From NCBI GenBank assembly GCA_036398695.1, contig DASWOL010000204.1:345-64344 (forward strand): 64,000 nucleotides of DNA, in the 5' to 3' direction. Each line of letters opens with the position of its first letter. Position 1 is the first letter of the stretch. The notes below the pieces were generated by a model. The model was not told the DNA's origin. It saw only the letters and a list, made by a program, of their open reading frames with translations, and did not search any database. Source of the stretch: Cellulomonas sp. GTDB lineage: Bacteria > Actinomycetota > Actinomycetes > Actinomycetales > Cellulomonadaceae. The position numbers and the translations under genes are program-made. Below, piece after piece: positions 1-64,000 of the stretch.

Positions 1-1
1 C

Positions 2-1081
2 CTCGCCTCGTTCCACCCGAACGTCTTCGCCTGCACCACGGCGACGGCGCTCCACGGCCACTTCCTCGCCACCGCGATCAGCATGCTCGAGTACGCGGAC
101 GGTGCGGCGGTCATGGAGATCTACGCCCCCTGTGGCACGGAGAACGGGATTCCCGAGGACCTGTCCAACCGCCGCTCGCGCCTGGCCGTGGAAAGCCGGG
201 TCAGCCCGCTGTTCGTGCACGACCCGCGCAAGGGCTCGACACTGCCCGAGAGGTTCAGCCTCGACGGCAACCCGGACGTCGACGCGCTGTGGACCACCTC
301 GACCCTCGAGTACATCGACGGGTCCGGGAACCTGCAGCTGCTGCAGACGCCCATCACCCCCGCCGAGTTCGCGCTCGGCGAGGTCCGGTTCGCCAAGCAG
401 TTCAAGAAGCTCAAGGACGACACCGGCGCGGTGCCGATCCACGAGTTCGTCGAGCTGTCCGACGAGCAGCGGGTGGGCAAGGTCCCGTTCGTCTACGCGA
501 CCGACGACGACAAGCACCTGATCAAGGTCGCGTGCTCGGCGGCGATCGTCACCCTCGTCGAGGACCGCAAGCACCACTGGCAGACGCTGCAGTTCTTCGC
601 GGGCTTCCCGACGGCACGGCTCACCGCCTCGCACAAGGCCGAGCTGGCCGAGCTGGCCGCGAAGTACGACGCCGCGTCCACCGCTCGGGAGACCTCGCTC
701 GACGAGATCGCCGCGGCGATGGCCGAGCTGGCCGCCTCGTCGTCGGCACCTGCCTCGATGCCGTCGTTCTCGTTCGGTGGCCCGGCCACCGGTGCGGGCA
801 CGGCCACCGCCCCCGCCGCCTCCGGCGCGGCGACGGCCACGGCGACGATGGACAGGCCGATCTGGCTCGACCCGGCCGACGAGTCCAAGTGCAACGACTG
901 CGGCACCTGCTACCAGGAGCTGCCGGCGCTGTTCGAGAAGGCGACCATCGTCGTCGACGGCGTCGCCAAGGTCGTCGGCCGCATGAAGCCCGGCGCGCTC
1001 GACGGCTTCGAGGTCACCCCCGAGGTCGCCAAGCGCATCGCCCGGGTGAAGGCCACCTGCGACGCGGAGATCATCCAGTGA
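2..1081 (+). CDS. Pyruvate:ferredoxin (2-oxoacid:acceptor) oxidoreductase, C-terminal part with fused ferredoxin domain (5' truncated by window)
   Basis: Frame open from base 2; PFOR beta-like motifs 'EIYAPC', 'LAVESRVSPLFVHDP', 'FSLDGNP', 'EFALGEVRF'; C-terminal CNDCGTC...C ferredoxin after an Ala/Thr linker. Confidence 0.8.
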   Translation, partial: LASFHPNVFACTTATALHGHFLATAISMLEYADGAAVMEIYAPCGTENGIPEDLSNRRSRLAVESRVSPLFVHDPRKGSTLPERFSLDGNPDVDALWTTSTLEYIDGSGNLQLLQTPITPAEFALGEVRFAKQFKKLKDDTGAVPIHEFVELSDEQRVGKVPFVYATDDDKHLIKVACSAAIVTLVEDRKHHWQTLQFFAGFPTARLTASHKAELAELAAKYDAASTARETSLDEIAAAMAELAASSSAPASMPSFSFGGPATGAGTATAPAASGAATATATMDRPIWLDPADESKCNDCGTCYQELPALFEKATIVVDGVAKVVGRMKPGALDGFEVTPEVAKRIARVKATCDAEIIQ

Positions 1082-1169
1082 GTCTCGAGGCCGCATCCGA
1101 AGTGCAGTGGATGGTGGGGGCCGCCGCCGGCGGCGCCCACCGGGAGCGGAACGCAGGGAAGGCCGAGAA

Positions 1170-4013
1170 ATGAGCACCGTCACCCCTCCTCGTCCCGACA
1201 CCGACCCGACGGGCCGGGACGACGTCCTGCGCTGGGTCGGGGCCCGCTCGGCGCTGGACGCCACCCGCGAGGAGGTGGAGCACCTCGACGCCACGCGCGG
1301 CGTGTCCACGTTCCGCAGCCAGCTCGACCTGCTCCAGCGGCGGCTGGTGGCCGACCCGCGCACGTTCCGTGACATGTTCATCTCGGACGGCATGCAGGCG
1401 GTCGCGTGGGAGTTCCGGCAGAGCGAGCTCAGCCACGACTTCGTGGTGCGGCTGTGGGACATGCTGCTGCGCGACGACGACGTGTCCACGGTGCTCATGC
1501 GGTTCATCTGGGACCTGCCGCTGGGCAAGAAGCGCGCCTTCATCCGCGCCATCGACACGCACCTGTCCGACCGGTACCCGATGTTCGCCGGCCTGTCCCA
1601 GGACTGGCCGGCGGGCAACACCATCCCGCCGTACATCCGTGAGCCCGAGGTGCGGGCCGAGGACTTCGGCCTGGTCAACAAGGGCTTCCTCGGCTACATG
1701 GACCTCGGCTACACGCGCCGGGACGTCGACCTGCTCATCTGGCTCGAGGCGCTGCGCGACAAGCAGTGCGCGGACGCGCCGTGCGAGCTGGGTGTGTTCC
1801 TCGAGGCCCACAAGCCGCCGAAGTACGGCTGCCCGGTGAAGATCCACATCCCCCGGATGATGGAGCTCATCGGCACGGGCCGCTTCCAGGAGGCTCTGGA
1901 GATGCTCCAGGCGAGCAACCCGCTGCCGGACGTCACCGGCCGCGTGTGCCCGCAGGAGCTCCAGTGCCAGGCAGCCTGCCTGCACAAGACCTCGATGTCG
2001 ATCGGCCAGCTCGAGTGGTTCCTGCCCGAGCGGGACAAGCTGGTCAACCCCGACGGCGACTCGGCGCGGTTCGCCGGCGTCACGAGCCCGTGGATCGCCG
2101 GGGCCAAGCCGCCGGTGGCGATCGTCGGGTCCGGCCCGTCCGGTCTGATCAACGCCTACCTGCTGGCGGCCGACGGGTTCCCGGTCACCGTGTTCGAGGC
2201 GTTCCACGAGCTGGGCGGCGTGCTGCGGTACGGCATCCCCGAGTTCCGTCTGCCGAACGACCTGATCGACGACGTGGTCCGCAAGATCCGGCTGCTCGGC
2301 GGTCGCTTCGTGACGAACTTCGTCGTCGGCAAGACGGCGACGCTGCAGGACCTGCGTGACGCCGGCTTCTGGAAGATCTTCGTCGGCACCGGCGCCGGCC
2401 TGCCGCAGTTCATGAACGTGCCGGGCGAGCACCTGCTCAACGTCATGTCGGCCAACGAGTTCCTCACGCGCGTCAACCTCATGCACGCGAACGTCGAGGA
2501 CCAGGAGACGCCGCTGCCGTTCGTGGCCGGCAAGAACGTCCTGGTCATCGGCGGCGGCAACACCGCGATGGACGCCGCGCGCACCTCGCGCCGGCTGGGC
2601 GGCAACGTGACGATCGTCTACCGCCGCACCCGTGCCGAGATGCCGGCCCGTGTCGAGGAGCTCGAGCACGCGCTCGAGGAGGGGATCGGGCTGCTGCCGC
2701 TGCGGTCTCCCTCGGAGTTCCTCGGCGACGGCGTGACGGGGTTCGTCAAGGCGACGACGCTCGACGTCATGGAGCTCGGCGAGGCGGACGCCTCGGGACG
2801 GCGGCGCCCCGTGGCCACCGGCACGACCGAGCAGATCGAGGCCGACCTGGTGATCATGGCGCTCGGCAACTCGTCGAACCCGATCATCAAGGACTCGGAG
2901 CCGCGGCTCGAGGTCTCGAAGTGGGGCACACTCAACCTGGCGCGCCAGGGCTCGCAGGAGACGACGCTCGAGGGCGTGTACTCCGGCGGCGACGCCACCC
3001 GCGGCGGCTCGACGGCGGTCAACGCGGCCGGCGACGGCCAGAGCGCGGCGCGCGAGATCCTGGGCGACGTCGACCTGCCGATCGACGAGGTCAAGCGGAT
3101 GGTCAAGTCCGCCCGTCGCTACACGGAGATGGCGGCGTCGGACTCGGTGATCCTCGCCAAGCGCAACCTGTCGCCGGGCATCGAGGAGCTGATCGTCCGG
3201 GCGCCGGCGGTCGCGAAGGCCGCACGGGCCGGGCAGTTCGTGCGGGTCTACCCGCGCAAGGGCGGCGAGCTCATCCCGCTGACGCTGGCCGACTGGGACG
3301 CCGAGGCGGGCACGATCTGCCTCGTGGTGCAGGCGATGGGCGTCAGCTCGATCGAGATCAACGCGATGAAGCCGGGCGACGTGCTGGCCGGCATCGCCGG
3401 TCCGCTCGGGCGGCCGTCGGAGCTGCATCGGTACGCGGACGACCAGACGGTCGTGTTTACCGCCGGTGGCCTCGGCCTGCCGCCGGTGCACCCGATCATG
3501 CGTGAGCACCTGCGCCTCGGGAACCACGTGACGCTCATCGCCGGGTTCCGGTCCAAGGACCTGATGTTCTGGGTCGGCGAGGGCGAGCGGGTGGCCAACC
3601 TGAAGGCCGAGTTCGGCGACCAGCTCGAGATCGTCTACGCGACGAACGACGGCTCCTACGGCGTGCACGGGTTCGTCACGCTGCCGCTGGAGGAGATGCT
3701 CAAGGAAGGCCGGAACATCGCCGAGGTGATCACCATCGGCCCGCCGCTGATGATGCGCTCGGTGTCCGACCTGACCAAGCCCTACGGCGTGCACACGGTC
3801 GCCAGCCTCAACTCGATCATGGTCGACGCGACCGGCATGTGCGGCGCCTGCATGGTGCCCGTGATCATCGACGACAAGCTGGTGCGCAAGCACGCCTGCA
3901 TCGACGGGCCGGAGATCGACTCGCACATGATCGACTGGGACAAGTTCCTGCCACGGTTCGGCCTGTTCAAGGCCCAGGAACAGGCCGCCCGGGTGCGGCA
4001 CGGCCTGGCGTAA
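1170..4013 (+). CDS. Fused NfnB/SudA(GltD-like)-NfnA/SudB flavin-FeS oxidoreductase with ~180-aa N-terminal extension
   Basis: GRVCPQELQCQAAC, GSGPSG FAD site, YGIPEFRLP, GGGNTAMD/YRR NADP site; C-terminal half AGQFV, ELIPLT, GPLG, GGLG, MVDATGMCGAC...CIDGPE (PyrK/NfnA type). Confidence 0.85.
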   Translation: MSTVTPPRPDTDPTGRDDVLRWVGARSALDATREEVEHLDATRGVSTFRSQLDLLQRRLVADPRTFRDMFISDGMQAVAWEFRQSELSHDFVVRLWDMLLRDDDVSTVLMRFIWDLPLGKKRAFIRAIDTHLSDRYPMFAGLSQDWPAGNTIPPYIREPEVRAEDFGLVNKGFLGYMDLGYTRRDVDLLIWLEALRDKQCADAPCELGVFLEAHKPPKYGCPVKIHIPRMMELIGTGRFQEALEMLQASNPLPDVTGRVCPQELQCQAACLHKTSMSIGQLEWFLPERDKLVNPDGDSARFAGVTSPWIAGAKPPVAIVGSGPSGLINAYLLAADGFPVTVFEAFHELGGVLRYGIPEFRLPNDLIDDVVRKIRLLGGRFVTNFVVGKTATLQDLRDAGFWKIFVGTGAGLPQFMNVPGEHLLNVMSANEFLTRVNLMHANVEDQETPLPFVAGKNVLVIGGGNTAMDAARTSRRLGGNVTIVYRRTRAEMPARVEELEHALEEGIGLLPLRSPSEFLGDGVTGFVKATTLDVMELGEADASGRRRPVATGTTEQIEADLVIMALGNSSNPIIKDSEPRLEVSKWGTLNLARQGSQETTLEGVYSGGDATRGGSTAVNAAGDGQSAAREILGDVDLPIDEVKRMVKSARRYTEMAASDSVILAKRNLSPGIEELIVRAPAVAKAARAGQFVRVYPRKGGELIPLTLADWDAEAGTICLVVQAMGVSSIEINAMKPGDVLAGIAGPLGRPSELHRYADDQTVVFTAGGLGLPPVHPIMREHLRLGNHVTLIAGFRSKDLMFWVGEGERVANLKAEFGDQLEIVYATNDGSYGVHGFVTLPLEEMLKEGRNIAEVITIGPPLMMRSVSDLTKPYGVHTVASLNSIMVDATGMCGACMVPVIIDDKLVRKHACIDGPEIDSHMIDWDKFLPRFGLFKAQEQAARVRHGLA

Positions 4014-4029
4014 GGCTGCGTCCGCACGA

Positions 4030-4071
4030 ACATCGGCGCCGGCGGGTCACGGTCCCCGCCGGCGCCGATGT
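4030..4071. terminator. GC-rich inverted repeat between convergent genes (likely bidirectional terminator)
   Basis: ACATCGGCGCCGGCGGG / CCCGCCGGCGCCGATGT perfect 17-bp stem. Confidence 0.7.
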
Positions 4072-4103
4072 GCGTTCAGCCCCGCTGTCCGCCGTTCTGC
4101 GGG

Positions 4104-5303
4104 TCAGGACGTCGCGGGGGCCAGGCTCGGGGCGGTCGCGACGGGAGTCATGGCCGGGGCCGGGCGCTCGTCGGGCCGTGGGTCGTCGGCGGTTGCCGGT
4201 GTCAGCGCACCGAGCTCCTCGGCGATCACCACCGCCTCGTCGCCCGCGTCGATCGTCAGGTCGGCCGCCGGGTTGGTGATCGTCGTCGTGCCGCGGACCA
4301 CCGACACGAGCGTGGCCCGGTGTTCGGCGCGCAGCCGGGCGGAGCACTCGTCGACCGTCAGACCGGCGTACTCGTCGGGCAGCACCACGCTGTAGAGCTC
4401 GGAGCCCTCGCCGCCCGAGACGATGTCCGCGACCACGCCGGTCAGCCCCGGGTACAGCGCCGAGCGGGCGAGCAGCCGCGAGGCCAGACGCGGCGTGACG
4501 AGCACCTCGTCGGCCCCCGCCCTCCGGAAGTGGTCGACGTGCGCGGCGTTGTTCACCTCGGCGACCGTGTGCACCTGCGGCGCGAGCGACTCGATGGTCA
4601 GCACGGCGAGGATCGAGCGCATGTCCGCCTCGTTGCTGCCGTCGGCGGGGAACACGATGGCCGAGGCCGCCTCCGCGATCCCGGCGCGTCCCAGGTCGTC
4701 GGCGCTGGTGTAGTCGCCGCGCACGTAGTAGACGCCGGCGCCGGCGGGGCTTCGCTCGGCGTCGTGGACCAGCACCACCTTCGTGGTGAACTCGTCGCCC
4801 TTGAGCTCGGCGAGCAGCTCGCGTGAGGTGGCGTTCCAGCCGCAGATGACGATGTGTTCGCGGTAGCCGGCGGCGTTCATGCCCTGGCCCTCCTTGAGCA
4901 GGAAGTCGATGACGATCCCCACGGTGGCGGCGGTGAGCGAGGCGACGATGGCGACGCCGAAGAACGCGAGCAGCCAGCCGATGACGTAGCCGCCGGGGGA
5001 GTGGACGTAGGAGGCGTCGCCGGAGCCGATCACCGTGGTGATCGCCCAGTAGACCGAGCCGCCCAGCCCTTGGAACGAGCGCTTGTCGGGCTCCGCCACC
5101 GTGACGAGGAACGCGGCGACGGCGACGAAGCCGAGGGCGGCCAGGCCGAGGGCCTTGAAGAAGTGGCGGTCGATTCCGCCGCCGGCGGTCTTGAGGTAGA
5201 AGCCGATGCGGCGCACGAACGGGCTGGCGGCCAGCGGCCGCAGCGGCGCGCCGAGGAAGCGCCTCAGGGCGCCGGTCGCGGCCGAACGACGCCGCACGGC
5301 CAT
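4104..5303 (-). CDS. 2TM ion channel with TrkA-N/TrkA-C (RCK) domains
   Basis: Two TM helices around 'YWAITTVIGSGD', 'EHIVICGWN' RCK motif, 'GADEVL'. Confidence 0.85.
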   Translation of the reverse strand: MAVRRRSAATGALRRFLGAPLRPLAASPFVRRIGFYLKTAGGGIDRHFFKALGLAALGFVAVAAFLVTVAEPDKRSFQGLGGSVYWAITTVIGSGDASYVHSPGGYVIGWLLAFFGVAIVASLTAATVGIVIDFLLKEGQGMNAAGYREHIVICGWNATSRELLAELKGDEFTTKVVLVHDAERSPAGAGVYYVRGDYTSADDLGRAGIAEAASAIVFPADGSNEADMRSILAVLTIESLAPQVHTVAEVNNAAHVDHFRRAGADEVLVTPRLASRLLARSALYPGLTGVVADIVSGGEGSELYSVVLPDEYAGLTVDECSARLRAEHRATLVSVVRGTTTITNPAADLTIDAGDEAVVIAEELGALTPATADDPRPDERPAPAMTPVATAPSLAPATS

Positions 5304-5460
5304 GACGACCTCCCGGTCCGCGCGAGAAGTCCTCGCGGTCTCTGAAGAGAGGATCGAGGACGAAGGTCCCAGATACAACGGGTCGCCCGGATCAACGGCA
5401 CGACGCGGCCGCGACCGGGCCCCGCGGGTCGCACACGCCCTGGGGCACGCCCGTGCAGCG

Positions 5461-5805
5461 TTACGACCGGGCCGCGGCCAACGCCACCGCGTGCGGGTCG
5501 CCGCTGGCGTCCACCACCGTTCGGATCCCCATCGTCCCGAGCATCCGCGCCATGGGCGGGCCCATGTGGCCGGTGGCGACCACCTGCACGCCGTTCTCGC
5601 GGAGGAACGTCACGACGCGCGCGTGGTGCGAGCCCTCCGTGCCCTCGTCGTGGGCGAGGTCCCAGCGCACGTCGTGCTCGGCCCAGCCGGTCACGGCGCC
5701 GTCCTCGACCGTGGCGACCGCGATGCGTTGCGCCCGTCCCCACCCCCCGCCGACCTCTGCCTGCTGCGCGGGACCGACCAGGGACAACGCGACGACGGTG
5801 CTCAC
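5461..5805 (-). CDS. NifB/NifX-family (dinitrogenase FeMo-cofactor domain) small protein
   Basis: GTG start; 'VGGGWGRAQRIAV...FLRENGVQVVATGHMGPPMARMLGTMGIRTV' fits the family pattern. Confidence 0.75.
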   Translation of the reverse strand: MSTVVALSLVGPAQQAEVGGGWGRAQRIAVATVEDGAVTGWAEHDVRWDLAHDEGTEGSHHARVVTFLRENGVQVVATGHMGPPMARMLGTMGIRTVVDASGDPHAVALAAARS

Positions 5806-5872
5806 GTCCCCATCATGCCCGCCGCGTGCGCCGCGCCGATCCACCGCGGTCGTCTCGTGAGCTCGGCTCGCC

Positions 5873-5963
5873 CGGCTTGCGCTCGTCCCGCGCCCTCGGC
5901 TCGCCCTCGTCGCGCGCTCGGCTTGCCGCTCGTCCCGCGCGCTCGGCTCGGCCTCGTCGCGCG
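5873..5963. repeat. Two ~45-bp tandem copies of a pyrimidine/GC-rich unit
   Basis: CGGCTTG(C)CGCTCGTCCCGCGCSCTCGGCTCGSCCTCGTCGCGCG present twice. Confidence 0.6.
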
Positions 5964-6029
5964 AGGTGTGCAGGTCGAACCGAGCCGCGCACATTCCACT
6001 GCACACGTGACGTCCACGTGCGCATCTCG
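5962..6029. repeat. REP-like palindromic element, left copy
   Basis: CGAGGTGTGCA...TGCGCATCTCG inverted ends; 5998-6029 matches 7156-7187 at 26/32. Confidence 0.65.
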
Positions 6030-6047
6030 TCCGGCCGCCCCCGGTCC

Positions 6048-6989
6048 TCAGGCGTGCCACCGGCTGCTGAGCTGTGGCCTGCGTTCCATGGGAACGTCCC
6101 GCGGGAGGATGCGCCGCAGCCGTCCGACGAGCAGAGCAGGCGTGCGCAGGTCCTCGCGAGTGACGCGAACCACCCGCCAGCCGGCCTCGACGATGGCGTC
6201 GTGCCGTCGCTTCTCCCGGATCAGTGCCTCTGGACCGGTGTACTTCGGCCGGCCGTCGTATTCGACGAGGGCACGCCACTGCTCCCACCCGAGGTCGGCC
6301 CAGAACGTTCCGGCCCGGGTCTCGACCCGGACCTGAGTCTGCGGCCGCGGCAGGCCGGCTCTGAGCAGGACGAACCGCACCGCCGTCTCCTGAGCGGACT
6401 CCGCGCCCGCGTCCGCGAGGTCGAGAACCGCGCGTGCGCGCGCCATCCCCCGACCGCCCGGGTTGGCGCCGATCATGCGCAGGATCTCGCCGGGCAGCAC
6501 CCCGGCACGCAGACCCGCGTCGACGACGACGAGACCGGCCAGCGGCCGCATGGTCGAAGCACAGTCCAGGACCGTCCGCTCGAGGGAGGTCACCGGCAGC
6601 CCGGCCACGCGAACCGCATCGGCGGGCGCCGTCGATCCCAGGTGCCGGCTGAGAGTGGCATCTCGCCCCGCACCGGGACGGTGCGCCTGGTAGACGTGCA
6701 CGGCGTCGGGATCCGACCACAGCGGCAGCCCCCACAGCAGTGCCGCCGAGTCGTGGCTGAACACGTGCGGTGCGCGCAGTCGCCGATGCACGCCGACGAT
6801 CCGGGCCAGCTGGACCCGTCGGCGGTCCGCGACCGCGGCCGACGAGAGGTAGGCGCCCCGCCCGACGCGGTGCCACTGACCGCGCCGGACCCGTGCGGCG
6901 ACCTCCTGGCGGGTGTGGTCACCGGCGAGCGCGACCTTCGGCAGCGTGGTGAGCGGAGCGGGCACGGGCGATCCGGGACGCAGGGCCAT
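6048..6989 (-). CDS. AbiEi-like/DUF559 (Vsr-like PD-(D/E)XK nuclease) protein
   Basis: 'RVGRGAY', 'SHDSAALLWGLP', 'GLPVTSLERTVLD', 'AESAQET', 'ADLGW...VEYDG..K', 'EKRRHDAIVEAGWRVVRVT'. Confidence 0.85.
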   Translation of the reverse strand: MALRPGSPVPAPLTTLPKVALAGDHTRQEVAARVRRGQWHRVGRGAYLSSAAVADRRRVQLARIVGVHRRLRAPHVFSHDSAALLWGLPLWSDPDAVHVYQAHRPGAGRDATLSRHLGSTAPADAVRVAGLPVTSLERTVLDCASTMRPLAGLVVVDAGLRAGVLPGEILRMIGANPGGRGMARARAVLDLADAGAESAQETAVRFVLLRAGLPRPQTQVRVETRAGTFWADLGWEQWRALVEYDGRPKYTGPEALIREKRRHDAIVEAGWRVVRVTREDLRTPALLVGRLRRILPRDVPMERRPQLSSRWHA

Positions 6990-7138
6990 GCCGCCACCGT
7001 CCCGTCGCTGCGCCGACGCGGAGCGACCGCGCCCGGCCTGCTGTGATCGCAGGCCCGTGCCGGCGGGCGGTGGACGGCTCGGCGACCGGAGCTCGCGGAG
7101 TCCGGCGACCCGGGCTCGCTGAGTCGTGCACTTCGACG

Positions 7139-7187
7139 CGAGATGGGCAGATGCGACTGCACATCTGACGGCGCAGTGCGCATCTCG
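7139..7187. repeat. REP-like palindromic element, right copy
   Basis: CGAGATGGGCA...TGCGCATCTCG inverted ends; direct-repeat partner of 5998-6029. Confidence 0.65.
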
Positions 7188-7216
7188 GCGCGGGGCGCAC
7201 CCGCTAGCGTGCCCCC

Positions 7217-7837
7217 ATGGTCTGGTGGCAGGTGATCGGGTGGGTCGGGTCCGCGCTCGTCGTGTTCTCGCTGACGCAGGCGCGCGTGCTGCGGTTCCGG
7301 TGGCTCAACCTCGCGGGCGCCGTCCTGGCGACGGCCTACAACGCGGTGTTCGCCATCTGGCCGTTCGTCGTGATGAACGGTGCCATCGCGGTGATCGACG
7401 TCTACTGGCTGGTGCGGCTGGTGGGCGAGCGGCACGACGAGGCCGTCTACGAGGTGGTCGAGCTCGCGCGCGACGACGCCTACCTGGAGCACATCCTCAA
7501 GGTGCACGCCGTCGACGTCGCGCTGCACTTCGCTCCCATCCCGGCGCCGGCGGACGCGAAGCGGCTGGCGTTCCTCGTCGCGCGCCGCGACGAGACCGTG
7601 GGTGCCGTGATCGTCGCCGACGTCGGCGACGGCGTGGGACAGGTGGAGCTGGACTGGGTGACACCGCGCTTCCGCGACTTCACGCCGGGCGAGTTCGTCT
7701 ACCGCAGGAGCGGGGTGTTCGCCGCGCACGGATTCCACCGTCTGGTGACGCACGACGTGCGGGGTCAGGAGGAGTACCTCGCCCGCGTCGGGTTCACGCG
7801 GGAAGGCGACCACCTGGTGCGCGAGGTCGCGGCCTGA
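7217..7837 (+). CDS. YgjV-like membrane domain fused to a GNAT-like C-terminal domain (hypothetical)
   Basis: Three N-terminal hydrophobic helices; 'LDWVTPRFRD...YLARVGF' resembles GNAT motifs. Confidence 0.65.
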   Translation: MVWWQVIGWVGSALVVFSLTQARVLRFRWLNLAGAVLATAYNAVFAIWPFVVMNGAIAVIDVYWLVRLVGERHDEAVYEVVELARDDAYLEHILKVHAVDVALHFAPIPAPADAKRLAFLVARRDETVGAVIVADVGDGVGQVELDWVTPRFRDFTPGEFVYRRSGVFAAHGFHRLVTHDVRGQEEYLARVGFTREGDHLVREVAA

Positions 7838-7892
7838 CGGGACCGCGTCGGACGAGCCGGCGCGAGGCCGGAGGGTGCGACCACCCGCGCCC

Positions 7893-8122
7893 GAGGTCGT
7901 GGCCCGAGGCGCTGCACGGCAGCCGGCCCGTGAGGTCGTGGCCTGAGGCGCTGGACGGCAGCTGGCGCGTGAGGTCGTGGCCCGAGGCGCTGCACGGCAG
8001 CCGGCGCGTGAGGTAGCGGCACGAGACGCTGGACGGCAGATGGCGCGTGAGGTTGCGGCACGAGGCGCTGGACGGCAGCTGGCGCGAGATCGTGGCCCGA
8101 GGCGCTGCACGGCACTCCGGGC
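7893..8122. repeat. Tandem array, 6 x ~39 bp
   Basis: Unit GAGGTCGTGGCCCGAGGCGCTGCACGGCAGCCGGCGCGT starting at 7893, 7932, 7971, 8010, 8049, 8086. Confidence 0.9.
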
Positions 8123-8169
8123 GAGATCGTCGCGGCGACGTCGCGCCGCCCGGCGGCTACCGTCGCACC

Positions 8170-8757
8170 GTGGCCGTGACGAGCGCGGGTCTGGTGCTCT
8201 ACCGCCGTCCGGCGGCGCGCGACGAGGGGTCCGGAAGCCTGGGGCTGCCGAATGACCGCGGGGCGCTGCCCGACGAATCGCCCACGGGCCATCCCGCGCC
8301 GCGGCGCCTCCTGTCGGTGCCGGTCGGCTCGCGCGCCGCCGGCGTCGAGGTGCTGTGCGCGCACATGGGCGGCCCGCTGTGGGCACGCAAGGACGAGCGC
8401 GCCTGGTCGTTCCCCAAGGGGCTGGTCGAGGACGGAGAGGACGAGATCGCCGCCGCGCGCCGGGAGTTCGTCGAGGAGCTCGGCGTGCCGGCGCCCGACG
8501 AGCCCTCCCGGCGGCTCGGCGCGTACCGCTACTCCTCGGGCAAGGTGGTCGTGCTCTTCGCCGTCGAGGCGGACCTGGCGGTCGAGCAGATCGTGCCCGG
8601 CACGTTCGAGATGCAGTGGCCGCCACGCTCGGGCCATCGCCAGGCGTTCCCCGAGGTGGATCGCGCCGCGTGGTTCGACCTGCCGACCGCCCGCGCCAAG
8701 CTCGTCGCCGGTCAGGCCCCCGCGCTGGACGACCTGGAGCGGTTGCTCGGGGGCTGA
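8170..8757 (+). CDS. NUDIX hydrolase
   Basis: 'SAGLVLYR', 'HMGGPLW', 'WSFPKG...E...AAARREFVEELG' Nudix box, 'FPEVDRAAWF'. Confidence 0.9.
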   Translation: MAVTSAGLVLYRRPAARDEGSGSLGLPNDRGALPDESPTGHPAPRRLLSVPVGSRAAGVEVLCAHMGGPLWARKDERAWSFPKGLVEDGEDEIAAARREFVEELGVPAPDEPSRRLGAYRYSSGKVVVLFAVEADLAVEQIVPGTFEMQWPPRSGHRQAFPEVDRAAWFDLPTARAKLVAGQAPALDDLERLLGG

Positions 8758-8954
8758 CCTGTTTCACGTCGCGATCCGCGCGGGCCGATCGCCACGAGGT
8801 GAGCGAGCCGGTGCGTGCGGACTGGGCTGGGTGCCGCGCCCTCGCAACGCCTGGCACCTGAGGTGGGCGCTGCCGTTGGCCTGCGTGCCGGCGGCGGGCC
8901 GGGCGGTCCCGCGGTCGGCCGGGCGGAACCGGGAACACACCGGCCGCACCGCGA

Positions 8955-8975
8955 GTTGAGCCTGTCGGACTCAAG
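8955..8975. promoter_or_regulatory. HAIR (HspR operator) 1
   Basis: GTTGAGC-N7-ACTCAAG vs consensus CTTGAGT-N7-ACTCAAG, upstream of the dnaK operon. Confidence 0.9.
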
Positions 8976-9017
8976 TTCCGCGATCGTGACTTGCATGAGC
9001 GAAGTGGCCGACGCAGA

Positions 9018-9038
9018 CTTGAGCCGGTCGGACTCAAC
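9018..9038. promoter_or_regulatory. HAIR (HspR operator) 2
   Basis: CTTGAGC-N7-ACTCAAC. Confidence 0.9.
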
Positions 9039-9073
9039 ACCCGGCACTCCCGGAGCAAGGAAGGCACACAGAC

Positions 9074-10941
<1,868 letters not shown>

Positions 10942-10942
<1 letters not shown>

Positions 10943-11598
10943 TGGCTGCGTACGACGAACCCCAGTCGGGGTCGGCTCAGGCCGGCCCCGACGAGGGGGC
11001 ACCGCACGTGGTCGACAAGCGGAAGATCGACCCGACGACCTTCGAGGTGCGTGAGGGTGCCCAGGCGGCAGCTCCTGCGTCGTCGGGGGCCCCTGGCACT
11101 GCTGGCACTGCTGGCGCTGCCGGCGCTTCCGACGCTGCGCTCGCGGCGGCCGAGGCGCTGGCGGCCGAGCGGCTGGACCAGCTGCAGCGTGCTCAGGCGG
11201 ACCTGTACAACCTCGACCAGCGGTACAACGCCTACGTCAAGCGCACCCGTGGTGAGCTGGCCCAGGCGACGGACCGCGGCGCGGCCGCACTCGCCGAGGC
11301 CCTGATCCCGGTGCTCGACGACGTCGAGCTGGCTCGCCGTCACGGCGAGCTGGCCGGCCCGTTCCAGGCCGTCGCCGAGAAGCTCGAGTCGACGCTGGCG
11401 CGGTTCGGCGTCGAGCGCTACGGCGCGGCCGGAGAGCCGTTCGACCCGGCCGTGCACGAGGCCCTCATGCACGGGCACTCGGCCGAGGTGAGCGAGCCCA
11501 CCGTGCAGGAGGTGCTGCAGCCCGGCTACCGCACCGCCGAGCGGGTGCTGCGCGCCGCGCGGGTGGCCGTGGTGGACCCGCAGGGACCGCAGGCCTGA
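10942..11598 (+). CDS. grpE: Nucleotide exchange factor GrpE
   Basis: 'FDPAVHEAL', 'QPGY..ERVLRAARVAV'; overlaps the dnaK stop. Confidence 0.97.
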
Positions 11599-11638
11599 CG
11601 ATCACCACCGACGACAGGACGACGAGCTGGGAGGCGCC

Positions 11639-12613
11639 GTGACCGGCCAGGATTGGCTGGAGAAGGACTTCTACGCCGTGCTCGGCGTACCGAAGGACGC
11701 GGACCAGCCGGCGATCAAGAAGGCGTACCGCAAGCTGGCCCGCCAGCTGCACCCGGACCACAACCCGGGCGACCCCACGGCCGAGGCGAAGTTCAAGGAC
11801 ATCGGCGAGGCGTACTCGGTGCTGTCCGACGCCGAGCAGCGGCAGCAGTACGACCAGCTCCGTGCGATGACGGGCGGCGCCCGGTTCACGGCCGGAAGCC
11901 GCGCCGGCGGGCCCGGCGGCGCCGGGTTCGAGGACGTCTTCGGCGGGCTGTTCGGCGGCGGTGGCGGCGGTTCCCGCGTCCGGTACTCGACCGGCGGCGG
12001 CGGGTTCGAGGACGTGCTGGGCGGGCTGTTCGGCGGCGGCGGCTTCGGTCAGGCCCGTGGCCCGCGGCGGGGCGTCGACCTCACTGCGTCGACCGTGCTG
12101 CCGTTCCGCACGGCCGCGGCAGGCTCCACCGTGTCGTTGTCCGTCGAGGGCCGGACCGTCAACGCCCGTATCCCCGCGGGCGTCAAGGACGGCCAGAAGA
12201 TCCGGCTCCGCGGCAAGGGCCGCCCCGGCGACCCTGGCGCCGAGCCCGGTGACCTGGTGATCACGGTGAGCGTGGAGCCGCACCCGGTGTTCGCCGCGGA
12301 CGGCACCAACCTCAAGGTCACCGTCCCGGTCGCGTTCGACGAGGCCGCGCTGGGCGCCACCATCGAGGTGCCGACCCTCGACGGCACGCCGGTCAAGGTG
12401 AAGGTGCCCGCCGGCACGCCGTCCGGCAGGACGCTGCGCGTCAAGGGCAAGGGCATCGTCACGCCCAAGGCCACCGGCGACCTCCTGGTGACCGTGCAGG
12501 TCGTCGTGCCGCAGAAGCTGACGCCTGCGGCGCGCGAGGCGGTGCAGGCGTTCGGTATCGCGACGTCGGGCGAGGACCCGCGACGCGAGCTGATGGCGCA
12601 GGCGAGGCTCTGA
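11639..12613 (+). CDS. dnaJ: DnaJ co-chaperone (no zinc finger)
   Basis: J-domain HPD, G/F region, DnaJ_C; no CxxCxGxG repeats. Confidence 0.95.
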   Translation: MTGQDWLEKDFYAVLGVPKDADQPAIKKAYRKLARQLHPDHNPGDPTAEAKFKDIGEAYSVLSDAEQRQQYDQLRAMTGGARFTAGSRAGGPGGAGFEDVFGGLFGGGGGGSRVRYSTGGGGFEDVLGGLFGGGGFGQARGPRRGVDLTASTVLPFRTAAAGSTVSLSVEGRTVNARIPAGVKDGQKIRLRGKGRPGDPGAEPGDLVITVSVEPHPVFAADGTNLKVTVPVAFDEAALGATIEVPTLDGTPVKVKVPAGTPSGRTLRVKGKGIVTPKATGDLLVTVQVVVPQKLTPAAREAVQAFGIATSGEDPRRELMAQARL

Positions 12614-12618
12614 CGGCG

Positions 12619-13044
12619 ATGGACGAGGAGGCGCGCGTCTTCGTCATCTCGGTGGCCGCCGAGCTGGCCGGCATGCACCCGCAGACGTTGCGCCAGTACG
12701 ACCGCCTCGGCCTGGTCAGCCCCGGCCGCACCCGCGGCCGCGGCCGGCGCTACTCGCTGCGCGACATCGCCCTGCTGCGCGAGGTGCAGCGCCTCTCCCA
12801 GGACGACGGCGTCAACCTCGCCGGGGTGAAGCGGATCCTCGAGCTCGAGGAGGACCTGGCGACCGCTCGTCGCCAGGTCGAGTTCCTCCGCGACATGCTG
12901 GACCCGGGCCGGCGGGTGTTCACCGCCGACCCGACGGGCACCGTCGTCGCCGACCGCCGCCGCCCGGGCGCCGACGCCTCCCGTGAGGCCACGACCATCC
13001 GCATGCGCCGCCTGCTGCCGGGACCGAGCGTCCGTCAGGGCTGA
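12619..13044 (+). CDS. hspR: Heat-shock repressor HspR (MerR family)
   Basis: 'ISVAAELAGMHPQTLRQYDRLGL', 'GVNLAGVKRI'. Confidence 0.97.
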   Translation: MDEEARVFVISVAAELAGMHPQTLRQYDRLGLVSPGRTRGRGRRYSLRDIALLREVQRLSQDDGVNLAGVKRILELEEDLATARRQVEFLRDMLDPGRRVFTADPTGTVVADRRRPGADASREATTIRMRRLLPGPSVRQG

Positions 13045-13235
13045 CGATGCACGGCGGCCGGCCGACGCGCGCGGCGCCCCTGTGCGCTGACGTTCCACCG
13101 GGCCGCCATGGTCCGTTGGAGTGAACCTCGGGTAGGTCCGCTTCGCCCGAGTTGTCTGTTTCGCCCTCCCGGCACACGATGAAGGCCCGCCTCGCGGAGC
13201 CGCCTTGGGGCGGTGACCCGTGCGGAGGTCGGCCC

Positions 13236-15101
13236 ATGAGCCACGTCAACGCCCAGCGGCAGCAGCAGGAGCTCAACGACGTCGCGCTGGACCGTGAGCG
13301 GCTGCGCCGCCGACGGCTGTGGCGGGTGGCGGTGGTGCTCGGGACCCTGGACGCCTGGCTCGTCGTGCGCGGCCTGCGCGGAGAGTCGCCGCTGCCGCGT
13401 GTCCAGGTCGACCCGCTGATCCTGGTGCCGGTCCTGTTCTTCGTCGCGCTCATCGCCCTGATGGTCGGCACGACGGTGGGCGCGGGCCGCTCGCCGCACG
13501 TCGTCTTCCGCCCGGAGCAGGTGGACGTCCGGCTGGACGACGTCATCGGCATCGACCCGATCATCGAGGACGTGCGCCGCTCGATCGACCTGTTCTGGAC
13601 CTACCGCCGGTTCGCCGACCAGATGGGCGGCACCCCGCGGCGCGGGCTGCTGTTCGAGGGCGCGCCCGGGACCGGCAAGACGATGACGGCCAAGGCGATG
13701 GCCGCCGAGGCCGGTGTGCCGTTCCTGTTCGTCTCGGCCACCAGCTTCCAGTCGATGTACTACGGCGCCACCGCGCGCAAGATCCGGTCCTACTTCAAGG
13801 CCCTGCGCCGCGCCGCCCGCGCCGAGGGCGGGGCGATCGGGTTCATCGAGGAGATCGACGCGATCGCGATGCGGCGGGGCGCGCTGCTCGCGTCCGACCC
13901 TGGGCAGGTTTCCGCCTCGGACGGCGGCGTGCGCGTCGAGCGCGCCATCTCCGAGGGCACCGGAGGCGTGGTGAACGAGCTCCTGGTGCAGATGCAGTCG
14001 TTCGACGAGCCGGTGGGCGCCGAGAAGCTCGTCGGGCGGCTGCGCGAGGCGGTCAACCTGCTGCTGTCCGCCGACCGCCGGCTGCGCGCGCGGCCGGTGC
14101 GGCGCGCCCCGATCCTGCTCATCGCGGCGACCAACCGCGGCGACGCCCTCGACCCCGCGCTGCTGCGGCCCGGGCGGTTCGACCGCCGGCTGACCTTCCC
14201 GGTGCCGGACGCGCGCGGGCGGCGCGCCCTCGTGGACCACTTCCTCACCCGGCGCTCCCACGACGACGAGCTCGACGACCCGGCCGTCCGCGATCGCGTG
14301 GCCGCCGCGACCAACGGCTGGACCCCGGTGATGGTCGAGCACCTGCTCGACGAGGCGCTGGTCAACGCGCTGCGCCGCGGCGCCCGGTCGATGAGCTTCG
14401 AGGACGTCGAGCACGCGCGCATCACGGAGATGGTCGGCATCGGCCACCCGGTGAGCTACACGCCCGACGAGCTGCGGCTGATCGCCACCCACGAGGCCGG
14501 GCACGCCACCACCGCGTGGCTGGTCGCGCCGAAGCGGCACATGGAGGTGCTGACGGTCGTCAGGCGCGGCTCGGCGCTCGGCCTGCTGGCGCACGACGAC
14601 CTCGAGGAGGTCTACACGCACTCGCGCTACGACCTGCGAGCGCTGGTCCAGATCGCCATGGGCGGGTGGGTGGCCGAGGAGCTGTTCTACGACGGCGAGA
14701 CCACCACCGGGCCGGCGTCCGACCTGACGTCCGCCACCCGGACGGCGGCGCAGATGGTGGGTGCCGCCGGGATGGGCAGCTCGCTCGTGTCGTTCGCCGC
14801 GACCGGCAAGGACCTGGTCGAGGCCGTGCTGGCGGACACCAAGGCGCGCACGGAGGTGGAGCAGGTGCTCGACGACGCCCGGGGGACGGTGCGCCGCCTG
14901 CTGGCCGCCAACCGCGACCTCGTCGAGGCGCTGCGCGACGCCCTGGTGGAGCGCCACGAGCTGATCGGCGACGAGATCACCGCCGTCCTCGAGGCCGCGG
15001 TCGCCGCACGTGCCGCGGCCGGAGTGCACCCGGCGGTGGCGGTGGCGCGCACCGCCGCGTCGTCCGACGAGCCCACGCCGGCCCGCCTCCGCATCGCCTG
15101 A
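13236..15101 (+). CDS. FtsH-like membrane AAA+ Zn metalloprotease paralog (M41)
   Basis: Two TM, GAPGTGKT, FIEEIDA, 'ATNR...LDPALLRPGRFDR', HEAGH; GGAGG RBS. Confidence 0.9.
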   Translation: MSHVNAQRQQQELNDVALDRERLRRRRLWRVAVVLGTLDAWLVVRGLRGESPLPRVQVDPLILVPVLFFVALIALMVGTTVGAGRSPHVVFRPEQVDVRLDDVIGIDPIIEDVRRSIDLFWTYRRFADQMGGTPRRGLLFEGAPGTGKTMTAKAMAAEAGVPFLFVSATSFQSMYYGATARKIRSYFKALRRAARAEGGAIGFIEEIDAIAMRRGALLASDPGQVSASDGGVRVERAISEGTGGVVNELLVQMQSFDEPVGAEKLVGRLREAVNLLLSADRRLRARPVRRAPILLIAATNRGDALDPALLRPGRFDRRLTFPVPDARGRRALVDHFLTRRSHDDELDDPAVRDRVAAATNGWTPVMVEHLLDEALVNALRRGARSMSFEDVEHARITEMVGIGHPVSYTPDELRLIATHEAGHATTAWLVAPKRHMEVLTVVRRGSALGLLAHDDLEEVYTHSRYDLRALVQIAMGGWVAEELFYDGETTTGPASDLTSATRTAAQMVGAAGMGSSLVSFAATGKDLVEAVLADTKARTEVEQVLDDARGTVRRLLAANRDLVEALRDALVERHELIGDEITAVLEAAVAARAAAGVHPAVAVARTAASSDEPTPARLRIA

Positions 15102-15111
15102 CGCGGCCCCA

Positions 15112-15357
15112 CGTGACGTAGGGCGTTGCCTGACGTGTGGCTCGACGTGACGTGGGGCGTTGCCTGACGCGCGTCCTTGCGTGACGTAGGGCGTTGCCTG
15201 ACGCGCGTCCTTGCGTGACGTAGGGCGTTGCCCGACGCGCGTCCTTGCGTGACGTGGGGCGTTGCCTGACGCGTGGCTCCACGTGACGTGGGGCGTTGCC
15301 TGACGCGCGTCCTTGCGTGACGTGGTGCGTTGCCTGACGCGTGGCCCTTACGTGACG
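15112..15357. repeat. Tandem array, 7 x 34 bp plus a partial unit
   Basis: Unit CGTGACGTRGGGCGTTGCCTGACGCGCGTCCTTG with variant tails. Confidence 0.9.
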
Positions 15358-15453
15358 CACCACGGCCTTGCCTCTGGAGCGCGCCTTCACGCGCCCAGCC
15401 CGCGGTCACCCGCCGACGTCTCTTCCGCCCGTCGTCACCCGCCTGACCGCCTC

Positions 15454-15534
15454 CCTGTCGAGTCGGCACTTTGGTGCCGGCTCGGCGCATCCATGTGCCG
15501 ACTCGGCACAAGAGTGCCGAGTTGGGGATGGCGG
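15454..15534. repeat. 81-bp palindromic element, copy 1
   Basis: 77/81 identical to 15651-15731; internal ~27-bp stem. Confidence 0.85.
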
Positions 15535-15650
15535 GGATGGCGGTGGTGGTGCCGGGGTTCGCGGGCCGGGCGGGGGATGGGCCGGCGGTGGCTGGTGGAC
15601 GGGTGGGCGCCGGCGGCTGCCGTCCTGCATCGCCTGGCGTCACCCGTCTG

Positions 15651-15731
15651 CCTGTCGAGTCGGCACTTTGGTGCCGGCTCGGCGCAACCATGTGCCGAGT
15701 CGGCACCAAAGTGCCGAGTTGGGGATGGCGG
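15651..15731. repeat. 81-bp palindromic element, copy 2
   Basis: TCGGCACTTTGGTGCCGGCTCGGCGCA ... TGTGCCGAGTCGGCACCAAAGTGCCGA. Confidence 0.85.
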
Positions 15732-15960
15732 TGGCGGGGTGAAGACGCCGGCGGAGAGGGCGGGTTGTGGACAAGGGCGGGGAGGGTGTGGATGAAGGGC
15801 GACACGCCGGTGGGTCATCGTGTGGGCGGCGGGTCACGGGCTGTTGGCGGGGTGTGGACGACGCGCCGGGCGGGGGCGTCATCGCAGCGCAGAGGGCCGT
15901 GTCGGTGGTGGACGGTAGTCTCGAAGCCCTGTGCACAGGGTGAAAAACCACACCGGTGTA

Positions 15961-16008
15961 ACACAAGCCCTAGTGGTAGTTGGCAACGACGACCACAAGG
16001 TTTAGTGT
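15961..16008. promoter_or_regulatory. Tandem NrdR boxes
   Basis: ACACAAGCCCTAGTGG (15961-15976) and CCACAAGGTTTAGTGT (15993-16008), 32-bp spacing, upstream of nrdH. Confidence 0.8.
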
Positions 16009-16091
16009 CGAGTCTCGACGCGCGACGCAGACACTTCGTCGGCAGTTGGCACACAGCGCGTCGGCACCGAACCAGCCCGAGGGAGCCCACG

Positions 16092-16337
16092 ATGACGATC
16101 ACGGTCTACAGCAAGCCGTCGTGCGTGCAGTGCAGCGCTACGTACCGCGCCCTCGACAAGCTCGGCTTCGAGTACGAGGTGGTGGACATCACCGAGGACG
16201 CCGACGCACGCGACTACGTGATGTCGCTGGGCCACCTTCAGGCCCCGGTCGTCATGGTCGGTGCCGAGCACTGGTCGGGCTTCCGGCCGGACAAGATCAA
16301 GGCGCTCGCAGAGCGCACGGCGGCCACGGTCGCCTGA
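16092..16337 (+). CDS. nrdH: Glutaredoxin-like NrdH
   Basis: CVQC active site, WSGFRPD. Confidence 0.97.
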   Translation: MTITVYSKPSCVQCSATYRALDKLGFEYEVVDITEDADARDYVMSLGHLQAPVVMVGAEHWSGFRPDKIKALAERTAATVA

Positions 16338-16538
16338 GGCACCGGCCCCGCGCGGGGCCCACACCCTCCCCGGGTCGGCGCGAGCAGGACGCCGCGCCGA
16401 CCCGGCGGGCAGCCTCCTTCGACGGGCAGCGGCGGACGTCGCAAGCCCTGCACCAGCTTCGGCGGGTCCCCGAGGCCTTTTCGTCAGCACAGAGGTCCCA
16501 GGCAGAAGTGTCTGTCCCGGGACCCAGGACCTTCGGCC

Positions 16539-16640
16539 TAGCACGACGACGTAGCCCGACGACCAGCACGACGACGTGGCCCGATGACCAGCACGACGAC
16601 CTAGCACGACGACCTAGCACGACGACCCAGCACGACGAGG
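16539..16640. repeat. Short tandem array, 8 x 12-13 bp
   Basis: (T/C)AGCACGACGAC(C/G) units ending just before the nrdI RBS. Confidence 0.85.
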
Positions 16641-16655
16641 ACGGAAGGAGTGGCT

Positions 16656-17051
16656 ATGCCGACCCTGGTGTACTTCTCGTCCGTCTCGAACAACACCCAC
16701 CGGTTCGTCGGGAAGACCGGACTGCCGGCGCAGCGGATCCCGCTGCGGCCCGCGGATCCCTTCCTGCGGGTCGACGAGCCGTACGTGCTCGTCGTGCCCA
16801 CCTACGGCGGGGGCAACGAAGGCGGGGCGGTGCCCCGCCAGGTCGTCGCCTTCCTCAACGACGACGGCAACCGTGCGCTGATCCGCGGCGTGATCGCGGC
16901 CGGCAACACGAACTTCGGCAAGGCGTACGGCCTCGCGGGCGACATCGTCGCGGCCACGTGCGGTGTTCCGTATCTGTACGCCTTCGAGCTCATGGGTACG
17001 CAGCGTGACGTGGAGCGCGTCCGCACTGGATGGGAACGGATGTGGCGATGA
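16656..17051 (+). CDS. nrdI: Class Ib RNR flavodoxin NrdI
   Basis: '[12 protein letters not shown]', 'PTYGGG', 'GNTNFG', 'FELMGT'. Confidence 0.97.
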
Positions 17052-19189
17052 CGGTCACCGAGTTTCGGGTCGACACGACGGGGCTGGACTACCACGCCCT
17101 CAACGCGATGCTCAACCTGTACGGACCGGACGGGAAGATCCAGTTCGACAAGGACCGCGAAGCCGCGCGGCAGTACTTCCTCCAGCACGTCAACCAGAAC
17201 ACGGTGTTCTTCCACGACCTCGACGAGAAGCTCGACTACCTCGTCGAGAACAAGTACTACGACCCGGCGGTGCTGGCGAAGTACGACCGCGCCTTCCTGC
17301 ACAGCCTCTTCGACTACGCGTACTCGAAGAAGTTCCGGTTCTCGACGTTCCTCGGGGCGTTCAAGTACTACACGTCGTACACGCTGAAGACCTTCGACGG
17401 GAAGCGCTACCTGGAGCGGTTCGAGGACCGGGTGTCGATGGTGGCGCTCGCCCTGGCGGACGGCGACACCGACTTCGCGGTCTCGCTGGTCGACGAGATG
17501 ATCTCCGGCCGGTTCCAGCCGGCGACGCCGACCTTCCTCAATCTCGGCAAGGCGCAGCGCGGCGAGCCGGTCAGCTGCTTCCTGCTGCGCATCGAGGACA
17601 ACATGGAGTCGATCGCGCGCGGCATCAACTCCGCCCTGCAGCTGAGCAAGCGCGGCGGCGGCGTGGCGCTGCTTCTGAGCAACATCCGCGAGCACGGCGC
17701 GCCCATCAAGCACATCGAGAACCAGAGCTCCGGCGTCATCCCCGTGATGAAGCTGCTCGAGGACTCGTTCAGCTACGCCAACCAGCTCGGCGCCCGCCAG
17801 GGTGCCGGCGCGGTGTACCTGCACGCCCACCACCCGGACATCTACCGGTTCCTCGACACCAAGCGGGAGAACGCCGACGAGAAGGTCCGCATCAAGACGC
17901 TGTCGCTCGGCGTCGTGGTGCCGGACATCACGTTCGAGCTGGCCCGCAAGAACGAGCCGATGTACCTGTTCAGCCCGTACGACGTCGAGAACGTCTACGG
18001 CATCCCGTTCGCCGACGTCAACGTCACCGAGAAGTACTACGAGATGGTCGACGACAAGCGGATCCGCAAGACGAAGATCGACGCACGCGAGTTCTTCCAG
18101 CGGCTGGCGGAGATCCAGTTCGAGTCGGGGTACCCGTACGTGGTGTTCGAGGACACCGTGAACCGGGCGAACCCGATCAAGGGCAAGATCACCATGTCGA
18201 ACCTGTGCTCGGAGATCCTCCAGGTGTCGACGCCGTCGCGGTTCAACGAGGACCTGTCCTACGCGGAGGTCGGCAAGGACATCAGCTGCAACCTCGGCTC
18301 ACTGAACATCGCGCTGACCATGGACTCTCCGGACTTCGGCGCGTCGGTCGAGACGGCGATCCGCGGGCTGACCGCGGTGAGCGACCAGACGAGCATCGAG
18401 TCGGTCCCGAGCGTGAAGAAGGCGAACGCCGCCGGCCACGCCATCGGCCTCGGGCAGATGAACCTGCACGGCTACCTGGCCCGCGAGCGGATCTTCTACG
18501 GGTCCGACGAGGGCCTGGACTTCACCAACATGTACTTCTACACGGTGGCGTTCCACGCCATCCGGGCGTCGAACAAGCTGGCCATCGAGCGGGGCCGCGC
18601 GTTCGACGGCTTCGCGGACTCGAAGTACGCGAGCGGCGAGTACTTCGCCAAGTACGTGGACAAGGAGTGGAAGCCGCGCACGGCGCGGGTCGCCGAGCTG
18701 TTCGCGAACGCCGGTGTGCACATCCCGACGCAGGACGACTGGCGCGAGCTGGCCGCCTCGGTCGCCGAGCACGGCATCTACAACCAGAACCTCCAGGCCG
18801 TGCCGCCCACCGGCTCGATCAGCTACATCAACCACTCGACGAGCTCGATCCACCCGATCGCTAGCAAGATCGAGATCCGCAAGGAAGGCAAGATCGGCCG
18901 CGTCTACTACCCGGCCCCGTTCATGGACAACGACAACCTGGAGTACTTCCAGGACGCCTACGAGATCGGCTTCGAGAAGATCATCGACACGTACGCCGAG
19001 GCGACGCAGCACGTCGACCAGGGGCTGAGCCTGACGCTGTTCTTCAAGGACACCGCCACCACGCGCGACCTCAACCGGGCCCAGATCTACGCCTGGAAGA
19101 AGGGCATCAAGACGATCTACTACGTGCGACTGCGGCAGATGGCCCTGGAAGGCACCGAGGTGGAGGGCTGCGTCAGCTGCATGCTGTGA
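17048..19189 (+). CDS. nrdE: Class Ib ribonucleotide reductase alpha subunit
   Basis: 'PATPTF', 'SCFL', 'SNLCSE', 'YYVR', C-terminal CVSC. Confidence 0.98.
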
Positions 19190-20200
<1,011 letters not shown>

Positions 20201-20267
20201 CCCGCTCACAGCGGGCTGATAGGAAACGCGAAGCGGACGCCGAGGAACGTCGCGGACAGTCGCTTCC

Positions 20268-21662
20268 ATGACGAGCCTGGTGGCGCCGCGCACGGCAGCC
20301 GACGGACGACGAACGAACGGGTCACGCCCCACGGGTCTCGGCCGCCCGGCATCGGCCCGCCGGTTCCCGGTCCGCAGCGTCATCGCCGCAGCGTGCGTCG
20401 CCGTCACCTGGTTCTGGTGGGCGGGCACGCCCGCCGCCTCGGGCGCCACCCCCGGCACCGCGCTCGTCGCGGTCTCTGAGCTCGTCGGCCTGCTGGCCTC
20501 GGTGCTCGTGTGCGCGCAGCTGCTGCTCGTCGCTCGCGTGCCGTGGTTCGAGCGAGCGGTCGGCCTGGACCGCCTGGTGTCGTGGCACCGATCGCTCGGC
20601 ACCACCGTGGTGCTGCTCGTCGTCACCCATGTGCTGGGGATGATCGTCGGCCAGCAGCTCGTCACAGGCGACACGCCGTGGGGCGCGCTGCGCACGCTCC
20701 TGGCGACCACGAGCGACCTGTGGCTCGCGCTCGCCGGCACGATCGTGTTCCTCGCCGTGGGGCTGTCGAGCGCTCGACTGCTGCGCCGCCACCTCACCTA
20801 CGAGTGGTGGTACGCGGTCCACGTCACGATCTACGGCGCGATCGCCGCGACGTTCCTGCACCAGGTGAGCGCCGGTGTGCACTTCGCCGGGGTCCCGCTC
20901 GCCCGCGCCGCCTGGTTCTTCCTCTACGGCGCCACCGCCTGGGCCGTGGTGTGGTGGCGCGCGCTGCTGCCGCTCGCCCGGCACGTCACCTTCGGTGTGC
21001 GGGTGGTCGCCCTGGTCGACGAGGGGGGGCGTGCGACGAGCGTGTGGCTGCGCGGCCGCCGGCTCGACCGGCTGGCGCCACGGGCGGGGCAGTTCTTCCT
21101 GGTCCGCTTTCTGGCCTCGGGCCACATCCTCACCTCGCACCCGTACTCGCTGTCGCTGGTGCCGACCGACGACCACCTGCGGTTCACGGTGGGCGCCCTG
21201 GGCGACCACTCGGCGGCCGTCGCGTCGCTGCGGCCGGGCACGAGGGTGCTGCTCGAGGGCCCGTTCGGCCGCATGACCGCCGACCGCGCACGTTCACGCC
21301 GCGTGCTGCTGATCGCCGGCGGCGCGGGGATCGGTCCGGTCAGGGCGCTCGCCGAGGAGCTGGTCAACGCGGGGCGCGACGTGGTGGTGCTGCACCGCGC
21401 GCACTCGGCGGACGAGCTCGCGCTGGCCGCCGAGTTCCCCACGACCTCGAGGCTGCGCTACGTGCCGGTCGCCGGCCGGCGGCGCGAGCTCGGATACGAC
21501 CCGCTGGTGCCGTCGGCGATCGCCGCGCTGGTGCCGGACATCGGGCAGCGCGACGTCTTCGTCTCGGGGCCACCGCCGATGGTCGACGCCGTCGTCGCGT
21601 CGGTCCGCGCGCTGGGTGTCCCCCGAGCCGCCATCCACACCGAGGAGCTGAGCCTGGCATGA
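20268..21662 (+). CDS. Ferric reductase-like transmembrane + FAD/NAD-binding oxidoreductase
   Basis: TM His residues (WHR, H, H, LH), 'SHPYSLS', 'EGPFG', 'AGGAGIGP'. Confidence 0.88.
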   Translation: MTSLVAPRTAADGRRTNGSRPTGLGRPASARRFPVRSVIAAACVAVTWFWWAGTPAASGATPGTALVAVSELVGLLASVLVCAQLLLVARVPWFERAVGLDRLVSWHRSLGTTVVLLVVTHVLGMIVGQQLVTGDTPWGALRTLLATTSDLWLALAGTIVFLAVGLSSARLLRRHLTYEWWYAVHVTIYGAIAATFLHQVSAGVHFAGVPLARAAWFFLYGATAWAVVWWRALLPLARHVTFGVRVVALVDEGGRATSVWLRGRRLDRLAPRAGQFFLVRFLASGHILTSHPYSLSLVPTDDHLRFTVGALGDHSAAVASLRPGTRVLLEGPFGRMTADRARSRRVLLIAGGAGIGPVRALAEELVNAGRDVVVLHRAHSADELALAAEFPTTSRLRYVPVAGRRRELGYDPLVPSAIAALVPDIGQRDVFVSGPPPMVDAVVASVRALGVPRAAIHTEELSLA

Positions 21663-22240
21663 GCACCACACCCTGGCGGGGAACGCTGATCTTCGCCGGC
21701 GGCATCGCGGCGATCGCCGCGACGGCCGTCACCCGGTTCGCCGGCGCCGACGTCGCGGCCGCGGGTGCCGCGGCTCCGGCCGGCGTCTCCGGCACGTCGA
21801 GCACCGTGCTGCCCGCCGGCTCCTCTGCGTCAGCAGGCTCGGCCGGCTCGGCAGCCGGCTCCGGCAAGGCGTCCGGCTCGGCGGCCACCTCCGGTTCGGC
21901 GGGCGCGACGTCCGCGGCGAGCAACCCCGCGGCGACGCCGAGCGCGCCACCTGCGGCGTCGAGCGGGACGGTGACCATCGTCGGCAGCACGGTCCAGACG
22001 CGCTACGGCCCGGTCCAGCTGTCGGTGACGTTCGACGGCTCGCGCATCGCCGACGTCCAGGCGCTGCAGTCGCCGGACTGGCACGGTGAGAGCGTCCAGA
22101 TCAACGCCTACGCGATCCCCGTGCTCAACCAGGAGGCGGTCGCCGCCGGCTCGGCGAAGATCGACAGCGTCTCGGGCGCCACGTTCACGTCCGTCGGGTA
22201 CAAGCAGTCGCTGCAGTCCGCGATCGACCAGCACGGATGA
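21659..22240 (+). CDS. Extracytoplasmic FMN-binding (flavinylated) protein
   Basis: N-terminal anchor, Ser/Ala linker, 'TRYGPVQ', 'IDSVSGATFTS' flavinylation motif. Confidence 0.9.
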   Translation: MSTTPWRGTLIFAGGIAAIAATAVTRFAGADVAAAGAAAPAGVSGTSSTVLPAGSSASAGSAGSAAGSGKASGSAATSGSAGATSAASNPAATPSAPPAASSGTVTIVGSTVQTRYGPVQLSVTFDGSRIADVQALQSPDWHGESVQINAYAIPVLNQEAVAAGSAKIDSVSGATFTSVGYKQSLQSAIDQHG

Positions 22241-22953
22241 CCATGCGCCGGCTCGAGGAGGTCATGGGAATCCCGGTGTCCGTCGACGTGCGTCACGTCG
22301 AGACCGACGCGGCCGCGGCCGCGCTCGACGAGGCGTTCGCCGTGATGCGCGCGGCCGACGCCCGCTTCAGCCCGTTCCGCGCGGACAGCGAGCTGGTACG
22401 GCTGGACCGCGGCGAGCTCGCGGACGACGAGCTGAGCGCCGATATGCGCGAGGTGCTGGCCATCGCGGCCCGCGCGCGAGCGGATTCGGGCGGCGTGTTC
22501 GACGTGCGCTCGCCCGAGGGCCGGCTGGACACCAACGGCGTGGTCAAGGGATGGGCCGCCCAGAGAGCGGCCGACGTGCTGGTTGCCGCCGGCCTGCGTG
22601 ACTTCTGCCTCAACGCGGGTGGTGACGTCGTCGCCCGCGGCGAGCCGGAGCCGGGCCGCCCCTGGCAGGTCGCGGTGCGCGATCCTGGCGACCCGGGCGC
22701 GGTGATCGCCGTGCTCGCCGTGCGCGACGCGGCGGTGGCGACGTCCGGCACCTACGAACGGGGTGCGCACGTGTGGGACGGCCGCACCGGCTCGCGGACC
22801 ATGCCGCTGGTCGCGGCGACCGTGGTGGCGGCAGACCTCACCGTGGCGGACGTCCTGGCCACGACGGTGCTGGCGATGGGCGCCGAGGGGCCGGCCTGGG
22901 CCCTGGCGCACGGCGCGGCAGCGGTGCTCGCGGTGCCGAACCAGGAGTCCTGA
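22237..22953 (+). CDS. apbE: FAD:protein FMN transferase (ApbE)
   Basis: 'FSPFRADSE', 'LDTNGVVKGWA', 'NAGGD', 'ATSGTYERGAH', 'ADVLAT'. Confidence 0.92.
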   Translation: MTMRRLEEVMGIPVSVDVRHVETDAAAAALDEAFAVMRAADARFSPFRADSELVRLDRGELADDELSADMREVLAIAARARADSGGVFDVRSPEGRLDTNGVVKGWAAQRAADVLVAAGLRDFCLNAGGDVVARGEPEPGRPWQVAVRDPGDPGAVIAVLAVRDAAVATSGTYERGAHVWDGRTGSRTMPLVAATVVAADLTVADVLATTVLAMGAEGPAWALAHGAAAVLAVPNQES

Positions 22954-23079
22954 GAGCAACCTTCCCGTGGAGTCCGCCGGCGAGCCGGCCGGCCCATCAG
23001 GAGCGATGCGGTTGCGGTGGCCGGTCATGCCACGCCGGGCTACGGTCAAGAGCGTCCCTTTCCCCTGGGAAGGCCTGGC

Positions 23080-23379
23080 ATGAGCGCACTGATGGATCTG
23101 CCGACCGTCACCGAGTGCTCGGTCGCGGGGTGCTCGTACAACGACCATTCGAACTGTCACGCCGGCGCTGTGACGATCGCCGGCACGCCGGGTGACGCCA
23201 GCTGCGCCACCTTCATCCCGCTCGGCGTCAGGGGCGGGCTCGACCGGGTGGTCGCGCACGTGGGCGCGTGCCAGCGGGACGAGTGCACGCACAACTCGGC
23301 ACTGGAGTGCCACGCCCCGGCGGTGCGGATCGGCGCCGGCCACGACCTGGCCGACTGCCTGACCTTCGCACCTCGCTGA
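23080..23379 (+). CDS. DUF1540 Cys-rich protein
   Basis: Two C-x4-C-x(H/Y)N...C.A..V...C.TF repeats. Confidence 0.8.
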   Translation: MSALMDLPTVTECSVAGCSYNDHSNCHAGAVTIAGTPGDASCATFIPLGVRGGLDRVVAHVGACQRDECTHNSALECHAPAVRIGAGHDLADCLTFAPR

Positions 23380-23509
23380 CGCCCCCTGGCTGCGCCGAGT
23401 GGGCCGGCGCGGTCAGGGGTGCCTCGCCCGCGCGCCGCCCGCGCGCGGCCCGAGTAGCGCCGAAGCCCGAGTAGCGCCGAGGTGGCTCCCCAGTGGGGCC
23501 CCGAGTGGG

Positions 23510-24232
23510 TCAGTGGTGCGCCGTCAGGGCGACGAACCTGCGCACCAGGTCGGCCGCCGGCTCGACCAGCTCGCCCTCGCCCGCGACGAGGGCCGGGTCG
23601 GCTCGACGCACCCCGATCGCCTCGTCGAGCGCGGGCACCGGGTCCTCGCCGGCCACGCCGACGAACGCGGCCAGCAGGGCACGCGCGGCCTGCGAGTAGT
23701 CGCCTCCGGCGTCGACCGCGACCTCCGCGAGCACCAGGGCCGTCACCGCGATGTCGAGCGATGCCGTCCCACCGCGCGCCAGCGCCCAGTCCACGAGCAC
23801 CGGCCCGCGGTTCTCGGACAGGATGACGTTGCCCGGGTGCAGGTCGAGGTGCACCACGACACCGTGACCGCCCGGCGCGGGGATGCGGTGCAGCCGGTGG
23901 TGAAGATCGGCGAGGATGCGCGCGCCGCCGTGCAGGTCGACCTCGCCGGCGGCGAGCGCCTGCAGCAGCGTCGGACCGTGCACCCGCTCCATCAGCAGGT
24001 CGGGCCCGCCGAGGTGCCGGACGGTGGGGACGGGGAAGCCGTGCGCCGCGACACGCTGGAGCAGGGCAACCTCGGCCGAGGCGTCACGGCCTTCGCGATA
24101 CCTGCGCAGCACCTGCTCGTCGGACAGGGCGTAGACGTCCGCCGCGAGCCCGGAAGCCAGCAACGGACCGGGCGGCTCGGGCTGCTCGGAGCCGGCCTGC
24201 GAGGGCACACGGGTGTGCGTCGCATGCGGCAT
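23510..24232 (-). CDS. APH/choline kinase-like phosphotransferase
   Basis: 'HLDLHPGNV', 'LVDW'; start uncertain. Confidence 0.85.
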   Translation of the reverse strand: MPHATHTRVPSQAGSEQPEPPGPLLASGLAADVYALSDEQVLRRYREGRDASAEVALLQRVAAHGFPVPTVRHLGGPDLLMERVHGPTLLQALAAGEVDLHGGARILADLHHRLHRIPAPGGHGVVVHLDLHPGNVILSENRGPVLVDWALARGGTASLDIAVTALVLAEVAVDAGGDYSQAARALLAAFVGVAGEDPVPALDEAIGVRRADPALVAGEGELVEPAADLVRRFVALTAHH

Positions 24233-24375
24233 GCCGGGGTCGGCGGGAGCGAGACCGTGGGGAGTCACGAACTCGACGTTAGGCGTCCATCGGCCGTTCG
24301 CCAACCCCTGCGCAAAACTTCTCGCTGACCAGCAGCGGAGCAATGCGCGGTGAACGCGTGGTGAAGTCTTGACTG

Positions 24376-25143
24376 TCAGCGATCGGCGCGAACGAGGCGC
24401 GCCAGAAGCCGCACGGCGTCGTCGTGGGTGTCAGGGAGCCGTTCCGTCCAGGCCCGGACCGGCTGGCGGGTGGTGGCACGTACCTCGGCGGCCGCGCAGC
24501 GCGCGGCCAGGTCGGCACGCAGCAGGTCCAGCTGCCCCTCCACGTCGTCTCCGGGCCGGATCAAGGCGGCGAACATGCCACCGCCCAGCGTCGCCATGGG
24601 GTGCCCGCTGCCGAATGCCGTGGTGAGAGCCGCGCCGGTGGCCGCCGAGCGCGCGGCACGCAGGAACCCGGACACCTCACCGGCCGCGACGTCGACCACG
24701 ACGAGCCGGTGCCCGGACTCCTGCCGGGCGTCGTACGTCTCCCTCAGCCGCAGCTCGAGGTAGGCACGCGTCGGGAGTCCCGTCTCGGGATCGAAGGCCG
24801 ACCCGGCGCCGATACCAGCCGACGAGCCGTCGGCCCAGCCGCCGGACAGTGCCCGGATCGCGTCGAGCGGAGGGACGGCGACGCCCGCCGTGCGGTAGAG
24901 GCACGCCAGGTCGTCGAGCGTCTCGACGATGCCCACGCCGTCGTACCCCCGTGCCCGGCCCAGGTCCTCGGCGGCGGTGCAGGGGTCGGCGTCGTGCAGC
25001 ACGGCCTCCACGAGGACGTCCACGGCAGGGTGGTACCAGTCCGACGGCCGCAGCCAGACGGACTCGACGCTGCTGGCGCGCCAACGGTCGCGCAGCCGCT
25101 CCGGCATGTGCGGGAGAGGGCCGATGTCGGTCGTCACGGGCAA
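24376..25143 (-). CDS. Hypothetical protein with a degenerate GGDEF-like C-terminal region
   Basis: 'DPETGLPTRAYL', 'LVVVD', 'ATLGGGMFAAL' at the GGDEF position. Confidence 0.6.
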   Translation of the reverse strand: MPVTTDIGPLPHMPERLRDRWRASSVESVWLRPSDWYHPAVDVLVEAVLHDADPCTAAEDLGRARGYDGVGIVETLDDLACLYRTAGVAVPPLDAIRALSGGWADGSSAGIGAGSAFDPETGLPTRAYLELRLRETYDARQESGHRLVVVDVAAGEVSGFLRAARSAATGAALTTAFGSGHPMATLGGGMFAALIRPGDDVEGQLDLLRADLAARCAAAEVRATTRQPVRAWTERLPDTHDDAVRLLARLVRADR

Positions 25144-25249
25144 TGAGAGTGCTCCCGAGGCTCACGGTGACGCGGCTCCGCGCCGATTCACCCTCTAGGA
25201 GGAGTGTGAAACACTTGTCCAGGATGATTTCGGACGAATCGGAGGCGGT

Positions 25250-28200
25250 GTGGCGCCCAGCATTGGCACCGGCTCTGACCTGCGCTCCGACGCCGACCTC
25301 ATCGTTGCGGCGCGCTCCGGGGACGCCGGTGCGTTCGGCGTGCTCTACGAACGCCACGCCGGCGCCGCGCTGATCGTCGCACGGCAGTACACGTCCGGGA
25401 CCGCCGAGGCCGAGGACGTGGTCGCCGACGCGTTCGCCGCCGTGTGGTCGGCGCTTCGCGGCGGGTCCGGACCCACCGACGCCTTCCGCGCCTACCTGTT
25501 CACCGTGGTGCGCCGAGCGGCCGCCGTCCAGCGTGACCGGGGCCGGAGGGCCGAGCCCACCGACGACGTCGCCGTGCTCGAGGCCGGCAGCATGGCCGAG
25601 CCCGCCGCGGAGGAGCCGGCGCTCGCCGAGTTCGAGCGCTCCCTCGTGGCCCGTGCCTACGGCAGCCTCCCGGAGCGGTGGCAGGCCGTGCTGTGGCACA
25701 GCGAGGTCGAGGGCAGGACGCCCGCGGAGATCGCGCCGCTGCTGGGCCTGACGGCCAACAGCACCGCAGCGCTCGCGTACCGCGCGCGCGAGGGCCTGCG
25801 CCAGGCGTACCTCCAGCAGCACCTGTCCGACGACCTGCCCGAGACCTGCCGGGCGGTCGCCGGCAAGCTCGGGTCGTACGTGCGCGGCGGCCTCGGTGCG
25901 CGAGACACCGCCCAGGTCGAGTCCCACCTCGAGACCTGCGGCGACTGCCGCGCGCTGGTGCTCGAGCTGCGCGACGTCAACCACGGGCTGCGATCCGTCA
26001 TCGCGCCGCTGGTGCTCGGCATCGCCGGGCTGGGCGCCCTCAGGTTCGTGCTCCCGATGAGCGGCGGCCTGGCGGCCGGTACCGCGAGCCTGGCGTCCGG
26101 TGGTGCTGCCGCCGGGGGTGGCGGCGCGGCCGGCGCGGGAGCCGCGGCGGGCGGTGGTGCGGCCTCCGGCGGCGGGGTGGTCGGCGCGGCGGCCGCCGGC
26201 GTCGGCGCCGTGGGTGCTATCGGTGTCGGGGTGGCGGCCGGTGCGGCCGGAGCCTCTGCGGCCGGTGCGGCCGGAACCTCCGCGGCAGGCGCTGCCGCCG
26301 CATCCGCCGTCGGTGCGGCCGGCGCCTCGGGTGGCGCGGCGGCCGGTGGCCTGTTCGGTGCGATCGGCGGCTTCCTCGCGTCCGTCCCGACGGTGCTCGT
26401 CGCGGGTATCGCGGGAGTCATCGTGATTGCGGGGGCCACGGTCGGTGCGATCGCGCTCAACGGCGGGCACGACGAGCCCGCGGTGGCCAACCCCGGCAAC
26501 GGCTCGACGTCGTCGACCGCGCCGTCGACGCCGGGTGGGAGCGGCTCGCCGACGGGCCCGTCCGGCGTGCTGGCCGACACGGGCGGCGAGCCGACGAGTG
26601 CGCCCGCGTCGTCGGAGGCGTCCGCGGGAGGGTCGTCGTCGGGCGGCTCGGCCGGAGGCACGTCGCAGACGTCCGGCGCTGCCGGTGCCGGGTCGTCGGG
26701 CTCCGGAACCGGGGGTACCAACGGGTCAGGCGGCGGATCCTCCAGCGGTGGCGGCGCGGGCAGTGGCTCGTCGGACGGCGGTTCGACGCCGACCACACCG
26801 CCGGTTGAGCCGACCGCACCGCCCGTGGAGCCCACCGTGCCGCCCGTTGAGCCCACGGCGCCGGCTGTGGAACCCACGGAGCCGGCGACTACCGGCGCAC
26901 CGAACCTCGTCGTCGACACCACCAGCGCGGAGCTCGTCGCGGGAGAGAGCGGCCAGGAGCTCGGCGTCGACCTGACCAACACCGGCACGGGCCCTGCTAC
27001 TCATCTCCAGGCGCAGGTGGATCTGCCGGTCGGAGTCGACCCCGAGACCGTGACGCAGCAGATCGCCGGCCGGTTCGCCGTGCACCTGGCCGCTTCGCCG
27101 TGGAACTGCGCCGTCACCGGCAGCGGCGTCAGCTGCGCGCTTCCTGAGCTGGCCGCGGGCGACACCACCCACCTGTCGTTCCTGGTGAGCGTCGACGAGG
27201 CCTTCGACACCCCGAACGGCGCCGTCACGTGGCACGTCACCGCCGATCAGCTGCCGGACATGGCCCCTTACGCCAGCTCGATCCCCGTGACACCGGCGCC
27301 CGCTCGCCTGGCGTTCGTCGACGCCGACCAGCCGAGCCTGGCGCTGCTGCGCGGCCGCGACGCGATCCTTGCGCTCGGGGTGCGCAACGCGGGAGGGCTC
27401 GCGGTGAGCGCATCGGTGCCGGCGACCGTTGACCTGGCGGTGCCGACCGGCCTGACGGTGACCGCCGCGCCGGACGGCGACTGGACATGCGGGTCGCTGC
27501 CGGGCGGGGACGTGCGCTGCACCGACCCGACCCTCGGTGCGCGCTCGACCTCGACGCTGACACTGAACCTCGCCGTCGGCGCCACCTTCGCCGGCGCGGA
27601 CCCTGCGACGGGCGCGATCGACCTGACCCTGAACCCGGCCGGCAAGGGCACCGCCGCCGTGGCCGCCGTCGACTACACCGTCCGCACACCCGCCCGCCTG
27701 GTGACGTCCAGCGTCCCGACGCAGCTGGCGATGACCCCCGGCGTGGTGGCGCACGCGACGGTCACGGTGAAGAACGTGGGCGACGTCGACGCGGAGGGCG
27801 TCGTCGCCACGCTGTCGCCTCCGGCCGGCGCGGCCTGGGACAGCCGAGTGGTGCCCGGCTGGGCGTGCTTCGGCACCGACGGCGGCGACCTGGTCTGCTC
27901 GCTCGACGAGCTCGCGGCCGGCGCGAGCGCCCCGCTGACGGTCGCGCTCAAGCCCGTGGTGCCGACGCTCCTGGAGCCCGGTGACCTCGTCGTCACCGCG
28001 GCCGCACCCGACGCCGACCCGGCGTCCGTGCTGAAGGTGCCCGCCGTGGCGGACGTGGGGCTGCGCTACCGCGGTGCCGGTGCGCTCGACGTCACCGAGG
28101 TGGGGGCGCCGCTGCTCGGCTGCAGCCAGGACGTGAAGTCCCACTGCTGGGACCAGGACAAGGCCAACGACAACGACTTCGACATGGAGCCGGTCAACCT

Positions 28201-28972
28201 CGCGCCGGCGCCCGGCGAGGTCAGCCTGGTGTCGTCGTCCACCACGCTGACGCTGCCGGAGGGCGTCAAGGCTTCCGACGTGACGTTCGCCGGCCTCTAC
28301 TGGTCGGCGAACAAGGCCCCGGGTGACGGATGGACCACGAACCTCGGTACGGCGCAGCTGCAAGGCCCCGGTGGGGTCTACACGCCCGTGAAGGCCTCGA
28401 GCACACCCACGGTGCAGGACTCCAGCGGTCGCACGTACTACCAGTCGTTCGCCGACGTGACCGAGCAGGTCCAGCAGCTCGGTAGCGGTGCGTGGTCGCT
28501 CGCCGACGCCGCCGCGGCGAAGGGCCGCACCGACACGGACCGGACCTACTACGCCGGCTGGTCGCTGGTCGTCGTCTACCGCGCCGCCACCGTCGCGCCG
28601 ACCACCACGGTCAGCGTGTACGACGGGGCCGCGTGGGTCGCGAGCAACTCGTCGCGCGGCGTCGGCATCGCTACCGGCAAGGGCGCGACCGTCAAGATCG
28701 GCGTGGTGGCCTGGGACGGTGACCGGAACACCACCGGCGACTGCCTCTCGCTCGACGCCACCGCGCTCTCGCCGGGCTGCGGCGACCGCCCGACGTCGCA
28801 GGCCAACACCTTCGACTCGACGGCCACCGGGTGGCCCTACGTCAACTCGCTGGGCGTGGACGCCAAGAGCTTCGACCCGGTGACGGCCAAGGGTGCGACC
28901 AGTGCGCTCACCGCCTCGACCACCGGCGACCAGTATTTGCTCGGGGTCCTGACGACCCGCGTCACGCCGTAG
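25250..28972 (+). CDS. ECF sigma-70 factor fused to zf-HC2 (ZAS), TM helix and a large extracellular beta-rich region
   Basis: Sigma region 2 'AEDVVADAF..FRAYLFTVVR', region 4 'LPERWQAVLW..EIA..LG', HLETCGDC, hydrophobic TM, repeated 'N.G...A' Ig-like units. Confidence 0.88.
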   Translation: MAPSIGTGSDLRSDADLIVAARSGDAGAFGVLYERHAGAALIVARQYTSGTAEAEDVVADAFAAVWSALRGGSGPTDAFRAYLFTVVRRAAAVQRDRGRRAEPTDDVAVLEAGSMAEPAAEEPALAEFERSLVARAYGSLPERWQAVLWHSEVEGRTPAEIAPLLGLTANSTAALAYRAREGLRQAYLQQHLSDDLPETCRAVAGKLGSYVRGGLGARDTAQVESHLETCGDCRALVLELRDVNHGLRSVIAPLVLGIAGLGALRFVLPMSGGLAAGTASLASGGAAAGGGGAAGAGAAAGGGAASGGGVVGAAAAGVGAVGAIGVGVAAGAAGASAAGAAGTSAAGAAAASAVGAAGASGGAAAGGLFGAIGGFLASVPTVLVAGIAGVIVIAGATVGAIALNGGHDEPAVANPGNGSTSSTAPSTPGGSGSPTGPSGVLADTGGEPTSAPASSEASAGGSSSGGSAGGTSQTSGAAGAGSSGSGTGGTNGSGGGSSSGGGAGSGSSDGGSTPTTPPVEPTAPPVEPTVPPVEPTAPAVEPTEPATTGAPNLVVDTTSAELVAGESGQELGVDLTNTGTGPATHLQAQVDLPVGVDPETVTQQIAGRFAVHLAASPWNCAVTGSGVSCALPELAAGDTTHLSFLVSVDEAFDTPNGAVTWHVTADQLPDMAPYASSIPVTPAPARLAFVDADQPSLALLRGRDAILALGVRNAGGLAVSASVPATVDLAVPTGLTVTAAPDGDWTCGSLPGGDVRCTDPTLGARSTSTLTLNLAVGATFAGADPATGAIDLTLNPAGKGTAAVAAVDYTVRTPARLVTSSVPTQLAMTPGVVAHATVTVKNVGDVDAEGVVATLSPPAGAAWDSRVVPGWACFGTDGGDLVCSLDELAAGASAPLTVALKPVVPTLLEPGDLVVTAAAPDADPASVLKVPAVADVGLRYRGAGALDVTEVGAPLLGCSQDVKSHCWDQDKANDNDFDMEPVNLAPAPGEVSLVSSSTTLTLPEGVKASDVTFAGLYWSANKAPGDGWTTNLGTAQLQGPGGVYTPVKASSTPTVQDSSGRTYYQSFADVTEQVQQLGSGAWSLADAAAAKGRTDTDRTYYAGWSLVVVYRAATVAPTTTVSVYDGAAWVASNSSRGVGIATGKGATVKIGVVAWDGDRNTTGDCLSLDATALSPGCGDRPTSQANTFDSTATGWPYVNSLGVDAKSFDPVTAKGATSALTASTTGDQYLLGVLTTRVTP

Positions 28973-29129
28973 TGCCGCCGAGCGACAGCTCGGTCAGCGT
29001 CTCCGCGGTCGGCAGCATCTCCTGAGCCAGATCGCGCAGCATCTCGGCGATCTCCGCAAGCTCGGTCGACGAGACGGTGCGCGCGCCGTCGTCAGGCAGG
29101 CTCACTCGGAGCACGAGGCCAGCGGTCAT
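28962..29129 (-). CDS. Small protein (55 aa), below the ORF-track cutoff
   Basis: ATG..TGA; MTAGLVLRVSLPDDGARTVSSTELAEIAEMLRDLAQEMLPTAETLTELSLGGTTA; host-like codon usage; directly downstream of upp. Confidence 0.55.
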   Translation of the reverse strand: MTAGLVLRVSLPDDGARTVSSTELAEIAEMLRDLAQEMLPTAETLTELSLGGTTA

Positions 29130-29193
29130 GCGGGCATCGTCACATGCGCGGCGCCCCGTTCCCGCGGGTCGTCTCGCGCTGTGGATAACCGGG

Positions 29194-29829
29194 TCAGACC
29201 ACCCCGTAGAGCCGGTCGCCCGCGTCCCCCAGGCCGGGAACGATGTACGCCTTGTCGTTGAGCCGCTCGTCGAGCGCCGCGACCACCACCTGGACGTCCG
29301 GCCGGTCGCCGACGTACGCCTCGACGGTCTTCAGGCCCTCCGGGGCGGCGATGAGGCAGACTGCCGTCACGTCGCGCGCGCCACGCTCGAAGACGTACTC
29401 CATGGCGGCCACCAGCGTGCCGCCGGTGGCGAGCATCGGGTCGAGGATGAACACCTGCCGGCCCGTGAGGTCCTCGGGAAGGCGGTTGGCGTACGTGATC
29501 GCCTCGAGCGTCTCCTCGTCGCGCTTGAGGCCGAGGAACCCGACCTCCGCCGTGGGCAGCAGGCGGGTCATGCCCTCGAGCATGCCCAGCCCGGCGCGCA
29601 GGATCGGGATGACGATCGGGGCCGGGTCGGCCAGCTTGCGTCCGGTGGTCCTGGCCACCGGCGTCTCGATCTCGACGGGGTGGGTGGCGACGTCGCGCGT
29701 GGCCTCGTAGGCCAGCAGCGTCACCAGCTCGTCGACGAGCTGGCGGAACGTGGGCGACGGTGTGTTCACGTCGCGCAGGATGGTGAGCTTGTGGGTGACC
29801 AGGGGGTGATCCGCGACGTGCAGGCGCAT
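29194..29829 (-). CDS. upp: Uracil phosphoribosyltransferase
   Basis: 'PILRAGLGM', '[10 protein letters not shown]', '[15 protein letters not shown]'. Confidence 0.98.
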
Positions 29830-29882
29830 GGCCGTCAGCCTAGTGGCGCGGGTGCGGCCCCCATCCCGTCCGGCACGGCAGG

Positions 29883-30377
29883 ATGGGCGGCATGGGTCAG
29901 GCCGGCAGACCGGTGCAGCCGGTAGACGCGTGGGCGATGGGCGTGGCGCTCGACGAGGCGCGCCGTGCCGTGCTGACGAGTGACGTGCCGGTGGGGGCCG
30001 TGGTCGTCGCGCCGGGCGCCCACGTGGTGGGCTGGGGCCACAACGCGCGTGAGGACGAGGCCGACCCCACCGCCCACGCCGAGGTGGTGGCGCTGCGCGA
30101 CGCGGCGAAGAACCTCGGCCGCTGGCACCTCGACGAGTGCACGCTCGTGGTCACCCTCGAGCCGTGCCTCATGTGCGCGGGCGCGGCGATCCTCTCCCGC
30201 GTGCACCGGGTGGTGTTCGGCGCCTGGGACGCCAAGGCCGGCGCGGCCGGCTCGCAGTGGGACGTTCTCCGCGACCGCCGGGCGAGGGCGAGCATCGAGG
30301 TGATCGGCGGCGTGCGGGCCGAGGAGTCCGCTCAGCTGCTCCAGCACTTCTTCGAGGAGCACCGGCTCATCGACTGA
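29883..30377 (+). CDS. tadA: tRNA adenosine deaminase
   Basis: 'PTAHAE', '[11 protein letters not shown]'. Confidence 0.93.
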
Positions 30378-31251
30378 CCGGCGGGTCCAGCGCCGCCAGC
30401 GGCGCCGGGAGCAGCGCCAGGAGCGCGGCGAGCACCTCCGAGGTGCCGGCGTGCAGGGTGACCGCCGCATAGCGGTCGCCCCTCGTCGTGCCGCGGTTGA
30501 CGATCGCGATGGGCTTGCCTGCCGCGTCCGCGTGCCGCACGAACCGCAGCCCGGACTGCACTGCGAGCGACGAGCCGGCGACGAGCATCGCGTCGGCCTC
30601 GTCCACCAGCGCGTAGGCGGCGGCCACCCGCGCGGGTGGGACCGTCTCGCCGAAGTAGACGATGTCCGGCTTGAGGATGCCGCCGCAGCGGCCGGGACCG
30701 CCGTCCGGGTCCGGTGCCCAGCAGGGCGCGACGACGAAGTCGGAGGTCCGCTCGATCACCGCGTCGGCGTCCGGGGCGATCTCCACGTCGCCCACCTCCC
30801 CGATGGCCTCGACGAAGCCCGGGTTGAGCTCGTCGAGCCGGTCGGCGACCTCGTCGCGCGAGTACCGCGCCCCGCAGCGCAGGCAGCGCACCTCGTCGTA
30901 CCGCCCGTGCAGGTCGATGACGCGCCGGCTGCCGGCGGCCTCGTGGAGCAGGTCCACGTTCTGCGTGATGACACCCACCACGATCCCGCGCCGCTCGAGC
31001 TCGGCCAGCGCGCGGTGCCCGGCGTTGGGGTGCCGGCCGGCGACGTGCCGCCACCCCACCTGGTTGCGGGCCCAGTAGTGCCGGCGGAACCGCTCGTCGC
31101 TCACGAACTGCTGGTACGTCATCGGCGTGCGCTGGGGGGAGTTGGGCCCGCGGTAGTCCGGGATGCCGGAGTCCGTGGAGACGCCGGCCCCGGTGAGGAC
31201 GACGATCCGGTGCCCGGAGAGGAGCCCGACGAGGTCGTCCAGGGTGGCCAT
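30367..31251 (-). CDS. NAD-dependent sirtuin deacylase (class II/SIRT4-like)
   Basis: '[15 protein letters not shown]', 'TQNVD', 'LHG', CxxC...C, 'KPDIVYFGE', 'GSSL'. Confidence 0.93.
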
Positions 31252-31312
31252 GAGTCCACCGTAGGCGGATTCGGTGCGGGGCCTGGCGACCGGGTACCCT
31301 TCTGGGGCGCAT

Positions 31313-31399
31313 GGTGGTGTGTCCGAGCGGCCAAAGGAGCACGCCTCGAAAGCGTGTGTGGGCGAGAGTCCACCGTGGGTTCGAATCCCACCGCCACCG
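31313..31399 (+). tRNA. tRNA-Ser(CGA)
   Basis: GGTGGTG/CGCCACC acceptor stem, CACGC-CTCGAAA-GCGTG anticodon arm, long variable arm, GTTCGAATC. Confidence 0.96.
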
Positions 31400-31409
31400 C
31401 CCTGCCAGC

Positions 31410-31442
31410 ACGGCCCCGGCTCCCCGTGAGTCGGGGCCGTTC
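31410..31442 (+). terminator. Hairpin after the tRNA
   Basis: ACGGCCCCGGCTC-N-GAGTCGGGGCCGT followed by TT. Confidence 0.7.
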
Positions 31443-31595
31443 GCGTGTCCCCTGGCCGTCGTCCGCAGGTGGGTTCCTGTCCATCTGACGGTGGGCCGCT
31501 CGGCGTGCGACGCAGGCCAGGGCGTGCTTACCGTGCTCCCGTCCGCACATCCAGGCCGGGTGTCCCGGCCGGGTCCGCACGATGAGGAGCGCACC

Positions 31596-31958
31596 ATGGC
31601 GCACGGGGACATCACGCACATCGACATCCCGGTCGACGACATCGATGTGGCGAAGTCGTTCTACAGCACCCTGTTCGGCTGGCAGATCTCGGCGCCGCCC
31701 GGCTACGAGGAGTACCCGATGTGGCGGGCGCCGAACCAGATCAGCGGCGGCGGCCTGGCCACGCGGACGCCGGAGTTCACGCAGCCGCGCAGCTACGTCG
31801 AGGTCGACTCCATCGATGCGGCGCTCGCCGCGGTCGAGGGCCTGGGTGGTGCGGTGCTCGCCCCGAAGGCCCCGATCAGCGACACCAGCTGGTTCGCCGT
31901 GGTCCGCGACCCGGCCGGCAACGCGATCGGACTCTACGAGGGCACCACGGAGATGTAG
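31596..31958 (+). CDS. VOC/glyoxalase family protein
   Basis: 'HIDIPVDD..AKSFYSTLFGW', 'RDPAGNAIGL'. Confidence 0.92.
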   Translation: MAHGDITHIDIPVDDIDVAKSFYSTLFGWQISAPPGYEEYPMWRAPNQISGGGLATRTPEFTQPRSYVEVDSIDAALAAVEGLGGAVLAPKAPISDTSWFAVVRDPAGNAIGLYEGTTEM

Positions 31959-32014
31959 CCGCTCGTCGGGTGCGCCCGGATGGCGCGGCGGCGCCGTCCC
32001 AGGAGCGGCGACAG

Positions 32015-32647
32015 CTAACCGAACAGCGGGAGCAGCAGCGGCTCGAGGCGCTCCGGCCAGTCCGGCGCGTCATAGACGCGCTCTGGCACCAGGTACCGGC
32101 CCGGCTGCGCCGGACGGATGTCGTCGTCGCGCACGGGCAGGACGAGCAGCTCGACGACGAACGGCGGCGCGGTACGGCCCAGCCGGCGCTCGAGATCCTT
32201 GACGACGCGCCCGTCCCGGTAGTCGCCCGCGCCCTGCAGCCGCAGGCCTGCCGCCTTGCGAGCGTTGTGCCAGGTGTGGAACTCGCCGGCTTGAGCCTGG
32301 GCCACAACCGCAAGCTCCGGCCAGGGGGCCAGGGCCGCGTCGGCCTGCACGGGGTGTTGTGGGGCGGCCTCGTACGCCCGGCGGACCGCGCCGCGCTCCG
32401 CAGCCGAAGGCTCGTGGTCCGAGCGGGTGACGATCGCCGCCCACCAGGCGCGCCACCCTTCCGCGGCGGCCGCGGGGTCGGCCAGGGGCCTGACCGGCTC
32501 GGGCGGCGCGTCGTCCAACGGGCCGGGCACCATCCCCCCGGCCGGGACGTCGATGTCCTCGGCCGCACGCAGCCACAGCGCATGGTCGGTGAGGGTGTCC
32601 CAGCGATCGATGCTCATCCGCCACGACAGCGTTCCGGAGAACCTCAC
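32015..32647 (-). CDS. Hypothetical protein
   Basis: Coding-like frame 'MSIDRWDTLTDHALWLR...'; start uncertain (32647 GTG or 32617 ATG). Confidence 0.6.
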   Translation of the reverse strand: MRFSGTLSWRMSIDRWDTLTDHALWLRAAEDIDVPAGGMVPGPLDDAPPEPVRPLADPAAAAEGWRAWWAAIVTRSDHEPSAAERGAVRRAYEAAPQHPVQADAALAPWPELAVVAQAQAGEFHTWHNARKAAGLRLQGAGDYRDGRVVKDLERRLGRTAPPFVVELLVLPVRDDDIRPAQPGRYLVPERVYDAPDWPERLEPLLLPLFG

Positions 32648-32699
32648 GTCTCGAGGGTTCCGCGGGGGCGGCCGAACGGCAACCGACCTCGGAGCGACG

Positions 32700-33974
32700 T
32701 CAGGGGACGGCGTGCGTCGCGATGCGGGCGCCGGAGCGGGCGACGCGTTCGGGCTCGTCGGCGCCGTGCCCGAGGAGCGCCCGGACGCTCCACACCAGCA
32801 GCAGCACGAGCGCGGCGTTGCGCGCCGCGAGCACGAGCGTGACACCCGCGCCGCCGTAGGTGATCTGGCCGTACAGCCAGGGGAACACGATCTGCGTCGC
32901 GCCCGCCACCACCAGCACCAGCCGGCGGGTGCGGTCCCAGCCGGGCAGGCCGAGTGCCACGGCCACCACGAGAGGTCCGGCCAGCCACCCGATGTACTGC
33001 GGCGAGAGCACCTTGTTGAACACCAGCATCGCCAGCGTCATGAGGAAGGCGCCGCGCACCAAAAGCTCGTGCCGCTCGGCGCGGTCGGTCCACAACCGCC
33101 GTCCCATGCGCTCACGCCGCCACCACAGCAGCACGGCGACCGCGACGATTGCCAGGTCAAAGAGCGCGCCAAGGAGAGTCGCGATCTGCGCCGTCCCGGG
33201 ACCGTCGATCTCCCAGGTGTTGATCTCCCGGTTCATGAAGCGCTGGACCTTCGTGGTGAACAGGGCGACGAGCAGCCACGGCGTGGCGCCGACGGACTCG
33301 ATCTGCAGCCCGCGCGCCCCTTGCTCGAAGAGGAAAGAGAAGACGTGCTCGCCGCCGCCGAACCCGACCACGGTGCCGACGACCACGGCGGACACCGCCG
33401 CGGCGGGCACCACGACCTCACGCCACGGGCGACGGGCGACGAGGAACAGCGGGGCGATGAGCGCGCCCGGCGCCACCTTGATCCACGCGCCGACGGTGAG
33501 CAGGAAGGAAGCGATGGCCGGCCGGTCCAGTCCCCACAGCAGCGCGACCACCACGAGCGGCGCGACCACCGCGTCCAGCCGCCCCATCGCGATAGGTCCG
33601 AGGAGGAACAGGAACGCCGTCCACCACCAGGCCGCCGCCAGGCCGTTGCGCCGGCGCATCAGCACGGCGAGTGCGGCGGCGTCGAGCGCGGTGACCATGA
33701 GCGACCAGACGATCGCGTACCCGCTGCCGTAGCCGAGTCCTCCGATGCCCGCGACGAGCATGGGCACCATCGCACCGGGCGGGTAGACCCACGCCGCGTC
33801 GAGCCCCGGCCATTGGGCGACGTGCACGCCCAGCCACATCCAGTACCGGTACAGCTGCAGGTCCCAGAACGCCTGGTTCGGGATCACGACCACGCCGAGG
33901 AAAGCCAGCCACGCGTGGACCGCCACGAAGGCGCTCCAGGCCGCGGGCCGGCTGCGGAGCAGGGCGTGCGACAG
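32700..33974 (-). CDS. GT87-family (GT-C) membrane glycosyltransferase
   Basis: 'DLQLY', 'WVYPP', 'RLD', 'WIKVAP', 'RGLQIES', 'NKVLSPQYIGWL'; start uncertain (CTG 33974 or GTG 33926). Confidence 0.85.
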   Translation of the reverse strand: MSHALLRSRPAAWSAFVAVHAWLAFLGVVVIPNQAFWDLQLYRYWMWLGVHVAQWPGLDAAWVYPPGAMVPMLVAGIGGLGYGSGYAIVWSLMVTALDAAALAVLMRRRNGLAAAWWWTAFLFLLGPIAMGRLDAVVAPLVVVALLWGLDRPAIASFLLTVGAWIKVAPGALIAPLFLVARRPWREVVVPAAAVSAVVVGTVVGFGGGEHVFSFLFEQGARGLQIESVGATPWLLVALFTTKVQRFMNREINTWEIDGPGTAQIATLLGALFDLAIVAVAVLLWWRRERMGRRLWTDRAERHELLVRGAFLMTLAMLVFNKVLSPQYIGWLAGPLVVAVALGLPGWDRTRRLVLVVAGATQIVFPWLYGQITYGGAGVTLVLAARNAALVLLLVWSVRALLGHGADEPERVARSGARIATHAVP

Positions 33975-34126
33975 GTGTGCCTCCCGGGCATCGGCATGGA
34001 GCTCATCCCAAGACTAGATGAGGTCTCTGAGAGTCTCCTGGGCGAGCGGGCTTGCGGGGGCGCCCTTATCAGTAGTGTTCGTGCAGCCCCGGGGCGGGGA
34101 TTGTGAAGATGTTCGAGGAGGAACAC

Positions 34127-35452
34127 ATGGCTGGGCTCCGTTGGGGCTGGCGACTGCACGGCACGGGCCACGACGTGGCACCCGGGGAAGTGGTGGCGCC
34201 CGACGAGCGGCTCACCTGGCCCCGCACCATCGGCATCGGCCTGCAGCACATCGTCGCGATGTTCGGCGCGACGTTCCTGGTTCCCCTGCTGACGCACTTC
34301 TCGCCGTCGACCACGCTGTTCTTCTCGGCGGTGGGCACCATCCTGTTCCTGGTCATCACGGGGAACCGGCTGCCGAGCTACCTCGGATCGTCGTTCGCCT
34401 TCATCGCCCCGATCGGCGTGGCCGTGACGGCGGGCGGCCAGTCGGCGGCCGTCGGCGGCATCCTCGTCACCGGCGTGCTGCTGATGATCGTCGGCGCGGT
34501 GGTCCACTTCGCCGGCGCGCACTGGATCGACGTCGTGATGCCGCCCGTCGTCACTGGCACGATCGTGGCGCTCATCGGACTCAACCTCGCCCCGTCGGCG
34601 TGGAACAATTTCAAGACCGCACCGGTGACGGCCGTCGTCACGCTCGCGGCGATCATCCTCATCACGGTGCTCTTCCGCGGAATCATCGGGCGGCTCTCGA
34701 TCCTGCTCGGCGTCGTCGTCGGCTACGTCGTCGCGGCGATCCGTGGCGAGATCGACTACTCGGCGATCAAGGACGCCAGCTGGGTCGGCCTGCCGCACTT
34801 CGTGGCACCGTCGATCAAGCCGAGCGTGTGGGCCGTCTTCGTGCCGGTGGTCATCGTGCTGGTCGCGGAGAACATCGGACACGTGAAGTCGGTGGCCGCG
34901 ATGACCGGCCACGACCTCAACCCCGTCATGGGCCGCGCGCTGTTCTCCGACGGCCTGGCCACCACGCTCGCCGGCTTCGGCGGCGGCTCCGGAACCACCA
35001 CGTACGCGGAGAACATCGGCGTCATGGCCGCCACCCGGGTGTACTCGACGGCCGCCTACTGGGTGGCCGGTGCCGGCGCGTTCGTCCTGTCGATGTGCCC
35101 CAAGTTCGGGGCGGCGGTCGCCACGGTGCCGGCCGGCGTCCTGGGCGGGGCGGCGACCATGCTCTACGGCATGATCGGCCTGCTCGGCGCCCGGATCTGG
35201 CTGCAGAACAAGGTCGACTTCTCCAACCCGGTCAACCTGACGACCGCCGCGATCCCCCTTGTCGTCGGCATTGCCAACTTCACGTGGACCGCCGGCGACC
35301 TGTCGTTCACCGGCATCGCCCTCGGAACCGCTGCCGCGATCGTCATCTACCACGTGATGCGGGCGCTCGCCGCCTGGCGCGGCACCGGCCAGGAGCCGGC
35401 GACGCCGGCCTCGGTGCCCGGGGGCGACGAGCCCGTGGTCGCCCACCACTGA
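34127..35452 (+). CDS. Uracil/xanthine permease (NCS2 family)
   Basis: 'GLQHIVAMFGAT', 'YLGSSFAFI', 'TTYAENIGVM'. Confidence 0.95.
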   Translation: MAGLRWGWRLHGTGHDVAPGEVVAPDERLTWPRTIGIGLQHIVAMFGATFLVPLLTHFSPSTTLFFSAVGTILFLVITGNRLPSYLGSSFAFIAPIGVAVTAGGQSAAVGGILVTGVLLMIVGAVVHFAGAHWIDVVMPPVVTGTIVALIGLNLAPSAWNNFKTAPVTAVVTLAAIILITVLFRGIIGRLSILLGVVVGYVVAAIRGEIDYSAIKDASWVGLPHFVAPSIKPSVWAVFVPVVIVLVAENIGHVKSVAAMTGHDLNPVMGRALFSDGLATTLAGFGGGSGTTTYAENIGVMAATRVYSTAAYWVAGAGAFVLSMCPKFGAAVATVPAGVLGGAATMLYGMIGLLGARIWLQNKVDFSNPVNLTTAAIPLVVGIANFTWTAGDLSFTGIALGTAAAIVIYHVMRALAAWRGTGQEPATPASVPGGDEPVVAHH

Positions 35453-35497
35453 CACCTCGACAGGTCCGCACGCACGCGGCCGGTTGGTCCTCCGGGA

Positions 35498-36145
35498 TCA
35501 GCCGGCCGCGGCCGTGGTGGGCGAAGCCACCGGCGCGGTGGGGGCAGGAGACGCTGCGATGAACTGGCTGTACGGCACGCACCCGGGCGGGCCGGCGAGC
35601 GGCTTCTTCGGGTCGAGTGCCACCTTGTCGGCAGCCTTGATGGCGAGGAACTGGGTGCCGAGCGTGATGTCGACGCTGGCGTCCTGCCGGGTGTCGACTT
35701 GCATCTCGGCGCCGTCGACGTACCCCGCCAGCGTGTACGCCTGAGCGATGCCCTTGACGCCGAACGAGATGCGCGCGGTGCCGCTGTACGACGAGATCGC
35801 GTTGCTCATCGAAGCGACGACGAACCCGCGCTGGGTCAGTGCGTCACCGGTGGTCTTGGCCAGTCCGCTGGTCCCGGCGCCGTTGTAGACGTTGACCGTG
35901 ATGGACCCGGCGGCGACCGGCAGGGCGCCGTCCGGCGGGCACACCGCCTGGTTGTGCGTCACCGAAGGCGTCGGCTTCGACGTGAAGCTCCGACTCGCCC
36001 AGGGCAGGTTGAGGTTGCCCGTGTAGACGGCGGCGGCGGCCACGAAAGCGAGTGCCAGGAAGGCGAGGAGCACGCCGAAGATGACCGACTGACGCTCGTG
36101 CATGTGGCGCCTGCGCATCTTGCGTGCGCGTTCTGCCTCGCTCAC
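35498..36145 (-). CDS. LytR C-terminal domain membrane protein
   Basis: One TM, 'VNVYNGAGTSGLA...L..RGF', 'VDITLG'. Confidence 0.88.
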   Translation of the reverse strand: MSEAERARKMRRRHMHERQSVIFGVLLAFLALAFVAAAAVYTGNLNLPWASRSFTSKPTPSVTHNQAVCPPDGALPVAAGSITVNVYNGAGTSGLAKTTGDALTQRGFVVASMSNAISSYSGTARISFGVKGIAQAYTLAGYVDGAEMQVDTRQDASVDITLGTQFLAIKAADKVALDPKKPLAGPPGCVPYSQFIAASPAPTAPVASPTTAAAG

Positions 36146-36438
36146 TCGATCACCAGCACCCGGGCATGCAGCGTCGGGCGCTGCTGGAGGGCGGCACGCA
36201 CAGCGCGGTGCAGGCCGTCCTCGAGATACAGCACTCCGCGGTACTGCACCACGTGCGCGAACAGGTCGCCGTAGAACGTCGAATCATCGGCGAGCAGCGC
36301 GTCGAGGTCGAGCGTCCGCTTCGTGGTCACCAGCTCGTCCAGCCTCACCTGGCGCGGCGGCACGTCGGCCCACTGCTTGGCCGTCGTCAGCCCGTGGTCC
36401 GGATATGGCCGGCCGTCCCCCACAGCCTTGAAGATCAC
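36142..36438 (-). CDS. Conserved actinobacterial small protein (ParB/Srx-like; often annotated as VapB-family)
   Basis: 'IFKAVGDGRPYPDHG', 'LYLEDGLHRAVRAAL'. Confidence 0.85.
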   Translation of the reverse strand: MIFKAVGDGRPYPDHGLTTAKQWADVPPRQVRLDELVTTKRTLDLDALLADDSTFYGDLFAHVVQYRGVLYLEDGLHRAVRAALQQRPTLHARVLVIE

Positions 36439-36593
36439 GGACGCGAGTCTAGGGTGAAGCACCCTGCGACTTCCTCCGACGAGGGTATGACTGCGTGCAG
36501 GTATCGAGGAGGATGGGGCCGTCCGTCACCGGCCGCACGGTGGGCGCCGTCGGCGGCGGCAGGGCCGGCGAACGGGAGGGCGGTCGGCTGGAC

Positions 36594-37316
36594 TCAGCCC
36601 TGCGCCGCTGGTGACCCCGGCCGGTACGCGGCCTGTGCGCGGTCGCGGATGCCGCGCAGCATCTTCTGGCTCATCACCCAGCTGAGGACACTCACCGGCT
36701 CGACGAGCAGCCGCGCCCACCCGGCCTTGTACTGGTATCGCTCGCGCACGACGAGCCGCGTGCCGCCGTCGCGGCCGGGACGCAGCACGAACGCCCACGT
36801 GAAGTCGTAGGGCGGCGCGCCGGGGCCGAAGCCCGCGGCACCCTGCAGCACGAGTGCGCGGTCCTGCTCGACGACGACGACGTCGAGAGCGACAGGCGGA
36901 GCCAGATGAACCTGGTCGCCGGCCGCGAGATCCTGCCACTCCGGCACGATCCGATCAGCCGAGTGGATGTCGCAGCCGACGAGGTTCTCCAGCTCGTCGT
37001 AGGAGTAGAAGCCGCCGCGACCCTGACCCAGCTGGACGAGCCACGGCCACACCGCGGCCGCGGGAGCAGCGATGCCGACCGTGCGGGTTGCGACGAGGTT
37101 CGGCTTCGTCAGGAGCGCGTCCCCCGGCAAGGCGGCGTCGAGCTCGTCCTCGGTGGAGCCGAACGCAAGCATCCAGGCGCGCATCACCGGCAGGCTGGCA
37201 CCGGCGGCGAAGGCCACAGCCGCGACGACCGTGCGTCGCGGCGGCTTCGGGGGTGGCGGCGGGAGCAGCTCGTTCGGGCGAGGCAGCAGGTCCGACGGTC
37301 GGGGGAGGCGGGCCAT
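36594..37316 (-). CDS. SRPBCC-like hypothetical protein
   Basis: 'LPGD', 'VWPWLVQLGQGRGGFYSYD..EN', 'MLRGIRDRA'. Confidence 0.75.
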   Translation of the reverse strand: MARLPRPSDLLPRPNELLPPPPPKPPRRTVVAAVAFAAGASLPVMRAWMLAFGSTEDELDAALPGDALLTKPNLVATRTVGIAAPAAAVWPWLVQLGQGRGGFYSYDELENLVGCDIHSADRIVPEWQDLAAGDQVHLAPPVALDVVVVEQDRALVLQGAAGFGPGAPPYDFTWAFVLRPGRDGGTRLVVRERYQYKAGWARLLVEPVSVLSWVMSQKMLRGIRDRAQAAYRPGSPAAQG

Positions 37317-37401
37317 GCCCGAAGTGGACCACCCGGGCCGCCGCCGGGGCCCGGGCCCTACGTCCCGGCGGGCGGTCACGTGCTCTCCCGCCGCGTCGTG
37401 A

Positions 37402-37809
37402 TCACGCGGCCGGGGTTCCGGCGGCGATCGCGCCGCGCAGCACCTGGTCCCAGCCGCCGTCCTTGTCCACGACGAAGCAGAACTCGTTGCCCTCCGGGTC
37501 CTGCAGCACGACGAAGCCGTCGCCGTCCTCGCCGACTCGGGAGAACCCGGTGCGGCGCGCCCCGAGCGCCTCGGCGCGCTCGGCCGCCGCCAACGCGTTA
37601 GCCACCTGCACGTCCAGGTGCAACCGGTTCTTGGGGGACTGCTTCGGCTCCGGCACCTTCTGGAATCCGAGCATCACCGGAGCGGCGTCCACCACCGCCC
37701 ACTCCGGATCGACAAGACCCCAGCGGGCCTCGAGCACGTGCGCCCAGAACTCGGCCAGGCCGGCCGGGTCGGCGCAGTCGAACACCACTTCCTGCACGCG
37801 AACGTCCAT
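37402..37809 (-). CDS. VOC/glyoxalase_6 family protein
   Basis: 'FDCADP..LAEFW', 'KNRLHLD', 'DPEGNEFC'. Confidence 0.92.
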   Translation of the reverse strand: MDVRVQEVVFDCADPAGLAEFWAHVLEARWGLVDPEWAVVDAAPVMLGFQKVPEPKQSPKNRLHLDVQVANALAAAERAEALGARRTGFSRVGEDGDGFVVLQDPEGNEFCFVVDKDGGWDQVLRGAIAAGTPAA

Positions 37810-37883
37810 GACGGGCACGGTACCGACGCCCACCGACACGGCCGGGACCAGGCTCACGCGGGCCGGTCCGTTAGCGTCGGGAC

Positions 37884-38858
37884 GTGCCCGCCGATCCCAG
37901 CTTCCGCTATCCCCGCTACCCCCGCAGCTCCACCGCGTCGCCGTCCCGTCCGCTGCGTGTCGGGGTACAGCTGCCGGAGGTGGAGCGCTCGGTGCGCTGG
38001 CCCGAGGTGCTCGACATGGCGCGTCGCGCCGAGGACGTCGGTCTCGACTCCGTGTGGGTGGGCGACCACCTGCTCTACCGATTCGGCGACGGGTCGACCC
38101 GCGGGCCGTGGGAGTCGTGGACGCTGCTCGCCGGGCTGGCGGCCGCGACCTCGCAGATCACACTGGGCCCGCTCGTCGCGTCGACCGCGTTCCGCGGGCC
38201 CGCCCTGCTCGCCAAGCAGGCGGCGACGCTCGACGAGATCAGCGGCGGGCGTCTCGTCCTCGGCCTGGGCGCGGGGTGGAACCCGGTGGAGTTCGCCGCG
38301 TACGGGCTGCCGTTCGACCACCGTGTCGCGCGGTTCGAGGAGGCGTTCACCATCATCCGGTCGTTGCTGCGGGACGGCGTGGTCGACTTCGTCGGGCAGT
38401 ACTACTCCGCGCGGGACTGCGAGCTGGTGCCGCGCGGGCCGTCCGTGGGCGGGCCGCCCCTCATGATCGGATCGCTGGGGCCCCGGATGCTGGCGGCCAC
38501 CGCGGCGCACATGGACGCGTGGAACGCCTGGTATGCGGACACGGGGAACACGGCCTCCGGCGCGGTGGCGGCCGGTTCCGGCCTGTCGGCCGCGCTGGCG
38601 GACGTCGGACGAGCGTCCGACGAGGTGGCGCGGACCGCCGCGGTGCTGCTGCGGCTTCCGGGCGGGACAGGTCGGGTGATGGGCGACACCTCGCCGGATC
38701 AGCACGTGGTCGCGCTGGCCGGGACACCCGACGAGATCGCGGCCGGGCTGCGCGGCTACGCCGAGGCGGGGATCACCGAGGTGCAGCTGGTGCTCGACCC
38801 GATCACGGCCGGGTCTATCGAGGCGTTGCGACCGGTCCTGGCACTGCTCGACGCCTGA
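37884..38858 (+). CDS. LLM-class flavin/F420-dependent oxidoreductase
   Basis: 'SVWVGDH', 'LAKQAATLDEISGGRLVLGLGAGW'. Confidence 0.92.
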   Translation: MPADPSFRYPRYPRSSTASPSRPLRVGVQLPEVERSVRWPEVLDMARRAEDVGLDSVWVGDHLLYRFGDGSTRGPWESWTLLAGLAAATSQITLGPLVASTAFRGPALLAKQAATLDEISGGRLVLGLGAGWNPVEFAAYGLPFDHRVARFEEAFTIIRSLLRDGVVDFVGQYYSARDCELVPRGPSVGGPPLMIGSLGPRMLAATAAHMDAWNAWYADTGNTASGAVAAGSGLSAALADVGRASDEVARTAAVLLRLPGGTGRVMGDTSPDQHVVALAGTPDEIAAGLRGYAEAGITEVQLVLDPITAGSIEALRPVLALLDA

Positions 38859-38894
38859 GGCGGCCGCACAGGTCGCGCAGGTCGCGCCCGACCG

Positions 38895-39431
38895 TCAGCG
38901 CAGGATCTCGACGAGCAGGACCCAGGCGTCCAGCATGGTGAGAGCGAAGATCGCGACGATCCCGCCGAAGACCACGAACAGTCCCCCGTGGACCCCGGCG
39001 GCGACCAGCACGCCGCCGACGACGACCGGGAGGGCGTGCAGCTGGCCCTGCACGATCACGCGGACGGCCTCCTGCAGCGGGCGACGCGCGACGCGGTTGA
39101 GCCGCAGGGCCGTGCGCCCGCTGACGAGGTGCAGCACCCACACGGCCGCGCCCAGGACGGCGGCCTCGATGCCGAAGGCGAGGGAGGGCTGCGGGGCGAG
39201 CCCGGAGATGGCGACCAGCAGCGCGAGCACGAGCGACGCCACCGTGGCGGCGGCCCGCGACGGGAGCTGCGGGTACGTGAGGATCTGCCCCACGTTGACC
39301 GAGATCGCGACGATGACGAGGCCGGCGAGCGCCGCAGCCGCGCCGGCCACGGCGACGAAGAACTCCGACCAGCCGCCGAGGTCGAGCCCGCCCACGGCGC
39401 CACGGTAGCCGGGCGGCTGCTGGTCGGCCAC
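38895..39431 (-). CDS. Hypothetical membrane protein
   Basis: 'WSEFFVAVAGAAAALAGLVIVAISVN'...'AWVLLVEILR'; ~5 TM. Confidence 0.75.
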   Translation of the reverse strand: MADQQPPGYRGAVGGLDLGGWSEFFVAVAGAAAALAGLVIVAISVNVGQILTYPQLPSRAAATVASLVLALLVAISGLAPQPSLAFGIEAAVLGAAVWVLHLVSGRTALRLNRVARRPLQEAVRVIVQGQLHALPVVVGGVLVAAGVHGGLFVVFGGIVAIFALTMLDAWVLLVEILR

Positions 39432-39482
39432 GCGGTGCTGGCCGGCGGACCGCGGACCCGTCGAGGCGCCGCCTGGCGCGGC

Positions 39483-40709
39483 TCAGCCCCTCGGGAGGGC
39501 GTTCCGGAAGGGGCGGAAGAAGTCGCGCAGCTCGGCCGCGTACTGCTCGGGCTGCTCGAAGGGCGCGAAGTGGCCGCCTCGCGGCGGCTGCGTGGCGTAG
39601 ACGGTGTTCGCCGTGCGGTCCAGCCAGGAGCGCGGCGGCCGGACCACGTCGCCACCGAAGATCGAGAACCCTGACGGCACCTCGACCCGGCGGGCCAGCT
39701 GCGCCGGCGGGATGGCGGCGTTGGCGCGGTACGCCCGCATCGACGAGCCCATGGTGCCGGTGAGCCAGTAGATCGTCACCAGCGTGAGGATCTCGTCCTT
39801 CGTGTAGACGGTCTCGAGATCGCCGCCGCAGTCGCTCCAGCTGCGCAACTTCTCGACGATCCACGCCGCGAGCCCGGCAGGGGAGTCGGTGAGCCCGACC
39901 GCGGCCGTCTGCGGCTTGGTGGAGTGGATCGCCGCGTACGCGCCCTCGTCGGCGCCCCACGCGGCGGCCTGCTGGAACCACGCGCGCTCCTCCGCGGTGA
40001 GGTCCGCCGGGTCGCCGGTGTACCGGGGCAGCCCGGCGTCCTGGCGGTGCACCGCCACCACACGGTCGGGGTGGTCGAGCGCCAGGTAGCGGGACACGTG
40101 GCTGCCCATGTCCCCACCCGCCGCGCCGAACCGCCCGTAGCCCAGGGCGGTCATCAGCTGCGCCCACAGGCCGGCCACGTCCACGGTGCTCAGGACGCGG
40201 CCCGTGGGGTGGTCGGAGTAGCCGAAGCCCGGCATGTCGGGCACCACCACGTCGAACGCGTCGGCGGGGTCGGCGCCGTGGGCTCCCGGGTCGGTGAGGA
40301 GAGGGATCACCTTGAGGTAGCGCCAGAAGGAGTCCGGCCAGCCGTGGCAGAGGACGAGCGGGAGCAACGGTCCGGCCGGCGCCACGGCCCGGGCGTGGAC
40401 AGCGTGGATGCCCAGTCCCCCGATCGCGACCCGCACGTGCGGCAGGCGGGCGATCGCGGCCTCCTGCGCCGGCCAGTCGAAGCCGTCGGCCCAGTACGCC
40501 ACCAGCTCCCGCAGGTAGTCCACGTCGGTGCCCATCGACCAGCCCGCGCCGTCCGGCGCGTCCGGGAACCTCGTCGCGCGCAGCCGGGCCCGGAGGTCGT
40601 CGAGCGCGGCGGGGTCGGTGCGCAGGGTGAAGGGCTCAGGGCGGGGCTCGGGGCGGGAACCAGGGCGGGGCCCGGGGTGGGGCCCGGGGTGGGACAAGGA
40701 GTCGCTCAC
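39483..40709 (-). CDS. Epoxide hydrolase (EHN + alpha/beta hydrolase)
   Basis: 'HGWPDS', 'GGDMG', 'GGHFAPFEQP'. Confidence 0.93.
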   Translation of the reverse strand: MSDSLSHPGPHPGPRPGSRPEPRPEPFTLRTDPAALDDLRARLRATRFPDAPDGAGWSMGTDVDYLRELVAYWADGFDWPAQEAAIARLPHVRVAIGGLGIHAVHARAVAPAGPLLPLVLCHGWPDSFWRYLKVIPLLTDPGAHGADPADAFDVVVPDMPGFGYSDHPTGRVLSTVDVAGLWAQLMTALGYGRFGAAGGDMGSHVSRYLALDHPDRVVAVHRQDAGLPRYTGDPADLTAEERAWFQQAAAWGADEGAYAAIHSTKPQTAAVGLTDSPAGLAAWIVEKLRSWSDCGGDLETVYTKDEILTLVTIYWLTGTMGSSMRAYRANAAIPPAQLARRVEVPSGFSIFGGDVVRPPRSWLDRTANTVYATQPPRGGHFAPFEQPEQYAAELRDFFRPFRNALPRG

Positions 40710-40918
40710 CCTCGCAACGTACGCCGCCGTCCGCCGCGCGGGACCGCGTGTTCGCCGCTACCGTCGCAGGTGACACGTTCCTGCGCCGCGCGTTCCAGGG
40801 GCACCCTGAGCGACGTGCGACGCCCCACCGCCCGTCCGGACCGAGCGCGGGTGGCGGGTGGGCGACGCCGACAGGCGTGACGGGTATTTCCCGCCGCCGG
40901 GCGATCTGACGCCGTTCT

Positions 40919-40955
40919 GTGACGTTCCGGTCGGTTGCCCCGTCTAGGGAGTGTC
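40919..40955 (+). promoter_or_regulatory. Putative ECF promoter 1 (GTGAC-N17-CGTCTA)
   Basis: Same -35/-10, spacing and GGGAGTGTC tail as 43213-43249. Confidence 0.75.
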
Positions 40956-41010
40956 AGTGGATCCTGCGCCCCCGCCTGGTCGCGAGGGCGCGATGCGGAG
41001 GGAGCTCGAG

Positions 41011-41451
41011 ATGGCTGATGTGACAGCGACAGGCAACGTTCCGATCACGGGAGCGGGGGCCGGCGTCGCGGCAGCGGGCAAGACGACCATCGAGGACGGC
41101 GTGGTGGCGAAGATCGCGGGCATCGCCGCCCGGGACGTGCCGGGCGTGTACGCCCTGGGCGGCGGCACGGCGCGCGCCATCGGCGCCATCCGCGACGCGC
41201 TGAACAGCACCGACCTGACCCAGGGCATCAGCGTCGAGGTGGGCGAGAAGCAGGTCGCCGTCGACGTGACGATCGTCGCCGAGTACCCGGTGGCGCTGCA
41301 GAAGGTGGCCGGCGACGTGCGCGAGGCGATCTCACGGGCCATGCACGACCTGGTCGGCATGGACGTCGCGGAGGTGAACGTGACCGTCAACGATGTCCAC
41401 ATCCCGTCCGACGACGACAGCGGCGAGCCGCAGGAGGCGCGAGTCCGGTGA
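41011..41451 (+). CDS. Asp23/Gls24 envelope stress protein
   Basis: 'GKTTIEDGVVAKIAGIAARDVPGV', 'VEVGEKQVAVD', 'EVNVTVNDV'. Confidence 0.93.
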   Translation: MADVTATGNVPITGAGAGVAAAGKTTIEDGVVAKIAGIAARDVPGVYALGGGTARAIGAIRDALNSTDLTQGISVEVGEKQVAVDVTIVAEYPVALQKVAGDVREAISRAMHDLVGMDVAEVNVTVNDVHIPSDDDSGEPQEARVR

Positions 41452-41639
41452 CTCACACGGTCGTCGGCGCCGCGGTGGGGGCCCTGCTCGCGCTGACGTG
41501 GGTGCTGCTCGGGTTCTGGGTGTTCGTCCTGGTGGCGGTGGCGATGTTGATCGGCGCCGCCGTGGGCCGGGCGGTGGACGGGCGGCTGGACCTGCACGCC
41601 GTGGTGGAGGCGTTGCGGGGGAGGCGATCCTCGTCATGA
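41448..41639 (+). CDS. DUF2273-like small membrane protein
   Basis: 63 aa, two TM, translationally coupled within the asp23 operon. Confidence 0.75.
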   Translation: MTHTVVGAAVGALLALTWVLLGFWVFVLVAVAMLIGAAVGRAVDGRLDLHAVVEALRGRRSSS

Positions 41640-41983
41640 GCGCGCAGCCGGTCGAGGTGGCACGTCCGCCGGCCGGTCGCACGACGATCCGCGCCCAGGC
41701 GCTGCGCACGCTCGTGAAGGCGGTCGTGGCGGATGCCGCGGGGGTCCCGTCCGGCCGTGCCTCCGTGACGCTCGAGGACCACGGCGGCTCGCTGGCGGTG
41801 ACCGCCACGGTGCCTGCGGTGCTGGATCCCGGTTCGCCGGCCATGCCGTCCCTGGTCGATCGCGCAGCGGCCATCCGGCAGGAGGTCGCCGACGAGCTGA
41901 TGCGGCTGGTGGGCCGGACGGCACGCCCGGTCGACGTCCGGTTCTCCGGGATCCATCGGGTGGCGGTCAGGAGGGTGGCATGA
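41636..41983 (+). CDS. Asp23-like hypothetical protein
   Basis: 'GRTTIRAQAL', coupled overlaps. Confidence 0.7.
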   Translation: MSAQPVEVARPPAGRTTIRAQALRTLVKAVVADAAGVPSGRASVTLEDHGGSLAVTATVPAVLDPGSPAMPSLVDRAAAIRQEVADELMRLVGRTARPVDVRFSGIHRVAVRRVA

Positions 41984-42549
41984 GCGGTGGCGAGGAGGCG
42001 GTGTACCGGCGCGTGCTGCGCCGGGAGACCCATGCGTCCCGCGCGGCCGCGGCGATCACTGTCGCCGTGGTGCTCGTCGTGCTGTGCGCCGCCGCCGGCG
42101 CGAGCGCGGTGTGGTTCCTCGTCGACGCCACCGCCCGGGACAGGGTGTTCGCGGCCGTCAGCGGGTTCGACGTGCGTGCGAGGACGGCACCGGTGGTGGC
42201 GGTGGTGGGCGGCGTCGTGATGCTGCTGGGGTTGTGGCTCCTCCTCCTCGGAGTGTTGCCGGGGCGTCGGGCGCGCCACGGTCGCACCGCCGGGCGTCTT
42301 GCCGTCGTCACCGACGACGGTGTCGCGGCCGACGTCATCGCCGACACGGTTGCCGGCGCGCTGGCCGTCGCACGCGACCTGGTCCACGTGAGCGTCGGAC
42401 ACCGCAGCGCGGTGGTGACCATCACGCCGGTCAGCGGCGTGGCGGTCGACGAGGCGGCGGCACGCCGGGCGGCGTCCGATGCGACGTCGCGTCTGGGACG
42501 GCCGCTGGCGCCGCGGATCGCGGTCGCCTCGCGGGGGGTGGTCGCGTGA
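41980..42549 (+). CDS. DUF6286-like membrane protein
   Basis: 'RRETH.SR', two TM, operon context. Confidence 0.7.
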   Translation: MSGGEEAVYRRVLRRETHASRAAAAITVAVVLVVLCAAAGASAVWFLVDATARDRVFAAVSGFDVRARTAPVVAVVGGVVMLLGLWLLLLGVLPGRRARHGRTAGRLAVVTDDGVAADVIADTVAGALAVARDLVHVSVGHRSAVVTITPVSGVAVDEAAARRAASDATSRLGRPLAPRIAVASRGVVA

Positions 42550-43181
42550 ACGGCACAAACCGCGCCCTCAACAGAGCGGTCCTCATCGTGGTGGGCTGCG
42601 TCGCGCTCGCCGCCGGGCTGGCGGGAGTCGGCTCCGCGGCGTTGCCCGCGGGCGCCGCGGTGCGCGACGGCGTCGCCACGACCGCAAGCCGGTTCTTCGA
42701 CTGGCTGCCGACGTGGCAGGCGCACCTGGAAGGTCTGGGCTGGGGGGCGGTGCCGTGGGTGCTGCTGCTGGTACCCGTCGCGGCGCTGGTGCTGATCGTG
42801 CTGCTGTGCCTCGTCGTGGCCGCCCAAGGCCGCGGCCGCACCCGCGACGTCCTGCGGGAGCGGTCGGCGGGCGATGACGTGCCCGGGCTGCTGGCGGTCG
42901 ACGTGAACATCGCCTCGGCCGTCATCGGCGACACGCTGGACGGCCGCCCGGACTGTGTGGGCGCGACCGTGAGCGCGTACAGGCTCCGGGGCGCCACCGG
43001 TGGCGCAGCGATGAAGGTCACCATCACCCCGCGCCGGGGCGCCGACGTCGGCCGGCTGGTCGACGAGGCCGCCCGCGCGGTCGGCGAGTGGGACGAGCTG
43101 CTGGGGCGGCGCCTGCCGGTCCTGGTGCACCTGACCCGCGGCAGCTGGTCCGGTCTGCGTCGCCCCAGCCGTGTGACGTGA
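42546..43181 (+). CDS. AmaP-like alkaline shock membrane anchor
   Basis: 'NRALNRAVLIVVG', two TM, asp23 operon context. Confidence 0.7.
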   Translation: MNGTNRALNRAVLIVVGCVALAAGLAGVGSAALPAGAAVRDGVATTASRFFDWLPTWQAHLEGLGWGAVPWVLLLVPVAALVLIVLLCLVVAAQGRGRTRDVLRERSAGDDVPGLLAVDVNIASAVIGDTLDGRPDCVGATVSAYRLRGATGGAAMKVTITPRRGADVGRLVDEAARAVGEWDELLGRRLPVLVHLTRGSWSGLRRPSRVT

Positions 43182-43212
43182 TCAGGGCTGGGAGCCCGGT
43201 TGACCTGACGCC

Positions 43213-43249
43213 GTGACGTTTCGGGGCCCGGGCACGTCTAGGGAGTGTC
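43213..43249 (+). promoter_or_regulatory. Putative ECF promoter 2 (GTGAC-N17-CGTCTA)
   Basis: GTGACGTT...CGTCTAGGGAGTGTC upstream of csbD. Confidence 0.75.
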
Positions 43250-43326
43250 CGCGCGCCGCGCGTGCGCGTGCGGTGGACACGAAGGGGACTGCGTCCGCAG
43301 TCCGAGAAGAGAGGGAGGAGTCGCAG

Positions 43327-43500
43327 ATGAGTGCAGAGGACAAGGCCAAGAACGCGGCCCAGGACGCGACCGGCAAGCTCAAGGAGGCCGCCGGCCACGT
43401 GACGGACGACGACAAGCTGGTCGCGGAAGGCAAGACCGACCAGGCCAAGGCGACCGTCAAGAAGGCCGCCGAGGACGTCAAGGACATCTTCCGGGGCTGA
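43327..43500 (+). CDS. csbD: CsbD family stress protein
   Basis: 'GKLKEAAG.VTDD..L.AEGK.DQ'. Confidence 0.9.
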   Translation: MSAEDKAKNAAQDATGKLKEAAGHVTDDDKLVAEGKTDQAKATVKKAAEDVKDIFRG

Positions 43501-43578
43501 GCCGCGCCGGCCGGGGCGTCAGGGGGGCCGCCCCGGCCGGGTGGTTCTCGTCCAGCGTTTCAACGAGAGGACATCGTC

Positions 43579-43845
43579 ATGGGCTTTCTTGCCTTCCTGC
43601 TGCTCGGGCTCCTCGCCGGGGCCATCGCCAGGCTGATCATCCCGGGCACACAGCCAGGGGGCTGGCTCGCCACCCTGTTGCTGGGCGTCGTCGGCGCACT
43701 GCTGGGCGGCTGGCTCGGAGGTGCGCTCTTCAACGTCGGCCTCAGCTCGTTCTTCTCCCTGTCGACGTGGCTGCTGGCGATCGGCGGATCGATCGTCGTG
43801 CTGCTGGTCTACGGGGCGATCACGGGTCGGCGTGCGCGCACCTGA
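43579..43845 (+). CDS. GlsB/YeaQ/YmgE family membrane protein
   Basis: 'GLLAGAIARLIIPG', 'LLGVVGALLGG'. Confidence 0.9.
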   Translation: MGFLAFLLLGLLAGAIARLIIPGTQPGGWLATLLLGVVGALLGGWLGGALFNVGLSSFFSLSTWLLAIGGSIVVLLVYGAITGRRART

Positions 43846-43945
43846 CGTGACGGATCAGGATCGTGATGCGCCCTGCACTCCGGCTCGGGGGTGAGACCGG
43901 CATGGCGTCGGCCCGGTCCCGTGGACCGGGCCGACACGGCGGGGC

Positions 43946-44533
43946 GTGCGGCGCGAGGGGGTACGTCCGTTGGCGGATGAGCCTGGTCGGCGGTGGGAAG
44001 GCGTCGACGACCGGACGGTCGCCGGGAGGGCTGCGGACGGAGATCCCGAGGCGTTCGCCGCCCTGGTCACCCGGTACACACCGCTGCTGCGTGCCTACGT
44101 GCGGCGTCTCCTGGGGGCCAGCGACGAGGTCGACGACATCGTGCAGGAGACCCTCGTCGCCGCCTGGCTCAAGCTGCCGTCGCTGGCGGACCTCGGCGCG
44201 GTGAGGAGCTGGCTCATCCGTATCGCGTCCCGCAAGACGTTCGACAGACTGCGTCGCCGCCACCCCTCGGTGGACCTGGCGGCGCAGGAGCCGCCGGAGG
44301 CCGACCACCGCGAGCCGACGCGGGTGGTGGAGGCCCGATCACAGCTTCAGGCCCTGAGCGCCGCCCTGAGCGAGCTGCCCGAGGTTCAGCGGCGATGCTG
44401 GGTGCTCCGCGAGATCGCCGAGTACAGCTACGACGAGATCGCCGACGAGCTGGCGGTGCCCGTCTCCACGGTCCGGGGTCTGCTGGCGCGAGCCCGCAAG
44501 AGCCTCGTGGTGCAGATGGAGGACTGGCGATGA
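43946..44533 (+). CDS. ECF RNA polymerase sigma factor
   Basis: 'DDIVQETLVAAW', 'SWLIRIA', 'SYDEIA..L.VPVSTVRGLLARAR'; start uncertain. Confidence 0.92.
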   Translation: MRREGVRPLADEPGRRWEGVDDRTVAGRAADGDPEAFAALVTRYTPLLRAYVRRLLGASDEVDDIVQETLVAAWLKLPSLADLGAVRSWLIRIASRKTFDRLRRRHPSVDLAAQEPPEADHREPTRVVEARSQLQALSAALSELPEVQRRCWVLREIAEYSYDEIADELAVPVSTVRGLLARARKSLVVQMEDWR

Positions 44534-45150
44534 GCGCCGACGGACCTCGGCCGGACGGGTCGCGGTTCTCCCTGGCCACCGCGGACCTCGACGGGCACAC
44601 CATCGAGGAGCTGAGTGCCTACCTCGACGCCGACCGCCAGCCGCGCGACCCCACGATCGAGGCCTCGCCGGCCTGCCAGCTCGCCTTGCAGGCGATGGAA
44701 CGCCTGCGCGCGGCCTCGGGACGGCTGCTGACGGCCGACGCCGAGACCGAGTCGGCGGCCGACGAGTCCTGGGTGCGGCAGGTGCTGGCCGGCATCGCGC
44801 TCGACGCGCGGGCGGGACGGCGGATCCCGCTGCGGCACGTCTCGCCGGGGGCCGACCTGGGCATCACCGAAGGCGCCGTCCGCGGGGTGATCCGCTCCGC
44901 GGAGGACGACGTCGACGGCGTGGTCGTCGGGCGCTGTCGCATCGACGGCGACCTGGAGGCGCCGAACGGAACCGTCGACATCGCCGTGGACGTCAGCGTC
45001 CGTCTCGGCGTCGACATCCCGAGCGTGGCCGGCCGGCTGCGGGCGGCGATCGCCGCGCGCGTGCAGGCCAACACCGACCTCAGCGTCCGCGCCATCGACA
45101 TCACGGTCCACGACGTTCACTTCGCGCCTCAGCAGGAGGACGCCCCATGA
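44530..45150 (+). CDS. Asp23-domain protein with an anti-sigma-like N-terminus
   Basis: Coupled to the sigma gene; 'LSAYLD...CQLAL' then Asp23-like 'IDITVHDV'. Confidence 0.7.
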   Translation: MSADGPRPDGSRFSLATADLDGHTIEELSAYLDADRQPRDPTIEASPACQLALQAMERLRAASGRLLTADAETESAADESWVRQVLAGIALDARAGRRIPLRHVSPGADLGITEGAVRGVIRSAEDDVDGVVVGRCRIDGDLEAPNGTVDIAVDVSVRLGVDIPSVAGRLRAAIAARVQANTDLSVRAIDITVHDVHFAPQQEDAP

Positions 45151-45479
45151 CCACGCCCGACACCCGTCGGCTGGCGGCCGGGATCGAGCAGGCGGTCCGC
45201 CGCACCCCGGCGGTCACCGCGCTGTACTGGCCCGGCCCGTGGTGGACCGCGCTGGCACGTCAGGCTGCTGCCGGACTCGGTCTGGGCGAGGAGGACGTCC
45301 CCGCCGTGACGGTGGCCGAGCTGCCCGACGGATCGCTGGACGTCACCGCCGCCATCGCCACCGCCGCAGGCGCCGCCGACACGTGCCGCGCCGTGCACGA
45401 CGCCATCGCCGCGCACCTGCGCGCGCAGGGCTACCCCACCGCGACCATCCACATCACGGTGGTGCAGGTGGCCCGCTAG
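45147..45479 (+). CDS. Asp23-like hypothetical protein
   Basis: Coupled; 'IHITVVQV' C-terminal strand. Confidence 0.65.
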
Positions 45480-45895
45480 CCGGGGAGCTGACCGCCTGCG
45501 GCAGCTCCCCGGGATTCGTCCTGAGCGGGCGTGGCGTGGTCGACGATGTCGTTCCCCTCGTCGACCACGACGACACGTGGCGTGTAGCGGTGCGCGTCCT
45601 CGTCGCTCATCTGCCCGTAGGCGATGACGATCACCCGGTCACCGACCGCCACCAGGTGCGCCGCCGCGCCGTTGATCGTGATGTCACGGCCGCCGCGCGG
45701 GCCAGGGATCGCGTACGTGGTCAGGCGGGCGCCGTTGGTGATGTCGAGGACGTCCACCTGCTGGTTGGGCAGGATGTCCGCCGCCTCCATCAGCTCGTGG
45801 TCGATGGTGATGGAGCCGACGTACTCGAGGTCGGCCTGCGTCACCGTCGCGCGGTGGATCTTGGACAGCATCATGGGACGCTGCAGCGTGCTCAT
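45476..45895 (-). CDS. panD: Aspartate 1-decarboxylase
   Basis: 'SKIHRATVT', YVG/SITID cleavage site, 'TYAI', 'INGAAAH'. Confidence 0.97.
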
Positions 45896-45998
45896 GATGC
45901 GCGATCCTATGCGCCGTGGGAGCTGACCTTGGCGCGCCGGTGCACCGCCCGGGCGCCGGTCGGCTCCGCCCGGCGCGCACGGTGACGTCGCGCAGCGG

Positions 45999-46244
45999 CT
46001 ATGCCTCCGGGTCGACGTGGACCTCGTCGACCCTGGCGCCGGTTGCGGGGTCCCGGCTGGACACCCGGCGGGAGGCGTAGCCCCGCCGGCGCGTCAGCGC
46101 GAGTGACAGGACGATCGCCAGCAGCCCGCCGGCCATGAGGATCCAGCCCACCACGGCGATGTCGATGCCCGCCACGGAGGCGTGGATGGCAAAGGCCAGA
46201 ATGGCGCCGACTACCAGGAGAAAGATGCCAAGGCCTACGTACAT
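45999..46244 (-). CDS. DUF6458-like small membrane protein
   Basis: '[16 protein letters not shown]...VGWILM'. Confidence 0.75.
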
Positions 46245-46404
46245 GACGAGCCTGCCCTTCTTCTCTGCTGCTGCGCGAGCGGGAGTCCGCCGCACGGACT
46301 CCCCGATGAGCCGGTGTCCGTGGCCTGGGCGCGGCTGCGGAGCCGACCGTAGATCGAGATGAGCACGGCCGCCAGCGGGGCGGCCCGCGAGCCTTCGGCG
46401 ACGC

Positions 46405-48693
46405 TCAGCTCTCGCGGGGCGACACGACGTCCCCGGCACGCACCGCGCGCTGTGCGCACCACGTGCGGAAGATCGGCTCGGGCAAGGGCGTCGCGTGCAG
46501 GTAGCCCTGGCTGAGGTGGCCACCCACGGCGCGCAGCGCGGCCAGGGTCCGGTTGTCCTCCACGCCTTCGCCGACGACGGTCATGTCCAGGCCGCGGGCG
46601 ACCTGGACTGTTCCGGCGACGATCGCGCGGGTGCGCATGCTCGTGGCGAGCTGCTCGACGAACGACCGGTCGATCTTCAGCTCGTCGACGGGCAGGTCCT
46701 TGAGGTGCGTCAGCGAGGAGTACCCCGTGCCGTAGTCGTCGAGACTGAACCGCACGCCGCGCCGGCGCAGCTGCTGCATCAGCTCCGAGGATGCGACCGG
46801 GTCACGCAGCAGCATCGTCTCGGTCACCTCGAGCGTCAGCCGCCACGGCGCCAGGCCGGAGGCCGCCAGGGCGTTCTCGACGGCAGCCAGGGTTCTGCTG
46901 TCGCCGAGGTCCGCCGCCGCGACGTTGACCGAGACCGCCAGCGTGCGGGGCCAGGCGACGGCGTCGGTGGTCGCCAGGCCCAGCACCCGGGTGGTGAGGG
47001 CCATCGTCAGGCCGTGCTCCTCGACGAGTGGCAGGAACGCGGCGGGCCGCAGCAGGCCCAGCCGCGGATGCTCCCACCGGACCAGGGCCTCGGCTCCGTG
47101 CACCACGCCCGTTTCCACGTCCACCTGCGGCTGGTAGTACACGACGAGGTTCCCGTACTCGCCGCTCGCCACCCGGGGACCCAGCAGTCCGCGCAGGTCT
47201 CGCAGCAGCTGTTGGCGGGAGCGGGCGAGCACGTCGAGCTGCTCGTCGTACGGTCTGAGCTCGCCGCCGGAGCGCTTCGCGACGTACATCGCCGCGTCCG
47301 CACGCCGCATGAGCTCCTGCGCGGGAAGCTCCCGCCGACTGGCGGTCGCCACGCCCGCACTCGCGCCGAGGGCCAGCGTGCGGCCCTGGACGACGAGGGG
47401 CTGCCGCGCCGCGGCAAGGAGGGCCTCCGCGACGGCGTCCAGCCCGCTGGCCGGCTGTACCACCGCGGCGAACTCGTCGCCCCCGATCCGCGCCAACGCC
47501 ACACCCGCGGGCACCACCCTGCGGAACCGCGCCGCCAGTGCCTCGATGTACCGATCGCCTCCGGCGTGCCCCAGGGTGTCGTTGACCTCCTTAAAGCCGT
47601 CCATGTCGAGGATCACCAGGCCCGCGTCGTCGTCGCGCTGGCAGGCCTCGGTGAGCGACTCCAGGAACCCACGCCGGTTCGCCAGGCCGGTGAGCACGTC
47701 CGTCCGCGCCTCGACACGCGACGCGGCGAGCCGGGACAGCTCGCCGACGAGAGTCGCGAGACGAACCAGTCCCAGCATGCCCGCCACGCTGCAGGCGACC
47801 ACCGTCGCCAGGGTCGGTCCACCGGAGACGGCGGCGTCGGTCACGACGATCGCCAGGCTGAGGGCGACCACGAGCGTGGCCCCGCCGGCCGCCGAGCTGG
47901 CGCTGGCCTCCCGCGCCGGTGTCGACGCCGGGCGCTGCGTGGCGATGACCGCGGCGGTGGCGCACGCGGCCCAGAGGATGGGCACGATGGGACCCGACCC
48001 GAGCGTGGCCCACCGGCCCGCCGGGTCGTGCACCGCCGATGCCACGGTCACGACGTGCAGGGCCACCAGCGACCACAGGCCGAACAGCACCGCCCAGGCG
48101 CGGGGACGACGGCCGAGACCGGTCAGCCCCAGCAGCGACGTCGCGGTACCGAGCACCACCACCCACGTGGCGACCTGGAGGATGCACGGCTGCTCGCGCC
48201 ACCCCATGCCGGGTTCGAACCGGGCCGCCAGGGCGTTGCCCGCCCCGACCAGCGCCAGCACCGAGGCAAGGCCGTTGGACCAGTCGTCCACCCGCGCTAT
48301 GGCTCCCGAACGGCGGTGCAGGTAAAGCATCCCCTGGTACGCGCACGCCCCGGCCGCGAACGAGCCGAGCGAGGCGACGGCAGCCCAGGCCCACGGTCGC
48401 TCGCCCACGGCCCGGAAGGCTGCATCCGGCGCCAGTATCACCGCGCCGATCGCGCACGCCCACGAGAACCAGCGCCACGCACCAGCGTTGTCGTCGCTCG
48501 CCATGGACCTGCGGCGCAACAGCACGCTGGCTGCCGCGCACCAGAGCGCAGCCAGCGCAACGACGACGACCACGTTGGCCCCTTCCGCGCCCGGGTGGCG
48601 CGGAGATCGCACCGCCACCGTTGGCGTACACGTCAGATCGGTCGGTGCGGCGTGGGACTGAACGGATCGTGCGCACTTCACCCAGGCGGCCAT
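46405..48693 (-). CDS. Membrane-bound GGDEF-EAL diguanylate cyclase/phosphodiesterase
   Basis: ~9 TM, 'DVLTGLANRR', GGDEF, EAL, 'DDYGTGYSSL', 'QGY'; real start probably ~48570. Confidence 0.92.
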   Translation of the reverse strand: MAAWVKCARSVQSHAAPTDLTCTPTVAVRSPRHPGAEGANVVVVVALAALWCAAASVLLRRRSMASDDNAGAWRWFSWACAIGAVILAPDAAFRAVGERPWAWAAVASLGSFAAGACAYQGMLYLHRRSGAIARVDDWSNGLASVLALVGAGNALAARFEPGMGWREQPCILQVATWVVVLGTATSLLGLTGLGRRPRAWAVLFGLWSLVALHVVTVASAVHDPAGRWATLGSGPIVPILWAACATAAVIATQRPASTPAREASASSAAGGATLVVALSLAIVVTDAAVSGGPTLATVVACSVAGMLGLVRLATLVGELSRLAASRVEARTDVLTGLANRRGFLESLTEACQRDDDAGLVILDMDGFKEVNDTLGHAGGDRYIEALAARFRRVVPAGVALARIGGDEFAAVVQPASGLDAVAEALLAAARQPLVVQGRTLALGASAGVATASRRELPAQELMRRADAAMYVAKRSGGELRPYDEQLDVLARSRQQLLRDLRGLLGPRVASGEYGNLVVYYQPQVDVETGVVHGAEALVRWEHPRLGLLRPAAFLPLVEEHGLTMALTTRVLGLATTDAVAWPRTLAVSVNVAAADLGDSRTLAAVENALAASGLAPWRLTLEVTETMLLRDPVASSELMQQLRRRGVRFSLDDYGTGYSSLTHLKDLPVDELKIDRSFVEQLATSMRTRAIVAGTVQVARGLDMTVVGEGVEDNRTLAALRAVGGHLSQGYLHATPLPEPIFRTWCAQRAVRAGDVVSPRES

Positions 48694-48886
48694 GGCCGGG
48701 GCTAGAGCGACGGCAGCCGGCGCCGCGACTACCCTCTGCTCCCAGCCATCCGCTGAACCGCACCCTTCGTGCGCTCGGGTCGGGGAACTGGCTTCGCCCC
48801 GATGACGAACCGTGACGACAGCGGACCGAACTCATGCCCAACACCGATCGGCAACGCGACCCCTGGATCGAAACCCTGGCGCCACG

Positions 48887-49474
48887 CTACAAGGCGCTCA
48901 GTAGCGCAACCGTAATTACGAGCACAAGCGGTACCCACGGCACGGCCCATCGGCGAAAATCGGCCCCCTCGGCGGCATCGTGCCCCAAGCGGGCGCGAGC
49001 AATCGTCAACCGCTCTGCCAGACGTTCTGGCCGACCCGTCCGCCCGAGCATCACGTACAGATTCGTCTTCTGCACGGCCCAAACGGAGACATCGACACCT
49101 GAGCGACGATGAACGAGCAGCCGACTCCCACCCTCAAATCCCGTGACCTCGGGCCACGAGACGCCATAACTCACCCAGGGGTTGCGAATGATAAGGCCCG
49201 CCGGCTCCGCGCGGATCAACGGGCGCAGGCCGCTGGCATACGCGACCGTGGTCACGCCCGTTCCGATAACGAACAAGATTGGGGCGCGAGAACCTAAGCC
49301 GCTTGCGGCGAGGCTTACGCAAGCCAGTCCCAATAGAAGAGCGACTACGGACATGATCAGCGTACCGACTGACATCCTTGCGGAAACCACGGGGCCGCGG
49401 TCAGATGACGGCATTCTCACGGGCATCCCCTCTCTAGCATCGCTTGATCGCGCTGCAGATGCCGCTCGGCACAC
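48887..49474 (-). CDS. Bacterial PH-domain membrane protein (low GC)
   Basis: Two TM, 'GLIIRNPW....VSWPEV' bPH-like motif; atypical codon usage; start uncertain. Confidence 0.65.
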   Translation of the reverse strand: MCRAASAARSSDAREGMPVRMPSSDRGPVVSARMSVGTLIMSVVALLLGLACVSLAASGLGSRAPILFVIGTGVTTVAYASGLRPLIRAEPAGLIIRNPWVSYGVSWPEVTGFEGGSRLLVHRRSGVDVSVWAVQKTNLYVMLGRTGRPERLAERLTIARARLGHDAAEGADFRRWAVPWVPLVLVITVALLSAL

Positions 49475-49614
49475 CCACGAACAGATTCGTGGCGACCTTA
49501 CTGGGTAGTCCGGGCGACCAGAGGCCGGGCCTTACCTTCGTCGCCGATGCCGCGGCCTTCGCGGCCGCGCTGAGCTGTGAACCGACTCCACATCCGACCC
49601 AAAGAAACGCCAGC

Positions 49615-49800
49615 TCAGCAATCGAATGCAGGGCGATGTCGCGCCGACTCATTCCCTGCGCCGATCCAGACCCGAACCTGGTCGTCAGCGGTCGCGGTGA
49701 TCGTGTAGGTCCCGGTGGTGGGGAACGTCACGAAGCCGGTGCCCGCCACGAGCCACCAGTTGGGCCACTCGAAATCCCTGGATGACCGCTGCTGGAACCC
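49615..49800 (-). pseudogene. PA14-like domain fragment
   Basis: Frame reads WWLVAGTGFVTFPTTGTYTITATADDQVRVWIG and stops soon after; no intact gene. Confidence 0.55.
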
Positions 49801-49881
49801 CCGCCAGTGTCGTCGGTGATCCCAGGCCGATCGTAGAACGCCGCTGGTCCGCGTCTGCGCAGGTCACGGCCGTGTCTTAAG

Positions 49882-49966
49882 CGGAGGATGGGGGATTCGA
49901 ACCCCCGAGGGTGTTACCCCAACACGCTTTCCAAGCGTGCGCCATAGGCCACTAGGCGAATCCTCC
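49882..49966 (-). tRNA. tRNA-Ser(GGA)
   Basis: GGAGGAT/ATCCTCC acceptor stem, CACGC-TTGGAAA-GCGTG anticodon arm, GTTCGAATC. Confidence 0.96.
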
Positions 49967-50000
49967 CGGCCGCACGAGGATACCGGACCGCACCCGGGAC

Positions 50001-50594
50001 TCAGGACTGTTCGGCGGGTCCTGGCAGCCGCAGCACCGTTGCCGCGAAGTACGAGGCCTCGGCCGGGTCGTGCGTGATGAGCAGGGCGGTCCGGCCGGGC
50101 AGCCGTGAGCGCACCCACGCCAGCGTCGCGGCCTTCGCGTCGGTGTCCAGCCCGGTGAAGGGCTCGTCGAGCACCACGAGGTCGGACGGCGCCAGCACGC
50201 CGCGCACCAGCGCCACCCGGCGCCGCTGCCCCCCGGACAGCGAGCGCACCGGCTTGCGCAGCGACTCGTCGGCCAGGCCGACGGCCCGCAGCTCGTCGGC
50301 CACCTCCGAGCGCGAGACCGAGCGGGGCAGCACCAGCCGCACGTTGCCCACGGCGGTGAGCTGCTCGCACAGCCGGTTGTCCTGGAACACGGCCGAGCGG
50401 CGCAGCCCCGACAGCCCCGAGACCACCCCGGACGTCGGCGCCTCCAACCCCAGCAGCAGCCGCCCCAGCGTCGTCTTGCCGGACCCGTTGGCCCCGAGCA
50501 ACGCCGTCACGGAGCCGTCGGGCAGGCTGAGCGAAACGTCGCGCAGCACGACGAGGGACCCGAAGGTCTTGGTCACCGACGAGAGCGTGATCAT
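50001..50594 (-). CDS. ABC transporter ATP-binding protein (NitT/TauT type)
   Basis: GANGSGKT, LSGGQ, LDEPF. Confidence 0.92.
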   Translation of the reverse strand: MITLSSVTKTFGSLVVLRDVSLSLPDGSVTALLGANGSGKTTLGRLLLGLEAPTSGVVSGLSGLRRSAVFQDNRLCEQLTAVGNVRLVLPRSVSRSEVADELRAVGLADESLRKPVRSLSGGQRRRVALVRGVLAPSDLVVLDEPFTGLDTDAKAATLAWVRSRLPGRTALLITHDPAEASYFAATVLRLPGPAEQS

Positions 50595-51400
50595 GACGCT
50601 TTCCCGTCCGAGAGCCGTCGCTCCAGCAGCGAGAGCAGCCACAGCACCAGCCGCTCGAAGGCGAACGCGACCAGCACCACCACCGCGGTCCAGGCGAACA
50701 CGTCCGCCGTCTCGAGGAACAGGCGCCCCTGGTACAGCCGCTCACCGATGGTCCCGCTGGGCAGGCCGATCACCTCGGCGGCGATGCCGCTCTTCCATGC
50801 CAGCCCCACGCCGGTGCGGCATCCGGCGGCGAAGTACGGCAGCACGCCCGGCACGTCGATCGCCAGGAACCGGCGCCACCGGGACACCCGGAACACCGAG
50901 GCCATCTCCAGCAGCGAACGGTCGCGCTCGGCGATCCCCGACAGCACGGTCGCGTGGATGATCGGCAGGGTCATGAGGAACGAGACGATGGTCGCCAGGC
51001 GCTCGGGATCCGCCCAGATCAGCACCAGGATGATGAACGACACGACGGGCGTGGACCGGATGGTGGTCACCACCGGCGCCAGGAGGGCCTCGATCCACTT
51101 CGACCAGGCGGACAGCGCCGCGAGGAGCACCCCGACGAGCGCCGCGAGCAGGAAGCCGAGCGTGATCCGCCCGAACGTGCGCGTTACCGCGTCCCAGAAG
51201 TCCGCGGTGGGCACCAGCTGCGTCAGCCGGACCGCGACTTCCCACGGCCCGACGAGCAGCACCTTCTGATGGACGGCGAGTGACGCGCCCTGCCATGCGG
51301 CCAGCCAGAAGGCGATGGCCAGCAGCGGGCGCGCCACCCGCCAGGTGTCCGTAGGAGCCTGGTGTGCGGCCCCAGGCTCAGGAACCGAAGTAGAAGTCAT
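50591..51400 (-). CDS. ABC transporter permease (NitT/TauT type)
   Basis: 'IRSTPVVSFI', 'LLEMASVF', 'GLAWKSGIAAEVIG'. Confidence 0.92.
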   Translation of the reverse strand: MTSTSVPEPGAAHQAPTDTWRVARPLLAIAFWLAAWQGASLAVHQKVLLVGPWEVAVRLTQLVPTADFWDAVTRTFGRITLGFLLAALVGVLLAALSAWSKWIEALLAPVVTTIRSTPVVSFIILVLIWADPERLATIVSFLMTLPIIHATVLSGIAERDRSLLEMASVFRVSRWRRFLAIDVPGVLPYFAAGCRTGVGLAWKSGIAAEVIGLPSGTIGERLYQGRLFLETADVFAWTAVVVLVAFAFERLVLWLLSLLERRLSDGKAS

Positions 51401-52442
51401 CGCCCGGCATAGTCCCACCGACCGACTTCGGATCCGCGGTGAACAGCACCTGCAGGTAGCTGCTCAGGGCCGTCTTCATGTCCGCGCCCGCGATGTACGT
51501 CACGTGGCTGGCGGGGATCGCGGCCTGCGCCACCGGCGCCGCGGGCACGATGCCTGCTGCGGCGATGAGCGCCGCGGCCCCGGCCGGGTCGTCGTTGGTG
51601 TACTTCGTGGAGGCCTGGTAGTCCGCCAGGAAGTCCGCGAAGGCGGCCGGGTGGTCCTTGACGAAGGCGGTGCGCACCACGAGCACGCCGGTGATCAGCT
51701 GCGAGCCGGCGTCGCTGACCTTGGTCCACTCGTCGGTGAGGTCGAACACGGTGCGCACGCTCGCGGTCTGCTTTTCGACCACGGTGACGTACGGCTGCGG
51801 CAGCACGGCGACCGTGCCGGGATTCGCGGTCACCCGGGAGCCGAGCGCCGTCGCCTCGCTCTCGAACGCCACGGTGACGTCCTTGGCCGGGTCCAGGCCG
51901 TTCTTCGCCAGCAGGTAGTCGAGCACGTACTCCGGCGTGGTGCCCTTGCCGGTGGTGTAGATCGTCTTGCCCTTGAGGTCGGCCCAGGTGTGGACGGTGT
52001 TGCCGTTCTCGACGATCTGGAGCACGCCGAGCGTGTTGATCGCGGCGACCTGCACGGCCGGGCCGGCGTCGGTCTTGGTCTGCTGGTAGAGCACCGCGGC
52101 GAGGTTGGACGGGATGAGCGCCACGTCCACCTTGCCCTGCACGACGAGCGGCACCACCTCGTCGGGCGAGCCGTACATGGTGACCTTGTAGTCCTGCTTG
52201 CCGGCGCCCTTGGTGGCGTCGTCCATCAGCTTGACCAGGCCCATGGTGGTCGGTCCCTTGAGGGACGCGATGTTCATGGTGACGCGCTCGGCCGGCGTGG
52301 TGGGCGCGGGGGCCGGGGTGGTGCTCTCAGCCGCGGCCGAGGTGGCCGGGGTCGTCGTCGGCGCCGCTGTCTGGCCGGAGCAGCCGAGCAGCAGCGCCCC
52401 TACCGCGACCGACCCGAAAAGGGCGCGCGCGATCCGCTTCAT
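51378..52442 (-). CDS. ABC substrate-binding lipoprotein (SsuA/NMT1-like)
   Basis: Lipobox LLGC, 'LKGPTTMG', 'AVLPQPY'. Confidence 0.88.
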   Translation of the reverse strand: MKRIARALFGSVAVGALLLGCSGQTAAPTTTPATSAAAESTTPAPAPTTPAERVTMNIASLKGPTTMGLVKLMDDATKGAGKQDYKVTMYGSPDEVVPLVVQGKVDVALIPSNLAAVLYQQTKTDAGPAVQVAAINTLGVLQIVENGNTVHTWADLKGKTIYTTGKGTTPEYVLDYLLAKNGLDPAKDVTVAFESEATALGSRVTANPGTVAVLPQPYVTVVEKQTASVRTVFDLTDEWTKVSDAGSQLITGVLVVRTAFVKDHPAAFADFLADYQASTKYTNDDPAGAAALIAAAGIVPAAPVAQAAIPASHVTYIAGADMKTALSSYLQVLFTADPKSVGGTMPGDDFYFGS

Positions 52443-52480
52443 GGGGGTGACCTTCCGTACTAGGGGGGCTGGACTGCGAG

Positions 52481-55400
52481 TCAGCGCTCGAACCGCGCGT
52501 ACTCGGTGTGGAGCAGGTGGTGTGCCAGCTCCGAGTTCGGCTCACCGTAGAACTCGTCGTAGAGCCGGAGGATGTCGGGGTTCTCCTGCGACGTGCGCAG
52601 CGGCGACGTCTTGTCGATGTTGACCAGGACCTTCTGGCGAGCCACCATCTCGCCGGTCGCCGAGGCCACCGGGTGGCCGGCGCCGTTGATGCACCCACCG
52701 GGGCAGGCCATGATCTCGATGAGGTCGAAGCCGACGTCCTCGCCCGCGACGACCCGCTTGACCAGCGGCGCGGCGTTGTTGAGGCCGGAGATCACCGCGA
52801 CGCGGACCGTGGTGCCGCCTGCCTCGTACGTCGACGTCTTGATGCCCTCGAAGCCGCGCAGCTCCTCGAAGTCGAGCGACTTCGGCTTCTCGCCGGTGAG
52901 CGTCTCGACGGCCATGCGCATCGCGGCCTCGGCGACGCCGCCGGAGGCGCCGAACAGCATGCCGGCGCCGGAGACCTGGTGGTAAGGCTCGTCGAACTCG
53001 CCAGGCGTCACGTCCTCCGGCTCCAGCCGCAGCTGGTGGACCATCTCGAGGAACTCGGTGGTGGTGAGCACGGCGTCGACGTCGCGGACGCCCTCGGGGG
53101 CGAACTCGTCGCGGGCGGCCTCGTACTTCTTCGCGAGGCACGGCACGATCGAGACGACGTAGAGGTTGTCGAGCGCGATGCCCTCGGCCTTGGCGAAGTG
53201 GTTCTTCACCGTGGCGCCCATCATCTGCTGCGGGCTCTTGCAGCTGGACAGGTGCGGGATCAGCTCCGGGTAGCGGCGCTCGACGAGGTTGACCCAGCCG
53301 GGGCAGCACGAGGTGAACTGCGGCATGACGCCGCCGCGCTCCACCCGGCCGAGGAACTCGGTCGCCTCCTCCATGATGGTCAGGTCGGCGGCGAAGACGA
53401 AGTCGAAGACCTTGTCGAAGCCGATCTTGCGCATCATGCCGGCGATGAACGGCCCCACCTCTTGCGGCGTCAGGCCGTACTCGGCGGCGATGACGCTGCG
53501 GATGGCGGGGGCGACGAAGCCGACCACGGTCTTCGACGTGTCGTTGATCGCGGTGAACACCTGGTTGCGTTCGCGCTTGTAGTCCAGCGCGCCGCACGGG
53601 CAGGCCCGCACGCACTGGCCGCAGCTGATGCAGTCGGTCTGCGACAGCGGCAGCCCGTTGTGCGTCCCCACGCGCAGCTGGCCGTTGTGGAACTGGAACG
53701 CCAGGACGCCGACGCCCTCGACGTCCGCGCAGGCGGCCACGCAGCGGCCGCAGGAGATGCACTTGTTGTTGTCGCGGATGATGAACTGGTGGTCGCGGAC
53801 GATGGGCGAGGTGGGCCGCACGTGCAGCGGCATCTCGAACACGACGTCGTGGCGTGACGCCTCGTCGCGCAGCGCGCAGTCGTTGCGCTTGGCGCAGCCG
53901 CAGCGCAGGCAGCGGGCCGCCTCGGCACGAGCCTGCTCCTCGGTGAGGCCGGTCTCGACCTCGACGAAGCTCTTGACGCGCTTGTCGACGGCCAGGCCGT
54001 TCATCGTCGCGCGGGCGAGCTTGGGCAGGTCCTCGAACTCGGCACGCGGCAGGTCCTCGAGCGAGCCGCGGCTGCAGGTGTAGTCCTCGTGGCCCGGGCG
54101 CACGTAGCCGCGGGTGACGAACTCGTCCATGGCGCCGGCGGCCCGCCGCCCGGCGGCGACGGCCTGGATCACGGTGGCCGGGCCGGTGACGCAGTCGCCG
54201 CCGGCGAAGATCTTGGACTCGGACGACTTCATGGTGCGGCCGTCGACGTCGATGTCGCCCCACTTGTTGAGCCGCACCGGCACGTCGTTGTAGAGGAAGC
54301 CGGTGTCGGTGCTCTGGCCGATCGCGCCGATGATGGTGTCCGCGGCGATGACGAAGTCGCTGCCCTCGACGGGAACCGGGCGGCGGCGGCCGGAGCGGTC
54401 GGGCTCGCCCAGCTCCATGCGCAGGCAGTGCAGCTGCTTGGAGCCGTCCGGGCCCACGGTGATCTTGTTCGGCGCGGTGAGGTACATCATCTCGACGCCC
54501 TCGAGCTCCGCCTCCTCGATCTCGTACGGCTCAGCCGGCATCTCCTCGCGGCTGCGGCGGTAGACGAGCGTGACGTGCTCGGCGCCGTTGCGCAGCGCGG
54601 TGCGCGTGCAGTCGATCGCGGTGTTGCCGCCGCCGACGACGACCGTGCGGCCGAGCGGGATGGTGTCGCCCTTGATGACCCGCTCGAGGTACTGGATGCC
54701 CATCCACACGCCGTCGAGGTTGTCGCCGTCGATGCGCAGCGGGGTGGCCCGCCACGAGCCGATCGCCAGGTACACGGCGTCGAAGTCGCGCTGCAGGTCC
54801 TCGAGGCTGAGGTTGGTGCCGAGAGCCTTGCCGGTGATGATCTGCACGCCCATCGACTGGATGACGCCGATCTCCTTGTCGAGCGTCGCCTTCGGGAGGC
54901 GGTACTCGGGGATGCCGTAGCGCATCATGCCGCCGGCGTGCGGCTGCTTCTCGAACACGGTGACCGCGTGGCCCACGATCGCCGCGTAGTACGCGGCGGC
55001 CAGGCCGGAGGGGCCGGCGCCGATGACGGCGATCGTCTTGCCGGTGGGTGCGGCGACGCGCGGGATCCACGGCGTCTCGCGTGACATGTCCCAGTCCGCC
55101 GCGAACCGCTTGACGTAGTTGATGGCGACGGGCTCGTCGACGAGGTTGCGGCGGCAGGCCGCCTCGCAGGGGTGCGGGCAGACGCGGCCGCAGACCGACG
55201 GGAACGGGTTGCGGTCCTTGATGACCCGGACGGCGGCCTCGTAGTTGCCGTCCGAGACGAGCCGCAGGTAGGTCTGGATGTCGACGTTCGCCGGACACGT
55301 CTCCACGCACGGCGCGACGCAGTCGGCGTTGTGGTCGCACAGCAGCTGCTCGAGGCGCACCTTGCGGTAGGCGTCCAGGCGCTCGTTGTGCGTGGTGATC

Positions 55401-55642
55401 TTCATGCCGGCGCGGATGGGCGTCAGGCACGCCTTCACGTCGCGCGGGGTGTCCCCGCCGACCTCGACCACGCACAGGCCGCAGCTGGCGTTGGAGCGCT
55501 CGAGCCGCGGGTCGTGGCACAGCGAGGGGATCTCGATCCCCTCCTGCGTCACCGCCTGGAGGATGGTCAGGCCTTCCACCGCCTGGATCTCACGGTTGTT
55601 CACCGTGACGGTGACGGTGTCGACTTCGGCCTGCGCGGTCAC
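52481..55642 (-). CDS. hydA: Multidomain [FeFe]-hydrogenase with an internal GltD/NfnB-like FAD/NAD(P) module (group A2-like)
   Basis: N-terminal 2Fe-2S (IPSLC, CGLC, C), GltD motifs (GRVCP, GAGPSG, YGIPEYRLP, GGGNTAID, YRR), 2x CxxCxxCxxxC, H-cluster motifs FTSCCPGW, VPCLAKKYE, EIMACPGGCINGAG, small-subunit tail 'SQENP...HHLLHT'; GGAGG RBS before GTG. Confidence 0.92.
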   Translation of the reverse strand: MTAQAEVDTVTVTVNNREIQAVEGLTILQAVTQEGIEIPSLCHDPRLERSNASCGLCVVEVGGDTPRDVKACLTPIRAGMKITTHNERLDAYRKVRLEQLLCDHNADCVAPCVETCPANVDIQTYLRLVSDGNYEAAVRVIKDRNPFPSVCGRVCPHPCEAACRRNLVDEPVAINYVKRFAADWDMSRETPWIPRVAAPTGKTIAVIGAGPSGLAAAYYAAIVGHAVTVFEKQPHAGGMMRYGIPEYRLPKATLDKEIGVIQSMGVQIITGKALGTNLSLEDLQRDFDAVYLAIGSWRATPLRIDGDNLDGVWMGIQYLERVIKGDTIPLGRTVVVGGGNTAIDCTRTALRNGAEHVTLVYRRSREEMPAEPYEIEEAELEGVEMMYLTAPNKITVGPDGSKQLHCLRMELGEPDRSGRRRPVPVEGSDFVIAADTIIGAIGQSTDTGFLYNDVPVRLNKWGDIDVDGRTMKSSESKIFAGGDCVTGPATVIQAVAAGRRAAGAMDEFVTRGYVRPGHEDYTCSRGSLEDLPRAEFEDLPKLARATMNGLAVDKRVKSFVEVETGLTEEQARAEAARCLRCGCAKRNDCALRDEASRHDVVFEMPLHVRPTSPIVRDHQFIIRDNNKCISCGRCVAACADVEGVGVLAFQFHNGQLRVGTHNGLPLSQTDCISCGQCVRACPCGALDYKRERNQVFTAINDTSKTVVGFVAPAIRSVIAAEYGLTPQEVGPFIAGMMRKIGFDKVFDFVFAADLTIMEEATEFLGRVERGGVMPQFTSCCPGWVNLVERRYPELIPHLSSCKSPQQMMGATVKNHFAKAEGIALDNLYVVSIVPCLAKKYEAARDEFAPEGVRDVDAVLTTTEFLEMVHQLRLEPEDVTPGEFDEPYHQVSGAGMLFGASGGVAEAAMRMAVETLTGEKPKSLDFEELRGFEGIKTSTYEAGGTTVRVAVISGLNNAAPLVKRVVAGEDVGFDLIEIMACPGGCINGAGHPVASATGEMVARQKVLVNIDKTSPLRTSQENPDILRLYDEFYGEPNSELAHHLLHTEYARFER

Positions 55643-55743
55643 GTCCAAGACCTCCATCGTGAGAGCGATGGGGTCGCTGGCGAGGTCCCCGGTGCTCTCG
55701 TCTATGGCCGCACGGTGTCGGTGCCGCCTCCTGGCGACAACGC

Positions 55744-55761
55744 TAGGGAAATTCATCACAA
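55744..55761. promoter_or_regulatory. Rex-like operator upstream of the hydrogenase
   Basis: TTGTGATGAATTTCCCTA (minus strand), 11/14 match to TTGTGAA-N4-TTCACAA in an AT-rich patch. Confidence 0.55.
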
Positions 55762-55853
55762 GGAACAGTGGACTTCCGACCCAGACACATCCGCTGATTT
55801 GAGGGAGCCCGCCGCGGCGGACGGGCCGGCGCGGGACGCTAGTCTTGGTCTTC

Positions 55854-55943
55854 GACCCCTCGTACGGCGTCATCCCGCTGAACCCCCCCAGGGCCGGAAG
55901 GCAGCAAGGGCAGGTGGGCTCTGACGGGTGTGCGGGGGGTCCT
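55854..55943 (+). ncRNA. ffs: Signal recognition particle small RNA (4.5S)
   Basis: GACCCC...GGGGTC closing stem, CAGGGCCGGAAGGCAGCA domain-IV motif, upstream of dnaX. Confidence 0.9.
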
Positions 55944-55969
55944 TGCGTGCCCGGGACTCTCGTCCCTTC

Positions 55970-55985
55970 TAGAGCGATCGCTCTA
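55970..55985. promoter_or_regulatory. Perfect palindrome, probable TetR operator
   Basis: TAGAGCGATCGCTCTA 16 bp upstream of the tetR start. Confidence 0.75.
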
Positions 55986-56001
55986 ATCGGATGCTGGAGC
56001 C

Positions 56002-56595
56002 ATGACCGACCGTGGCGCCGCGACCCGAGAGCGCATCCTCACCGCAGCCGCAGCGCTGTTCACCGAGCACGGCGTGAGGGCCGTCTCGACGAACCGCGTC
56101 GCGGCCGCGGCCGGGGTCAGCCCCGGCAACCTCTACTACTGGTACGCCGACCGCGAGTCGATCGTCCGCGCGCTCTACGACCGCTTCCTTGCCGAGCACG
56201 ACGAGCTGTGGGCCTCCCTCGACGGCAGCGCGGCCGGGCTGGAGCGGCTGCGGCTCGCGCTCGCGGCCTCCGCCGGGATCAGCGCGCGGTACCGCTGGCT
56301 GGTCCGCGACCTCGTCGGGCTGGTGCACGCCGACCCCGAGCTGGAGCGGACCTACCGCCGCGTGCGGACCGCCCGGCTGGAGGCGTTCGGTGCGGTGGCC
56401 CGGGCGTGGCGCGCGGCCGGCCTGGTGCGGGACGTGGACGACGAACGGCTGGCCGACGTCGTCGAGGCGCTCTGGGTGATCGCCGAGACGTGGTGGCCCT
56501 TCGCCGAGCTCGACGAACCGGAGCCGGACCCGCAGGTGGGCGCCCGGCTGGCGCGCGCGGTGCTCGAGCCGTACCTGACGGGTGGTGCGCGATGA
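56002..56595 (+). CDS. TetR/AcrR family regulator
   Basis: 'TRERILTAA..LF...G....STNRVA..AGVSPGNLYYWY'. Confidence 0.93.
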   Translation: MTDRGAATRERILTAAAALFTEHGVRAVSTNRVAAAAGVSPGNLYYWYADRESIVRALYDRFLAEHDELWASLDGSAAGLERLRLALAASAGISARYRWLVRDLVGLVHADPELERTYRRVRTARLEAFGAVARAWRAAGLVRDVDDERLADVVEALWVIAETWWPFAELDEPEPDPQVGARLARAVLEPYLTGGAR

Positions 56596-57758
56596 CCGCG
56601 GGTCCGGTCCGGGGCCCCTCCCGGCGTGCAGTGCTGCGCTGGTTCGGCATCGGCGCCGGTGCGGTCGTCGTCGGAGGAGTGGCGGCGCGCGCCGGCTACC
56701 AGGGGCTGTTCGCGCCCCGGACCGGCCCGGCGTACGCGGCGTGGCACGAGTCGACATCGGGCGCCGACGGGCTGGTCGCGGCGGCGGTGCTCGCCGCCAG
56801 CGCGCACAACATGCAGAACTGGACGTTCCACCTGGGCGACGGAGCGCTCGAGGTGTCCGACGACACGACGCGCGCGCTGGGTGTCGTCGACGCGCACCGC
56901 CGCGAGGCGCACCTCGGGATCGGCTGCGCCGTGGCGAACGTCGAGGTGTCGGCGCCGGCGCTCGGGTTCGCCACGCGGCTCGTCGTGCGGCCGGACGCCC
57001 AGCGGCCCGAGCTGCTGGCCCGGTTGAGCCTGACGCGGCGCGACCCCGTGCCCCCCGACGCGCTGGGCGCGGCGATCCTCGACCGGCACTCCGACCGTGG
57101 TCCGTACCCCGGCGAGGAGCCGACGGCCGGCCTGCTCGACGACGTGCGGACCACGGCGCTGGCCGGAGCCGAGGGCGTCGACCTCGTCTGGGTGACGGCG
57201 GCCGACCAGCGCGCCCGGCTCGGCACGCTGCTCGTCGATGCCGCGCAGGCGCTGGTCGACGACGAGCAGATGTCCGTCGACAACGCCGAGCTGGTCCAGT
57301 ACGACCACGGACGGGTGGAGCGTGAGAAGGACGGCCTCACCATGGACGCGCAGGGCATGTCGCCGCTGCTGACCCTCCTGGCGCAGCTCGCACCGGCGAC
57401 GCCGCGTGGCACGGCCGACGCGTCATGGGTGAAGGCGACGCGCGACGTGCACACCGCGACCGCGCGGGCCTACGGGCTGCTCGTCGGCCGCCGGGACGAC
57501 GTGGCGACCCGGGTGCACGCCGGGCGCGCCGTGGAGCGGCTGCACCTGGCGCTCGTCGCCCGAGGCTGGGCGATGCAGCACATGAACCAGGCGGTGGAGA
57601 TGGCCGAGCGGGACGTGCTCACGGGCACGCCGGACCGCTTCGACGCACCGCTCGCCGACCTGGCCGGGGGCCAGGTGGTCACCCTGGTGCGTCTCGGCCG
57701 TCCGAGCGGCCGGGCGGTGGCCAGCCCGCGGCGGCCGGTGCCGGAGGTGCTGGGCTGA
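56592..57758 (+). CDS. Acg-family nitroreductase-fold FMN protein with Tat-like signal
   Basis: 'SRRAVL' + hydrophobic stretch; 'LAASAHNMQNW', 'RHSDRGPY', 'SPRRP'. Confidence 0.82.
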   Translation: MTAGPVRGPSRRAVLRWFGIGAGAVVVGGVAARAGYQGLFAPRTGPAYAAWHESTSGADGLVAAAVLAASAHNMQNWTFHLGDGALEVSDDTTRALGVVDAHRREAHLGIGCAVANVEVSAPALGFATRLVVRPDAQRPELLARLSLTRRDPVPPDALGAAILDRHSDRGPYPGEEPTAGLLDDVRTTALAGAEGVDLVWVTAADQRARLGTLLVDAAQALVDDEQMSVDNAELVQYDHGRVEREKDGLTMDAQGMSPLLTLLAQLAPATPRGTADASWVKATRDVHTATARAYGLLVGRRDDVATRVHAGRAVERLHLALVARGWAMQHMNQAVEMAERDVLTGTPDRFDAPLADLAGGQVVTLVRLGRPSGRAVASPRRPVPEVLG

Positions 57759-57855
57759 GCCGCGCGGCCGTGCCCTCCCGCCTCCGGTCGCCGGGCCGTC
57801 CGGAGCGCCTCGGCCCGCCCTGACGCGTGTCGTCGGTGGCACGTAGGGTTCCACC

Positions 57856-60096
57856 GTGACGACAGCGCTGTACCGCCGGTACCGGCCGCAGACCTTCGCC
57901 GAGGTCATCGGGCAGGACCACGTCACCGCCCCCCTGCGGGCGGCGCTGCGCAGCGGCCAGGTCAACCACGCCTACCTGTTCTCCGGCCCGCGCGGCTGCG
58001 GCAAGACCAGCTCGGCGCGCATCCTCGCCCGGATCCTCAACTGCGAGCAGAACACCCCGGAGCACCCCACGGACACCCCGTGCGGGGTGTGCGCGTCGTG
58101 CGTCGAGCTCGCCACCGGCGGGCCCGGCTCGCTCGACGTGGTCGAGATCGACGCCGCGAGCCACGGCGGGGTCGACGACGCGCGTGAGCTGCGGGAGCGG
58201 GCGACGTTCGCCCCGGCGCGGGACCGCTACAAGGTGTTCATCATCGACGAGGCCCACATGGTCTCGAACCAGGGCTTCAACGCCCTGCTGAAGATCGTCG
58301 AGGAGCCACCGCCGCACGTGCGGTTCGTCTTCGCGACCACCGAGCCGGACAAGGTCCTGGCGACCATCCGGTCCCGGACGCACCACTACCCGTTCCGGCT
58401 GGTCCCGCCCGACGTGCTGGTTCCGTTCCTGCAGCACGTGTGCGAGCAGGAGGGCGTGCCGGTCGGCTCCGGCGTCCTGCCGCTCGTCGTGCGCGCCGGG
58501 GCGGGATCGGTACGCGACTCGCTGTCGGTGCTCGACCAGCTGATCGCCGGCTCGGGCGGCCACGGGCTGGAGTACGAGGGCGCCGTCGCCCTGCTCGGCT
58601 ACACGCCGGCCGCGCTGCTCGACGACCTGGTGGACGCGGTCGCCGCACGCGACGGAGCCACCGCGTTCTCCGTCGTCGAGCGCGTGATCGCCACGGGCCA
58701 CGACCCGCGGCGGTTCGTCGAGGACCTGCTCGAACGGCTGCGTGACCTCATCGTCATCGCGGCCTCCGGCCCCGCGGCGGAGGCGGCTCTCGGTGCGCTG
58801 CCCGCGGACCAGCTCGAGCGCATGGCGGCGCAGGCCACCCACCTCGGGCGTTCGGAGCTGTCGCGCTCGGCGGACCTCGCGAACACCGCGCTGACCGAGA
58901 TGGTCGGGGCGACCTCCCCGCGGCTCCACCTCGAGCTGCTGATGGCCCGCCTGCTGCTGCCCGCGGCCGACGACGGCACGGCCGGCTACGGCGCGCGCCT
59001 GGACCGCCTGGAGCGCGGCTGGCCGGCCGGCGCATCCGTCGCGAGCACCGTTCCCCCGTCCGTGGCGGCCGCGACGGACGTACCCGCAGCACCCACGTCA
59101 TCCCTGGCCCCGCTGGCCGCCGCATCCATCGCCGAGGTTCCCGTGGCTGCCGCTCCGATCACCGCCTCCGTGGCGGTGGTCGAGGCGCCGGCCGACGAGG
59201 CGCCCGTTCCGCCCGCCGACGAGCCCGCGGAGCCCGAGCGCGCGAGAACCCGACCCGCTGAGCGCGCCCAGGCGGAGCCCGAGCCGGCGGAGACCGAGCA
59301 GCCGGGCGCTGCGGCGGCTGCCCAGACGCCGCACGGTCCGGGCGCGCAGGACACGGAGATGCTGCGACGCCGGTGGCCCGAGGTCCTGGAGAACGTCAAG
59401 GGGCTGCGCCGGGCGAGCTGGATCCTGGTGGGGCAGAACGCGCAGGTGCACGACCTCGACTCGTCCGTGCTGCGACTGTCGTTCCCCACGCCGGGCCTCG
59501 TGGACCGGTTCCGCGACCACGCGGAGGTCATCGCGCGGGCCGTGCGGGAGACGCTCGGGTTCGACGTCCGTGTCCAGGCGGTGCTTGCCGGAGCGCCGGC
59601 CTCAGGGGGTGGCACGCCGACCGAGGCGACCGCGGCGACGGTGCCGGCCGGCTCGTCGGGGGGCTCGTGGTCCGCTGCGACCGGGCCGCACGGCATCCCG
59701 TCGGCGGCGCAGGCGGCGGCGTCCTGGGACGTGCCGGCGGGCGCATCGTCCGCCGCGGCCGTCTCCCGAGTGTCCCCGGTGTCTCGAGCGCCCGCGATGC
59801 CCCAGGTGCCCGCGATGTCGTTGGCGCCGTCGGCGCCGAACGCCGTGGCACCGACGGCCCCGGAGCCGGAGCCCGAGTCCGACGACGACCCCGGCGACGT
59901 TCCGCTGGATCCCCCCGACGACGACCTGCCCGACGAGCCGCCGCCCGACGACGTGGCGACCACCGCCTCCACGGAGGACGACCCGTCGCCGGACGACCCG
60001 CTGATCGAGGGGTCGAACCTCGTCGGGCCGCCGCTCGTCGCGCGCCTGCTCGGCGGCACCGTGATCGACGAGCAGGTGGACGACCCGGGTCGGTGA
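57856..60096 (+). CDS. dnaX: DNA polymerase III subunits gamma/tau
   Basis: 'LYRRYRP', GPRGCGKT, 'IDEAHM', 'TIRSR'. Confidence 0.97.
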   Translation: MTTALYRRYRPQTFAEVIGQDHVTAPLRAALRSGQVNHAYLFSGPRGCGKTSSARILARILNCEQNTPEHPTDTPCGVCASCVELATGGPGSLDVVEIDAASHGGVDDARELRERATFAPARDRYKVFIIDEAHMVSNQGFNALLKIVEEPPPHVRFVFATTEPDKVLATIRSRTHHYPFRLVPPDVLVPFLQHVCEQEGVPVGSGVLPLVVRAGAGSVRDSLSVLDQLIAGSGGHGLEYEGAVALLGYTPAALLDDLVDAVAARDGATAFSVVERVIATGHDPRRFVEDLLERLRDLIVIAASGPAAEAALGALPADQLERMAAQATHLGRSELSRSADLANTALTEMVGATSPRLHLELLMARLLLPAADDGTAGYGARLDRLERGWPAGASVASTVPPSVAAATDVPAAPTSSLAPLAAASIAEVPVAAAPITASVAVVEAPADEAPVPPADEPAEPERARTRPAERAQAEPEPAETEQPGAAAAAQTPHGPGAQDTEMLRRRWPEVLENVKGLRRASWILVGQNAQVHDLDSSVLRLSFPTPGLVDRFRDHAEVIARAVRETLGFDVRVQAVLAGAPASGGGTPTEATAATVPAGSSGGSWSAATGPHGIPSAAQAAASWDVPAGASSAAAVSRVSPVSRAPAMPQVPAMSLAPSAPNAVAPTAPEPEPESDDDPGDVPLDPPDDDLPDEPPPDDVATTASTEDDPSPDDPLIEGSNLVGPPLVARLLGGTVIDEQVDDPGR

Positions 60097-60191
60097 CGGA
60101 TGACGCGGCCGCAGCCGGCCGGTCGTCGGCCGGTACGTGCTCGACCAGCGCGCCAGACGGGCACGTCAGGGGCGCCCGTTAGGCTGATCAC

Positions 60192-60791
60192 GTGTACGAA
60201 GGCGCCCTGCAGGACCTGGTGGACGAGCTCGGGCGACTGCCCGGGATCGGGCCCAAGAGCGCCCAGCGCATCGCCTTCCACATCCTGTCCTCGGACCCGG
60301 TCGACGTGCGCCGGCTGGCGGACGCGCTGACCGAGGTCAAGGTGAGGGTGCGGTTCTGCGAGATCTGCGGCAACGTCGCCGAGCAGGAGCGCTGCGTCAT
60401 CTGCCGCGACCCGCGGCGGTCGCCGGCCGCCATCTGCGTGGTCGAGGAGCCCAAGGACGTCGTGGCGATCGAGCGGACGCGCGAGTTCCGCGGCCGGTAC
60501 CACGTGCTCGGCGGGGCGATCAACCCGATCGCCGGAGTAGGCCCGGACGATCTGCGGATCACCTCCTTGATGCAGCGCCTGGCGGACGGCACGGTGACCG
60601 AGGTGATCCTCGCGACCGACCCGAACGTGGAGGGCGAGGCAACCGCGACGTACCTGGCCCGCATGCTGGTCCCGATAGGGCTGACGGTCAGCCGCCTGGC
60701 CTCCGGCCTGCCGGTGGGCGGTGACCTGGAGTACGCCGACGAGGTGACGCTCGGCCGGGCCTTCGAAGGCCGACGCCGGATCAGCGCGTGA
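60192..60791 (+). CDS. recR: Recombination mediator RecR
   Basis: '[11 protein letters not shown]', C4 zinc finger, Toprim 'EGEAT'. Confidence 0.98.
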
Positions 60792-60804
60792 CGAGGGGGA
60801 CGAG

Positions 60805-61368
60805 ATGAGCGAGAGCACGACCGACCTGGCGACGCTGGCACGCACCACGGCCGAGGAGGCGCGGGGCTTCCTGTCGACGGTGACCGAGGTCGCCGCCGGC
60901 ACCGCCCCCGAGGCGTCGCTGCCGTTGCTGCTGCTGGCCGTCTCCGACCTGCTGTCGGTGGGCGCGCGCCTGGGCGCCACCCAGGACGTGGTGCCCGACG
61001 AGCGGTTCGAGCCCGACGCCGGGCCGGACCCGGACGTCGAGGCGCTGCGCGCCAACCTCGCCAACGTGTTCGAGGGGATCGACGAGTACCACGCCGTCGT
61101 GGACCCCGTGCTCGGTGCGGACGTCGAGCAGTTCACCGTGTCCGGCGAGCTGGTGGCGATCGCCGGCGCGCTCGCCCAGGGCCTGCGCCACTACGAGCTG
61201 GGCGGCGTGCTCGAGGCGCTGTGGTGGTGGCAGTTCTCGTACCTGAGCGACTGGGGCGGGCGCGCCACGTCGGTGCTCGGCATCGTCCAGTCCATCCTGG
61301 CCCACCTGCGGCTCGACGTGGACGACGACGTCGCGGCCGAGGCGGAGTACGACGCGCTGCAGCCGTGA
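60805..61368 (+). CDS. DUF5063 protein
   Basis: 'EALWWWQFSYLS.WG', typical position after recR. Confidence 0.88.
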   Translation: MSESTTDLATLARTTAEEARGFLSTVTEVAAGTAPEASLPLLLLAVSDLLSVGARLGATQDVVPDERFEPDAGPDPDVEALRANLANVFEGIDEYHAVVDPVLGADVEQFTVSGELVAIAGALAQGLRHYELGGVLEALWWWQFSYLSDWGGRATSVLGIVQSILAHLRLDVDDDVAAEAEYDALQP

Positions 61369-61457
61369 GGCATGCTCGCCGAAGGTGAGCGCGGCCGGGC
61401 CGCGCCGGTTCACGGGCCCACCGGCCTGCACCCCCCCGCGCGGTCCGCGGAGCCCGG

Positions 61458-62603
61458 TCAGTAGAGGCGGGACTCGTCCGCCTTCGTGTAGGCGCGGATC
61501 TCGTCGAGCCGGCCCTCGCGCACCTTGGTGGGCCACTCGGGGTCGGCGAGGAAGGCGCGCCCGAGCGCGACGAGGTCGAGCTCTCCCTCCTCGAGCAGTT
61601 TCACCAGCGGCGCCAGCGTGAGGGAGGGTGCGAGGGCCTCGTCCTCGCCGCGGAACGCCTGGCGCACGCCGACCGATCCGATCGCGACGACGGGCAGCCC
61701 CGTCACGTGCTTGGTCCAGCCGGCCAGCGTGCGGGGGCTGCCGTCGAACGCGGGCAGCCAGTAGCGGCGCGTCGAGGCGTGGAAGGCGCTGACCCCGGCG
61801 TCGACCAGCGGGGTGAGCACGGCGGCCAGGTCGTCGGGCGTCTGCGCGATCCGGGCGTCGTAGTGGCCGCCCTTCCACTGGGAGAACCGGAAGACGACGG
61901 GGAAGTCGGCGCCGGTCCGATCCCGGACGGCCGCGACCACCTCGGCGGCCAGGCGGGCCCGGTTGACCGGGCTGCCGCCGTAGCGATCCGTGCGCCGGTT
62001 GGTGCCCTCCCAGAGGAACTGGTCCAGCAGGTAGCCGTGCGCGCCGTGCAGCTCGACCCCGTCGAACCCGAGGCGCTGCGCGTCCCACGCGGCCTGGGCG
62101 AACGCGGCGACCACGGCGTCGATGTCCGCCGTCGTCGCGGGCTCGCCCACCGGGCTGCCGTCGGCGCCGACTCCGGACGGGCTGAGCACCGGCGCCTCCG
62201 GATGCGGCTCCGCCCCGGGCTTCCGGGCGGCGCCGACGTGCCAGAGCTGCGGCATGATGCGGCCGCCCGCCGCGTGCACCGCGTCGACCACGCCGCTCCA
62301 GCCGGCCAGGGCGTCCTCGCCGTAGAACCTCGGCACGCGGCCGATGGTCCCGGCGGAGGGATGGCCCACGTAGGTGCCCTCGGTGATGAGGAGCCCGGCA
62401 TGCGGCGCCCGGCGCGCGTAGTACGCCGCGACGTCCGGCCCGGGCACGCCTCCGGGCGAGAACGCGCGCGTCATCGGCGCCATGACGAAGCGGTTCGCCA
62501 GTTCCAGGCCAGAGAGCCGGAAGGGCGTGAAGAGGGGAGCGGGATCGACGCCGTCCAGCAGTGTCGAGGGGGTCGCGGGAGATTCGGGAACGGCGAGGGT
62601 CAC
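61458..62603 (-). CDS. NADH:flavin oxidoreductase (Old Yellow Enzyme family)
   Basis: 'NRFVMAPMTR', 'QLWHVG', 'ELHGAHGYLLDQF', 'NRRTDRYGG'. Confidence 0.93.
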   Translation of the reverse strand: MTLAVPESPATPSTLLDGVDPAPLFTPFRLSGLELANRFVMAPMTRAFSPGGVPGPDVAAYYARRAPHAGLLITEGTYVGHPSAGTIGRVPRFYGEDALAGWSGVVDAVHAAGGRIMPQLWHVGAARKPGAEPHPEAPVLSPSGVGADGSPVGEPATTADIDAVVAAFAQAAWDAQRLGFDGVELHGAHGYLLDQFLWEGTNRRTDRYGGSPVNRARLAAEVVAAVRDRTGADFPVVFRFSQWKGGHYDARIAQTPDDLAAVLTPLVDAGVSAFHASTRRYWLPAFDGSPRTLAGWTKHVTGLPVVAIGSVGVRQAFRGEDEALAPSLTLAPLVKLLEEGELDLVALGRAFLADPEWPTKVREGRLDEIRAYTKADESRLY

Positions 62604-62635
62604 ATGACGCGCCAATCCGCCAGCCTCCTGGCGTA

Positions 62636-62685
62636 TTCCCGACGCACGCCGGGAGTGTTCCAAGAGTGTTCCCGACGCACGCCGG
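62636..62685. repeat. 17-bp direct repeat pair upstream of the OYE gene
   Basis: TTCCCGACGCACGCCGG at 62636 and 62669 (33-bp period). Confidence 0.7.
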
Positions 62686-62689
62686 CGAG

Positions 62690-63859
62690 TCAGGCCACGC
62701 GGGTGCCCCGGGGGAGCGTGCGCTGCGGGATGGACAGGCGCCGCACCGCCGTCACCACGCCGGCGGCGCCGAGCAGGACGTTGAACGCCAGTCCCCACGG
62801 CCAGATCGGCGCGCTGGACGGGCTCGACGTGCCACCGGGCGGGTCGATGAGGCCGGAAGGGCCCCAGCACTGGTTGAACGTACGGTCCGCTCCCCACCGG
62901 GCCTCGCGTACGGCCTCGCGCAGCACGTCGAAGGGCGAGCTCGTCTGGGACGCGCTGGTGCTCGCCGGCACGGTGGAGCCGTCCGCGACGACGACGAACG
63001 GGTTGACCGCCAGCAGCCACCAGGTCCGCTCGGTGTGGGCCACCGACTGGACCTGGGTGGACCAGTCGCAGTCGGCCGCCGTGGTCGGGCGGATGGCGGA
63101 CGACGAATCGAACACCTGAACCTGCTGCTCGCCCTGGATGGACGGGTAGGTCACCCCGAAGAGGATCGGCGTGAACACTGCGAGGGCGGTCACCGCGGCG
63201 AACGTCAGCACGGTCGAGCCGGCCGTCCGCGCGGTGAGCGCGGAGAATCCGATGCCGATGCCACACAGCGCCGCGAGCAGCACCGCGATGAGCACGAGGA
63301 CGGCGATCGACGACCGCACCGGTGTGCCGCCGAGCGCGAGCGCCAGGACGAAGAACGGCAAGCTTGCGACGAGGAACGCCAGTGCGGCCACCCACGCGGC
63401 GAGCACCTTGCCGAGCACGATCTCCGCCGGCGACAGCAGCGTCACCTGGAGCGTCGCCAGCGTGCCGGCGTTGCGGTCGCCGTTGACCGTGGTGGACGTC
63501 AGCGTCGGCGTCACCAGCAGGCCGAGGCCGAGCACCAGGAACGAGACGACGGCGAACAGGATGGGTCCACGCCCGTTGGTCGGCCCGCCTCCCGTCAGGG
63601 TGCCCAGGGCGCCGGTGGTCAGCACCGTGATGGCCCCGACCACCACGAACCACACGACGAGGGCGACGATCCAGCGCGTCGACCGCACGCGCTGGCGCAG
63701 CTCGAGCCGTGCCACCGTCCGCACGCCATGCCAGGTCACATGCCAGGTCACGTGCCACGCCACGCGCGAGCTCACGCGCCGGGCCCCGCGGTGCGGAACC
63801 ACCGGTGACGCCGCCGGCGTTGCCGCAGCTCCGTCCTCGAGGTGCACCAGCCCGTTCAT
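62690..63859 (-). CDS. ABC-2 type exporter permease
   Basis: 'LELRQRVR', 'GDRNAGTLATLQVT', 'EIVLGK', multiple TM. Confidence 0.88.
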   Translation of the reverse strand: MNGLVHLEDGAAATPAASPVVPHRGARRVSSRVAWHVTWHVTWHGVRTVARLELRQRVRSTRWIVALVVWFVVVGAITVLTTGALGTLTGGGPTNGRGPILFAVVSFLVLGLGLLVTPTLTSTTVNGDRNAGTLATLQVTLLSPAEIVLGKVLAAWVAALAFLVASLPFFVLALALGGTPVRSSIAVLVLIAVLLAALCGIGIGFSALTARTAGSTVLTFAAVTALAVFTPILFGVTYPSIQGEQQVQVFDSSSAIRPTTAADCDWSTQVQSVAHTERTWWLLAVNPFVVVADGSTVPASTSASQTSSPFDVLREAVREARWGADRTFNQCWGPSGLIDPPGGTSSPSSAPIWPWGLAFNVLLGAAGVVTAVRRLSIPQRTLPRGTRVA

Positions 63860-64000
63860 CGCCGCTCCTCGTCCAGCGCCAGGTACGCCTGCTCCAGTGC
63901 GCCGCCCGCCGGCGCGATCGAGACGAGCGGCACGCCGGCCGCGACGGCGTCGCGCACCAGGCGCGCCGCTCCCTCGTCCCCGTCGACCTCCAGCAGCACG
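63856..64000 (-). CDS. ABC exporter ATP-binding protein, C-terminal end (truncated by window)
   Basis: '...GVPLVSIAPAGGALEQAYLALDEERR*'; ATGA overlap with the permease. Confidence 0.7.
   Translation of the reverse strand, partial: VLLEVDGDEGAARLVRDAVAAGVPLVSIAPAGGALEQAYLALDEERR

What the first reader, a model, noticed from the sequence alone, without database searches (positions are those of the whole stretch)
50001..55761. NAD(P)-linked single-chain [FeFe]-hydrogenase apparently co-transcribed with an ABC importer, no maturases nearby
Seen: a 1053-aa protein with NuoG-like 2Fe-2S, an internal GltD/NfnB-like FAD/NADP module, 2x[4Fe-4S] and all three H-cluster motifs. It is followed 38 bp later by a coupled SBP-permease-ATPase (NitT/TauT/SsuA-like), and a Rex-like box lies upstream. 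No hydE/F/G occurs in the 64 kb. Known: [FeFe]-hydrogenases normally need HydEFG, GltD-linked (group A2) enzymes are poorly characterised, and they are unusual in aerotolerant Micrococcales-type hosts. Inference: a redox-controlled H2/NADP(H) module whose importer may supply a cofactor or precursor (S compound, flavin, thiamine precursor, or speculatively an H-cluster precursor). The cassette sits between tRNA-Ser(GGA) and ffs, suggesting acquisition as a unit.
Basis: partly seen in the sequence, partly recalled or inferred. Interest (0 to 1): 0.85.

Follow-up and report, generated by a model that had tools for sequence, protein, structure and literature searches.

The report
Importer replacing hydrogenase cofactor-building enzymes
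This soil-type bacterium carries an intact iron-only hydrogenase but none of the three enzymes that build its catalytic iron cofactor, and the uptake pump encoded right behind it likely imports that cofactor ready-made from neighbours, which would explain how many microbes run such hydrogenases without the building enzymes.

Summary
Observation confirmed. The window (a Cellulomonas-like genome, 89% complete) encodes an intact 1053-aa [FeFe]-hydrogenase with an inserted StnC/GltD-like NADPH module, followed by a coupled NMT1/TauA-fold ABC importer. HydE, HydF and HydG were not found in this genome or in four distinct (near-)closed relatives; HydG was found in 0 of 37 relatives and 0 of 50 Actinomycetota genomes with this hydrogenase. 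The importer tracks hydrogenases: in 281 Cellulomonadaceae, 46 of 51 hydrogenase genomes have it against 0 of 230 without. In 201 Bacillota it is in 27 of 55 hydrogenase-positive HydG-less genomes, 24 of 104 HydG genomes and 0 of 42 hydrogenase-less ones. There it sits behind other hydrogenase types or behind the maturase-operon gene TM1266. Where it is missing, an MFS or EamA transporter often takes its place. Best reading (0.6): it imports the finished [2Fe] subsite or a late precursor. No ligand or activity was shown, and 24 maturase-less Bacillota lack it. 'Group A2' and 'island insertion' are not supported as stated. The scan noted the same idea earlier on other DNA (e1-9042308).

The parts
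52481..55642 (-). Single-chain group A [FeFe]-hydrogenase, 1053 aa. [2Fe-2S] at 9-86; GltD/StnC-like FAD-NADP(H) module at about 109-582, inserted inside the His-ligated [4Fe-4S] motif (H104-x3-C108 / C583-x5-C589); 2x[4Fe-4S] at 628-681; H-domain and small-subunit segment at 704-1049.
51378..52442 (-). Lipoprotein substrate-binding protein (lipobox Cys21), NMT1/TauA/SsuA fold, 3HN0-like family; candidate binder of the [2Fe] cofactor
50591..51400 (-). ABC permease (BPD_transp_1). ATG start at 51400 is inferred and overlaps the SBP end; the open frame reaches GTG 51418.
50001..50594 (-). ABC ATPase, 197 aa, ATGA-coupled to the permease
55651..55655 (-). Ribosome-binding site GGAGG of the hydrogenase
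55740..55745 (-). Predicted -10 element (TAGCGT)
   Evidence: fixed 24-25 nt spacing to the upstream box in 19 of 30 related promoters
55744..55761 (-). Rex-like operator (11 of 14) over the predicted promoter spacer; conserved only in the 4 closest relatives
55770..55784 (-).
   Evidence: 19 of 30 Micrococcales-type loci, 0 of 43 others, background 0.0002 per 260 nt; resembles OsdR sites in PMC5069765
49881..49966 (-). tRNA-Ser(GGA), downstream flank, 34 bp after the ATPase stop; not part of the module
55851..55947 (+). ffs (4.5S SRP RNA), divergent upstream flank; not part of the module

Best explanation
The cassette encodes an intact [FeFe]-hydrogenase and an ABC importer that likely brings in the finished di-iron [2Fe] subsite of the H-cluster, or a late precursor of it, because no HydE, HydF or HydG gene was found in this genome. 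Shown by the calls: the genes and motifs, the missing maturases, and the tie of this importer family to [FeFe]-hydrogenases and to the maturase-operon gene TM1266 in two phyla. Inferred steps: (1) Under low oxygen and high NADH, a DevR/OsdR-type activator and release of Rex switch the operon on. (2) The apo-enzyme gets its Fe-S clusters from the housekeeping machinery. (3) The lipoprotein captures [Fe2(adt)(CO)x(CN)2]-type material released by HydEFG-bearing anaerobes, and the permease and ATPase import it. (4) The cofactor enters the empty H-domain without maturases, as the synthetic [2Fe]adt mimic does in living cells. (5) The enzyme then moves electrons between NADP(H) at the FAD module and H+/H2 through its Fe-S chain, without bifurcation, most likely as a fermentative redox valve.
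For: Maturases not found. G000: HydG 0, HydE 0, HydF only N-terminal GTPase hits far below cut-off (tblastn). The models passed their cut-offs in 2 of 14 controls. HydG: 0 of 37 relatives and 0 of 50 Actinomycetota genomes holding this hydrogenase, against 23 of 29 others. No HydE or HydF over cut-off in 5 (near-)closed handles, which are 4 distinct genomes. Enzyme kept intact: H-cluster cysteines and pocket or proton-path residues (A711-P712-A713, E759, C779, C780, S799, C835, K838, M978, C980, C984) are identical in 121 of 121 sequences. Linkage: of 45 Actinomycetota loci with room downstream, 33 have the ABC cassette and 7 an MHS-type MFS directly behind the hydrogenase; the other 5 have the SBP elsewhere in the genome. 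0 of 21 non-actinobacterial loci with room and no cassette have either, and 18 of those 21 have HydG. Cellulomonadaceae: SBP in 46 of 51 hydrogenase genomes and 0 of 230 without. Four of the 5 exceptions have a hydrogenase-linked EamA family found in 7 of 281 genomes, all with hydrogenase; the fifth has an orphan permease (44% identical) beside its hydrogenase. Bacillota draw of 201, SBP at E<=1e-36: 27 of 55 hydrogenase-positive HydG-less, 24 of 104 HydG-positive, 0 of 42 with neither (Fisher p=0.0012 for the first two, kin not independent). 26 of those 27 also lack HydF. In the window's own SBP clade, 11 of 14 draw members lack HydG. Context in 62 non-actinobacterial loci: TM1266 (TIGR03959) directly upstream in 8, a different hydABC-type hydrogenase directly upstream in 5, convergent with a hydEFG operon in 1. 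A leader RNA lies before TM1266 in all 8 SBP operons (7 used for training, 1 found independently at E=0.0017) and in one hydEFG operon. Actinobacterial SBPs are not one clade (AU p=0.00013), consistent with two recruitments beside the same hydrogenase. Chemistry: [2Fe]adt supplied to living E. coli and Synechocystis matures apo-hydrogenase (PMC6984386, passages). The SBP fold is that of anion and cofactor binders TauA, SsuA, ThiY and PqqT.
Against: No ligand, transport, expression or H2 activity was shown. 24 of 104 HydG-positive Bacillota also have the SBP, and all 24 have HydF, so it is not exclusive to maturase-less cells. 28 of 55 hydrogenase-positive HydG-less Bacillota lack it, and 24 of those 28 also lack HydF. 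Outside the window's clade, 21 of 37 SBP genomes of the draw are HydG-positive. At the looser cut E<=1e-20 the counts are 2 of 42, 29 of 55 and 28 of 104; the 1e-36 cut was chosen after seeing the scores. Two distant family members lie beside lipoate ligase and dihydrolipoyl dehydrogenase genes, in the same clade as three hydrogenase-adjacent ones. The actinobacterial pattern is confounded with phylogeny and physical linkage. The MFS lies next to a hydrogenase in only 5 of 9 metagenome loci at >=61% identity and in 0 of 16 below that. The SBP has no conserved Cys, His or Met at >=80%. That a free, oxygen-labile [2Fe] complex exists outside cells is assumed. The AU test group was named after a first tree had been seen. 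G000 is 89% complete.
Confidence: 0.6

Rival explanations
1. The cell matures the hydrogenase by an unknown intracellular route, and the importer supplies only a simpler building block, such as an Fe-carbonyl/cysteine synthon or a dithiol like lipoate.
For: An unknown alternative pathway is what the literature proposes for maturase-less archaea and protists (PMC11216029, passages). The SBP persists in 24 HydG/HydF-positive genomes and sits with TM1266. Distant members neighbour lplA and lpdA.
Against: No other gene family recurs beside the hydrogenase across lineages. G000 has 7 CxxxCxxC hits. By their motifs I read them as MiaB, RlmN, LipA, HemN/HemW, PFL activase and one likely spurious frame (names recalled), plus one TIGR04053 protein; none is HydE- or HydG-like. 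LipA is over cut-off in 5 of 5 handles including G000, so lipoate need not be imported.
Confidence: 0.2
2. The importer takes up an ordinary nutrient needed in anaerobic growth (iron chelate, sulfonate, thiamine precursor, flavin, lipoate) and is merely co-regulated. The hydrogenase stays without its [2Fe] site and acts as an NADPH/ferredoxin oxidoreductase, or is matured only by chance uptake.
For: The nearest characterised folds bind taurine, sulfonates, HMP precursors or PQQ. feoA/feoB and Crp/Fnr genes neighbour some SBP loci. The N-terminal 713 aa match StnC/NfnA, whose C-terminal domain is catalytically dead (PMC10482914).
Against: The SBP was found in 0 of 230 and 0 of 42 hydrogenase-less genomes. 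It is linked to three hydrogenase settings and to TM1266. No TPP or FMN riboswitch was found in the window or in 10 Bacillota loci. [2Fe]-pocket residues are invariant.
Confidence: 0.13
3. The hydrogenase and transporter genes are passengers that travelled together from Bacillota. The link is hitch-hiking and the hydrogenase is a non-functional relic after loss of hydEFG.
For: Most actinobacterial co-occurrence is physical adjacency. One relative (L126) shows frameshifts throughout the cassette, and G386 keeps only the permease.
Against: The SBP is kept in 5 of 5 genomes where it has moved away from the hydrogenase. It occurs in both orientations and from two SBP lineages. A host-type DevR/Rex promoter is conserved. 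Catalytic residues are invariant. The breaks in L126 could be assembly errors.
Confidence: 0.05

Closest known systems
StnC of Sporomusa ovata StnABC (PDB 8OH5) and NfnA of NfnABC (9BOV, 9N5U)
   Same: Residues 9-713 align at E 1e-175 to 1e-186 with 8OH5_C and 9BOV_A: [2Fe-2S], a GltD-like FAD/NADPH module inserted in a NuoG-type domain, and 2x[4Fe-4S]. StnC's FAD binds NADPH and does not bifurcate (PMC10482914, passages).
   Different: StnC ends in an inactive FdhF-like domain and works with StnAB. Here the chain ends in an intact H-domain, and G000 has no HydB/StnB partner; its only NuoF homologue belongs to complex I.
Group A [FeFe]-hydrogenases (CpI, HydA of HydABC; HydDB A1/A2/A3)
   Same: TIGR02512 over cut-off; 43% identity to a HydA over residues 583-1049; all H-cluster motifs present.
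   Different: A 470-residue NADP(H) module is inserted; no hydBC and no hydEFG; an ABC importer lies downstream in place of GltD, NuoF or HycB.
BDI_1369 of Parabacteroides distasonis (PDB 3HN0), orphan SBP
   Same: Only clear sequence relative in the PDB (E 6e-15) and best Foldseek hit.
   Different: 21% identity. I saw no ligand or function for it beyond the depositor's labels. Its genomic context was not examined.
Cofactor-salvage ABC importers (PqqT, ThiY, TauA/SsuA class; BtuFCD for B12 as analogy, recalled)
   Same: Same SBP fold class (TM about 0.7-0.8). Same logic: keep the enzyme, drop the biosynthesis, import the cofactor.
   Different: 13-18% identity. The proposed cargo is an organometallic Fe-CO/CN complex, for which my searches found no importer in print.
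Canonical HydE/HydF/HydG maturation operon with TM1266
   Same: In Bacillota the importer shares TM1266 and a leader RNA with a hydEFG operon.
   Different: The window has neither TM1266 nor the leader; its control is DevR/Rex-like.

Membership tests
Group A [FeFe]-hydrogenase | H-domain with L1, L2, L3 motifs and TIGR02512 over cut-off | tested here: met
Group A [FeFe]-hydrogenase | H2 activity with an H-cluster | not testable with these tools
   needs enzyme assay and FTIR
HydDB group A2 (glutamate synthase-linked) | Gene immediately downstream carries GltD/GltA and no NuoF | tested here: not met
   The downstream gene is the SBP; rule from PMC5037454. The GltD module is internal, so it may work like A2 without meeting the rule.
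HydDB group A3 / Bfu bifurcating hydrogenase | NuoF-like HydB and HydC partners | tested here: not met
   None adjacent; the single NuoF of G000 lies in the complex I operon; genome 89% complete
StnC/NfnA NADPH-input subunit | GltD module inserted in a NuoG-type Fe-S domain | tested here: met
StnC/NfnA NADPH-input subunit | C-terminal inactive molybdopterin-type domain and StnAB partners | tested here: not met
   H-domain instead; no partners
HydEFG-dependent maturation system | [quoted passage not shown] | tested here: not met
NitT/TauT-class ABC importer | Lipoprotein SBP of NMT1/TauA fold, one permease, one ATPase with intact motifs | tested here: met
SsuABC/TauABC sulfonate importers | Curated model cut-offs (TIGR01728, SsuC, TauC) | tested here: not met
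   50.7 vs 163.5, 69.1 vs 347, 51.6 vs 342 bits
ThiXYZ / RibXY vitamin importers | TPP or FMN riboswitch upstream | tested here: not met
   None in the window or in 10 Bacillota loci
Cofactor-salvage importer | Occurs with the cofactor-using enzyme and is enriched where biosynthesis is missing | tested here: met
   enrichment is partial and kin are not independent
Cofactor-salvage importer | Binds and transports the cofactor | not testable with these tools
   needs binding and uptake assays
tRNA-targeted genomic island | att repeat of the tRNA end, integrase, atypical composition | tested here: not met
   No repeat, host-like GC3; the cassette lies at the tRNA's 5' side; no integrase-sized ORF in the interval
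Rex regulon | Rex operator over the promoter and a rex gene | tested here: inconclusive
   11 of 14 match to a recalled consensus; rex present; binding not tested
DevR/DosR/OsdR regulon | Palindromic box at fixed distance from the -10 element, and the regulator gene | tested here: inconclusive
   Box conserved and like OsdR sites; the regulator gene was not searched

The most novel reading that the evidence does not exclude
The [2Fe] subsite of the H-cluster is a shared organometallic 'vitamin'. HydEFG-bearing anaerobes release it, and many bacteria salvage it through a dedicated ABC importer, with MFS and EamA transporters recruited independently for the same job. This would resolve why maturase-less organisms keep intact [FeFe]-hydrogenases, and would make community H2 cycling depend on cofactor cross-feeding.
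Probability: 0.45. Interest if true: 0.96.

Novelty: new variant of a known kind. Interest (0 to 1): 0.85.

Why it matters
How organisms without HydEFG obtain an H-cluster is an open question: only 5 of 130 archaeal genomes with an [FeFe]-hydrogenase have the full maturase set, and Giardia and Entamoeba have none (PMC11216029, passages). This locus makes it directly testable in culturable, aerotolerant Cellulomonas strains, using a soluble binding protein and an available synthetic cofactor. If true, hydrogenase gene counts would not predict H2 metabolism in pure culture, H2 cycling would depend on cofactor donors, and the importer would be a tool for maturing hydrogenases in vivo. The single-chain NADP(H)/H2 enzyme is also of interest for cofactor regeneration.

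Tried and rejected
Expression: six RNA runs were listed, four with only 6-7% of words. The four laid were contigs of relatives about 88-90% alike, some 5-12 kb long and possibly DNA, so they show neither transcription nor co-transcription. The Atlas search with a homologue gave only unnamed NMT1 clusters. The sigma-70 consensus scan found no promoter. An island at tRNA-Ser was rejected. The Bacillota leader RNA is not in the window and matches no Rfam family at gathering score. Its structure support rests on 8 rows and a structure drawn from them. Lipoate import was made unlikely for this host by LipA but is not excluded for distant family members. A full-model tree of 104 rows did not finish. 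I used a FastTree of 78 rows, dropping 26 actinobacterial rows, and an IQ-TREE of 31 rows. Neighbour genes were called with a rough script of my own, so small or overlapping genes may be wrong. Not done: PF02906 in the 104 HydG-positive Bacillota; HydE in the Bacillota set; HydG in all 281 Cellulomonadaceae; any test in Bacteroidota, archaea or protists; a fold of the hydrogenase; a complex prediction. The two Cellulomonas-mentioning papers read gave no pure-culture H2 data for this enzyme. No supplementary files were read; those of PMC11216029 and PMC12578642 may list neighbours or maturase status that bear on novelty.


Full report
1. What is in the sequence. The minus strand carries four genes in a row: a 1053-aa protein (52481-55642), an SBP (51378-52442), a permease (50591-51400) and an ATPase (50001-50594). 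The gap after the first gene is 38 bp, the other genes overlap, and no minus-strand terminator-like site was found. The large protein passes the group A [FeFe]-hydrogenase model and has intact L1-L3 motifs. Alignment to an ordinary HydA shows residues 1-109 matching its start and 583-1049 matching the rest. So a GltD-like module of about 470 residues is inserted within the His-ligated [4Fe-4S] motif, whose four ligands are identical in 121 of 121 sequences. The first 713 residues match StnC and NfnA best in the PDB. StnC binds NADPH at a non-bifurcating FAD (PMC10482914, passages). G000 has no HydB-like partner. I infer a monomeric, non-bifurcating NADP(H)/H2 enzyme; cofactor preference and direction are untested.

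2. Host and regulation. The closest loci are labelled Cellulomonas (93% and 88% identity). The promoter has a Rex-like operator over the predicted spacer (11 of 14 against a recalled consensus; 12 such sites in the genome), and rex is present. The box resembles OsdR/DevR sites (PMC5069765, passages). Similar boxes in G000 precede a pyruvate:ferredoxin oxidoreductase and a gene I read as a second pyruvate formate-lyase (name recalled). The operon therefore looks like part of the host's anaerobic fermentation programme rather than a recent island: no att repeat, host-like GC3, and tRNA-Ser adjacency in 3 of 20 loci.

3. Maturases are missing lineage-wide. G000 (89% complete) gave no HydG or HydE match and only GTPase-domain matches for HydF, and it has a single [FeFe]-hydrogenase. 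HydG was found in 0 of 37 relatives, 14 of which have a hydrogenase. HydE and HydF were not over cut-off in four distinct (near-)closed genomes (G007 and G084 are the same genome). Among the genomes of the 79 best hydrogenase loci, HydG was in 0 of 50 Actinomycetota and 23 of 29 others. Incompleteness of G000 is therefore not the explanation.

4. The importer follows the hydrogenase. In 281 Cellulomonadaceae genomes (>=90% complete, plus G000), 51 have a hydrogenase and 46 the SBP; all 46 are among the 51. Of the five exceptions, four have an EamA family found in 7 of 281 genomes, all hydrogenase-positive, and about 1 kb behind a NuoF-linked hydrogenase in six of them. The fifth has a lone permease of this ABC type beside its hydrogenase. 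Among the 50 actinobacterial loci, 33 have the ABC cassette directly behind the hydrogenase, some of them convergent; 7 have an MHS-type MFS there; 5 have neither but have the SBP elsewhere; 5 contigs are too short. Of the 29 other loci, one carries the cassette (L015, labelled Proteobacteria but probably mislabelled), 21 do not, and 7 are too short. The MFS link is weaker in metagenomes: 5 of 9 loci at >=61% identity, 0 of 16 below.

5. An independent test in Bacillota. In an even draw of 201 genomes, a 125-sequence SBP profile hit 51 genomes at E<=1e-36 and HydG was in 104. Of the 97 HydG-less genomes, 55 have a hydrogenase domain. The SBP is in 27 of these 55, 24 of the 104 and 0 of the remaining 42 (at E<=1e-20: 29, 28 and 2). 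Fisher p is 0.0012 for 27/55 against 24/104, which is overstated because kin are not independent. HydF was missing in 26 of the 27, missing in 24 of the 28 SBP-less hydrogenase genomes, and present in all 24 SBP- and HydG-positive genomes. The enrichment is concentrated in the window's clade, where 11 of 14 draw members lack HydG; among the other 37 SBP genomes, 16 do. Gene context in 62 non-actinobacterial loci ties the family to hydrogenase maturation without reference to this enzyme. TM1266 lies directly upstream in 8, a hydABC-type operon directly upstream in 5, a hydrogenase cluster just downstream in 1, and a convergent hydEFG operon in 1. Most remaining loci have no hydrogenase-related neighbour. 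Following a lead from earlier scan notes, I found a hairpin-plus-terminator leader before TM1266 in SBP operons and in one hydEFG operon. It is not in Rfam at gathering score, a model of it recovered the one untrained TM1266-SBP locus, and it is absent from the window. Actinobacterial SBPs fall in two lineages, each nearest to Bacillota proteins, and monophyly is rejected.

6. Mechanism. A cell lacking all three maturases cannot use HydG's or HydE's substrates, so the simplest useful cargo is the completed [2Fe] subsite (inference from the known pathway; roles of HydE, F and G as in PMC9431212, passages). The synthetic [2Fe]adt mimic matures apo-hydrogenases when added to living cells (PMC6984386, passages), so insertion does not need the maturases. 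The SBP model (pLDDT 97) has the TauA/SsuA/ThiY/PqqT fold. Its conserved residues are Gly, Pro, Asn, Thr and aromatics, with no conserved Cys, His or Met; this suggests binding of an intact complex rather than a bare metal (inference). I give this reading 0.6. The main rival (0.2) is an unknown internal pathway fed by a simpler import. No recurring enzyme gene sits beside the hydrogenase, the radical SAM inventory of G000 looks ordinary, and LipA makes lipoate import unnecessary. But two distant SBPs neighbour lipoate genes and 24 HydEFG-type genomes keep the importer.

7. Relation to what is known. The hydrogenase is group A but fails HydDB's A2 rule (PMC5037454, passages). Group A2 enzymes are described as still needing characterisation (bioRxiv 10.1101/2024.08.15.608110 and PMC12578642, passages). 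Maturase-less [FeFe]-hydrogenases are a stated puzzle, with an unknown alternative pathway proposed (PMC11216029, passages). Five searches aimed at an importer or at TM1266 listed no paper describing H-cluster uptake by a transporter; I saw listings and abstract starts only, and the library lacks most subscription journals. The scan's own notes hold the same idea on other DNA (e1-9042308, e1-7440437) and the same enzyme architecture (e1-2251586). These are unchecked AI notes, not support. My reading was written down before I saw them.

8. Verdict. The cassette is real, conserved and functionally coherent. The importer's tie to [FeFe]-hydrogenase cofactor supply is well supported by genomics in two phyla; its cargo is inferred, not shown. 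Interest 0.85. Novelty: a new variant of cofactor-salvage import, with a 0.45 chance of a previously unknown community-level H-cluster salvage system.

Noticed in passing
window 56002-57758 (+): TetR plus an Acg/Rv3131-like FMN oxidoreductase (NF047509, 189.6 vs cut-off 199) between ffs and dnaX; the same pair flanks the hydrogenase in L008 and L013. Acg proteins are recalled as DosR-regulon members.
   Followed up: partly
L115:7496-7590, L116:1546-1594, L117, L118, L129, L151, L152, L154, L184: Short hairpin leader RNA with GA-rich internal loops followed by an intrinsic terminator, upstream of TM1266 in importer operons and in a hydEFG operon; no Rfam match. Candidate riboswitch or TM1266-binding attenuator.
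   Followed up: partly
L036, L040, L042, L044, L046, L049, L075: An MHS-type MFS transporter (63-87% identical to the L049 copy) takes the slot of the ABC cassette behind the same hydrogenase in HydG-less Propionibacteriales, in both orientations.
   Followed up: yes
L122:10124-11113, L125:2297-3298, L121:9825-10771, L216:6441-7313: An EamA-family protein behind NuoF-linked hydrogenases in HydG-less Cellulomonadaceae; 7 of 281 genomes, all with hydrogenase; frameshifted in G001.
   Followed up: yes
L167 and L171: Distant SBP-family members next to dihydrolipoyl dehydrogenase and lipoate-protein ligase, in one clade with three hydABC-adjacent members (L168, L176, L177); possible lipoate-binding relatives.
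   Followed up: partly
L121-L125, L213, L216: Other [FeFe]-hydrogenase types in Cellulomonadaceae, including HydA fused to a C-terminal HydC-like domain (L121) and NuoF fused to a GltD module (L124:3556-7302), in genomes where HydG was not found (G001, G002, G017, G024, G026) or not searched (G192, G386).
   Followed up: partly
G000 C211, C237, C150, C87: Pyruvate:ferredoxin oxidoreductase, two likely pyruvate formate-lyases, a likely AdhE and a likely FeoB carry Rex-like or DevR-like boxes, outlining an anaerobic regulon in a Cellulomonas.
   Followed up: partly
L107 (G070): This genome has two copies of the fused hydrogenase (77% and 88% identical to the window's); only the closer copy has the ABC cassette.
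   Followed up: no
L015 and L045: Records labelled Proteobacteria and Candidatus Paceibacteria carry this hydrogenase (78% and 64% identity); probably mis-binned or mislabelled contigs.
   Followed up: no
L126 (G052): The whole cassette is broken by several frameshifts; decay or long-read assembly error not distinguished.
   Followed up: no
Bacillota draw: 24 genomes have hydrogenase domains but no HydG, HydF or this SBP; their cofactor source is unexplained.
   Followed up: no
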